From: Squalus acanthias
Lineage: Eukaryota
Reading direction: 5' to 3'
Assembly: GCA_030390025.1 (NCBI GenBank)
Contig: CM059432.1
Span: 40,860,001 to 40,924,000, forward strand
Length of the DNA: 64,000 nt
The notes below the pieces were generated by a model. It did not search any database and had not been told where the DNA came from. It saw only the letters and a list, made by a program, of their open reading frames with translations. The translations under genes and the position numbers were made by a program. Shown here piece by piece: positions 1 to 64,000 of the stretch (positions are counted from its first letter, which is position 1; each line of letters begins with the position of its first letter).

Positions 1-260
1 CCTCTATCTACTGGTCGAAATGGACCTACATAAAATGAGTGTGGGTAGTCTCAGTCCAGTTCGCAGTGGGCATAGGTCTGCAGCACCAAGCTTCCTAATT
101 TGACATTAATTGACACTCTCACTTCAAGAGACCACAAGATGGCTGAAGTGGAAAAATGCCACACTGGTGCAATACAGAGTACTTTGCTGAGGTTGGGGCT
201 GAGGCACAATGTTAACACAGAGAAGAACAAGCTTTATTGTGCATCCAACCATGGCCTATC
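1..260 (+). mobile_element. LF-SINE-like ancient SINE body
   Basis: blocks AAATGAGTGTGGGTAGTCTCAGTCCAGTTC, AATTTGACATTAATTGACACTCT and GGGCTGAGGCACAATG follow the recalled LF-SINE consensus in order. Confidence 0.5.
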
Positions 261-269
261 TGACCCAAC

Positions 270-650
270 AATAATAACAACAACTTGTATTTATATAGCG
301 CCTTTAACGTAGTAAAACGTCCCAAGGTGCTGCACAGGGGTATTTTAAGACAACAAATTTGACACCGATCCGCATAAGGATAAATTAGGGCTGGTGACCA
401 AAGCTTGGTCAAAGAGGTAGGTTTTAAGGGGCGTCTTAAAGGAGGAAAGAGAGGTAGAGAGGTTTAGGGAGGGAATTCCAGAGCTTAGGGCCTAGGCAAC
501 AGAAGGCACGACCACCAAAGGTTGAGCGATTATAATCAGGGATGCTCAAGAGGGCAGAATTAGAGGAGCGCAGATATCTCGGGGGGGTTGTGGGGCTGAA
601 GGAGATTACAGAGATAGAAAGGGGCGAGGCCATGGAGGGATTTGAAAACA
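270..650 (-). mobile_element. L2-type LINE 3' end
   Basis: same tail (…GGCGCTATATAAATACAAGTTGTTGTT) and peptide LSIPD…GGRAFCCLGPKLWNSLP as the copies at 5806, 22583, 50570 and 51505. Confidence 0.75.
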
Positions 651-762
651 ATACTTGATGTTGAGACCAGGATTCGAAATGGAAAGTGTTCCATTCAACA
701 GCACCAGAATTTCTCATCTTCATAACAAAAAACTTCACAAAAAAACCCTCAAAGTTTGTACA

Positions 763-838
763 ATAGCAAAATACTGCGGATGCTGGAAATTCAAAATAAC
801 AACAGAAAACGCTGGAAAAACTCAGCAGGCCAGGCAGT
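763..838 (-). mobile_element. Penelope-like 3' terminal fragment
   Basis: reverse complement matches 28130-28198 and 3225-3270. Confidence 0.7.
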
Positions 839-1123
839 GTTTTTACAGTATTAAACATATTGTAATAGAGAGCTGAAAGAATCTAAATAATTTCTTGTTG
901 ATAAACATTTGTAAATAACATTTATTCAGCTTATTCAACATAATCAAAACTTGCAATCAAAGTTTTTTTAAAAACATAGAATTTTGTGCTCATCACGCTG
1001 TGGGACGCAAATACTGGGGAATGGAACATTTCTAATTTATTGCACCCAGCATCAACATCAAGTATCCTCAGATTAGGCATAATATGGGTTGGATCCAGAG
1101 CCACTGCATTTCTACATCAGTAA

Positions 1124-1782
1124 CAAAGCACTGTAATTCAAACCTCAGGATTATGATGAAGCAGGAGTTCTCACTATAGGTTGTTTCCTTCAGTAATGTT
1201 ACCCAATATACAAAAGAAAAAGCACCACCGACTGCACCACTCTGAATTTATCCATTTCTTACATTCAACCATAATAAGCAAGATGGCCAAATTATTTTCT
1301 TATAGGCCCAAACCAAATAGACTGAGACTGTCTAATTATTTAACGTAAACTGCTGCAGCCATGGGCACAGGAGTTTACATTGCATTAGTCTGGATTAGAT
1401 TCAAACCCAGGTGCTTGAGGCAGAAGTGTTGTATTCTAACCTGGTGTCTCCCCGAGACTTTGTGTGACATAAACAATAAGTTATGTCTGGTGTTGTGGTG
1501 GCTTTCCCTCATTGTTCAGAGAGTAACAGCCACGAAAGCCAAAGTCCAGAAACTGGCATATCTCGATACAGTGGTGCAAGGTTTATCGTGGTGTGCTTTG
1601 CAGCCAGCTTACTTAGAATTTACAGCACAGAAACAGGCCATTTGGCCCAACTGGTCTGTGCCGGTATTTATGCTCCACACGAGCCTCCTCCCACCCTACT
1701 TCATCCAACCCCATCTGCATATCCTTCAAAGCACTGTAATTCAAACCTCAAGATCATGATGAAGCAGGAGTTCTCACTATAG
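1124..1782 (+). repeat. 56-bp direct repeat pair (1124-1179 and 1727-1782)
   Basis: CAAAGCACTGTAATTCAAACCTCA…GCAGGAGTTCTCACTATAG, 2 mismatches. Confidence 0.9.
1613..1726 (-). mobile_element. CR1 LINE 3' UTR fragment
   Basis: TAGAATTTACAGCACAGAAACAGGCCATT tail shared with the copies near 17033, 23983 and 50410. Confidence 0.7.
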
Positions 1783-2189
1783 CTGCAAGCAGTTGCATGC
1801 TACAGTAATGAGGGAGTCTGACACATGATTTTAAAATATATACAGATTCTGTCAGAAAAAGTAGAGGAAACTTTTAAAGGGAAGTGGATAAATATTTGAA
1901 AAATAAAATAAAAAGGAAAAGGAAATGGGGGAATGGCAGGGGAGTGGGACTAAGGAATTGCTCTTTCAGATAGGCAGTACAAGTGTGATGGGCTGAATAG
2001 CCTCTTTCTGTGCTGTAAAATCTCTATAATTCTTTGGTCCAACTTGTATTTGGCAGACAGCTCCTGTTTAAATTTTGTGTGGTGCATTATTCAAAATCCA
2101 GGATGTCCTGGTAGCCTTTTTCCAAGATATAAAGCAGACAATTTTTTTTGACTAAAGGACAATTGGAGTTGCAGTTGGAATTAGAAGGT

Positions 2190-3083
2190 TCATAGAATCA
2201 TAGAAATGTACGGTACAGAAGGAGGCTATTTGGCCCATCGTGTCTGTGCCGGCCGAAAAAGAGCTATCCAGCCTAATCCCACTTTCCAGCTTTTGGTCCG
2301 TAGCCCTGTAGGTTATGGCACTTCAAGTGCATAACTTTCCTGTAATGTGGTTACCAGACCTGTACGAAGTACTCTAGCTGTGGCCTAACTAGTGTTTTAT
2401 ACAGCATAACCTCCCTGCTCTTATATTCTATGCCTTGGCTAATAAAGGAAAATATCCCATATGCTTTCTTAACCACCTTATCTACCTGTCCTGCTACCTT
2501 CAGGGATCTGTGGACAGGCACTCCAAAGTCCCTCTGTTCCTCTACACTTCTCAGTATCCTACCATTTATTGTGTATTCACTTGCCTTGTTAGCCCTCCCC
2601 AAATGCATTACCTCACACTTCTCCGGATTAAATTCCATTTGCCTCTTTTCTGCCCACCTGACCAGTTCATTGATATCTTCCTGCAGTCTACAGCTTTCTT
2701 TCTCACTATCAACCACATGGCCAATTTTTGTGTCATCTGCAAACTTCTTAATCATGCCCCCTACATTGAAGTCTAAATCATTGATATATTCACCACAAAA
2801 AGCAAGAGACCAAGTGCTGAGCCCTGTGGATCCCCACTGGAAACTGCCTTCCAGTCACAAAGGCACCTGTCGACCATTACCCTTTGCTTCCTGCCACTGA
2901 GCCAATTTTGGATCCAAGTTGCCACTTTCACTTGGATCCCATGGACTTTTACTTTTCTGACCAGTCTGCCATGTGGAACCCTATCAAAAGCCTTGCTAAA
3001 ATCCATGTAGACTACATCAAATATGCTACCCTCATCAACCTTCCTTGTTACCTCCTCAAAAAATTAAATCAAGTTAGTCAGAC
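2190..3083 (-). mobile_element. CR1 LINE 3' fragment (RT, decayed)
   Basis: MDFSKAFDRVPH…, KFADDTKIG…, VRPQLEYFVQVW; (TTCTATGA)n tail at about 2190. Confidence 0.9.
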
Positions 3084-3085
3084 AT

Positions 3086-3272
3086 CCCTTTTGTTCTTTC
3101 ATCCCCTCCCCCATTTCCCAGCCTTTAAACTTGCTTTAAAATCTGTTCCATTTCCTGCTTTTTTCCAGTTCTGACGAAAGGTCTTCGACCTGAAATGTTA
3201 ACTCTGCTTCTCTCTCCACAGATGCTGCCTGGCCTGCTGAGTTTTTCCAGCATTTTCTGTTGTATTTTCATT
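3086..3272 (+). mobile_element. Penelope-like pseudo-LTR fragment with minimal hammerhead ribozyme motif (3167-3203)
   Basis: AGTT-CTGACGA-A-AGGTC/TTC/GACCT-GAAA-TGTT-AACT; homologous to 60531-60660, which is attached to a GIY-YIG C-terminus. Confidence 0.75.
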
Positions 3273-3797
3273 CTTTCTCTTAGGTTCTCTTAAAGAAGTC
3301 AATTGGCGATTGGAAAATCTCAGAAAAGCAAATGAGAGGCAGAAGCAACATATATTCCTGAAAGATAAAGGAATACCGGCCAAGAGTTTCCACTTTTGGG
3401 CGCAATCGGTGATCCGAGGACAAATTGCACTCAAAATTGTGTTAGCTTTAAGAGTGTTATTTTTTGCTCAAGTTTCCACCCAAACTCATTTGCATATCGT
3501 AAAATCTTCCATGAACCAGCGCAATCAGGCAGCGTTTTAGAACGTAATTTTAAAAAAATTGCATTAAAAAATATTCCTTGATATATTTAAGAGTGGTAAC
3601 CTGGTGCAGCTTTATTAATATAACTGAAGGTGGGTTTATCACAAAAATATAAGCATTCTTAATCAGAGAGTGTGTAGTCCACCACCTGTGAGTAACCCAA
3701 TTTTAAATAACTGAAAATGACTTTAAAAAACTACACAGAATATAACAGAGGCAGCATATGTGGTATCTCTCCTTATATAAGGCAGCACTTTAAATAT

Positions 3798-4564
3798 ATT
3801 GGGCCATAATTTTCTGTCGAAGTGAATCTGATGGTGTCTGCCGTTAGTTAGATTTGCCCTTGCATGTTTAGATTTTTGAAGTTTTTGCGTGGTTAGCTGC
3901 TAACATCGCAGCAAAGAAAATCGAGCATCTGGGACCTGAGTGAATAGGGCAAGTAACTGTGCATCTCCTTCACCAATCAGATTGAAGGATTGTGAAATTA
4001 ACAGCTCAAGGACTGAGAATTGTAAATTAGAGTGGGTGAATTCAATGCCAAATCAGTTACAGAAAGAGAAATAAAGAGAAGGAAAGAAAGATTGGATTAA
4101 AAGAAAGAGAAAGAGACAGAAAAGAAAAAGTAAAAAAAAATGTTTGCATTTTAAATTTTACATTTTTAAAATGTCCAACAAGTAAAACCAGACAGAATGA
4201 GACTCCACACTTGCAATAGTTCATTTTCAGTGCCAGAGAGGTTGACTGGCAGTAACTAATAATTATTACATTATAAGGGGACTTAGACTGAAATGGACAA
4301 GACTTAACTTTCTGTGGTGAGTTTAGTTTGTATCTACCGCGCAAATACAGCAACTTCACACCGCTCAATGCATTTCAATGGCGAGGCAGACAGCGAGATG
4401 CTTTTTTCCGCAAAGCTAATGGCGGACAGGCGCAACTCGGACAGAAACTTTTAGATTTGAGAGTTTAACCACGCATCTGCCCTTCGCTTGGAGTTGCGCG
4501 TAAATAGTAGTGCTGAGAGCACCATTAGCCTCACCATTATTCCCACAGCAAATTATGGCCCAAT
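3798..4564. mobile_element. Non-autonomous DNA transposon (MITE-like, about 765 bp)
   Basis: TIRs ATTGGGCCATAATTTTCTGT / ACAGCAAATTATGGCCCAAT (1 mismatch); internal homology to an inverted copy at 63546-64000. Confidence 0.7.
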
Positions 4565-4794
4565 GTATCATGCTCCTCTCGGTCAGATTTTCCCACTGAT
4601 TCCACAAGCATTTACCAACTAAACAAAAGCTACTTAGAGAAGTTAACAAAGAGGGAAAGAAAAAGAATAAAGCATATTAAAGCTGTTCATTTTTCTTGTT
4701 TTTGAGACTGTAGCCAGTATACGATTTCCTCTTCAAAGAGGTTCTTGTGTAAATGTTGCTAGATAAGTGCTAGGCGGGCTATTTAAAAGGAATG

Positions 4795-5225
4795 AAAGAA
4801 AAAAAACTTGCATTTATCTAGCACCTTTCATGACCTCAGGACGTCCCAAAGTGCTTTACAACCAATGAAGTACTTTTGAAGTGTCGTCACTGTTGTAATG
4901 TAGGAAACACGGCAGCCAAGTCGCACACAGCGAGCTCCCACAAACAACAATGAAATAAATGTCCAGATCATCTGGCCAGGTCACCAGGAAAACTCCCATG
5001 CTCTTCTGAGTAGTGCTGTGGGATCTTTTACATCCACCTGAGAGGGCAGAAGGGGCCTTGGTTTAACATCTCATTCAGAAGATGGCATCGTCAACAGTGT
5101 AGCACTCCCTCAGTACTGTACTGAAGTGCCAGCCTAGATTAAGCGCTCAAGTCTCTTGAGTGTGCCTTGAACCCATGTACTGCTGACTCGGAGGTGAGAG
5201 TGCTACCACTGAGCCAAACCGACAA
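4795..5225 (-). mobile_element. SacSINE1/AmnSINE1-like Deu-domain tRNA-SINE, near full length
   Basis: A box TGGCTCAGTGG, B box GGTTCAAGGC, Deu core GGAGTGCTACACTGT…CAGGTGGATGTAAAAGATCCC, L2-like tail. Confidence 0.75.
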
Positions 5226-5376
5226 CTAATATGAATAGATTGTGACATCGAAGAAGCATATTTTACTTCTTTGTAGTCTCTCAATAGGCATCCAACAGCA
5301 CACAATTAAATGACCAGTATTAATTTGCCAGCATACCCTTTGTTATTACCACAAGCTTCTCGATGCAAATTCTCAC

Positions 5377-5551
5377 CTTGGGTAGTATGCGGAATAGTTC
5401 ATGTAGAACTGGGCACCAGCTGGGTAGTACGCTGTTGAAGGCTGGAGAGCCCGGGGACTGAGGAACATAGGTTGCTGATAGAGAGCTGCAGTTTCGGCTG
5501 AAATAACGGCTGCCTGTGTTGGAAACGAACTGTACGTCGAAGGTGATAAGC
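5377..5551 (-). CDS. ESRP1: ESRP1 exon 13 ([57 protein letters not shown])
   Basis: 175 nt, pyrimidine tract + TAG acceptor, AG|GTGAGA donor; [14 protein letters not shown] matches ESRP1; later exons not found in the window. Confidence 0.95.
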
Positions 5552-5805
5552 CTAGAAAGGAAAACAAAGAGAAATCATAATATCTGCTCATGTATAGAGA
5601 GGTGTACTGTGAAAGTACCCAAGTTCTAGGAGATCCCCTTGTCCGAAATATGTATTTATCTGACCCTTTTAAGTATCGAAGAAGCAATTTGTTTTGTGTT
5701 TTCCAATTTTTTCCACTTGGAGGCAGTAACTCATGCCGGTAGGGTCTATAAGCAGCAACAACCTCTGGTACTTTGCCTAAGTGGCTATTCTTTATGCACG
5801 AACCT

Positions 5806-6213
5806 AGATTTAAAATTCTCATCCTCGTGTTCAAATCCCTCCATGGCTTCGCCCCTCCCTATCTCTGTAACCACCTCCAGCCCTACAATCCTCCGAGATC
5901 TCTATGTCCCTCCGATTCTGGCCTCTTGTACATCCTTGATTTCCTTCACCCCACCATTGGCGGCCATGCCTTCAGCTGTCTAGGCCCTCAGCTCTGGAAA
6001 TCCTTCTCTAAACCTCTCTGCCTTTTCTAACTCTCTCTCTCTCTCATCCTTTAAGAGGCTCCTTAAAACCTACCACTACCAAGCTTTTGGTCACCTGTCC
6101 CAATATCCTCATGTGGCTCGGTGTCAAATTTTGTCTGGTAACGTTCCTGTGAAGCCCCTTGGGACGTTTTACTACATTAAAGGTTCTATATAAATGCAAA
6201 TTGTTGTTGTTTT
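5806..6213 (+). mobile_element. L2-type LINE 3' end inserted in an older SINE relic
   Basis: [30 protein letters not shown]…; tail ATAAATGCAAATTGTTGTTG. Confidence 0.75.
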
Positions 6214-8474
6214 AGATGGTGGATGTGCTCTTGCAGAGAGCCGGCATGGGTTCGACAGGCCGAATGGCTTCCTTCTGTGCTGTAACCATTCTATGATTCT
6301 ATGTAGATGGCCTATTTGGCCAAAGGAGATATCATAGCTGAGCCCAATCCTGTTGTCATAGGACATCCCTCACTTGCACACTCTCATAAGATCATCACTG
6401 GAAGGCAATCAAAAGGAGGACATCTGGGAAGCATTTCTCTTCCCTAACTAAGGGGCACTGAGGCTGCTCTGGTGGTGAATTGGTAACTGAGCAAAGGCTG
6501 AGGATTGAATCTAAAATCGTCCGGATTTAAGTGACTCAGTGCAACAATAGGCGGATCTGTTACCCCGAGAAAAAAAGCTTTCAACTGTTTTAGTTACTTT
6601 GAATGTACTATGATTAATAAAACTTTTGTCCTGTAGATTGCTTACATTTTTATCTTTTAAAGAGCCCATTTTATTCTTACAATGATCACAGAATAAGTGA
6701 AGCTAATTTCTGTGGTTCTGCATATCTTTCTAATTCTGTTTTCTACCACTCTGTCTTACAAACTTTCAGGTTTGAAGAATTTTCTGTATATTTTGAAAAC
6801 CTTAATGCATGTTTAGCACTCAGTGTTACACTTTAGTGGTCACGAGTGAGTGAGCAAATACAAACAGCTAAACTCAAAGCTCTATATCAATCATTTTCAG
6901 GGATATGGTGCCCAATCCAGTGAAACTCGGGTAAGGTGTGTTCCAAGCTTTCTGTTGCTTCATGAAGGCAACACATTTAAGTACTTGTTTAACAGTTCCT
7001 AGATACACCATATGCCAAAATTATGTAAAGCCGATAAACCCTCTGGAGATGGTCATGTCGTTCTGTATCACATCCAAAAGGAAACATCATATTGAGACAG
7101 TTCACAATTTTGTGTGAATTAAGTCACAGAATTTAGGTTCTATCTCTTCAGAATTTTGTTATCAACATTACCACACCACAAGCAGTGGCAGAAGACAAGT
7201 GCTTTGTAGTGAATGAGGAGGTCAAAGGTCAGGCATGTACCTTAACAGAGTGAATTATATTGGGTGGTATATTGTTATAAAACTAGACGGAAGCCTTTTC
7301 CAAAAAGGCATAATTGTATGTTGCATAAGACTGTTGCTTCCCATAAACAATGGGGGGACAAGTATGTTGGAGGAGTTGGGATGTCCATTGGTAGGAAAAA
7401 TGAAGTTCAGGGTAGATGTTATTAGAGTAGCTTGAGGGTTAACATTGGGCATTCTAGAATGCTAGAAGTGAGGGGCGAGGCTATGAAGGAATTTAAACAC
7501 AAGGATGAGAATTTTAAATTTGAAGCGTTGGGGGAGTAGGAAACTATACTTCATCTGACTCACTGTGACCAATGGCATGGGTGATCCATTAGTAGTATTT
7601 AAATTTTGATGTTGCTCTGAAGACATCTGCACATTTTGACAGAACACACCAAACTCCTTTTTTATAAATCTTAAACTGTTTAAAGAAACAGGTTCCCCAC
7701 TGATGACCAGAATAGGCTACAAGTAAAAAAAAATGGATTGTTGAGATTTTAAAAGCTCTTTCCCTTTGTTTTTCAGCGAGAGAGAATATCTATTTTAATC
7801 ATTGGGACAAGTGATTGTATGCACACTACTCCTCTCTAAAAACTCTCAGATCCATATTATAAAAAGTTGGTTTGCAGAGAATTTTGCTATCACTTATTTT
7901 GACTGGATTATGCAATGCAATTGCACAGGATGGTTTATTTACAATCTTTCAAGATTAGTGGAATTTATTTACATATTGTGGAAAAGAATGATTGGTTCTG
8001 TTACTATGGTATCAGTAAATTCATGGAAGCTGAGCACACAATGAATCAGCAGATTTTTTATTATATAGTAAATCCAATGTTCTCCCCACCTCTGAAGCTG
8101 GGATATGGTTCCACAGGTTCTTGATTTGTGAGCCTCGTCAGTAAGTGTCAACAGGCTTTTCCTTCATGGGCATCACAACCAAATCCAAACCCGATGTCCA
8201 TAAATGCTAATTTCCAGTTGATTTCTCTTCTTCTCCCCCACCCCACCACCACAGGGCTGCAGTGGCTAACTGTACATCTTTACTGTTGCCCCATTTGTGA
8301 TCAACTAACTCAGCATAGACCAGGGATCAAACATGGGATCATCCTAGTCTATGTGGCTCATGGGTATATTGATCCACTAAGCTATTAGGGCAGCTTTGGG
8401 TGGTATTAGTTGTTAAGTTTTCTGTTTTTCACCAATACACCAGATATGTGGAATTTCTAAAATGCTTGTTGACG

Positions 8475-9740
8475 TAACAACAACAATTTGCATTTAAATA
8501 GCACATGTAGAAAACATCCCAAAGTACTTCACAGGGAAGTGAGAAGTATTGGGTGCTATGCAAAAGAAGGAGAGATTAGGAGAGGTAACCAAAGGCTGGG
8601 TTTTAAGGAGGGTCTTAAGGAGGACAGAGAAGTAGAGAGGCAGAGGGGTATAGGGAGGAAATTGTAGCGCGTGGGGCCAAGGCAGCTGAAGATGCAGCCT
8701 CCAATTGTACGGCGAAGAGTGGGGAAATACAAAAGATGCTGAAGTCAGAGGAATGGAGAGTTTGAGGCTGCAAGAGGTTACAGAGTAAGAGAGCAGCGAG
8801 GCCATGGAGGGATTTAAACACAAGGATGAGAATTTTAAATTTGAGACATTGGAAAACAGGGAGCCAATGTATGTACGTGATGAATAAGCAGGACTTGGTG
8901 CACAATAGGATATGGCCAGCAGAGTTTTGAATGAACTGAAGTTTATAAAAGGTGGAGGATGAGAGGTCAGCGAGTAATTGGAGGAATTGAGTCTGGAGGT
9001 GGCAAAGGCATGTATGAGAGTTTCAGCAGCAGATTGGCTGAGGTAGGGTAGGAGGCGGGCAACGTTATGAAAGTAGATGTAGGCAATCTTTTTGATTGAG
9101 GGGGCGTGGGGCAGAAGCTCAGTTTGAGATTGATCAGAACGCCAACATTGCAAACAGTCTAGTTCAGCTTGAGACAATGGCCAGTGAGGGGGAGTTACAA
9201 GCAAGAGATCCCACCTCAGGCACCAAGCCAGTAGTAAAGTTATGGAGTTTGTGACGGCGACCAAAGACAATGGTCTTCACAATGCTTAGCTGGTGAAAGT
9301 TATGGCTCATCCAAATCTGGATGTCAGAAAAGAAGTCTAAAAGCACAGAGGCGGTGGAGGGGTCTACACAGTTGGTGCAGATAATGTCACCAAGAGGAAG
9401 AACGTTGATGAGGAAGAGGAGTGGGCCAAGGATGGTTCCTTGGGGATTCCGAAGGCAATGCTACAGGATTGGGAATGGAAGTCATTGCTAGAAATATTTT
9501 GATTGGATAGCAAGAGCAGAACGAAGCGAGGACAATCCACCGAGCTGGAAAATGGAGTAGAGGTATTGGAGGAGGATGGTGTGATCAACTGTGTCGTAAG
9601 ATGCAGACAAGTCAAGGATGACAAGGAGGCTTAATGCACTATGGTCATAGTCACAGAGAATGTGGTTTGTGACTTTGGTTGGGGTTGTTTCTTCTGTGGG
9701 AGGGTCGGAAACCTGATTGAAGGGGTTCAAACTAGTTAAC
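8475..9740 (-). mobile_element. L2-type LINE fragment (RT C-terminus and 3' end)
   Basis: [50 protein letters not shown]. Confidence 0.85.
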
Positions 9741-10689
9741 AAAAAATTATTAGAATAACAGCCTTTCCTAATCACCAACTAGTTTTACTCCAGTTGGTTT
9801 AGAAACCATCAATCTCATGTAAACAGAGCAAGAGATTTCTTTAACAGTGGTAATTTCATGGATTGAGTTTAATTGCTGAAATCATGTACGTGAGATTCCT
9901 GAACTGTCCTGCAATGCTGAGAACAGTGAGGGATACTGTCTTACCCACACTTCCAAATTGCACCAACCCCCACAACAAAACACAGAGAGAATTCACGCTA
10001 TTTCACCAACAGCTACACAGCCTAACCCTCACCACATTGGTCATTACCTCAGAAAATTACCCTAATTTCAAACGGGGAATTGCAAAAGCCCAATAAGAAA
10101 AAAAAAGGAAGATATAAAAGTAAAGTTATAGGCCTCCCATGGGATTAAGACATTGGTGTCTGTAAACTTAAATTAAGTCTAGTTCATTTGAAAGTTATAC
10201 TTTAATATAGTTGTTAAAAATCTCACAAAGAAAACTTAAAGCTTAGGAAAATAAAAGATTCCATTTAAGTAGAATAGCCATTTTTGTATGAGACTGCTGA
10301 ATAAAAGTAATCAAGACAATTGTAGAGGAGTGGTTTGTTACAATAAGATCCTCAGTGCTGATTTTATATTCATCATTAAGCTCTGGTAGTAGGGTGCCAA
10401 TAGCAATTTTTTAGTATTTTAAGTTTGCATATTTTAAGAACATTCATTTGTACTTCTGGCATGTTGCTACTCTAATGGTCCCATTTCAGTACTCAGTGCT
10501 GGAGAGTTATAATCAGTTGCAGCGGAGGCAAGTCTACCATCATTTCCTTCTATATTTCCCATCTAAAAACATTAATAAAATAAGTAAGAAACTATTACCA
10601 GTAAAGGACAAAGGTATTAAGCCTGCTTTTTTATCCTTTCTGGCTAAATTTGGTGATGTAACTTTTAGTCTTAAAAGCAGTACCGAGAA

Positions 10690-10830
10690 ATTGTGTGGTT
10701 CAGTTGGTTCGAGCCCTGTCCTTACACCTCTGGGACCTGGATTCAAATCCAGCACAAACTAATGCGATAAATGTCCCATGTGAAATGAGTTTGGATGGTT
10801 TCAACATAATCTTAGTAGGTCCGAAGCACA
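10690..10830 (+). mobile_element. LF-SINE-like 5' portion (tRNA head)
   Basis: A-box-like TGGTTCAGTTGG, then CACCTCTGGGACCTGGATTCAAATCCAGC and CATGTGAAATGAGTT. Confidence 0.45.
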
Positions 10831-11340
10831 AAACAACCTGTATGCGGATTATACTGTACTTATGCTAAACTGTATGTCAAAAGTGAAGAGAAAATACTAT
10901 ATTCTCCATCTGTCATATTGATGAGTACTAAAAAATTTTAAATAAAAAATTAGCAGCAGCCTGGAACCCTTACAACAGCTGCAAAATATTACTACTCCTG
11001 CCCCTCAGAATGCAGCAGAAATTATGATCTAGGTGTTTGCCACCAAACAAAAAAGTGGGCTCTGCCCCTTTACTGTGGTAATTTTATTGGTTCTAGGCCC
11101 AATGATTAATGAGCAATTATGCGCTATTGTGATAATAGATGGGTGTGTGCATTACCTTGTCAGTTTAATTATATTACGTTTATGTATAATTAACTCCTCT
11201 TCAGGGCAAGCAGGATTTTCCAACAAAACTTGCTCTTAAAGGTGCACTATCCTCTAATGAAAGTATGTTGCAAGGTCGTTAGTATACCATGTGAAGGAGA
11301 GCACAATGATGCAATCAGTGCTGAGATAGGCTGGATATAA

Positions 11341-14230
11341 AAACATAAGAAATAGGAGCAGGAGTAGGCTATTTGGCCCCTCGAGCCTGCTCCGCCATTT
11401 AATGAGATCATGGCTGATCTGATCTTGGGCTCAGCTCCATTTCCCTGCCCGCTCCCCATAACCCATCACTCCCTTATTGTTCAAAAATCTGTCTCTCTCC
11501 ACCTTAAATATATTCAATGACCCAGCCTCCACAGCTCTCTGGGGCAGAGAATGCCACAGATTTGCGACCCTCCGAGAGAAGAAATTCCTCCTCATCTCAG
11601 TTTTAAATGGGCGACCCCTTATTCTGAAACTATGCCCCCGAGTTCTAGATTCCCCCGAGGGGAAACATCTTCTCTGCATCTACCTTGTCGAGCCCCCTCA
11701 GTATCTTATATGTTTCAATAAGATCACCTCTCATTCTTCTAAACTCCAATGAGTATAGGCCCAACCTGCTCAACCTTTCTTCATAAGTAAATCCCTTCAT
11801 CTCAGGAATCAACCTCGTGAACCTTCTCTGAACTGCCTCCAATGCAAGTATATCCCTCCTTAAATAAGGAGACCAAAACTGTACGCAGAACTCCAAGTGT
11901 GGTCTCACCAATACCCTGTACAGTTGTAGCAGGACTTCCCTGCTTTTATACTCCAACCCCCTTGCAATAAAGGCCAACATTCCATTTGCCTTCCTGATTA
12001 CTTGCTGTGCCTGCATGCTAACTTTGTGTGTTTCATGCACAAGGACGTCCAGGTCACCTCTGTAATTTTGTAATCTCTCTCCATTTAAATAATAATTTGC
12101 TTTTTTATTTTTCTTACCAAAGTGGATAACCTCACACTTTCCCACATTATACTCCATCTGCCAAATGTTTGCCCATTCACTTAGCCTGTCTATATCCCAT
12201 TGCAGATTCTTTGTGTCCTCTTTACAACTTGCTTTCCCACCTATATTTGTATCATCAGCAAATTTGGCTACATTACACTCGGTCCCTTCATCCAAGTCAT
12301 TAATGTAGATTGTAAATAGTTGAGGCCCCAGCCCTGATCCCTGTGGCACCCCACTGGTTACCGTTTGCCAACCGGAAAATGACCCATTTATCCCGACTCT
12401 CTGTTTTCTGTTAGTTAGCCAATCCTCTATCCATGCTAATATATTACCCCCAACCCCGTGAGCTCTTATCTTGTGCAGTAACCTTTTATGTGGCACCTTA
12501 TCAAATGCCTTCTGGAAATCCAAATACACCACATCCACTGGTTCCCCTTTATCCACCCTGCTCGTTACATCCTCAAAGAACTCCAGCAAATTAGTCAAAC
12601 ATGATTTCCCTTTCATAAAACCATGCTGACTCTGCTTGACTGTATTATGATTTTCTATATGTCCTGCTACTGCTTCCTTGATAATGGACTCCAGCATTTT
12701 CCCAATGACAGATGTTAGGCTAACTAGTCTATAGTTTCCTGCTTTCTGTCTCCCTCCCTTCTTAAATAGGGGCGTTACATTTGCGGTTTTCCAATCCGTT
12801 GAGACCTCTCCAGAATCCAGGGAATTTTGGTATTTGCAACCAATGCATCCACTATCTCTGCAGCCACTTCTTTTAAGACCCTAAGATGCAGGCCATCAGG
12901 TCCAGGGGACTTGTCCACCTTTAGTCCCAGTATTTTACCAAGTACTTTTTCTTTAGTGATAGTGATTGTTTTAAGTTCCCCCCTCCCTATAGCCCCTTGA
13001 TTATGTATTATTGGGATGGTTTTAGTGTCTTCTCCTGTGAAGATTGATACAAAATATTTGTTCAAAGTCTCTGCCATTTCTCTGTTCCCCATTCTTAATT
13101 CCCCAGTCTCATCCTCTAGGGGACCAACATTTACTTTAGCTACTCTATTCCTTTTTATATACCTGTAGAAGCTCTTACTATCTATTTTTATATTTCTTGC
13201 TAGTTTACTCTCATAATCCATCTTCTCTCTCTTTATTCTTTTTTTTAGTCGTCCTTTGCTGGTTTTTAAAAATTTCACAATCCTCTGGCCTCCCACTAAT
13301 CTTGGCAACATTGTATGCCTTTGTTTTCAATTTGATACCATCCTTTACTTCCTTAGTTAGCCATGGATGGTTCTCCCTTCACTTAAAGTCTTTCCTTCTC
13401 TCTGGAATATATTTTTGTTGAGAGTTATGAAATATCTCCTTAAATGTCTGCCATTGCTTATCAACCGTTTTACCCTTTAATCTATTTTCCCAGTCCACTT
13501 TAGCCAACTCTGCCTTCATACCTTTGTAATTGCCTTTATTTAAGATCAGGACACTGGTTTGAGACCCAACTTTCTCACCCTCCAATTGAATTTGAAATTC
13601 AACCATGCTATGATCACTCTTTCCTAGAGGTTCCTTTACTATGAGATCATTTATTAATCCTGTCTCATTACACAGTACCAGATCTAAGATAGCCTACTCC
13701 CTGGTTGGTTCCACAATGTATTGTTCTAGGAAACCATCCCGGATACATTCTATGAACTCTTCCTCGAGACTACCTTGGCCAATTTGATTTGTCCAATCAA
13801 TATGAAGATTAAAATCGCCCATGATTATTGCTGTACCTTTCTTACAAGCCTCCATTATTTCTTGATTCATACTCTTTCCAACAGTGTAGCTACTGTTAGG
13901 GGCCCTATAGACTACGCCCACCAGTGACTTCTTTCCCTTATTATTTCTTATCTCCACCCAAACTGATTCTAAATCTTGCTCTCTGAGCCAATATCATTTC
14001 TCACTACTGCACTGATCTCATCCTTTATTAACAGAGCTACCCCACCTCCTTTTCCTTTCTGTCTATCCTTCCGAAACGTCAATTACATCTGAATATTCAG
14101 TTCCCAGTCTTGGTCACCTTGCAACCACGACTCTAATGGCTATCAGATCATACCCATTTATATCTATTTGTGCCGTCAACTCATTTCTCTTGTTACGAAT
14201 GCTGCGTGCATTCAGATAAAGAGCTTTTAA
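11341..14230 (-). mobile_element. CR1 LINE, 5'-truncated ORF2 (APE endonuclease + RT), relatively young
   Basis: 350-aa RT ORF 11645..12697 (YLDFQKAFDKVPH, GVPQGS, KFADD); APE pieces 13379-13957 (IIMGDFN); 3' UTR with tail. Confidence 0.95.
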
Positions 14231-15135
14231 GGAGCCCACCTCAAAAAGAAACCTCACACTTAGTCCAATTTACCATCCAAAAAGTAGATAGCTCCTGTTG
14301 GATCAAATCATTGTGTCATATGAATGGAAAGACACAGAAACATGTGCAGCTTTTTCATTCATTGCCTTCTTAATCTAAAACTACTGGAGGGAGCTTTATG
14401 GAGAACAAAGAGGTAGGGGAAGAAAAGGTAAAATGACCAAGTTAAAAATAGATAGAGGGAGGTGTCTCCTTGAATTCTGAGTACATTTTCGTTGTAAACT
14501 ATACCTTTCCCCCCTTCCCCTCGCCAGCTACCGTCCGGTACTTCCCCAAGTGGCCATTCTTCATGTACGAGTCTAGCAGGTTAGAGCACTGAGCCCAATT
14601 GTAGCAACCAACTATCACCTTGGCTGAGACCAGCTACATCAGCACTGATCAGCGATCATATCAGGGACCTTCTGGTAAATGCGACGCTTGCACATTGACT
14701 TTTCTTTGTCTGAAAGCACCTGTTTTTATTCAGCACTCTGCACTGTTGTCAGTTTTCTCAATCACACATTTATTTTTTCATGGATGTAGCTATTAATCTA
14801 AATAAGATTATTCAATAAATCATCATAACCTTAATGATTGTATTTGAACTTAACAGTAAGGGCATTTATTCTATTTTTAACACTGCTTTCATCAATTAAA
14901 AAAATGTTATGTCTAATTCCATGGATAGCCTATAATATCAATAATGTTTTCTGAAATACAGCCAACCGCAACCAAAGACAATAAAACCAGTACAAGCTAG
15001 ACCACTAACAACCTCAGATGACAGAACATGGTACCAAACCTTCTGAATCAGAGAACCAGGAATATAAAGAGTCATAAAGCTCCAGCACCTACCAGCGTGC
15101 AGCGTAGAGCACCATCAAGAGCCAAGCAAACTTAC

Positions 15136-15334
15136 ATGGTAACTTACATGGCGGTGGGGACAAGCCATTTCGATTTAAAATGCCACCCATTAATACAAAG
15201 TTCATTTCCTCAGCTGAACACTGGAATACTTCAACATATCTGTCCTTCATTGTTCTTTTATGACACTTCTGAGAAGTCAGGAATGCTCGTTCTGATGATT
15301 TCATCTGGATAAAGGCATCACCTGAAGGACGGCC
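15136..15334 (-). CDS. ESRP1: ESRP1 exon 12, RRM3 end and [10 protein letters not shown]; alternative donor ending at 15148 omits CKLP
   Basis: 199 nt (187 nt short form); two T|GTAAGT donors 12 nt apart. Confidence 0.96.
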
Positions 15335-16522
15335 CTAAAAGAGGTAATTGCGCATATGTTAATAAGTAAGCAGATATAGCAAGGTTTCTGTTACTGTACA
15401 AATACATTTGATTTATTTAGCATGTCACAGAAAGTCATCCCTTCTCTGGTGTGTTTTGTTAACACGTACCAGAAAACCTAAAGAAATTTGATAAACACAC
15501 ATATTCTTTGCCCAATTTCTGCTAGGCAGAAAATTAGAGTTTTTGTGGAAATTGTTCTTTTGGCCAATTTATTGTCAGCCTGCACTTTCTACCCAAGATT
15601 TATTTGGGTGGGAAATATTTTCCATTGTGCCTAAAACCCACCAATTAAGCCATTTTAAGGTTGTGTATGCATTTAAAGGCAGGCAAAATGCAATTTTCCA
15701 ACATATCTTCAGGTTTCCACTAGGTGTGGAATTAAAGACTTAATACCAGAATTCCTACTCTTGACGGATATCAAGTGACACCTGGTGGAATATGTGGAGG
15801 AAGAGTAGCCACTTGGGGCAAGATAACAGGCATGGCCTGTGGAACTGTAAAGCAGCAGGAGTCAGCATCAGACCACAATATTTAAATATTGATGAGGCTC
15901 CCACCTGCCTGCAGTGGACACCTTCCCCATGACTGGAATCGGCAGGTTTAAAATGGCGGTATGCTCAAACATGTTGGAACGCTGTGTGAAATGCCTGGAT
16001 GCCATTTTAACCACCTGCCCGCCTTATTCCCGCCAGGCAAGCAGGGTTAAAATTGGACCTTGTGTCTGGGGGCAGCTTGGGCTGAAATACCACCTGTGAT
16101 CAAGTAGCCTGCTGACACATACTTCTGCTAAACTTTTACTGCAAAGGCTCCCATTGAGAAATTGATGGAATACTCCTTCAAATTATCCAGTAATGTTACC
16201 ACTAATTAAGAAATATAGGCAATAAATTACAATTGTCGATATTATAAATGTGTTAAACATGCATATAATATTAGATACCTCTATTTAGAATTTAAATGGC
16301 GTTTTAAGTCTATTTACTTTTCAAGCCGGGAAGTTATCATTCGAGATATTAGCATAAGAATGTTGAAATGTTGTATGATGATTCTCTGTCCACTATCTTA
16401 ATGTAGGCATTAAGCAGTTTTAAATAAATGAGTTAACTTTATGTATCACATTTAATGCTTGATGCTACTGACATTCTGAACCTGATTTGAGATTTTTGAG
16501 AAAATATGATTTACTTTCTCAC

Positions 16523-16741
16523 CTGCTGATTTAACACCATATGCACTCCATGAGGTCGGATATCACAAGTAAATTCTCCCAGGAACTCTAGAATGTCCTC
16601 AATGGTGGCAGCATAGGGTAGGCCTCGCAAACGGATGCAGTCTCGCATATTAGTAGAAGGCACAAATGGCTGAGGTAGTAAAGGAATGATGGGAGCGGGG
16701 GCTATAGGAATGAGGGGAGTGGATGTGTACCTGTTAAGAAC
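16523..16741 (-). CDS. ESRP1: ESRP1 exon 11, linker and start of RRM3 ([12 protein letters not shown]...[17 protein letters not shown]...VHMVLNQQ)
   Basis: 219 nt, CAG acceptor, CAG|GTGAGA donor. Confidence 0.97.
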
Positions 16742-17719
16742 CTGTACAGAATTCAAACATCAAAAAAGGACATTTTAAGTTTCTGTGGGGAAAAAAACAT
16801 TCCTTAACCTAAGAAAATTGCCTTCAATTTCAAATTTCTGAAATTAGTGCCAGCAACTTAATATCCTGAGTTAAGCCTTTCTCTTTAAATTAAGTTTTAC
16901 TAACCTGCACAAATAAATGCACCGTTTTCATTATGCCTCCTATTAAACAAATGTGTTAAGTAATAATAAATGCATGTTTGCACTGTATTGTTAAACTAAA
17001 GATAAGCTATGTGATTGAATTACAAATAAGTACATAGAATTTACAGCACAGAAACAGGCCATCCAGCCTAACTGGTCTATGCTGGTGTTTAAGCTCTATA
17101 CAAGCCTCTTCATCTATCAGCATATCCTTCTATACCTTTCATGTGCTTATCTAGTTTCCCCTTAAATGCATCTATGCTATTTACTTCAACTGCTCCCTGT
17201 GGTAGCAAGTTCCACATTCTTACCACTCTTTGGGTAAAGAAGTTTTTTCTGAATTACCTATTGGATTTATCTCATATTTATGGCCTCTAGTTTTGGTTAT
17301 GTTCACCAATATTTCTCATTTTCAGTACATACATTGTCTATGCTGCTATTTGGTTGTACTATGAAGACTTTTATAATTCAGTTCCAAATCATTAACAATT
17401 TTTAACTCAAATATTATACATGATTCTGGTTAATACACTAAATTCCTGTAACAGACTCTCATCATATGACTCTGCACCTTCTTATTTAATTTGGTTAAGT
17501 AAACATGCTCCTTCCTGTGTTACAATGGACTACACTGCACTACCATGGAGAATTAAACTTACAGGACAAGAAACAAGCAGACCAGCTGCAATTTTATATA
17601 TAAAAAAGGAAATATTACATATAATAATCTAAAAATACAAACATGGGAGTTTGTTCAAAGGCCTTACACCATGAAAGTAGTCCCACGACTAGTCTCATAA
17701 AATGTTTTGCAAGGATACA

Positions 17720-18045
17720 AGATATCTCAGCACTGGCAGGAGGGTCGGTAACCAGAGGACACAGATTGAAGATAATTGGCAAAAGAACCAGAGGGGAGAT
17801 GAGGAGATTTTTTTTAAAAACGCAGCAAGTTATTATGATCTGGAATTCACTGCCTGAAAGGGTGGTGGAAGCAGATTCAATAATAACTTTTCAAAGGGAA
17901 TTGAAGATATACTTGAAAAGGAAAAATTTGCAGGGCTAAGGGGAAAGAGCAGGGGAGTGGGAATAATTGGATAGCTCTTTCAAAGAGTCGGTACAGGCAT
18001 GCTGGGACGAATGACCTCTTTCTGCGCTATATGATTCTATTATAG
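17720..18045 (+). mobile_element. CR1 3' end fragment
   Basis: TRGHRLKIIGKR…WNSLPERVVEA; TGATTCTA tail. Confidence 0.8.
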
Positions 18046-18479
18046 GCAGAAATCATGGACTTGGCACTCACAATGAGATGTGCTCCCTGCAAGAACCACT
18101 ATCCACTGGGAGTCCCAGATTATGGACTCACCCCTAGATTGTCCTATAATGAGTTTGATCCCAGCAGGTTTCTACGACTGTGGTCCTATCAATAGATACT
18201 GTTGAAGCAATGTGATCATCCAATGCAAACAAATAAACAGAAAGAGATAAACACCAGCATGGTGATTTAATCCAGGGAGTTTTGATAATTTGCTTACTCC
18301 GAAAGCCTTTCTGGATACAAGCCTTTCTAAATACAAACATTATATCAGTGGCCTCCTCCATGGCTCTCTAGACTGTAATGACAAGAAGCAGTGGATTATA
18401 TCAGAGGTATACGTAGAGGAGGGGAGATTTTTGTATACATTTCATGTATAATGTGAAATAGCTTAACCAGATATAATTG

Positions 18480-18800
18480 ATAGTGGAAATTTCCACGTCC
18501 ATACACTAGAGCCGGGCATTGTGGCGGGGGGGGGGTGGGGAGAGGGGGGAAAGAGTTGGACATCATGGTCGGGGCGGGGGGGCGGTGGAGAGAGGGGGGG
18601 CTGGCTGTTGTCTGACATTGCGGGGGTCCGATCGCGAAGGAGGTAACCTGGGTGGGTAGGGGGTGGGGGAAGCACTCCTGCTCCTCCTGGCTCACAAGCA
18701 GTGCTGTAAAGACACTTACTTGATGGATTGGGTTGGGGTCGGATTTCTCTCTCTCTATTTTTAACACCCTACTTGCCCTGGAGGGCTAAAATTACCCTCA
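18480..18800. mobile_element. GC-rich DNA-transposon/MITE relic
   Basis: abrupt GC/CpG-rich island with G-runs ending TAAAATTACCC; similar character to relics near 15890-16060 and 19740-20040. Confidence 0.35.
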
Positions 18801-20607
18801 AAGTATCTAAGCTCCCTGCATGAAGACTGGTTTTTATCCATTACTGTTCATTTATAGCAAGAGACAAGGTTATATTATTACTGAATCCACTGGCAAGATC
18901 TTTGAAGAGTATCTTAATCAACGCAGCATGGTGTTATAAAGTTATAGCTCAGATAAGAGTGTTGTTATCAAATAATTGTCATTTGAATTAGCACTGTAAA
19001 AAGCTCAACAAATAGTATTTAACTGATAGAAATGTTGTCTCAACTCCTATAAATCCTTGGTCACAGAATGAAATGCAACTGATTTACGTTAGTTATATAT
19101 TATATTCTAATTTTATTACAGCAGGATGCAGTACTGCACTGTAATGTCCTCTGTATATTATGGAATTGTAATATGCCTGAGTTCCCTTGTAGCTACATTT
19201 TCCCCTATATTAACTTATGTTCCTATGTAAGACGACAAAGTAGGTAATGTTGTCACTCGGCTTATTTAGTCTTCTGTTACTAATACACTATAGGAAGTAT
19301 CATACTTAAGTTAATATGATTCTTGTAATTCATCACCTCAAATTGCTCTCATCACTACCAGTGACAGTATAGTCTGATCGTGATAATTCAACGTTGTTTT
19401 TTTGCAACAGTGCCCAGCAGTAAAACCAGTAAGTCCTGGACAAACTTAGACAATTGATGGCTCTGCCCATCATCATCCTTTACTGAAAACTGAGTAACAA
19501 CCATAATATGTTCTGCAAAAGAAGTTCTCAGTTTTCTTTCTTTCGTATGGAAAGAGAACCCAATATTAATTTGAACTGAAACTGTATTGAAACCAGCCAA
19601 AGCTTACATTTTTGGTGCCCAACTACCTACCCATTTCTCCCTTCTTCTCTTCATACTTTTGTAAGATTCCATGGGCAATGTCAGCTCTCTGGTACTTTAA
19701 CTAAATGGCCATTCTTCATGTATAAGTTTGGACAGCAAGACCAAGAAATTGGATCCCGCAGCACCCGCTGAAGGATCCAACATGACGAGTGGCATGCTCG
19801 CGCTCATTCCGCGCCAGGTATTCGCTTGAAACAGGCCCATTGCCTATGCAGATCGGGGAGCCTAACGCCTATTTCAGGTCCATTCTCCAAATTGCTTGGC
19901 ATCTGACCATACTGCGGTCAGTTTTCTCAGGCAGAGCAGCCAAACCAGCGGTCTTTAAAGAAGTCGCTGGTGGCTGCCACCAAAAAGATAAGTAAAAAAC
20001 TTACCTGAATGTGGAGCCAGAAGGAGCCTTAGGTTTTCCCAATTGCATTGCTGACAGTAACCAGTTCATTTTAAGTGGGTTACCATCAGTGTTACGAACA
20101 GACAAACTAAGCCAGTGTGGTATGGTATTTCTGTTAACTTTGGAACTGGCCAGATGGACCACAACAACTTTCCCAATCCTTTATAGTCCTATATTCCTGA
20201 CACTATACACCATTAGTTAAAACACATGTACGCTTTTGTGTCTAGGTATGGCCAACACAGTTACAAAAATATATGAAAACAATAGAAATGACTTTTTCCC
20301 CATTTATATATCCTAATGAAACCAGGAATGCAGTAAAAGAACAAACATTCAAAGGCAAGTGATTTCAAAGAAATAATCGAAGTAGAGCATGCAGCTTCTC
20401 CCAGGTATCCTCCTCCACTTCACTACCCTGTGGTGGTCCAATGAACAACTGAAAAAAGTGAGTGCCCGTGTGAAGCAGGCCTGAGGATCAAACTCACAAC
20501 CTTTCTTGATGGGAATCAACTACCTGAGATGTGGCCCACATTTAAATATGAAGAGTATTGGTTATGAAAAGGTGAAGATTAAAAGAGATGCTGTTGCAGC
20601 ATTTTCA

Positions 20608-20985
<378 letters not shown>

Positions 20986-21983
20986 TTACAATGTGAGTTT
21001 AAGGCATAATAATGGAGAAAAGCAACAATAAACCAGCATCCAAATAAAACACAACATCTGAAGGTCTAATTATAAGTGGCTACAGGGTCAAAAATTAGTT
21101 GAACGAATTACTTGAGCCATAGAATCTGAACTGGATAGTGATACTTTGGTGGCTGCCTGCAGTTAGTGTGGGATGTATTTTAGACATGCCAAATGAGGCA
21201 TCATGTACAGGAAATTCATACTGTGCATAGCAACCCATTTGATAACATATCATACAGGTACAAAGATGGGTGCTTTTGGTTATCAAGCAGTTAAATAAAA
21301 CTTTAAATCACTTCATTTTGAGTCACGTGGCCTGCAGGCCACTTTATTTCATCCATGTCAGTATGTCTAATTACTTGGAAGTTACCACTTAGCTTTGTTA
21401 CGTTCTCCAAAACTACTTTCTCTCGGAGAATTTTCTTTTTGTACAATAAAAAATACAAAAGGTTTATTTTTAGCTACTAAAATTTTGCTTTTTAATTTTA
21501 TATTATCTGGATTACAACTGGCCTCAGCTTCCCCTAGTTAGGGAGCAGAATAATTAGCCAGGGTTCTTGTTCCTGGTCACTATCCTGTGACCACTCGCAC
21601 ACACTAATACACACAAATGATCACGCTTGTGTGTACCCCAGTCAGCCTCTTCGGGAGAGGAGGGAAACATGGAGAAGGAAAAAAGAAAAAATATCACTGG
21701 GTAGTTTATCAAAACCAAACCACTGATTGGCTGGCTGCCAGTTAAATCCTAAAATTTGTTTGTTTTTATTTTGTGGCTCATTGAATCCAAAGAACCCAAT
21801 TGAAATTCAAACCAGAACTGCCCATTCAGATTCCATTACAGTACTTATTATTGTTTCAGACTTCATTTGACTCCTCTCTCCACCCACTGTTAAATTTCTG
21901 CAATCAGATATTGTACCTATGCATTGGCTCATCTTTATTTATGCAAGATGTCAACTTTTCCCTCCATGCTATAGCTTAGCTTG

Positions 21984-22106
21984 ACCTGACGAAGGAGCAG
22001 CAGCTCCGAAAGCTTGTGATTTCAAATAAAACTGTTGGACTATAACCTGGTGTTGTGCGACTTCTCACTTTTGTCCACCCCAGTCCAACACCGGCATCTC
22101 CGCATC
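21984..22106 (+). mobile_element. 123-bp hammerhead-containing Penelope-type mini-element with 13-bp TSD
   Basis: perfect TSD ATAGCTTAGCTTG at 21971-21983 and 22107-22119; core CTGACGA-A-GGAGC/AGCA/GCTCC-GAAAGCTT; AATAAA 22025-22030. Confidence 0.8.
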
Positions 22107-22214
22107 ATAGCTTAGCTTGTTCAGTTTGGGTAATAAAATGTGCATTTCTATTTTATTGGATTGCAAAGTAATGTCAAAATAGCTGAAATGTATGCTTCAA
22201 TATAGTTCCTTTAC

Positions 22215-22257
22215 CTCCTGCAATTTTTAGAAAATCTTCCCCTGTTGCCTTGTATAC
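22215..22257 (-). CDS. ESRP1: ESRP1 exon 9 (VYKATGEDFLKIAG)
   Basis: 43 nt, T-rich tract + CAG acceptor, G|GTAAAG donor. Confidence 0.95.
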
Positions 22258-22292
22258 CTGTAAAAAAAAAGTTAACAATGAGAATTTTGATC

Positions 22293-22415
22293 AAATTGGC
22301 TGCTGCATTTCCTACATTACAACAGTGGCTATATTTCAAAAGTACTTCACAGGCTGTAAAGCTCTTTGGGTCATTGAGATTGTAAAAGGTGCTATATAAA
22401 TGCAAGTCTTTCTGT
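22293..22415 (+). mobile_element. Deu-SINE 3' fragment
   Basis: CAAATTGGCTGCTGCATTTCCTACATTACAACAGTG…ATAAATGCAAGTCTTT; matches the reverse complement of 4800-4920. Confidence 0.7.
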
Positions 22416-22582
22416 TTTTTCTTTTATTGGTCCATAAAGATTTTTATCAATGTTCAATATTAAAGTGCAAATTAACTTATCATATGCAGTGCACTCTACT
22501 TCGCTGCATTCAAAAATGTATTAAATGCAAAATAGCAGAACGTATAAGTCCATTCTATGTGTTGATCACTGTGTGAAGATAT

Positions 22583-23008
22583 CTCGCACCAAGTCCCGTT
22601 CACCCATCACCCCTGTGCTCGCTGACCTACATGGTCTCCCAGTTAAACAATGCCTCGATTTTAAAATTCTCATGCTTGTTTTCAAATGCCTCTATGGCCT
22701 CATCCCTTCCTATCTCTGTAATCTCCTCCAGCCCTACAACCCTTCAAGATATCTCCTCCTTTTGGCCTCTTGCGCATCCCCGATTTTAATTGATCCACCA
22801 TTGGTGGCCATGCCTTCAGCTGTCGAGCCCCTAAGCTCTAGAATTCCCTCCCTAAACCTCTCCGCCTCTCTACCCTCCTTAAGACGCTCCTTAAAGCCTA
22901 CCTCTGACCATGCTTTTGGTCACCTGACCTAATATCTCATGTGGCTCGGTGTCAAGCACCTTGGGCCATTCTACTACATTAAAGATGCTATATAAATGCA
23001 AGTTGTTG
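22583..23008 (+). mobile_element. L2-type LINE 3' end
   Basis: RTKSRSPITPVLADLHGLPVKQCLDFKILMLVFK; shared tail. Confidence 0.8.
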
Positions 23009-23094
23009 ATATTTCTATGATTCTGTTTAGCTGTTGTAGCTTGTTAGATTGGTCATTTTTTACATAGAATTACATAGAACATAAAGCCAACATA

Positions 23095-23980
23095 CAGTAT
23101 TCAGTTCCATTCGCAACTCCTCAGATAATGAAGCAGTCTGTGCCCGCATGCAGCAAGACCTGGACAACATTCAGGCTTGGGCTGATAAGTGGCAAGTAAC
23201 ATTCGCGTCACACAAATGCCGGGCAATGACCATCTCCAACAAGAGTAAGTCTAAACGCCTCCTTTTGACATTCAATGGCATTTCCAACATCGAATCCCTC
23301 ACCATCAACATCCTGGAGGTTACCATTGACCAGAATCTTAATTGGACCAACCACATAAATACTGTGGCTACAAGAGCAGGTCAGAAGCTGGGCATTCTGT
23401 GTTGAGTGACTCACCTCCTGACTCACCAAAGCCTTTCCACCATCCACAAGGCACAAGTAAGGAGTGTGATGGAATACTCTCCACTTGCCTGGATGAGTAC
23501 AGCTCCAACAACACTCAAGAAGCACGACACCATCCAGGACAAAGCAGCCCGCTTGATTGGCACCCCATCCACCACCTTAAACATCACACCCTCCACCACT
23601 GGCGCAATGTGGCTGCAGTGTGTTCCATCCACAAGATGCACTGCAGCAACTCACCAAGGCTTCTTTGACAGCACCTCCCAAACCCGCGACCTCTACCACC
23701 TAGAAGGACAAGGGCAGCAGGTGCATGGGAACACCATCACCTGCAAGTTCCCCTCCAAGTTACACACCATCCTGACTTGGAAATATATTGCTGTTCCGTC
23801 ATCATTGCTGGGTCAAAATCCTGGAACTCCCTCCCTAACAGCACTGTGGGAGATCCTTCACTTCACGGACTGCAGCAGTTCAAGAAGGGGGCTCACCACC
23901 ACCTTCTCAAGGGCAATTAGGGATGGGCAATAAATGCTGGCCTTGCCAGCGACACCCACATCCCATGAATGAATAAAAGA
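23095..23980 (+). mobile_element. CR1/L2-group LINE (family B) 3' fragment
   Basis: QQDLDNIQAWADKWQVTF…, QVRSVMEYSPLAWM; tail GGGCAATAAATGCTGGCCTTGCCAGCGAC. Confidence 0.85.
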
Positions 23981-25547
23981 AAGCACAGAAACAGGTCATT
24001 CGGCCAAACCAGTCCATGCCGACGTTTATGCTCCACTTGAACCTCCTCCCATCTTTCCTCATCTAACTATCAGCATAACCCTCTATTCCCTTCTCCCTCA
24101 TATGCATATCTAACTTCCCCTTAAATGCATCTATACTATTGGCCTCAACTACTTCCTGTGTTAGCAAGTTCCACATTCTCACCACTCTCTGGATAAAGAA
24201 GTTTCTTCTGAATTCCCTATTCCATTTCATTTTTTGTAATTATTTTAAATCTCATTTTCAAGTTCTTTAGCTCCCTTACCATGCCCAAATTTCTGACTAT
24301 GAGGAGATGTAGGTGAACCTCTGTCAATACTGCTCTGCAAACAGATGCTGCATGAGAGAATAGCTTAGGATAATGTGCTTCCAAAGCTCCCTTCATCCCT
24401 CCACTCAGTTCCTTCCCTTACATCAGGGAGGTGAGAAAAATACATCCCATGGAGGCAAAGCCAGCAGGACCAGCTAAAAATTGCTGGAAACAGTGAAATT
24501 GGCTCCATTTATTATAGGACTGATTTAAAATGTGTAGGCTATAATCTTGTGACATGTTCCAGGCCATGATCCAGGATCCAGGAGCACCTGCAACCACAAC
24601 AAACGTGCGTGCAGCCTTATCTTTGAGACAGCGACCTGCCATGCTTTATCCACCAGACATCGATCCCAGGCATGCCACTGGCCCCAGTGAAATTCCCGGG
24701 CCATTACTTGTGATCTTGTAGAGTTTATCCTTATGGTCCAATTGAGCAAAATCTGAAATTGCCTCAATTTATTGCTGTCCATGTAGTTCAAATTAATAAA
24801 AAGAAAAAAAAAAATGAACTTCAACAGTTCAATTATTATGTATGTCCCTTTTCAAAATGGTTCAATTGGGAATAGAGTCAGGAAATGGGATTAGAGTAGA
24901 TAGTTTCAGTTGAAGAGCTAACACTGGCAGAGGCACAAAGGATGTTACAAAGTGTTGTTCTGTGCTGTACTTTCTATGATTCCATGATAAGCATAATTTC
25001 TCCCTCTTGATTGTTGTCCTGTTCTAAAAACCATTAACCTTCACTTAAACCTACAGTTCTACAGACTATGCTCCCACTTAAAATTAATGTTTCCCATTTA
25101 TCGCATACACAAATACTAATCTACTTAATTATGCTACAAGCAGTACATTTCAATACTTTAATACACTCAGTGTAAAAGTTTCATATCTCAATTGTTTGAG
25201 CTGTCTAACATTGTCCTCTTATTGCAAATCTAAACGCATTCAGCATTATTCGGACTAAATCAGTTTTTGTGCTGAAATAAACACTCCATAACTGTATACA
25301 TTGTCTAAGGGCATCAATAAATGGAAAATAATTTATATATTTTTAAATATATATAACATAAAGAGCTAGAAGCAATTGTAACAGAGACAGATATCTTGAA
25401 AATGCAAGTCTCATGAATGCGGGAGTGCAGGAAAACTTTAGGAACTTTTGGAGATTTTACTGGGATACCAATGTACAAATCACAGTTTTCCCATAGCCCA
25501 GTGCATGCTCCAGCAATCCTAGATTCAAGGAGTGTACAATAGTGTAC

Positions 25548-25680
25548 CTCAATATATCGGCTCCCCATGTGATGTTTGTGTCTTTGTAGTGCCAGGTCTC
25601 GGTGTTCATCATTAATGAATCTCACAAGAGCTTCTCCATTCCGTCTTCCCTGTGAATTTAGGCATAATGCAGCACCACCC
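25548..25680 (-). CDS. ESRP1: ESRP1 exon 8, RRM1 ([44 protein letters not shown])
   Basis: 133 nt, AAG acceptor, GAG|GTACAC donor. Confidence 0.96.
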
Positions 25681-27069
25681 CTTCAAATAAGAAGAAAAAC
25701 CATCATCATTCATATCTTTAAGGGCAGTAAAATATCAAACATTTACATAAATGCCTCTACAAATTTCAGAAACTTCATAATTTAAAGTGACTATGTTTTT
25801 TTTCAAAGAAAGTGCCTAATACAAGGACGTGAAGAGCCTACATTTAGTTATGTGTAAAAAGTTGTAATAGTTCTAATGCTTTTCATTTTTACTGATAGTT
25901 ACTAATCAAAAATCAATTCTCAAAGTTTACAGATTTGACATAAAATAATTTTCATTGATTAAGTTTTAACTTATGCAAAAAAACTCAAGGTGAAAATAGT
26001 CTATGTCCTTATGGTACTATACATTTCCTCAAATAAAAACCCTCAAAACTAGCACTGCATTAACTTAAAACTCAGTTATTTGAACATCACACTGCAAAAT
26101 TGAACACCATATTAACTATAGCTCAGTCACTAAAAAGAGGATTATGCAAATTTTTGGAAGCTAAAACCAGTTCAAACATTACACCACTGGCATTTAAAAA
26201 ATCAGTGGATTTTTATTAGTGGACTTAATGGCTTTCAAACTGAATATAAACTATATTAACTTCTGCCATAGATCTTTCTGTATAAAGGTTATTGGATATC
26301 TCCAGTGAATTACTAGGCAGTTATCCAACAAGGCACTTCAGAAGGCATCAAACATTGCAAGAGTGAAGTTCAAGTAGCTTATCTTTGTCATCTGAACCTT
26401 GAGATTAGATTACAGTTTTATTGCAGATACCTATTCTTAATAATTATAAATAACAGTCTTTTATTAACATGAAGCACTTTTTTAGCTTTATTTTCTGTAT
26501 TTTTTCCTTTACTCAATGAGTGTGTAATGTCAATTAGTTGTATTTTCGGTGATCATGATACCACGTTATGTGGGATCTCCAAGAATATCATACCTCAAGG
26601 AATAAATAATTTGTCATGGAGCATCATTTGTGATGTAGAAATTCAGGCAATATTAGTTTTGTAAATGAAACCTGAAGTATTTTTGATAGTGAATTACAGA
26701 AAGTTAAACTTCATGTCCATTTTAAAGTGGGTATTAGCAGTTCTTAAATCTTAACAATGGAAGTACAAAAAAAAAGGGCTTACTTCTTTGCAAATGTGTA
26801 ACTTTTCACATTACTCTGTTTTGAGCTAATTACGAGACAAAAATTATACTATAAAATGTAGAATATTCAAAATAGAATACAGGGCTCGCCAATAGCTCTG
26901 CTGTAAATAAGCCATACAGACCAGGAGGTCCCAGGTTTGATAATAAGTCTGCACTGAGGCTTACTCTGCTCAGCCAGGACACTGGTAGAAGCAATTCAGC
27001 ATGACTAAGCTAGTAACAGGGCTGGGGGGGGCAGGGGTGTTGGGGGGAAATCAACCAGACTTTCTTTCG

Positions 27070-27530
27070 AAAGGCCTTAGAGAGTACAGAGGAGGTTTAA
27101 CAAGATATTACCAGGGATGAGCGACTTCACTTATGAGGAGAAGTTGGAAAAGTGAGGACTGTTCTCCTTGGAAAAGAGGTTAAGACGTGACCTAATAGAG
27201 GTTTACAAGATGATGAGAGGTTTGGATAGAATAGATAGAGAAAAATTATTCCCTCTGGCGAGTGGGTCAATAACTAGAGGTCACAGATTCAAAATCATTG
27301 GCAAAAGATATAGAGGGGAGATGAGGAGAAATTGTTTCAGAGTTGTTGGGATCTGGCACGCTCTACCTGAAAAGGGAGTGGGACAGGTACTTGTGGATGA
27401 GGAACTTGCAGGGTTACGGACAAAAAGCGGGGATGTGGGACTAAACATAACTGCTCTTTCAAAGAGCCAGCACAGGCGCAACGGGCCAATGGCCTCCTTC
27501 TGTGCTGTCAGTTTCTATGATTCTATGATC
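27070..27530 (+). mobile_element. CR1 3' end fragment
   Basis: LRRDLIEVYKMMRGLDRIDREKLFPL; TTCTATGATTCTATGA tail. Confidence 0.85.
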
Positions 27531-28002
27531 ATTATCCAATTGTTCCCCCTGGAAAGTGCCCTTAAGTGGAATTGGGTGAGGAAGAGATTGGATTTATGGT
27601 TGTGAAGTCTGCCGTTACTCACTGTCGAAGCACACATATGAAGAATGGCCACTTCAGCAAGATGTTGGAGGGTAGTCAGCACCCTTGGAATCATACCCAG
27701 CATGCGTTTTTAGTAAAGAAGGGGAAACATTGGAAAATAAAGTAGTATATAGAAATATTAAATAAGACAAATGCATGATGGGAGAAAGAGGTGCAGAAAA
27801 CTGGAATTATACAGATTTGAATCACAATTTTTAACATGATCAGTTCCTGATCTCAACCTTGCCATCATAGTGAGGTGCTGAGCAGAGGCCAGGGTTGTTT
27901 CCTTGATAATAGGGAAACGTAAAATCAAAAGAGGCATCTATACCCCCAAGTGCTCTGTTCATTTAGGGTCACAGGACCAGAAAAGACCATTGTAATCTAT
28001 CT

Positions 28003-28202
28003 CAGCAGGCCAGGCAACATCCGTGGAGAGAGAAACAGAGTTAACGTTTCAGGTCGAAACCCTTCGTCGGAGTTCCGACGAAGGGTTTCGACCTGAAACA
28101 TTAACTCTGTTTCTCTCTCCACGGATGTTGCCTGGCCTGCTGAGTTTTTCCAGCGTTTTCTGTTATTTCGGATTTCCAGCATCCGCAGTATTTTGCTATC
28201 AT
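28003..28202 (+). mobile_element. Penelope-type insert with inverted pseudo-LTR (144-bp palindrome) and 14-bp TSD
   Basis: arms 28001-28071 and 28074-28144 are complementary at 70/71 positions; TSD ATTGTAATCTATCT (27989-28002) / ATTGCAATCTATCT (28203-28216). Confidence 0.85.
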
Positions 28203-28541
28203 ATTGCAATCTATCTGCTTGGTTTTGTACCATACTGTACTTTTCCTTTTATACTCCTCAATTTCTTCTTTTTGCCTAAAAACTATCTAACGCTGTCCTA
28301 ACAAAAAATTATAGAATTGGCATTGGTGACGGTGTACATGCAAGTCATGTGCCTGCCTATCTAACAGGGGGTGAAACTTGGCATGTGGAGACCAAAGAGA
28401 GAAAAGAAGAAAATAATGAACAACCGGAAAAAATTACAAATATATTGTAATAGATTTTTAAACAATAATCACAGGATAATTCTTCTCAAAACATTATGAG
28501 TATAATGCTATCATAACTAGTTTTTTTTGTCAAATACTAAC

Positions 28542-28652
28542 TTGGCTATGTTGAGACCCCTGAAGAATCTAGCAATATCTTGGTCAGATGACTGCCAGGG
28601 TAACCCCCTCGCTCTGATTACTGTATTATCATCAACGATCTCCATCTTGCTG
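28542..28652 (-). CDS. ESRP1: ESRP1 exon 7, start of RRM1 ([37 protein letters not shown])
   Basis: 111 nt, CAGCAG acceptor, AA|GTTAGT donor; quasi-RRM RARGLPW motif. Confidence 0.96.
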
Positions 28653-28721
28653 CTGTTAGTAAGAAACGATAAGAAAATAATGAAATATTTATAAATTAAA
28701 AAATACTCCTGTAAGAAAATA

Positions 28722-29157
28722 GAGGTATGGTAGCATAATGGTTATGTTACTGGACTAGTAAGCCAGAGGCCTGGACTAAAAATCCGGAGATGCGAGTTCA
28801 AATCCCACCATGGGAATTTAAATTCAGTTAATTAAATAAATCTGGAATAAAAAGCTAGTATTAGTAATGGTGACCATGAAACTACTGGATTGTCGTAAAA
28901 ACTCTTCTGGTTCACTTATCTTCCTTTAGGGAAGGAAACCTGTCGTCCTTACCTGGTCTGGCCAATATGCGACTCCAGACCCGCAGCAATGTGGTTGACT
29001 CTTAACTGAAATGGCCGAGCAAACCACTACACACATGTGGGAGTACCTTCACCATGTGGACTGCAGCGGTTCAAGAAGGCGGCTCACAACCACCTTCTCA
29101 AGGGCAATAAATGCTGGCTTTGCCAGAGACGCCCACATCCCAGGAACAAAAAAAAAA
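28722..29157 (+). mobile_element. tRNA-derived SINE (tentatively MER131-like) with family-B LINE tail
   Basis: A box TAGCATAATGG, B box GAGTTCAAATCC; 3' ~110 nt match the LINE tail at 23840-23970 and 36780-36900. Confidence 0.8.
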
Positions 29158-30264
29158 GCCATGATAGCCTATCATCCAGCAGTCAGTCAATATTAGGTAT
29201 TCAAAATTAACCAAGCAATGATCTCCTATGCTTGGTCTGGGTTAGGAATAGAATCTACAATAAATAAATCACTACCAGAAAATGTAAATTGCACCTTTTT
29301 TCATAAATGAACATAAAATAATCCTAAAAGGATAGTTTACGCTAGCGATGGTAATAGCTGCTATTTTGTTTTTGGTTTCAAAAAGCTGAGGAAGCAACTC
29401 CAATAGTCAAATACATCTATATTGTAAAGTTGCTGAGAGGATGAAAACTTTGATAGCAAAAATGTTTTCATCTTGAAATTGAGCTTTCAACTATTAGTGT
29501 ATAAAGGTTTTACATCGTTGTAGGAAAATCTTCTGCTTTATCTTTTTAATTAAGACTTTTTTAACCCATTTAAAATAAACAGGTTAGGTCTGCATTAACG
29601 TAACAGACAATGCATTTTACTACATTTACTGTACTCTAATATTCAAAATATAATTGAGGCATTGGTGTCCAACTATCAGACTGTCAATCATTTTTTCTTC
29701 CTTTACACCACTTTTTAGGGGGAGGGGAGGTGCAAATAACATTTAATAAATCAGTATTATTTTAATGCATCACTGATCATGGCACTCAGCATTTACTCAG
29801 TAGAAGTTTAGTAGGCCAGTAGACTCAGTAGACCGTCGTACACACAGTACATCTTATAATTTACTCAAATAAATACAAAACAAATCATAAGGGTGCACAT
29901 TATACATTCCATATGTTAACTACACCAACAACGTGCATGTAGAAAATCATCCCAGGGCATTTTGACAGAGGCGCAAGGAAAAACACACCGAGCCAAAGAA
30001 GGTAAAATTAGGATAGGCGACCAAAAGCTTGGTCAGAAGTGGGTTGTAAGAAGGGTCTTAAAGTAGGAGAGGGAGGTGGAGAGACAGAGAGGTTTTGCGA
30101 GGGAATTCCAGAGCATGGGGCCTAGGTGCAGGGGCGGACTGGCCATAGAGGAAATCGAGATATTTTCCAGGTGCCCCATGAATGGTTCCATAACGCAGCA
30201 TTATCGGTGTTCCCTTTTTCCGTGGGAATCCCAAAGAATCCAGCTCCTTTGAGGAAAGCCAGTC

Positions 30265-33200
30265 ATAGAACACAAGAACATGAGAACATAAGAAATAAGA
30301 GCAGGAGTAGTCCATACAGCCCTTGAGCCTGCTCCGCCATTCAATAAGATTATGGCTGATCTTCATCTCCACCTTCCTGCACTATCTCCATATCCTGAGT
30401 CCCTTAGTATCAAAAAATCTATCGATCTGTCTTGAATATATTCAACGACTAGCATCCACAGCTCTCTGGGGTAGAAAATTCCGAAGATTCACAACCCTTG
30501 AGTGAAGAAATTTCTGCTCTCAGTCCTAAATGGCTGACCCCTTATTCTGAGACTGTGACCCCTAGCTCTAGACTCTCCAGCCAGGAGAAACATCCTCCCA
30601 GCATCTACCTTATCAAGCTCTCTAAGAATTTTATATGTTTCAAGGAGATCACCTCTCATTCTAAATTCTAGAGACTATAGGCCTAGTCTCCTCAATCTCT
30701 CCTCATAGGACAATCCCCCCATCCCAGGAATCAGTCTGGTGAACCTTTGTTGCACTCCCTCGAAGGCAAGTATATCCTTCTTTAGTACTCCAGGTGTAGT
30801 CTCACCAAGGCCCTATATAATTGCAGTAAGACTTCTTTACTCTTATACTCCAATCCTTTTGTAATAAAGGTTAACATACCATTTGCTTTCCTAATTGCTT
30901 GCTATACCTGCACGTTAACTTCAGCGATTCATGTACAAGGACATCCAGGTCCCTCTGAATACCAACATTTTCTAATCTCTCACCATTTAAAAAATATTCT
31001 GCTTTTCTATTTTTCCTATCAAAGTGGATAACTTCACATTTCTCCACATTATATTCAATTTGCCATGTTCTTGCCCACTCACGTAGCCTGTCTATACCCC
31101 TTTGCAGCCTCTTTGCATCCTCCTCACAACTTACTTTCCCACCTAGCTTTGTATCATCAGCAAACTTGGATACATCACACTCGGTCCCCTCATCTAAGTC
31201 ATTGAGTTAGATTGTAAATAGCTGAGGCCCAAGCACCGATTCTTGCGGTACCCCACCAGTTAGTCTGCCAACCCGAAAATGACCCGTTTATTCCTACTCT
31301 CCATTTTCTGTCTGTTAACCAATCCTCAATCCATGCTAACATATTACCCCCAATACCATGAGCCCTAATTTTGTGCAATAACCTCTTGTGTGGCACCTTA
31401 TCGAATGCCTTCTGAAAATCCAAATACACTACATCCACTGGTTCCCCCTAATCTACCCAGCTAGTTACAACCTCAAAATCCTAACAGATTTGTCAAACAC
31501 AATTTCCCTTTCATAAATCCATGTTGACTCTGCCCAATCATATGATTTTCTAAGCGACGTGTTACCATGTCCCTAATAATAGATTCTAGCATTTGCCCTA
31601 CTACTGATGTCAGGCTAACTGGTCCATAGTTCCCTGTTTTCTCTCTCCCTCCTTTCTTGAATAGTGGGGTTACATTTCCTACCTTCCAATCCGCAGAGAC
31701 TGTTCTAGAATCTAGGAAATTCTGGAAGATCAAAACCAATGCATCCACTATCTCTGTAGCCACCTTTTTTAAAACCGAGGATGTAGGCCATCAGGTCCAG
31801 GGGATTTGTCGGCTTTTAATCCCATTAATTTCTCCAGTTCTATTTCTTAACTAGTACCAATTTCTTTAAATTCCTCATTCTCACTAGACCCTTGGTTCCC
31901 CACTATTTCTGGAATGTTTTTTGTGTCTTCGTCCGTAAAGACAGAAACAAAGTCTGTGTTTAATGTCTCTGCCAGTTCCTTATTCTCCATTATAATTTCT
32001 CCTGTCTCTTTCTCTAAGGACCCATATTTACTTTCGCTAATCTCTTCCTTTTTACATACCTACAGGAGCTTTTATGATCGGTTTCTATGACTCTTGCTAG
32101 TTTACTCTCATTCTATTTTCTCTCTCTTCCTCAATTTCTTAGGGCTCCTTTGCTGAATTCTAAAATCCTCCCAATCCTCAGGCTTACTACTCTTTTTGGC
32201 AACATTATAAGCCTCTTCCTTGAATTTAATACTATCTTTGACTTCTCTTGTTAGCCATGGTTGGACCATTTTTCCCCCTGGGGTTTTTATTCCTTAAGGT
32301 AATGAATATTTGTTGTGAATTATGAATTATTTCTTTAAATGTTTGCCATTGCTTATCTACAGTCATATGTTTTAATCTAGTTTCCCAACCTACCTTAGCT
32401 AACTCGCCCCACATACCTACATAGTTTGCTTTGTTCAAAGTGAAGACCCTAGTTTCGTACTTGACGAAATCACTCTCAAACTCAACATAAAATTCTATCA
32501 TATAATTATCACTGCTCCCCAGAGGCTCCTTTACCAGAAGGTTAGAAATGAACCTTGTCTCATTGCACAATACTGGATCTAAAATAGTCTGTTCCCTAGT
32601 TGGTTCCTCAACATACTAGCTTGAATGCATTCCATGAACTCGTTCTCTGCACTATTACTGCAAATTTGGTTTGCCCAGTCTGTATGAAAATTAAAGTCCT
32701 CCATGATTACTGTATTACCCTTTTTCCATGCATCACTAATTTCCTGATTTAGACTGTGCCCGACACTACAACCACTGTTAGGGAGCCTATAAACTACCCC
32801 CACTAGTGCTTTCTACCCGTTGTTGTTTCTTAGCTCCACCCAAAGTGATTCTACATCTTGCTTTTCCGAGCTAAGATCCTTTCTCTCTACTGTCTTTATC
32901 CCATACTTTATCAGGGCTACCCCTCTTCCTTTTCCATTTTGCCCACCTCTTCTAAAAGTCAAGTATCCTGGAATATTTAGTTCCCAACCTTGGTCACTCT
33001 GCAACCAGGTTTCTGTAATGGCTATTAGAAATAAATGGGTTTGATCTATCTGTGCTATTAATTTACCTATTTTGTTGTGAATGCTTCACACATTCAGAGA
33101 TAGTGCCTTTAGCTTTTTGCTATTTTTGCCTGATGTCACCTTAGTCACTGATGCCCTATTACCTTTGTTAAGCTCTCTTTCCCTTCCTGACCCACTCTGC

Positions 33201-35140
33201 TTATTTTTACCCAAATCACTACTCTGCTCTACAGCCTTGATATTTCTCTTACTGATTTTGAATTTACCCTTTCCTGAATCCTCCCTCCCACCGCCCCACC
33301 TCATTAGTTTAAAGCCCTATCTATAGCCCTAGTTATTTGATTCGCCAGGACACTGGTCCCAGCCTGGTTTAAGTGGAGCCTGTCCCAAGAGAACAGCTCC
33401 CTCTTTCCCCAGTACTGGTGCCAGTGCCCCATGAATTGAAACCCCTGCCTCCCACACTACTCATTCAGCCATGCATTTAACCTTCTAATCTGCTTGTCCC
33501 AATGCCAATTTGCATGTGGCTCAGGTAACAATCCAGAGATTATTACCGGTGAGGTTCTGCATTTTAATTTCGACCATAGCTCCTCAAACTCTCGCAGTAG
33601 AAACTCATTCTTAGTTCTACCTATGTCGTTGGTTCCCATGTGGACCAGGACAACGGGATCCTCCCACTCCAAGTGCTTCTCCAGCCAACACAGCCTTTGG
33701 AACTCCTGGTTGCGGCTGCAGAGAACAGTATCTATCCTCCTGATTATACTGTCCCCTACCACTACAACACTCCTTTTCACTCCCCCCTCTTGAATGGCCT
33801 CCTGTACCACAGTACCATGGTCATTTTACTCATCCACCCTGCAGACTTTGCCCTCATCCACACAAGTAGCAAGAACCTCATACCTTTTGGATAAGTCAAA
33901 GGCAGAGGCTCCTCCAGTACTACAACTGTGGTCCCCTTACCTGCCTGAGTCGCTGTCATGCCCTCCTGTCCCTGACCACTAACCAGACCTGTCTCACTAC
34001 CTAACCTAAGAGGTGTGACTGCCTCCTGGATCAAAGGGGGCGCGTTGGAGGCGGGACTGCTGCGTGTCAAGTTTTAGTCCTGCCTCCATCGACTTCTGGC
34101 CAACCCACGCTATTTTCCCTTGATTGACCTTGTTAAGCCTGCCCAGCGGGCTTAGCAGGCCAATTAAGGGGAAGCCGGTTACAGAGAACGTCAGCGTATG
34201 ACGTTTCATCTCTCAAAAATTTTTGACAGATGAATTGTCATCGTTTGACAGCTCTGTGACGCTGTCAAACACTGACATTCTATGTTGTTTGATGAGTCCT
34301 TGTATTCAAGACTCATCAAACCTCTTGTGAGCAGAAATTAGATGGTTGTTGCATTGGAGAATGCAGCAGCCATCTGTCATCTCTGCCGGTGAGATGCGAG
34401 ACTCTCTGCATCCCCAACTGTTGAAGCCTGCAGGAAGAAACAAAGCTAAGTAAACATTTTCTATCACTTTCCACTCCCCTCTCCACACTTGCATCCATCA
34501 CTTACCTTCACCGCGCACTTTTGCACCCCTATGACCCCCGCAGACCCACTGCTCACCTTACTGACCCTGGCAGGGTTCGCAGCCTTCGGCAAGCCCGCAC
34601 TTGTTTGGGTAAAATGGGGATAATCCTCTTATTTGCCCGGCGCGGGTTGGCTACCCGCCTCCCGGGAAGATGGCACGGAGGCAGGTTGGGGGTGGGATGG
34701 GCACCCGCCCCCAGATTCTGCCATTTTCCCAGCAGTCCCGCCTCCAAACCCGCCTCCCCAGGGCTGGCAAGATCGCGCCCAAAGTGTCCAGGTAACTCTT
34801 CCCCCTCCCCGATGCCCCGCAATTTCTGCACCTCGGACTCCAGCTCAACAACTCTGAGCTGAAGTTCCTCGATGCAGACGTGGTCATCCGGGATCACGAA
34901 GCTCTCCACAAACTCTCACATGCTGCAGTTGTGGCACACCACCTGCACTGCCATGCCTATAAAGCCTTGTTTTATGTATTTAATTAACTTATAGTTTAGT
35001 TTTTAACTAATTACTTGATCTAGTTTAAGTTATAGGTAGATTAAATTATTTACCTGCAACATAAACCAATACAAGTATTGGAGGCAAAATTAGCACCTCC
35101 TTCCGCCTCTGCACTGAATTCCTACTCTCTCCAAATACCC
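30265..35140 (-). mobile_element. Near full-length CR1 LINE: ORF1 with SGNH esterase plus ORF2 APE-RT, decayed
   Basis: ORF1 N-terminus (VVCHNCS…EELQLRVVELESEVQKL), esterase motifs VVVGDSIIR and VHMGTNDIG (33457-33810), APE (32579-33004), RT (31199-31763), 3' tail at about 30265-30300. Confidence 0.9.
34037..34780. mobile_element. GC-rich MITE inserted into CR1 ORF1
   Basis: short TIR GGGCGCG/CGCGCCC; duplicated AAAG at 34033-34036 and 34781-34784; CR1 sequence rejoins when it is removed; internal hairpin GTTTGACAGC…GCTGTCAAAC. Confidence 0.7.
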
Positions 35141-35193
35141 AACTTTTACACTCTGTTTAGGTGCACACCATGTAAGATCACTCTGTCTGCCCT

Positions 35194-35760
35194 GCTGAAG
35201 ACATAGCTGCCAATAGTGGGATGAAGGGAGGGGAGGATGCACAAGAGGACAGGGTCAGAGGAAAGGAGAATTTTATGGGGCGATGGGGTTGTAGGCTGGA
35301 GGAGATTACAGATATAGGGATGGGTTATGGTGAGATTTAAACACAAGGATGAGAATTTTAAACTGGAGGCGTTGGGAGACCAGGGGCTAATGTAAATCAG
35401 CGAGGACAAAGATGATGGACAAGCAGGCATTGGGACAGGACAGGATACAGGCAGCAGAGGTTTGAATGAGCTGAAGTCTGTGGCAAGTGGGAGGTCAGCC
35501 AGAAGAACATTGGAGTAATCAAGTCTGGAGTAATAAAGACATGAATAAAGGTTTCAGCACCAGATGGGCTGAGATAGGAGTGTAGGTGGACAAAGTTATG
35601 AACGTGGAAGTGGGTGGTCTTTATGATGGCGAGGATGTGAGATCAGAAATTTAGCTAGGAGCCGAACAGAATATTGAGATTGTGAAATGACTGGTTAAAC
35701 CAGAGACAGTGGCTAGGAAGGGGGATGGGCTTTGCGGCAAGGATATGGAATTTGTGGTGG
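35194..35760 (-). mobile_element. L2-type LINE fragment, continuation of the piece at 29925-30128
   Basis: CCTAGGTG (to 30128) joins CTGAAGAC (from 35195) to rebuild the L2 sequence seen at 481-520 and 8670-8710. Confidence 0.65.
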
Positions 35761-36149
35761 AGCTAAAGACAATATGTAAAGATAATTCAATGTAGGAGGA
35801 ATCGAAGCCTGGAGTTTAAACCATGATCCTCTTGTGAAATGGCAAATGGTTAACAGGCAAATGGATGCAACCTGGTAATGCAATACATTGACATTGTTTT
35901 GCACTTGTACTGCAATGTGGATTAGTGCGTTATGACTTTGAACTCTCAACTGCCCACAATGCGAGTTTCCAATCTTAGCAGTGAGGGAAATGTTGAGTGC
36001 ATTTGAAATGCTTCCCCAAGGGGAGGGAAGGAAATCAGAGGGCACGTCAACAAAGGTCACCTTAAATCATGTCCTAGCAGCAGCATACCCAGCTCCTGAC
36101 CTCTGCTGATAAGTGCATGTGTAGACAACTGGTGAGCACAGGAATGAAA

Positions 36150-36915
36150 TCAATTCCAACAAGCGAGATTCTAACCACCGCCCCTTGACATTCACCGGCA
36201 TTACCATTGCTGAATCTTCCACCATTACCATTGCCGAATCTCCCACCATCAACATTCTGGGGGATCACCATTGACCAGAAACTTAACTGGACCAGCCACA
36301 TAACAAGAGCAGGTCAGAGGCTGGGTATTCTGCAGCATTTGACTCACCTCCTGACTCCCCAAAGCCTTTCCACCATCTACAAGGCACATGTCAGGATTGT
36401 GATGGAATACTCTCCACTTGCCTGGATGAGTGCAGCTCCAACAACACTCAAGAAGCTCGACACCATCCAGGATAAAGCAACCCGCTTGATTGGCACCCCA
36501 TCCACCACCTTAAACATTCACTCCCTCCACCACCGGCGCACCGTGACTGCAGTGTGTACCATCTACAAGATGCAGTGCAACAACTCGCCAAGGCTTCTTC
36601 AGCAGCACCTCCCAAACCCGCAACCTCTTCCACCTAGAGGGACAAGGGCAGCAGGCGCATGGGAACACCACCACCTCCAAGTTCCCCTCCAAGTCACACA
36701 CCATCCTGACTTAGAAGTATATCGCCGATCCTTCATCGTCGCTGGGTCAAAATCCTGGAACTCCCTCCCTAACAGCACTGTGGGAGTACCTTCACCACAC
36801 GGATTGCAGCGGTTCAAGGCGGCGGCTCACCACCACCTTCTCAAGGGCAATTAGGGATGGGCAATAAATGCTGGCCTTGCCAGCGACGCCCACATCCCAT
36901 AAATGAATTTTTTAA
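36150..36915 (+). mobile_element. Family-B LINE 3' fragment
   Basis: ORF 36207..36854 (ITIDQKLNWTSHI…MEYSPLAWMSAAP). Confidence 0.88.
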
Positions 36916-37044
36916 AAAGTGAGTCACCTCCTTCACCAGTGTGTGGACACTAACTGACTGGAATTTAATATTAACAATCACTTGGAGAACACTGCCACCT
37001 GCGGAGTATACCATAGTAAGGAGTCAACAGCTTCAGAAGAGTAC

Positions 37045-38185
37045 AAAGGAACAGAAGTGGGCCATTCAGCCCCTTGAGCCTGTTCCACCATTCAATTAGA
37101 TCAAGGCTGATCTGTATCTTAACTCTATCTACCTGCCTTGGCTCCATAACTGTTACATTTTTGTTAGGCAAGGGTATTATCAATCTCAGTTTTGAAATTT
37201 TCAACTAACCTAGCCACAATAGCTTTTTGGGGGAAAGAGAGTTCCAGATTTCCACTACTCTGTGTGAAGTGGTGCTTCCTGACATCACCCCTGAATGGCC
37301 TAGCTCTAATTTTAAGTTTATGTCCCCTTGTTCTGGACTCCCCCACCAGAGAAAATAGTTTCTCTTTATCAACCCTATCAACCCCTTTAATCATCTTAAA
37401 CACCTCAATTAGATCACTCAGTAATCTTCTATACTCAGGGGACTACAAGCCTAGTCTATGCAACCGGTCTTCACAATTTAAACCTTTTAGCCCAGTATCA
37501 TTCTGCTGAATCTGTGCTGCACCCTCTCCAAGGACAGTATATCCTTCCTGAGGTGCAGTGCCCAGAAATAAACTCAATACTCTAAATGGGGTCTAGCCAG
37601 AACTTTAGATATCTGTAACATAACTTCCACCCCTTTGTATTCCAGCCCCCTTGAAATAAAGGCCAACATTTCATTAGCCTTTTTAATTATTTTGTGTACC
37701 TGTCCTCTGGATTTTAGTGATTTCTGTACTTGGACCCCTAAATCTCTCTTCTTCTCCACAGTTCCTAGCTTCTCACCAATTAGAAAATTCTCTGATCTAT
37801 CTTTCTTGGGTCCAAAGTGGATGACCTCATACTTCCCCACATTGAACTCATCTGCCACCATTTTGCCCACTCACTTAATCTATCAATGTCCCTTGGCAAC
37901 TTTCTGTTCCCATCTACACTATTTACTGTGCCACCTAACTTGGTGACGTCAGCAAACTTGGTTATACGGCGCTCTATTCCTTCATCGAAATCATTTATAA
38001 ATATAAATGAAAAGCTGAGGCCCCAGTACAGATCCCTGGAGGACACCACTAGTCGCATCCTGACAATTGGAGTACATACCCATTATCCGTCCTCTGTCTC
38101 CTACCTCCTAACTAATTCCCTACCCAGGTCAATAAGTTGCTTCCAATTCCAAGTGCTCTCATTTTTGTTAACAGTCTCTTGTGTG
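37045..38185 (-). mobile_element. CR1 3' fragment (RT)
   Basis: FINDFDEG…KFADVTKLGG; ARPHLEY. Confidence 0.88.
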
Positions 38186-38316
38186 GGTGGGGGACAAAAA
38201 AAAAGCAGATAAAATTATCAAGAAAGAGTAAACAAATAAATGTTGAATGAGTATCACTCCCAGCATCATTGTTAAATGTCTCTGAGCTTTATGATATTTA
38301 GATTATGAAGACTTAC

Positions 38317-38371
38317 CAGGTCCCCGTTTCGAATTTGTGATTCACCCTTTCTGGATCTGTAAACCTGTGAT
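38317..38371 (-). CDS. ESRP1: ESRP1 exon 6 (NHRFTDPERVNHKFETGTC)
   Basis: TAG acceptor, TG|GTAAGT donor, 55 nt. Confidence 0.95.
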
Positions 38372-38456
38372 CTAAACAGATTAAAATGTTACAAACAGAA
38401 AACTCAACTAATTCACATTAAAGCAAATAGAATCCCACTGAACAGATGCTGCTTAC

Positions 38457-38555
38457 TGTGGGGTTTGGAATTAATGGTTAATATAATGTCGCTTGCAGTC
38501 ATAATATCTGAAACACCAAATTTGTAGGTGGCTGAATTGTCTTCAAGATGTAGAT
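38457..38555 (-). CDS. ESRP1: ESRP1 exon 5 (HLHLEDNSATYKFGVSDIMTASDIILTINSKPH)
   Basis: 99 nt, phase 1/1, U12 branch point upstream, A|GTAAGC donor; divergent but colinear with human [33 protein letters not shown]. Confidence 0.9.
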
Positions 38556-41500
38556 CTGCAGAAACTCATCAAGGAAAGAAGTGCTTAAAGATGATAATTG
38601 TAATAGTGATACCAATAATGCAATAATAGTAATATTTGCTTTCATACTACTAGACATCTGAGAATTTTCCTAATATCAGGTTTTAATTGAAAATATTAGC
38701 AAATTTTAGGGTTGTGATAGCCCAGTGAGAAAAGCAGATTGTGAATTTCTATATGATCTATCTATTCTACAGCAAACCATAGATTTACTGCCAAATGGAT
38801 GACAGAGTAGAAACAGATTTGAACTGTCAACTGTGTTATGCATGCAGTCCTATCTGTTTTCCTTACTCCCACCATAAACGTCTTTCCCTCCTCTCGAAGT
38901 TACTGATGCACTGCCAGATCTGGTACTGAGCCACTCAGACCAGGAGCCTAGGATGCTCTACCTTAGCTAAGTCCATTATAGGAGTGGCTAGCTGATTGCA
39001 CTGCTAAATGGTCAACTTCAAAAAAGCTGAATGAGTCCCTAACATGAAGAAAATGAAGACATTAGAAAAACTCTGTGTGCCACGCAAAGAAGGTCAATGC
39101 CCCCCTCCCACTGCAGCCACATGTGGCACAAAGAGAAACATATTCTACTTGAGGATCACTAAAGAACTTTCAAAACCAATGTTGATTCTCATGTGGCTTT
39201 TCATGGCTGACCCACTGATTTAGTGGAGAGATGTACTGCATGATGTGGTACTGAGCTATGTAAGCCAGATCTATTATTTGTGCTAAGTTAATTGATCTCA
39301 GCTGTGGTGTGCGCTACATTTATGTCAACATCTCTGGGCTAGGGAAGGGGAGGTTAGCCGCCAATATTCCTGCTCTTGATCCAGTGATCCCAGTTGTTGG
39401 AAGGTGGACATGCCGACATCAAGTGAGGACAAGATTAAATTGGCTATTATGCTACCACAATCAAATAGCCTGCTGAAACTCACTGTCTGGGCTCACACAT
39501 CTAGAACTGTAAACTTGCGATGCATCTACAGAACTGCAATCTGGGTTGGTGTTATCTGTGGAACTGCATCCCAGTAAGAGTTATTGCCTTCAGGAGAAGA
39601 GAATTAAACAAAGGAAAACAAAGTGTAAAAATGAATCTTGCTAGTGGCGCTCTGATAGGATAAGGGTTTGCACCAGTGATGATCTTACCCATCTTCTTGA
39701 TGTGGGAAGGTGCTAAGCAGAAGTCAAGCATGTTTGTACGCTGACGAAAAGAAAATTAGGAATAATTTTTAAATAATTATTTTCCCCCTTCTTTGCTGAA
39801 CCGCAGTGGGGTTCCTTCCACAAGGGCTAGCCACCCTCTGGCTTTTGAAAACATCTAGGCAGCTGGTTACCTTGCATACCACGTTTTGTCCTATCCCTTG
39901 GGTGCTTCTACATTACCAAAATGTTTCTCTACTCCTCTCCTGAAGCTTTTTTTTATAAGTGTCGCTGGGAAGGCTGGAAAGTGGGATTAGGCTGGATAGC
40001 TCTTTTCGGCCAGCACAGACACGATAGGTCGAATGGCCTCCTTCTGTGCCATATATTTCTATGATCCTATAATAAGGCTATTTATTGCCCATCCCTAATT
40101 GCCCTCGAGATGGTGGTGGTGAGCTGCCTTCTTGAACCACTGCAGTCCGTATGGTGAAGGTACTCCCACAGTGCTGAAAGGGAAGGAGTTCCAGGATTTT
40201 GACCCAGCAACAATGAAAGAACAGCGATATATTTCCAAGTCAGGATAGTGTGTGACTTGGAGGTGTTTCCATGCGCCTGCTGCCTTTGTCCTTCTAGGTG
40301 GTAGAGGTCGCAGGTTTAGGAGGTGCTGTTGAATAAGCCTTGACGAGTTGCTGCAGTGCACCTTGTAGATGGTACACACTGCAGCCATGGTGCGCCGGTG
40401 GAGGGAGTGAATGTTTAAGGTGATGGAGCGGATGCCAATCATGTGGGCTGCTTTGTCCTAGATGCTGTTGAGCTTTTTGAGTGTTGTTGGAGCTGCACTC
40501 ATCCAGGCAAGTGTAGAGTATTCCATCACACTCCTGACTTGTGCCTTGTAGATGGTGGAAAGGCTTTGGGGAGTCAGGAAGTGAGTCACTCACCGCAGGA
40601 TACCCAGCCTCTGACCTGCTCTTGTAGCCACAGTATTTATGTGGCTGGTCCAGTTAAGTTTCTGGTCAATGGTGACCCCCGCCAGGATGTTGATGGTGGG
40701 GAATTTGACGATGGTAATCCCGTTGAATGTCATGGGGAGGTGGCTAGACTCTCTCTGTTGGTGATATTCATTGCCATGCACTTGTGTGGCGCAAATGTTA
40801 CTTGTCACTTATCAGTCCAAGCTTGAATGTTGTCCAGGTCTTGCTGCATGCAGGCACAGACTTCATTATCTGAGGAGTTGCGAATGGAAACTGAACACTG
40901 TGCAATCATCAGCGAACATCCCCACTTCTGACCTTATGATGGAGGGAAGGTCATTGATGAAGCAACTGAAGATGTTTGGGCCTAGGACAATGCCCTGAGG
41001 AACTCCTGCAGCGATATCCTGGGGCTGAGATGATTGGCCTTCAACAACCACAATCATCTTCCTTTGTGCTAGGTATGATTCCAGTCAGTGGAGAGCTTTC
41101 CCCTTGATTCCCATTGACTTCAATTTACTAGGGTTGATGCCACACTCTGTCAAATGCTGCCTTGATGTCAAAGGCAGTCACTTTCATCTCACCTCTAGAA
41201 TTCAGCTCTTTTGTCCATGTTAAGACCAATGCGGTAATGAGGTCAGGAGCCGAGTGGTTCTGGCGGAATCCAAACTGAGCATTGGTGAGCAGGCTATTGA
41301 TGAGTAAGTGCCGTTTAATAGCACTTTCAATGACATCTTCCATCACTTTGCTGATGATTGAGAGTAGGCTGTTGGGGCGGTAATTGGCCAGATTGGATTT
41401 GTCCTGCTTTTTGTGGACAGGACATATCTGGACAATTTTTCACTTTGTCGGGTAGATGCCAGTGTTGTAGCTGTACTGGAACAGCTTGGCTAGAGGTGCT

Positions 41501-42898
41501 GTTGGCTCTAGCTCGGCTACAGTTCCCACAGGTGCTGATCTCCTTCCAGTACCTCACTGTAGTGGACATTCTTTATGTGTGAACTGAGACAGCGAGTATA
41601 AACAGTTGATTTTACTGCGGAGGACACCACAAATGAGCCCAATCCTGTTCTCGGACAATGTTCATACAAATGAACTATCCAGCAAGGGTCACTGGATAGC
41701 AATCAGCAGTGGGAACCCGAGCTGATTTGCCACCTCCCCAGCCAAGGAACACAGAGAACAACTATACCAACCCTAGCTCACATCAGCAAATTCAACACAG
41801 ACTGGGATTCAAACCTGTAACAGTCCACTCTGTGGTGCCTTTACCTACTGGACCATTGAGTGAGCCTTCAAGTGTCCAGTCTTCATGTGTAAGACTAGGC
41901 AATGAGTGTTGATAGGCCTTTTGGCCAAGGAGACATCATAGCTGAGCCTCATTCTATCTACACCCAATATTCATGCACATACATTTTCCAGCAGAAGTCA
42001 CTTGATAGCAATTGGGTCACCTTCACTGATTTTTCTCCTCCTAGTCTAAGGGTGTTGGGGCAAATTACAGTACCCCTCCCACTGCATTGAACTGGCTGAA
42101 ATCAACACAGACTAGAGAATCATTTTGGTCTGCAAGACTCATTGCTTCACTAGGTAGTGCACTTACATACAACCATCAAGGATCCATTAAAGAGATCTAA
42201 ATTAGCTTGTTACCTTATTTGTTTTCTTGATTGATGCTTGTAAAGTAGTTATTGCCTCAATAGTGAGTTTTTGGGCAGATTCAGTTCCTTGAACCGTCTC
42301 ATCCAAAGATTATTACTGAGCTGCAATATCAGCCGCCTAAGTAAGTTTTTGCTGCCCCTCAAAATTTTACGAGGTGGGTTTTATATCATTACCTTCATTT
42401 TTATTAAATGTCACAGTCTTCTCTATTTAGTAACATGGTATATTGTCTTGGAGAGGAAAGGGTCACATAAAATTTAAACAGCAGTAGACAATTGATTGAA
42501 GAGGGGGCGGGGCTATCTTTTTTTTATTTGGGGAAGACGACCCAGGAAATCTGTGGGATATTGTCGTCAGTGATATTGCCCTTAGTAAATGACCAGTGAT
42601 GTGTTACTACACGATTTACATGATTGCATTATTTGTACACCGTGTCCCTTTAAGTGTATCTAGCTTCCAATAATATTGAATTCGACATGCCCAGAATCAC
42701 AGCTATAACCACAGGTTGCATTCTTTTGACTTGCACGGCATTGTTAGGCGGCAATTATTCCATATTCTGTTTGGCTGTGAGCCACAAGCGCTCAGGAGAC
42801 ATCGGGGATATTCACTTCCGCATGGTGAAACAAAACACAAACCGTGGCCTTCCATGACTGGGTGGGGGGGAAAGAAAAAAAACTTTTAAAAAGGATAC
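38556..42898 (-). other. ESRP1: U12-type (minor spliceosome) GT-AG intron 4 of ESRP1
   Basis: 5' splice site GTATCCTTT; branch site TTTCCTTGAT at 38577-38568, about 13 nt upstream of the CAG acceptor; no long pyrimidine tract. Confidence 0.92.
40078..41495 (-). mobile_element. Family-B LINE fragment (RT)
   Basis: AQFGFRQNHS…FDIKAAFDRVWH; GVPQGIVLGP…MFADD; lies inside the U12 intron. Confidence 0.88.
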
Positions 42899-43013
42899 GG
42901 TTGGACATAGCATTGAGGTCGAGTTCGTGGAGATCAGGGGCATCTGGGCAGCATTTCTTAAATTCTTTTTGTAGATCAAAAAAGGAATAGAAGCATTCTG
43001 GTAATGTGACATT
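42899..43013 (-). CDS. ESRP1: ESRP1 exon 4 ([38 protein letters not shown])
   Basis: CAG acceptor; donor is GTATCCTTTT (U12 type); 115 nt, phase 1. Confidence 0.95.
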
Positions 43014-43406
43014 CTGTCAGAGGAAGCAAGAACGAAATGTAAACCATAGCCGTTTGTCTGTCTGAAAACAGTCGTTCACAACAATGACCTCCCAGCTTTC
43101 CCTTTACATTCGCGCAAAATAAGTTGCAAAGAAGAGAAGCAAATCCCTGCTGTTTACTCGATACTTTCTTTTATAAACGTCTAACACAACAGCATCTAAA
43201 ATTATTTGGGATAACTGTCCGAAAGACACTAAAATATAAACACGAAGAGTTGTTAACCATGTAAAGTCGTTTAACATATTCCAAAACGAGTTTAACTTAT
43301 AACTGGAAGATGATACTTGTTTAAATTATAACGCATTTGCAACAGACATTAGAACCATCTACTTTATTTTGGAAAAGCATATTTGCAAACGTAATTTAGT
43401 GCATAC

Positions 43407-43520
43407 CTTGTTAGAGGCCTCAGGGTGGAAGACTTGACGTATGGGCAGCTGACCATCTGTACAAAGGCAGAATGAAGTGCCCACTCCAATATTCAACTCA
43501 TTGCTCACAGATCGATTGAA
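43407..43520 (-). CDS. ESRP1: ESRP1 exon 3 ([38 protein letters not shown])
   Basis: CAG acceptor, AAG|GTATGC donor, 114 nt; near-identical to the vertebrate ESRP1 segment. Confidence 0.96.
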
Positions 43521-43664
43521 CTGTGTGAGAACAATAGGTGATCAATGTCAACACCTTCCTGTGAATTCCGTAATATATAATAAGCGAGATGAAATAGTCA
43601 CCCCCTAAGCATAAGCCTCCTCCTGCTCCGCGAGAATCTAACGCCAAGTGTGTACCTTCATTAT

Positions 43665-43970
43665 ACATAAGACTCAGGAGTAGGCCCTTTGACCCCTGGA
43701 GCCTGCTCAATTCAATAAGATCATGGCTGATCTGATCTTGGCCTCAACTCCAGGTCCCTGCCCGCTCCCCATAACCCTTGACTCCCTTATCGTTCAAAAA
43801 TCGGTCTATCTCCACCTTAAATATATTCAATGACCCAGCCTCCACAGCTCTCTGTGGAAGAGAATTCCAAAGATTCACGACCCTTAGAGAAGAAATTCCT
43901 CCTCATTTCCGATTGAAAAGGGTTTCCCCTTATTCTGAAATTATGCCCCCAGTTCTAGATTCCCTCACAG
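43665..43970 (-). mobile_element. CR1 3' end fragment
   Basis: highly similar to 11345-11660. Confidence 0.8.
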
Positions 43971-45073
43971 TGGAAAGCTGTGACGTTTTATTGTGTTTAC
44001 TGAAGGAGTATTGCCTCTGATTTCAGCATATCTGTATTATTTAAAATGTGAATCGAATAAACATTGCGATTTATTACACAGTGACATTATTGTGCTAAAT
44101 CACTTCTGTTCATAAATGATTCATTGAGTAAACAAAATTAGATACATTGTCATTTTTTTCAATCTTGTGATACCGAGCCAATTTATTTTGCCCTGTCAAA
44201 TTAGAATCATTGACACTATTCTTGTTACCAGGGGCAGCAGAAAGGATCGGTGCAGCTTCCCATGTGTTCGATGGAATTTGCATAGGTGATTTGCTTGGGG
44301 CCTCTGAAGCCGTTTGTTGTAGTGTTGGTAATACAGCCTAGCAGCGCAATCCAGCTGTGTTTTGGGTAGGCAGGTCAGTGCAAAAGCACACAATTCTACA
44401 GATTCCAAGTCTATATCCGCTCCAAACACCAACTCCTCAGTCCCCGAACAGCATTCAGACGTAAATATTTGTAGTTAGATGATAATCCCGCACCTCATTG
44501 ACCAAGAGATTTTAATCATTTTATTTATTTTTTTAGGTTTACTCTTTCATTGTAGAAGGATTTTTTGGGAATGGACAAGTCTCATAAAGAGTCATCAAGA
44601 CGTCAATTCTCTAATCTGGTTAAATAATGTTGTAGAGCTAATTAAAATAAAAACGTTGCATTTGTTTCTCCCTGATGGCAACTTAATAACTAGATCCAAT
44701 GTGTCCTGTCCAGACAAATTCAGTTTGATTAATAATCGCGTCGAAAATAATTTTACCGAAGATTGTCTTAAATTTATTCACAGCGTTATACAAGCTACGT
44801 TTGCGGTACTGTACTTGGAGGTCGAATCACTGACAACTACCTGCCCCTTTTCGTCCCACCCACAATGGCTGAAGTTTCCTAACTCAAAAGTATAATGAAA
44901 CCTTTCTCGGACGTTGCGTTCGACATCAAAATAACTAGAAATAGTCCAAGTGGCAAGAGGGAGGAAAAAACGCCACCACTCTGGTGCAGAACGAGGGTCG
45001 ATCAGGTCGGATTTCACCTCCCCAGAGCAGAGGCTGGCTAAAGTTAGTCTTACACCGAAGGCGGTGCATTCAC

Positions 45074-45202
45074 CTGTTGAAGGACTTGATCCAGAGGTTC
45101 TGCTGTGGTCAGGTTTTCCAGCGTAATGCCAGTGTGCTCGGTGCATTGCTCTGTTAGTTCCAAGTTATTCGGTTTTACAAATACTTTGTGCACTTTCCCC
45201 GC
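45074..45202 (-). CDS. ESRP1: ESRP1 exon 2 ([43 protein letters not shown])
   Basis: polypyrimidine tract + TAG acceptor, CAG|GTGAAT donor, 129 nt; aligns to the DnaQ-like N-terminal domain. Confidence 0.94.
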
Positions 45203-45375
45203 CTAAAAGAAAACAAAGTAAAGACAAAAAAAAAGAAATGAAATCTCCGACCAATTGTATTATCTTTCGCGGTGCTGGGGGAACAGACATTCTCCGTGTA
45301 ATAGTAACGATCTCTCCCCCTCCCCTCCAACAACAGCTTTTCACAAAGAGCGTGAACAATATAATCGTTTCGTAC

Positions 45376-45507
45376 CTTCTCGTTTGCCAAATCCACCACT
45401 TGCCACAACAAAAGCACCAGCTCCTTCTCATCAGATCCCAGCTTATTCCCATGTGCCCCGGCTGTTGCCCCAAATAAAACCACCAAATAATCGAGAGACG
45501 CCGTCAT
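45376..45507 (-). CDS. ESRP1: ESRP1 coding exon 1 ([44 protein letters not shown])
   Basis: ATG at 45507; closely resembles the human ESRP1 N-terminus [13 protein letters not shown]...; donor AAG|GTACG; 132 nt, phase 0; adjacency to VIRMA favours ESRP1 over ESRP2. Confidence 0.96.
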
Positions 45508-45599
45508 GCTCACAAGGAAAAGAGACAGACACTAAAACTAAACTAAACCCCGAAAAGTGACCCCCAAATTAATCGTTCACCTCCCCCAGTGAAAAGTAA

Positions 45600-45940
45600 A
45601 GCAGTGAGAGGAGAAAGCCACCCCACACCTGCACCAGGACACCCTACAACCGTCTAACCCAGGGGAGGAGATCGCTTTTTTTTTTGCTTGCGTGAGAACC
45701 CATGCAAATGAGCTGGTCCTTCTTTAATGGGCTCTTTTTTTTTGCATTTACCTGCCCACAACCACGTGAGTTGGGAAACAGATACCTGGCTCGCACAGAG
45801 CCCGAGCCATTGGCTGCTTTCGTGCAGGTACGTGGCACTGTGACCGAGCATAACAACAGCAGTATTCTGCACTGGACATTTGAAAGCCCATTTGCTCAGT
45901 TAGGGAGGGGGAAATCAGGATGCAAACTCACACCCACCGC
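45600..45940 (-). promoter_or_regulatory. ESRP1 5' UTR / proximal promoter with clustered E-box/Z-box, octamer and CCAAT motifs
   Basis: CACCTG 45626; TACCTG/CAGGTA at 45749, 45783 and 45825; CACGTG 45763; ATGCAAAT 45702; CCAAT (minus) 45809-45813; non-repetitive, CpG retained. Confidence 0.55.
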
Positions 45941-47834
45941 CGCACGAGTTAACACGGGAGGACAAACTAAGAGATATTTAAGTTTCAGGATCTAAAAGAA
46001 ATTAAACATATACCCCAAGAGCCCGAGTCCGCTCAGTTGTGACAAAAGATGGTCACTGTTGTCCTTTTATATCCCAGATTGTTATTTTGGGAGCACCCTT
46101 ATTGTTGAGAAATGGAGTTGGATCTTATCATGGGATCTAACCTGCTTGTTTATTGCATGAAGCCAAGTTCCTGGAATTGTTTTGAAATCTGAATTGGATC
46201 AGGGTAAAGTGTCGAGAGCAGATTCATAGACGGAAGGAATCCCAAGATCAAGGTGAATGAATATATGGCTGGCACGCGAGTCGGGTGATAGGTAACTCGG
46301 AGGCTGAGGTGAGCAGCTTCCTCCTTTCCTCGCTGAATCCCATGGGAAGGTGTGCCGGCACTTTTACCTACCTCCTCAAGGTCAGGAGGACACGGGCAGA
46401 TTTTAGCCTGTCAAAGCCACAGAGACAGCCAAAAGACAAGAGTTAAGAATACATGAATCCTTTATTTAAATGTACAGAACTAGTAATGTTAGCTAGCTCG
46501 GTGTGTTTTTACTCCTGTTAATTCCTTCCAAACCGGAAGTATTCGTGAGCAAGGATGAATAATCGTTCGTTTTAAACACCCAAATTTGGAACATTTTCAG
46601 CCCAACGACGCTACGCAACTTCCCTGAGATCCACCTGGAATATTTGGCCGTGTCCAACACTTCTCATTGTTCATCGCACTTTGCAAAACAAATGATAAAG
46701 GGAATAGGGGCTTTTGCTTTATACAAAACACTAGAATGCAGCCACAAAATAACTTCAAAATATGCTATAGATGGGCGCATTATGTGGACGCCGTGAAAAC
46801 GATTATTAAAATCGGAACTACAGAATGTTCTATAAAATGCGGTAGATTTTTATTTGCGATGTTCTATTTTGGTTTAGGGAAACACTATGTTATTTTAAAC
46901 ATTAGACTCTTGTATATTACTGATCTTGGCTGGCAACAATGTGTTGTTTTGCTGGTTGTCCTGAGTATCAGAAATTTACAAAAGAATCGGAAAAAAAGTA
47001 CAAATAGACGACTAACCAATGTAAGACATTTCCAGTGTCAATCATACTTACGGTATTTTCATACATTTCTAACTACAGATTTGTTTTAAGTAAATGTATA
47101 TATTTTTAAAATCCCATTTTAAAATAGAAAATGATTTACTCTTCGAACACTTTTGTTTTGTAGTTGTTTTAAGTCTCTGCAAGGGAAAACTGTTTATAAG
47201 AGTCTGAGACAAAGGATTCCACCGATAATTCACTAGAAATTCATGTTTTAAGTAAAAATTGTCCCATTTTCTGGCACTTTTCTCAGTTAGAACTGCAAAA
47301 CACAAACTCTTCAATGTTTTTCACTGGTTAATTTAGACACAAAAAGTCATCATTCAATTCCCACTTACACCTTTTTTATATTTATAAATATCACAGTATA
47401 AACTATTATTTTAATCTTGCAGCTCCTGATGAAACTGCACATTTGCTGGAATGTGCTGAACTATTTTTGATTTAACTATCTGAACACTTTAATAGGAGAT
47501 GGAAACCCAAAAAGGAGAAAACAGGCCAGATTTAAGTAGAAACCATCAAATAAAGGATTTTATAAATAGGGATATTTGTTCACAAGACAGACCTCTGAAA
47601 CCTATGCATTTTGAACTTGTAAATTTTTTAACCATGCATTTCCAATATATATATATCTATGAATAATATTTGTAAATGAATTTAACAACATTGTGTAAAA
47701 CAGAATTAAAAAACCCTGAGCAGAAGACTAACTCCTTCTCCATAACGAGAATGAGAAACAAAATAGTGTGCCTAGAACGTGTAATGTGTCATTAAACTAT
47801 AAAAGAGCCATTATCAGGGAACTCTGCCAAAACT

Positions 47835-50800
47835 GCTCACTACTCCAGGTTCCTAGAACGCAAAGATAATCCCTGTTTCTTTCCTCCATTACCAACCACC
47901 TCATTAAACCTTGCCCCCTCCATCCTCATCTCCAACAACAAGTGCGAGGAGCTCATGGACCTCTTTGTCACTAAGATTAAGACCATCCATTCAGCCTCTA
48001 ATGCATCACCACCTTCCCTTGCCCACCAAGCCAAGCTTCCCCCCCAGATCCCCCCACCCCCTTGAACTCGCACCTTCCTCTAGTTTCGCTCCTATCTCCC
48101 TGCATACCCTCTCCGAGCTCAACTTGTCCATGAGACCCACCTCCTGCTATCTTGCCTCTATTTCCACTAAACTGCTGGCCACTCAACTTCCCTGTCTGGT
48201 CCCCATGCTACCTAATATTGTACATGGTCCCTCTCCTCAGGTACTGATCTCCTTCCTTTCAAATCTGCCGTCATTACACCCTCCTCAAAAAAAACACTCT
48301 TGACCCCTCTGTCCTTGCAAAGTACCGCCCCATGTCCAATCTCCCTTTCCTCTCCAAAGTCCTTGAACTTGTTGTTGCCTCCCAAATCCATGCTGATCTT
48401 TCCCGCAACCTCAGTTTGGGTTCCGCCAGGACCAGACGGCTCCAGACCTCATTGCAGCCATGGTCCAAATGTCCACAAAAGAGCTGAATTCTAGAGGCGA
48501 GGTGAGAGTGACTGCCCTTGACATCAAGGTAGCATTTGTCCGAGTGTGGCACCAAGGAGCCCTAATAAAACAGAAGTCAATGGGAATCGAGGAAAACTCT
48601 CCAGTTGCTGGAGTCACAGCTAGCACAAAGGAAGATGGTTGTGATTGTTCGAGGCCAATCATCTCAGCCCCTGGACATCGGTGCAGGAGTTCTTCATGGC
48701 AGTGTCCTAGGCCTAACTATCTTCAATTGCTTCATCAATGACCTTCCCTCCATCATAAGGTCAGAAGTGAGGCCTTTCGCTGATGATTGCAGTGTTCAGT
48801 TCCATTCGCAAATTCCTCAGACAATGAAGCAGTCCATGCCCACATTCAGCAAGTCTGATAAGTGGCAAGTAACATTCGCGCCACACAAGTGCCAGACAAT
48901 GACCATCTCCAACAAGAGAGCGTCTAATCACCTCCCCATGACATTCAATGACATTACCATTTCCAAATCCCACACCATCAACATCCTGGGGGTCACCATT
49001 GACCAGAATTTTAACTGGACCAGCCACATAGATGCCGTGGCTACCAGAGCTGGTCAGGGGCTGGGTATTCTGCAGTGAGTGGCTCACCACCTGATTCCCC
49101 AAATCCTTTACACCATTTACAAGGCACAAGTCAGGAGTAGGATAGAACACTATCCACTTGCCTGGATGGGTGCAGCTGCAAGAACACTCAAGAAGTTCAA
49201 CACTATCCAGGACAAAACAGTCCACTTGATTGACAGGCCACCTACCACCTTAAACATCCATTCTCTCCACCAGTACACCGTGGCTGTGGTCTGTACTATC
49301 TGCAGGATGCACTGCAGCACCTTGGCAAGGCTTCTTCGACAGCACCTCCCAAACCTGCAACCTCTACCACCTACAAGGTCAAGGGTAGCAAGCGCATGGG
49401 AACACCATCACCTCGAAGTTCCCCTCCAAGCCATACACCATCCTGACTTGGACATATATTGCCATTCCTTTATCGTCGCTGGGTCAAAATTCTGGAACTC
49501 CCTACCTAACAGCACTCACTACCATCACCACACAGACTGCAGCAGTTGAAGAAGGTGGCTCACCACCACCTTTTCAAGGGCAACTAGGGATGGCCAATAA
49601 TTGCTGGCCTTGCTAGTGACGCCCATATCCAAAGAATTTTTTTTTTTAAACTCCATATAAGAACCTCCAAACCAGTTTCCACCCCACCACAGCTCTGAAA
49701 TGGCACTAATCAAAGTTACAAATGACATTCTCTGTGACTGCGACTGTGGAGCAATATCGCTCCCCATCCTTCTCAACCTCTCTGCAGCCCTTGAGATGGT
49801 TGACCACACCTTCTTCTGCTAATGCCTCTCCTCTGTCGTCCAGCTAAGTGAGACTGCCCTTGCCTGGTTTCACTCTTACAGTTGAAGCCAGAGAATCTCC
49901 TGCAATGGGTTCTTTCCCGCCCTCGCACTGTTATCTCGGGAGTCCCCCAAGGATTTATCCTTGGCCCCCTCCTATTTTTCATCTGTTACTTAATCACAGA
50001 TTCCATCCCCCTCCCTGGCCACTGTCTCAAGCTGAACCAGGCTGTTTGCAACCTTGACATTCTACTTGACCATGAGCTGAGCTTCTGACCTTCATATCCT
50101 TTCCAGTACAAAGACTGACTATTTCCATATCAGTAATATTGCCTGTCTCTGCCCCTGCCTCAGCCCATCTACTGCTGAAATCATCGTCCATTAGGGAGGT
50201 TACCTCCACTCGACTATTCAAATGCTCTCCTGGATGGCCTCCCACCCTCAATAAACATGAGCTCATTGAAAACTCTGCTGACTACAAGTAGTCTGACAAC
50301 ACAAAGGCAATGGAGGGGTTGAGAGAGGTGTGGTAGAGCTGGGTGTCAGCGTACATGTGGAACTTGACAATGTGTCTTCGTATGACGTCACTGAGGGGCA
50401 GCATTACAAAGTATTACACAGTATTTACTGCACAGAAACAGGCCGTTCGACCCAACAGGTCAATGACAGTGTTTATGCTCCACATCAGACTGCTCCCACC
50501 CTTCATCTAACCCCATCGACATATCCTTCTATTCCTTTCTCCCTCATGTGCTTATCTAGCTTCCCCTCGCACCAAGTCCTGTTCTCCCATCATCCTTGTG
50601 CTCACTGATCTACACTGGCTCCTGGTCCACTAATTCCTCGATTTTAAAATTCTCATCCTTGTGTTCAATTCCCTCATGGCCTCGCCCCTCCCTATCTCTA
50701 TCACCTCCTCCAGCCCAATAACCTGCCGAGAACTCTGCATTCCTCCAATTCTGGCCTCTTGTGCATCTACCACTTCCTTCACCCCACCAATAGTGGCTGT

Positions 50801-51005
50801 GCCTTCAGCTGTTTAGGCCTTAAGCTCGGGAATCTCCTCCCTAAACCTCTCCGCCTCCCTCCTCCTCTAAGACGCTCCTTAAAACCTACCTCTTTGAGTC
50901 ACCTCTCCTAATATCTCCTTCTTCGGTGTTAACTTTTGTCTGATTATGCTCCAGTGAAGCGCCTTGGGAGGTTTTCCTACGTTAAATGCTAGTTGTTGTT
51001 GTTGT
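47835..51005 (+). mobile_element. Decayed L2-type LINE interrupted by a family-B LINE (48411-49645) and a CR1 tail (about 50403-50568)
   Basis: L2 RT motifs on both sides of the insert (…SGVPQGFILGPLLF); L2 tail at 50570-51005. Confidence 0.75.
48411..49645 (+). mobile_element. Family-B LINE fragment
   Basis: ALDIKVAFVRVWHQG; GSVLGL…FADD; same 3' tail. Confidence 0.85.
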
Positions 51006-51099
51006 TGCTATATGGTTAACATTTCTTGTGTCTAATGTGCCGGCACCAAAACTTAGATTTTGGTTTCTGAAAAAAATGAGGCTAAAAGGAAAATGGCTT

Positions 51100-53925
51100 T
51101 CTAAAAAGATAATGGGTTTTAATGGGGGATTTTAACTTTCATATAGATTGGGATAAGCAGACTAGCACATGTCAGAAAGTTAGTGAATCTCTTGAGTGCG
51201 TCCGGGATAGTTTTCTGCAACAATATGTCCTAGAACCAACAAGGGTTTTAAATCGCGTTTAAAAAGTACTTGGATATGCACTTGAAGTGCTGCAACCTAC
51301 AGGGCTACGGACCAAGAGCTGGAAAGTGGGATTTGGCTGGATAGCTATTTTTTGGCCGGTACAGACATGATGGGCCGAATGGCCTCCTTCTGTGCCGTAA
51401 ATTTCTATTATTCTATGATTCTGAGGGGGCATGCCCTATTAGATATAGTAATGAGTAATGAGCCAGATTTAGTTAACAGCCAAACAGTGCATGAATATTT
51501 ATCTGAAATTCCCTGCCGAAACCTCTCCGCCTCTCTTTCTTCTTTTAAGACGCTCCTTAAAACCTACCTCAACTGCCCTAATTTCTCCTTATATGGCTCG
51601 GTGTCAAATATTTTGTCTTATAATACTCCTGTGAAGCACCGTGGGATGTTTTACTACGTTAAAGGCGCTATATAAATACAAGTTGTTGTTTTTGTAATAG
51701 CAATCAGAACATGATCGAGTTCAATGTAGTGTTTGAAAGGGAGAAACGCGAAACAGCTACTAAGATTCTAGATTTAGGTAAGGCTGACTTCAATGCGATG
51801 AGACACAGACTTGTCTACAGTAAACTGGGCAAATCTGTTAATGGGTAAAACGACAGAAGATCAGTGGAAGGTGTTCAAAAAAGAATTTAATGTGATACAG
51901 AACCAGTTTATACCCCTAAGGGGCAAGAGCTCTACTTGCCGAAAAAAAATAGCCATGGATGACTAAAGAGGTAAGAGACAGCATAAAACTAAAAGAAAAA
52001 GCATACAAAAATGCAAAAAATAGCACAGATCCTGGAGAATGGGAAAGATATAAAGAACAGCAAAAGGTGACAAAACAGATAGTAAAATATACAAAAAAGG
52101 AGTATGAAAAGAAACTTGCAAGGGATATCAAAATCAACACTTTTTTTACAATTATATTAGGAAAAAGAGGGTGGTCAGGAGCAATGTTGGCCCCTTGAAA
52201 ACTGATAACGGTGATATTGTCAATGAAAATAAAGAAATGGCGGGCATGTTGAATAATTACTATGCGTCAGTATTTACAGTAGAAGAAGAGGATAGCGTGC
52301 TGGAAATCAGAAAGAAACTAATACTGAATCAGGGACAGGGACTCAACAAAATTAACGTAAGCAAAATAACAGTAATGAAGAAAATACTGGCACTAAAGAG
52401 TGACAAATCCCCAGGACCAGATGGTTTCCATCCCAGGGTTTTAAAGGAAGTAGGTGAGCACATTGCAGATGCCCTAACTATAATCTTCCAAAGTTCTCTC
52501 GATTTAGGAACCGTTCCTTTAGATTGGAAAATTGCGCATGTCATTCCGCTATTTAAGAATGGTGAGAGAGGGAAACCAGGGAATTATAGACCAGTTAGCC
52601 TAACATCTCTTGTTGGGAAAGTACTAGAGTCTATAAGCAAGGAGAGGGTGACTGAACACTGTGAAAATTTTCAGCTGTTCAGAGAGAGCCAGCATGGATT
52701 TGTAAAAGGTAGGTCATGCCTGACGAACCTGATTGAATTTTTTGAAGAGGTGACTAAAGTAGTGGACAGGGGAATGTCTATGGGTGTTATTTATATGGAC
52801 TTTCAGAAGGTATTTGATAAAGTGCCTCATAAGAGACTGTTAACTAAGGTTGAAGCCCATGGAATTGAAGGCAAACTATTGACCTGGTTAGAAAATTGGC
52901 TGAGTGGCAGGAGAGAGTAGGGATAATGGGCAGGTACTCTCACTGGCAGGATGTGACTAGTGGTGTCCCGCAGGGATCTGTGTTGGGACCTCAACTATTC
53001 ACCGTACTTATTAACAAGTTAGATGATTGGATAGAAAGCCATATATCCAAATTTGCCGATGACACAAAGGTAGGCAGTGTAGATGAAAGCATAAAATTAT
53101 GAAGAGATATTGATAGATTAAGTGAATGGGCAAAACTGTGGCAAATGGATTTCAACGCAGGCAAATGTGAGGTCATCCATTTTGGACCGTAAAAGGATAG
53201 AACAGTGTACTTTCTAAATGGTGAAAATCTAAAAACAGTGGAGGTCCAAAGAGACTTGGGGGTTCAGGTACATAGCTCATTAAATGTCATGAACAGGTGC
53301 AGAAAATTATCAAAAAGGCTAATGGAATGCTGGCCTTTATATCTAGAGGACTAGAGTACAAAGGGGTAGAAGTTATGCTGCAGCTGTACAAAGCCCTGGT
53401 TAGACCACACCTGCAATACTGTGAGCAGTTCTGGGCACTGCACCTTAGGAAGGATATACTGGCCTTGGAGGAAGTACAGTGTAGGTTTACCAGAATGATA
53501 CCTGGACTCCAGGGGTTAAATTATGAGAGATTACACAAACTAAGGTTGTATTCTCTGGAATTTATAAGGTTATGGGGTGATTTTATCGAAGTTTTCAACA
53601 TAATAAGTGGATGAGATAGGGTAGATAGAGAGAAACTATTTCCGCTGGTTGGGGATTCTAGGACTAGGGTGCATAGTCTAAAAATTAGAGCCAGACCTTT
53701 GAGGAGTGAAATTAGGAAACACTTCTACACACAAAGGGTGGGAGAAGTTTGGAACTCTCTTCCCCAAATGGAAATTGATGCTAGATCAATTGTTAATTTT
53801 AAATCTGAGATTGATAGATTTTTGTTAACCAAAGGTATTAAGGGATATGGGGCAAAGGCGGGTATATGGAGTTAGGTCGCGGAACAGGCTTGAGAGGCTA
53901 AATGGCCTACTCCTGTTCCTATGTT
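51100..53925 (+). mobile_element. CR1 LINE ORF2 fragment, with nested CR1 tail (51245-51422) and L2 tail (51505-51690)
   Basis: 249-aa ORF 52171..52920 (KSPGPDG, NYRPVSLTS, MDFQKVFDKVPH), KFADD, VRPHLQYC. Confidence 0.92.
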
Positions 53926-55694
53926 CGTATAAATGTTAAAATGTTAAGTGAGAAGGGGAATGGCAATGGTCTTGTAAACAGTGCAAGGAGCCACTGATTC
54001 ACCTTGGATCTGCCCTTCTGAGGCTGGTAAATAGGATTCTGCTTGATGCACATTTTCCTCAGTATTCCAGAGCACAATTATAGTATCTGTCCACAAGAAG
54101 GGGAATCGTAGTGAGCCCGAAAACTACAAAGGGCAATTTGGATTCCACTCTTGTTAGAAATGTGCAGTTCAGATTGTGAACAGAAAGCAAAATACTGTAG
54201 CTGCTAGAAATCTGAAAAAATATATACTTTCAAAAGGCGTTTGATAAAGTGCCACATAATAGACTTGTTAGCAAAGTTAAAGCCAGTGGGATTAAAGGGG
54301 CAGTGGCAGCATGGATATGAAATTGGTTAAGAGACAGAAAAGGTAGAGTAGTGGTGAAAGGTTGTTTTTCTGATTGGAGGGAAATACACAGTGGTGTCTC
54401 CCAGGGGTTGATTTGTGTCTGTGAACTCCCAGGTCGCCAAGTGTCCACCCATTTCACCAGTCTGTCTCTGTCCTCCTGAGGTCTGCTACTATTCCCCTCC
54501 AATTTTGTGTCTTCTGCAAACTTTGAAATTGTGCTCCCTATTGGATTTATTAATGACTATCTTATATGTTTGGCCTCTAGTTTTGGTCTCCCCCACAAGT
54601 GGAAACATCTACTCTACGACTATCCTATCAAACCCTTTCATTATCTTAAAAAAACCTCTATCAGGTCATCCCTCAGCCTTCTGTTTTATAGAGAAAAGAG
54701 TCCCAGCTGCTTCAGTCTTTCCTGATAGTTGTAACCTCTCAGTTCTGGTATCTTGTGAATATTTTTTGCACCTTCTCTAATGCCTCTATATCCTTTAACA
54801 TGACTTCCCTGCTTTTCAATTCTATCCCTCTAGAAATGAACCCGTGCTTGCTTTTTTTTTAATGGCCTTATTGACCTGTGTCACTACTTTTAGTGATTTG
54901 TGTATCTGTACCCCTAGATACCTTTGCTCCTCAATCCCATTTAGTCTCTTATTATCCAAGCAGTATGTGGCGACCACCTCACACTTATCTTTATTGAAAT
55001 TTATTTGCAATTAAACTCCCATTCTGCAAGTTTATTATTGTATTTTGTTGCATTCTTCCTTTCTATTAACTACATCCTCGAATTTGGTGTCGTCCGCAAA
55101 TTTAGAAATTGTGAAGTGCTTAAAAATGGAATACAGGAAATGGTTAATTGGCAGAAGTCGTATAAGCATGAGACAATAGGAAGCATAATGAGAGAAATGA
55201 AAGACATATATAAGACATAGATTATGTGTGAAAAGTATGGGGATAGGCAGGTAAAAGGGAAAGCATGAAAAACTGGCAATGTGGGGCAGGTTCCAGTGGT
55301 CCAGGAGCCTTATCGAAGAAAAAAGGTCGACATCAAGGATGCAAATTACCACACCAGCACGGTGTTCTGGCTCGGGCTTTCCCCACCTTAAGCACCAACC
55401 TGCTCCTTGGGATGTGACTTTGTTCAAGATTATAGAGAATGGCATAGCTCAGGGGAAACCCACTTATGTTGCTTTCATCTATGTTTATGATGAACATAGG
55501 AACAGGAGTAGGCCATTCAGCCTCTCGAGCTTGTTCCACCATTCAATTAGATCATGGCTGATCTGTACCTCAACTCCATTTACCTGCCTTGTCTCCATAT
55601 CCCTTAACTAACAAAAATCTTTTTGAGTGCTTCATGCAGCTCTCATGGAGAAACTGGGAGCTATAGGAGTACATGGGCAAATTTTGGATTTATA

Positions 55695-56005
55695 GAAAGA
55701 CTTGCATTTATATAGCGTCTTTCATGACCTGAGGATGTTCCAAAGCGCTTTACAGCCAATGAAGTACTTTTGAATTGTAGTCACTGTTATAATGCAGGAA
55801 ACGCGGCAGCAAATTAGCACACAGCAAGCTCCCACAAACAGCAATGTGATAATGACCAGATAATCTGTTTTTTAGTGATGTTGAGAGATAAATATTGGCC
55901 AAGACACTGGGGATAACTCCCCTGCTCTCCTTCGAAATAGTGCCATGGGATCTTTTACGTCCACCTGAGAGAGCAGACGGAGCCTCGGTTTAACATCTCA
56001 TCTGC
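55695..56005 (-). mobile_element. Deu-SINE (SacSINE1-like), 5'-truncated
   Basis: colinear with 4800-5075. Confidence 0.8.
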
Positions 56006-56729
56006 AATGTGTATTCAGCTTCAAAAAATGAATGAGACAGTCACCTAGATATCTCTCCCAGAGGAGCAGTTGTCCCATATCACTCATCTTATTCAGTATC
56101 TTCATCAATTATTTGTTGGATGGCATTCCAAGGGTGGACTTGTATTGTCTATTCTGGACATTTTTGAAAGCAGTGCAATACTCCTTTTCACAGATGATAT
56201 TGTATTGTTGGCAGACCATCTGGTGATTTAGTCCTTTCCACCCATCATCTTGAACAATGGGTGGTAACCTGTGGGAGATGGTGGAGAATGTCCCCAAATG
56301 TGGTATTATGGCTTTGCTTGACCCAAGAAGGGATCATAGAATGGTTACAGCACAGTAGGAGGCCATTCGGCCCGTTGAGCCCGTGCCAGCTCTCTGCAAG
56401 AGCACTTCAGCTAGTCCCACTCCCCCGCCCTTTCTTATCCAATTCCCTTTTGAAAGCCACGATTGAATCTGCCTCCACCACCAAAATATATTTATCAGAG
56501 ATACAGAGGCCATCTGTTCCAATTTTTGATTTATAAAGGCTCCTGAGAGTCCTAGTGGATGCCAACTTCAGCCTGGGCACCTTTTGGGACGGCGCTGAGA
56601 AGGGTCAAAGGGCACTTTGGTCTCTTTCTTCCACAACAAGTTGTAACCTCACACTGATAAGAAGAAGCGTCCGATTAACAGAGCCTGTTAAATCTCACTC
56701 ATCAACAATAACACACTTTGATTGAAAAA

Positions 56730-57300
56730 CGTTGGTCACTGAAGACTATGTCGGCGGCTCCATGGCTTTGACGGGACGGAATCAACAACTTCACCGCCAA
56801 CTATGCGCCAGCCTCTCCAAGCATGCGCCGTGCACACACGGAGTCGCGCGGGGGCAGCCGGAAGTAGCTGTAGCGGAAGTGACGCGCCGAGGAGTCATGG
56901 CGGACGCAGCGGCAGAGCTGCTGTTTTTAGACACGTTCAAACACCCGAACTCCGAGGTAAAGTCCTACACTTGAGTCACTCAGCGGGACCCGCTTCGATT
57001 GTCACGGCTGCTTGGGGTCTACTGCCTCAGCTGCCATTGTAATAGTGTCCCGGGTGCTGCAGCCCGGACTGGGCCTTGAAGAGCGGAGATACTGGGATCG
57101 GGCTGGGACCGCAAACCGACTGCAGCGCTTTCCTTTTTCCCCACACCCCCTGCCGGGGGTCCGGGCCAGGGTGAGGGTTGCACAGCACGAGCTGCAGCTC
57201 CCGCGTGCTGGTGTCTCCCTTACCCCCTCGGGGGCCTGTTTTATGTTTTGTTTCTGGTGAAATGATGGTCACCGCCCCCATACTTCCCCCGTTCAAACCA
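56730..57300 (+). promoter_or_regulatory. CpG-island housekeeping-type promoter of VIRMA
   Basis: CpG-dense; CCGGAAGT 56858-56865; GCGGAAGTGACGC 56873-56885 (ETS plus half-CRE); NRF1-like GCATGCGC 56821-56828. Confidence 0.75.
56897..56956 (+). CDS. VIRMA: VIRMA (KIAA1429, virilizer homolog, m6A writer complex) coding exon 1 (MADAAAELLFLDTFKHPNSE)
   Basis: ELLFLDTFKHP matches the human VIRMA N-terminus MAVDSAMELLFLDTFKHPSAE; good Kozak context gtcATGG; GAG|GTAAAG donor. Confidence 0.93.
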
Positions 57301-60025
57301 GAAACAGATTCGAGAGCCGATTGCTCAGTGTCTTGCAATTGCATTTTAACGTAGTTTCATTTGATCTGAGGAAACTGCTAGCTGTTCCTGTGCAGGGAGA
57401 TATCTAATGATGAACATGAGTGAGACGCGTAGATTGCAAACCGTTAAACATTTGGAGCTGCGTTTTTCGACACTGACTTCAAAATAAGCGACATTTTAAG
57501 CTATTTTAGCTGACTTGTTTGTATTCTGCAGGAGTTAGACTTTACTAGTTAAGGTGCAAAGGGCAAGACTGGAAGCTGAAGGTGACTACCTTTATATAGA
57601 TCAGCAATACTTCTGGTTACAATTGCCTCAGAAGTTTTGTAACTGAGTAGTCTGTAGCTGCCTATATTTGCCATGTTAAAAATAGATGTTTGGTTTGTTT
57701 TTATAGTTGCATTATTCCTGATTTAGAATTTGTCTAGAACATTTCCAGGATAACCAAGTTCTTGAAATTATGCTGTGGGAATATTAGTGCATGGATGCTT
57801 AATGTCTATGGAATTCCTTTTATATTTAAAATAAATGAGTAAACTCTCCTGTTAAAGTACTAGACAAAAATGATACTGACCTGCCAAAGTTAGTACCCTA
57901 CATTCTCCCAGTGTAATTTAAAATATATATATTACAGGCCTGTAATACAGTGGGGTTACTAAGAGTAGGAGTGAAACTTGCCATTGTCTTGACCCTAAAT
58001 GATCATTTAAACAAACTGTCATTTATTGTTTTGTACAGTGGTGGTGTCACTCAAATTTCAGCACTTTAAAATTGTATCTGATTGACAGTGCACAGCAGCA
58101 AATGACAGACTTTCATCATAAAACCAGATGATTTGAACTGAAGTTAAATTGTACAACAAGGCTTGATTTGCAGTGAAAATTGGGTTTCATTTTCTTGCAT
58201 AATACAGGAGAATAAAATGATGAGTTGTAAAGTTATTCAGCAGAGGGTTGTAATATGAATTGCAGCTGTCCAGGTGTAATTTGTTGACTGTTAACTTAGC
58301 TACAATATCTTTATTTTTTTAATCGAATTTTCTTGCTGAAGATGCTGATTTAAATTGGAGCTTGGGTGCTGTAGTTCTTAAGAACCTCGTCCAAGTGACT
58401 AGTCTTTGTGTGAGCCTAGACAAGAGAATACCAGGCTGTTCTGGGGAGGGGATATTAGAATTGAGCCTGATCCTGACCTCGTCTCAAGTATATACTTTTT
58501 CAGCAGGGGTTTGGAAGGTGATTGAATGGAAATCCTGGCTGAATTTTGGGTTCCTAGCCCAGGGATGCTGAAGCAAATTATGGTTCGGCTGAAAGTTTTG
58601 GCTGAGATTGGTTAATTTAGCACAGGGCAGTGTTTGAACTTGAGACTTCCTTGGACTGTCAATTCCAGAGTGTCCTCTTGATCGCTTATAAGCTAATTTG
58701 TTGCTCTTGAAGGTCGAGGTATAGGTTTGATGTTTCCTCTGCACTGCACTGAACACTCAATTTAAGTTGCACCCCGTAGAGTCTGCAGTGTCACCCTGCA
58801 AGGGGAAGAGAAAATCTGCTGTTTAGCCCTCCCTTGTAGGCAGCTGAGGTGGCTTGGCCAGGTGGACCAGTGACTAAAGATAACTTCAAAAATAAGGAAA
58901 GAGGAAAATTAAAAATTTCTTCCTGGCCATTGGTGATTTTTCAGTGGATGGGCAGAAACCTGCTTGGGAATGCACTGTGCCACATCCCTAACTTCCTGCC
59001 CCACCCCATTTTCTAGTGGCAGATCCAGCAATCTAATATGTATACCTGTATTTGGGCAAGCACATGCAAATTAGATTAAAATGAGGAAAATACAACCTCT
59101 GCTGTTTTCCCTGATGATTGCTGGAGCTGCCTGGGTCCCAGTGTTCACAGGTTGGTGATGAGGGGCCTAGAGGAAGAATTGTCAAAGGGCTTGTTCTAAT
59201 GGCCTGAGGATGGCTGTGCACAGCCCTCAACAACAGCACCAAATTTCTTTATCAAATTTACCCATCTTTTCAGGCAGTTTGGTGTCTGCTTTCTTCCTCC
59301 TCCTGAACCAGGCCCCTAAGGCTTGCAGCAGAAAGTCACTCCCCCAGCCTGCTGGGAGGTAAGGAGACTCCCCTCCCGTTTGTGAATGACCCTGGCACTG
59401 GAAATACGGCGAGGTCAAGGGACATCTCTGAAGCAGGCGATGGTCGCACTCCATCAGAGATGGGCACCCATCGGAAGATCCAGCCCCATAAGCTATCACA
59501 TGAAATATCATTAAGTCCCAGGTTATTACAGTATCCAAAAAATAAAACATTTAAATTGCAGCTCTTTACTTGATTTTGATGATCACTGCTGACTTCAGTT
59601 CCAAATTGTAGGGATGTAGGCTTTTAATTTACATACAATGTCTGTAAGAACTGTGTAAATGTAAAACTGCAGTGAATGTAAATAAAAAAAAATTAGAAAT
59701 CCACGAAATGAGAAATAAAATCACAATGTGGTAAATACACAATGGGGTAAAGAAGCGCCTGTAAAGAAAAAAGACAGGTTCACGTTTTGGGTGTAAGATA
59801 CTTCCTCAGAACATGGCGTCTTCTCACTTTATTGCAGTGAATGCAAATTGTCATTGGAATGCATTCACTCATTTATTGCTAAATAAATCACATGGGCCTA
59901 GCAGGCTCTTGCTAATTTCAAGTCACATTAAGACTTCAAGAAAATGCTCTACAGTAGCCTTATTCTTGAGTATTTGTTTGAAAAATACAGCGCTGTATTT
60001 AAAAAAAAAAACCTGCAATTTGGGT

Positions 60026-60420
60026 TCGGGAGTATAGTGGTTGTGTTACTAGACTAATGATCCAGAGACGTGAGTTCAGATCCCATCACAGCAGCTGGGG
60101 AATTTAAATTCAGTTAATTAAATAAATCTGGAATAAAAAGCTAGTATCAGTAATGGGGATAATGAAACTACTGATTGTCGTAAAAACCCATCTGGTTCAC
60201 TAATGTCCTTTAGGGAAGGAAACCTGCCGTTCTTTAGGGAAGGAAATCTGCCGCCCTTACCTGGTCTGGCCTATGTGATTCCAGACCCACAGCAATGTCT
60301 TAACTGCCCTCTGCGGTTCAAGAAGGCGTATCACCACTACCTTCTCAAGGGCAATTAGGGATGGGCAATAAATGCCGACCTTGCCAGTGACATCCACATC
60401 CCATGAACTAATAAAAAAAA
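60026..60420 (+). mobile_element. tRNA-derived SINE, same family as 28722
   Basis: B box GAGTTCAGATCC; shared body and LINE tail; internal tandem duplication of CTTTAGGGAAGGAAA. Confidence 0.8.
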
Positions 60421-60530
60421 GACTGGCTTCCCATTTGGGACTACTGATTTCCTTGTTGAAAGCAGACACCAAACTGCCTGAAAAGATGGGTAAACTTGAT
60501 TAAAATATTTGTTGCTGTTGTTGGGAATAC

Positions 60531-60937
60531 TCAGAGAAACAGAGTTAACGTTTCAGGTCGATGATCTTTCAAGAACTGGAAAAAGTTAGAGACGTAACAG
60601 ATTTTAAGCAAGTGCAGAGGCAGGGAAATGGGGGAGTGGAGGAAATAACAAAAGGGAAGGTCTGTGATAGGGTGGAAGGCAGGAGAGATTAAATGGCAAA
60701 AGGTATGATTGTACAAAGCAAAAGGAGATTGTAATGGGACAAGTAAAGAAACAAAAGATGCATCTAGAAGTGGTGTAAATGGGAATAGCAGAATCATCAA
60801 CAGCTGCCATCTGAAAAAATGGGGGCAGAGGTTATGATCTGAAATTGTTGAACTCGATGTTGAGTCCGGAAGGTTGTAAAGTGCCTAATCTAAAGATGAG
60901 GTGCTGTTCCTCAAGCTTATGTTGAGCTTCATTGGAA
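60531..60937 (-). mobile_element. Penelope-like element 3' end: GIY-YIG C-terminus plus pseudo-LTR with degenerate hammerhead
   Basis: 60936-60832 translates SNEAQHKLEEQHLIFRLGTLQPSGLNIEFNNFRS*; downstream CCAGTTCTTGAAAGATCATCGACCTGAAACGTTAACTC. Confidence 0.8.
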
Positions 60938-63545
60938 TGATATAAGAGGCTGGATGGAGGTAAACATGTTGGATTTTGTTAGATGATCAGCCAGGAAGAC
61001 CCGTTTTTCACTTGCCATATGCTTTCCACTGGTCGAACTCTTGTCACTAAAAGCACTGCACCGAGATTAGCACTGTTTCCGAATGCCTCTTGCTGATATC
61101 ATGGCATGATGCCACTATGTAGATGTTGACATAGTGATGATGTCATGACATAACACATTTTATTGCACCAGCTGTTGGTTGATGACATCAGAATGCATTT
61201 GGGTTGTACATGTGGAACACCTATTTGTCATGGTTGCTTTGTGTAAGGTATTGCATTCTGCTGGCAGTGTAAGTGCATTGAAAATTTGGAAGAGCAAAGC
61301 TCTCCCAAATTCAACCTAAGTAATATAAAGGAATCTTATTTTAATTGTTTTAAATTCCGTAGACTGCTGTGACCCAATGTATTTTTGTATTGCAACATTC
61401 TTGCAATGTTTTGTATTTATTTGAATTGAAATTCCTATATCAGTTTTTAGTATACATGCATTTCGTTCATTCCTGCTAACTGAATTACTTTTAGCTCTAA
61501 AGTTCACCAGCGCATCCAATCATGTATGAGCAATAGCTTTTTTTGTGTGGGATTGGGGTGCAGATGGCGAGAGACGAAGAGGAGATAAATGACATCTTTT
61601 TGGAGTCAAGGTGGCTCCAGGACGTCACAATGGAAGCTTGGAACCAAGTTAACTCTCTGTGGCAGACTCGGTAATCTTATATGTCAGGTGGGCCTGCAGT
61701 ACACCAGGGTACTGTTGATGGTTGACCAACTGGCATGGCTCATTAATGGAACCTGGAGGGATAGATCTATCTCCGAAGGCAGAGATTTTTTCCTAGTTAG
61801 CTCCAGAGAGCACTGTGAGCCCATGTTCTAACACAAAGGGTGATCCTGACTAGACAAACAGCAGTAGCACATCTTTGGTGAACTAAACTGTGCCAGATTT
61901 CTCTGGACTTGGATAAATGGCGTATATCCCTTTGGGGAGAAAGTGTACTGTACTTTATATTATGCAAACAGAAACTACTGTTCTCAATAACTTGGTTTGG
62001 AGACTCTTAAACATGGTAATAGATTTCTGTGCATGTCAAACACCCAGGCAACCCAAAAGAAAATGATCAGTATATTTGGTTGTGGTTTGTTTAATGTATT
62101 TGATTTCCTTTGAACGTTCTGTCAAATTATAGCTTTATATAATGAAAGATTTTCTAGAATGTGAAATATTTTAGAAACTGTACCATTGGCAATTATTCCT
62201 AATATATATTTAGAATTTTGTTGTGGACTACTCCAGGTGAATTAGATCATGTGGGAAATAGTAATTAACTTGATGACAATTGTCTGCTGTATCTGGCTGA
62301 ATTACAGTTACAGTGTGCTACTCCCTTGATGGCTCAGCTGCTAGGGCAGTGAGTACTTGAGCCATATGGAAGGGCTCATGTTAGATCCTCAGTCTATGCT
62401 GAATTAGCTGATGCATAGCAATACAATACGGAAACAGGCCATTTGGCCAAACCAGTCTGTGTCGTTGTTTACCCTCTACGCGAGCAAATAGTTCAAATCA
62501 CATTTACCCACCTTGTTCCCATATCCCTTCAACTCTCTTTTCCTTCAACTGCCTATCCAATCTATGGTGCGGTGGCAGGATTGGCATCATTGCCCTTGGA
62601 TTAGGTAGGTGAAAATTGGCCAGCGTTCTTGTTATCCAGCACCCCTTGTTGGGAGTGTATGTGTGTGGAGGATGTTGGATGAGGGCAGGATGAAGCTCAG
62701 TTGTCTTCTGCAGTCAGATAGTGTGCTGACACGCAATGGTGAAATGGGTGAGGTAGCTGATGGCATCCAGTGCCTGGAGAACCTAACAAGGAGTCGATGC
62801 CTTAGGAGGAAGAAGAGAAAATAATGGGAAACAAGGAAAGAAAAAGTATTGGACTATGTTGTAGCTTAAGTCACTCAGTACAAAAATTCCACCCCCCACA
62901 TTTTTTTTTAATCAGGATGTTTCCATTATATACAGACATTTTAACTTTTGCCATTTGCTCTCCTGATGGTGACATGCTAGGGCACTGTGGCCCATTACAT
63001 AAGTGGTCATTCTTCATGTGTGACCCTGGACAGTGGGTGTCAGCAGGCTGTTTGACCATGAGGTGTATCACAGCTGAGCCTGCACCTAATGTCAAATGTG
63101 CATTTCTTTGCAGGGATCTTACTGAATATTTTTTCTTCTTCCTTTGCCTGGAGATGTTAAAATTAGTTATTGTGCTCCTATAGTGTTCAGGTAACTCAGG
63201 TTTGATCCCTAGATCTATGCTAATATTCTCTTCGTCTGACAATATTGCGTTTATTCACTGAGCCAACTGTTTAGTTTGTTCTGGGCAAGAGTGGTTGATT
63301 TATTGAACGCGAATCCTATTTGCACATAATTGGTGAGTAATATCCAGCATGGAGCAGATTTGACCGAGTTTGGGAGTTAACCCTGATAAAATATTAGTAA
63401 TAAATATAGGTAACTTGGGTTCCATTTTACAGCATTACACCATTTTAAGTTACAGAAATACTTTAAGACGATGTAGAGTTTTTCAGAAAAAAACTCTAGC
63501 ATTTATTGGAGGTTTCTATTTCCTGCCATTGAGTCAAAAAATTAT

Positions 63546-64000
63546 TGCCCAGAATTTTCTGAAAAATAATGGCATGTGAACGACGCACGCCGTTATTAAT
63601 GGGCAAATTAGCCAGCAGCTTGTGGCGAGGAAGAAATAACCTATGAATTGCGAATCGCCACAAGCTGCTGGTCGATTTGCACCGCTCCGCCGTTAGCTTC
63701 GCGTAAACGGCATCACGCCCTTAACCACCCCATGATTTTCATGCAGTTGCTGTATTTGCACATTAATTGCCCATTAAATGGGCTACAGAAAGCGAAGTCT
63801 AGTAATTAATAGCATAAATACCCTTTTGATGACGTGATAGTTGTTAATTGCCAATCAATCTCTCTCGCCTAGAAAGTGAACGATTAAAAGTGTGGAGTGT
63901 GGAGTCTTATTCCTTCAGGTAGTGAGTTGCTTTGGAGATTTTAAAAATATCAAATTTTAGAATGTTTTTCTTTCTTTTCCTTTCTGTCTCTAACTCTCTC
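63546..64000. mobile_element. MITE related to 3798-4564, inverted, truncated by the window end
   Basis: reverse complement of 63841-64000 aligns with about 4100-4260 (GAGACAGAAA…GACTCCACAC…GAGAG.TTGA.TGGCA). Confidence 0.6.

Follow-up and report, generated by a model that had tools for sequence, protein, structure and literature searches.

The closest described relatives of the locus reported here are Penelope-like elements (PLE) that carry an endonuclease (overview in PMC8557442), minimal hammerhead ribozymes (min-HHR) and retrozymes. In the Poseidon element PAc of Anolis, reverse transcriptase (RT) starts 111–118 nt into the ORF and the ribozyme cut lies at +26; an optional tail of 30–40 nt lies between two internal RT start sites within an A/C-rich stem-loop, and the anole ribozyme cleaved only with protein present and was dispensable for insertion in vitro (Frangieh et al., PMC11167929). 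The motif CX2-5CxxC marks Neptune and Nematis and is absent in Poseidon (PMC8557442), and PLE insertions have been described with 8–10-bp duplications and, in a rotifer PLE, with microhomology junctions (PMC3846280). Most minimal hammerheads are single dispersed motifs, probably from truncated PLE; their monomers showed no cleavage and their multimers low cleavage, and the hosts named are fishes, coelacanth, frog and reptiles, sharks not being named in the parts of that paper available to us (Cervera and De la Pena 2014, PMC4209133). [quoted passage not shown] Their definition asks for the hammerhead in at least two consecutive units (PMC7229834; bioRxiv 10.64898/2026.07.22.740005), and the 2026 preprint accepts minimal motifs as well and includes one cartilaginous fish.

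We examined a 123-nt insert that carries a minimal hammerhead motif, within the window (the whole 64-kb stretch of Squalus acanthias DNA that was analysed). It likely represents the 3' end of a PLE with an endonuclease, truncated on its 5' side, and was probably dead on arrival. The features referred to below are as follows.

21971..21983, plus strand: target-site duplication, left copy, exact 13-mer ATAGCTTAGCTTG; three other organisms have the 13-mer once, with no insert.
22107..22119, plus strand: target-site duplication, right copy, exact 13-mer ATAGCTTAGCTTG.
21984..22106, plus strand: 123-nt insert, likely a 5'-truncated PLE end (pLTR end plus tail).
21984..22019, plus strand: motif of the minimal type I hammerhead, stem I damaged; its features agree with those given for min-HHR in PMC4209133.
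21986-21992, plus strand: hammerhead core CTGACGA, read from the sequence.
21993, plus strand: extra A before stem II, read from the sequence.
21994-21998 with 22003-22007, plus strand: stem II, GGAGC/GCTCC, 5 bp; pairing probability 0.96–0.98.
22008-22011, plus strand: GAAA, read from the sequence.
22010-22015, plus strand: AAGCTT; predicted cut after 22015.
22025..22030, plus strand: AATAAA hexamer; occurs after the hammerhead in the marine contigs L001 and L002 too.
22033-22041 (TGTTGGACT) with 22082-22090 (AGTCCAACA), plus strand: 9-bp stem; pairing probability 0.46–0.98; its GGAC/GTCC core is common to L002.
22066..22106, plus strand: optional A/C-rich tail, between two family 3' ends.
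22215..22257, minus strand: ESRP1 exon of 43 nt, VYKATGEDFLKIAG; splice sites and in-frame join to the next exon.

The first-pass annotation had described a perfect 13-bp duplication around 123 nt, and this is exact: the copies of ATAGCTTAGCTTG at 21971–21983 and 22107–22119 are identical and cannot be extended. Exact direct repeats of at least 13 nt at 50–500 nt spacing occur five times in the 64-kb window, so the duplication by itself is weak proof of insertion. That annotation had also proposed looking for the empty site in related species. Contigs from 4 of 23 sequencing runs (organisms A–D) were aligned to 21690–22330 at 80% likeness. A single contig in each of B, C and D passes directly from 21970 to 22107; this joint omits 136 nt, and its 13 ambiguous letters fit either side, which corresponds to one copy of the 13-mer. 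Organisms B and C come from the same study and have the same differences from the window, and D comes from a second study; the empty site therefore counts as two independent observations. Compared with the window, the flanks have 7 differences over 489 sites in B and C and 8 over 281 in D, and, with the site empty and the flanks diverged in all three, the insertion is younger than the splits from those organisms. In organism A, which may itself be the source of the window, a contig crosses the filled 5' junction with a single difference over 321 nt, and there is a hole in the right flank. It is the empty sites in relatives that establish the 13-bp repeat as a true target-site duplication, longer than the 8–10 bp described for PLE in PMC3846280. 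No second copy of the insert was found within the 64-kb window, the best other match (1424–1447, E 0.07) being judged chance. The duplicated target (21971–21983) has two occurrences of AGCT, and its final six letters, AGCTTG, recur at insert positions 22011–22016; this may be chance or may represent a target preference.

The core CUGACGA, the extra A, stem II and GAAA were found where they had been annotated, the insert does begin 2 nt before the core, and the motif is a minimal type I hammerhead. The min-HHR traits present are the CUGANGA core, GAAA, the extra nucleotide, G10.1–C11.1, a palindromic 15.2–16.2 pair and an NUH triplet, all of them described for min-HHR in PMC4209133. A palindromic AAGCUU had been proposed to replace stem III; its position stands, but the palindrome available for a dimer stem III is AGCU only (22011–22014), the outer A and U being A14 and N17. 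Stem I of the window copy reads C-G, A-U, a G.G mismatch and U-A (2 bp, a mismatch and one pair), compared to 4–5 bp in the Schistosoma families, and stem II has 5 bp compared to 7–8 bp in those families (PMC4209133). The usual min-HHR stem I of 4–5 bp is thus absent from the window copy, i.e., the motif is damaged; the two stem I pairs have a predicted pairing probability of 0.02 in local context, in agreement with the earlier remark that stem I is only about 2 bp and that activity is doubtful, an outlook which here too is a prediction. Given the damaged stem I, the lack of a partner copy in the vicinity and an orientation antisense to ESRP1, cleavage at 22015 is unlikely, and the window copy is predicted not to cleave. 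PLE hammerhead dimers have reportedly been treated by Lunse et al. N17 of the window copy is U, which gives the slowest of the NUH triplets. When two strands were folded without stem I, stem III pairing gave -20.9 kcal/mol compared to -25.5 kcal/mol for another pairing; the whole insert folded no better than its shuffles (z -0.39, or z -1.29 with the duplications).

A descriptor for minimal hammerheads matched two places in the window (21986 and 3171), compared to 1 match in 150 simulated 64-kb windows. The Rfam covariance-model check that had been suggested did not recover the motif: there was no hammerhead match at E up to 1 over 20000–24000, nor at gathering score window-wide. The sole Rfam match, to a fungal snoRNA model (E 0.85), was taken as chance. 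Variants at 5% or more in the four runs fell on none of the 23 constrained hammerhead positions and on 14 positions elsewhere in the insert, N17 and loop II among them; this depletion is weak (hypergeometric p 0.046). N17 varies within the insert's family: in run X1 about a fifth of the family depth has C at N17 (22015), and the share with A at 22018 (stem I position 1.3) is similar, so that the two variants are possibly one subfamily. The partner base of 22018 lies outside the window copy. No covariation in the stems was seen in the fixed alignment of 2 sequences; a U-A to G-C swap at the inner end of the 9-bp stem appears only after a gap is moved by eye and was not counted. The second descriptor match is another minimal type I hammerhead, of a different family (window 3165–3270, plus strand, core at 3171), with a 5-bp stem II (AGGTC/GACCT), a 4-bp stem I and T at position 15.2, which gives a U-G pair. 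No flanking duplication was found around it, and Rfam at gathering score misses it; its presence suggests that such hammerheads are common in the host genome.

The AAUAAA and the 9-bp stem noted earlier after the hammerhead are both in place, and the last 33 nt of the insert are 73% A+C. Contigs of the family show two preferred 3' ends about 35–40 nt apart, an outer one at about 22104–22109, within the span 22101–22114, and an inner one at about 22065–22075, which the contig data place to about 10 nt only. Among 26 listed family pieces (32 listed minus 6 rows of four orthologous contigs; 67,538 further pieces exist), 13 have at least 90 nt of other sequence on the 3' side, and these listed pieces end at 22101–22114 in 11 cases, at 22071 in one and at 22084 in one. 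Among the loose-end clusters listed (the table has 522 further rows), the top cluster for each end comes from a different run: 137 contigs at 22108 in X1 (median flank 255, agreement 0.37) and 318 contigs at 22065 in X9 (median flank 255, agreement 0.42), with heterogeneous flanks at both. The depth in X9 about halves beyond 22063, and back-joints from 22106–22108 to 22075–22076 (runs X1 and X9) delimit a 32-nt piece. In the contigs with these back-joints the last ~32 nt recur after 6–15 other letters (depth 47–100), in the order tail, short spacer, tail, which may reflect tail placement at either end of an insertion.

This arrangement resembles that of PAc as described in PMC11167929: the hammerhead is near the 3' end, there are two 3' ends 30–40 nt apart with an A/C-rich end, and the outer end lies about 90 nt past the cut (91 nt past the predicted cut in the insert, 85–92 nt by subtraction for PAc). 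The insert spans the cut site, as would be expected from an uncleaved template. Unlike PAc, the insert has no ORF start at stem II, as three frames stop inside or have no start, and it has no inverted or tandem partner within 64 kb, whereas L001 and L002 have one; the missing neighbour copy does not exclude PLE membership because this trait is frequent but optional.

A ribozyme-shaped pattern matched 2 metagenome loci, the marine contigs L001 and L002, and had no match in prokaryote genomes or viral contigs; a 25-nt family motif had no match in metagenome or viral contigs. The two marine contigs have 677 nt in common at 99.6%, and each contains a module made up of a hammerhead, AATAAA, a GGAC/GTCC stem and a similar tail region, which is identical to the insert at 85 of 119 aligned positions. 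The hammerhead portion of this match is circular since the contigs were found by a ribozyme-derived pattern; the part downstream of the ribozyme alone was matched or beaten by 27 of 2000 shuffles (p about 0.014). The L002 hammerhead has a stem I of 5 bp; upstream of its module, ~750 nt away, an ORF on the same strand has CX4CxxC, CCHH and GIY-YIG-like motifs. The terminal region of L002, from the endonuclease stop to the hammerhead, is long (about 750 nt). Homologs of the L002 ORF carry an RT domain, and Atlas look-alikes have GIY-YIG on 31–34% of members; in Pfam there was no match for the L002 ORF or P0002, and the GIY-YIG label is based upon the motifs, the Atlas look-alikes and the RT-bearing homologs. 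In L001 an inverted RT fragment adjoins the repeat (RVT_1, E 1.5e-5), and L002 begins with an inverted 109-nt piece of the repeat; both contigs have an inverted element fragment joined to a direct truncated copy (L002 1–109 and 983–1091; L001 1–374), the usual PLE arrangement. No PLE coding remnant was found in the 64-kb window by tblastn. As judged from these motifs and homologies, the putative PLE ORF is tied to a relative (L002), not to the insert's own family, and this nearest ORF-linked relative appears Neptune/Nematis-like, unlike Poseidon (PMC8557442).

The insert belongs to a very abundant family: the summed contig depth, which is not a copy number, was 0.8–8.3 million over 21998–22107, compared to ~6–53 in the left flank, in all four runs. 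Another very abundant repeat is present as a short piece at 22292–22327 onward, just past the acceptor side of the ESRP1 exon, and was used as a control for the loose ends. If many copies of the family started at the hammerhead 5' edge, the insert would be a discrete unit of ~125 nt, either with PLE proteins mobilising a ribozyme-plus-tail RNA in trans or with the folded ribozyme acting as a strong stop for RT. We consider this unlikely. The start of the window copy 2 nt before the core agrees with it, non-autonomous PLE derivatives have been described (PMC8557442), and the 5' loose ends, among the clusters listed, stand at 21980 in X1 (63 contigs, median length 21) and at 21984 in X9 (141 contigs, median 12) without a clear upstream consensus. 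Their consensus before 21980/21984 is of low agreement (0.45–0.50) and varies from run to run, as would also be seen if many copies began near the hammerhead. However, since the window's copy starts there, 5' loose ends must pile up at this edge regardless; they are short, as in the control repeat at 22292 (median 16–31), a repeat that continues, compared to a median of 255 at the true 3' ends. None of the 26 listed family pieces has at least 90 nt of flank at the hammerhead edge, and L001 and L002 continue for 590–1200 nt upstream of the module. A unit starting inside stem I would, moreover, break its own ribozyme. The listed contigs that have the hammerhead region and pass its 5' edge are three in number and all stop 20–35 nt further upstream; B and C also have a shorter copy, probably at a single locus, that begins near 22032. 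Thin as these contig data are, they suggest that the family repeat goes on upstream of the hammerhead. Three of the final 4 nt of the left duplication agree with the upstream sequence of the family, the alignment to L001/L002 reaches 21980, and the top 5' cluster of X1 likewise aligns to 21980; microhomology may therefore have set the 5' junction.

The insert lies antisense to ESRP1, about 110 nt from an exon, as the first-pass annotation had it: the gene is on the minus strand, and the 43-nt exon, which is upstream (gene direction) of the intron with the insert, is separated by 108 nt from the 3' end of the insert. The next exon, within 20608–20985, matches ESRP1 structures (E 2e-59). The exon number 9 given earlier presumably fits human ESRP1. 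On the ESRP1 strand (minus) the insert adds a UGG-rich stretch at 22075–22095, and a donor-like CAG|GTCAAG occurs at the insert junction (21980–21988); both lie 120–230 nt downstream of the 43-nt exon, and there is no evidence of their use. UGG-rich motifs are of the kind bound by ESRP proteins. That the insert is retained as a ribozyme or splicing element serving the host in ESRP1 is nevertheless hardly credible to us. Its position would suit such a role, the gene being a splicing regulator with an exon 108 nt away, but the insert is absent from the site in three related organisms, the ribozyme is on the non-transcribed strand with a damaged stem I (the motif being on the opposite strand, ESRP1 pre-mRNA does not contain the hammerhead), and the ESRP1 strand of the insert has no AATAAA or ATTAAA. 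Only slightly less remote is an origin from a metazoan non-LTR retrozyme, one monomer of which would have inserted by way of a circular RNA that had cleaved itself. Like retrozymes as described in PMC7229834, the insert is non-coding, has a type I hammerhead, is related to PLE terminal repeats and has a duplication of more than 4 bp, and solo monomers derived from PLE ends have been described (bioRxiv 10.64898/2026.07.22.740005). Unlike them it stands alone as a 123-nt copy, the 64-kb window containing no tandem unit; its hammerhead is the minimal PLE type and not canonical, with no stem III loop and a short stem I. Further, the copies end at fixed tail positions of PLE type, after which come unrelated flanks, and the edges of the insert differ from the predicted cut site. 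The retrozyme-like mini-element that had been put forward as one of two alternatives consequently falls outside the published definition, in view of the lack of tandem units in the window and of a canonical hammerhead; whereas the other alternative, a 5'-truncated Penelope copy, gains from the fixed 3' ends, the optional tail, the apparent upstream continuation and the L002 module at a PLE end.

We favour the 5'-truncated PLE end and, by analogy with the anole Poseidon, its formation may be pictured as follows. The GIY-YIG endonuclease of a PLE would nick the two strands 13 nt apart. Reverse transcription of the element RNA would begin at an internal site, where the A/C-rich tail has its outer end (91 nt beyond the predicted cut). 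The PLE reverse transcriptase would copy through the predicted cut site and the core and would detach from its template at a point 2 nt 5' of the core, perhaps by microhomology, as the target offers 3 of 4 matching bases there. Because RT would have copied through the cut site and core, the element RNA used as template would have been uncleaved at the ribozyme site. The hammerhead would then be a passenger of the terminal repeat, its stem I broken by the truncation, with no second copy to supply stem III.

A search of the literature, with repeat libraries outside its scope, found no published description of the insert's particular family; we do not claim the family as undescribed, and the insert is likely a typical member of a kind already on record. 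Vertebrate genomes have been described as containing, by the thousand, solo minimal hammerheads that come from truncated PLE, and as read here the locus matters little. It is, with its verified empty site, exact duplication and family tail, a clean example of the kind, and usable as a lineage marker. The copy would imply that RT read through the ribozyme site of an uncleaved template, which agrees with the anole result in vitro. There is a small chance that insertions start preferentially at the hammerhead 5' edge, either because the ~125-nt module is itself mobile or because an uncleaved folded ribozyme sets an RT stop; if this were true, PLE hammerheads would gain a function that does not need cleavage, which would bear on what PLE hammerheads do.
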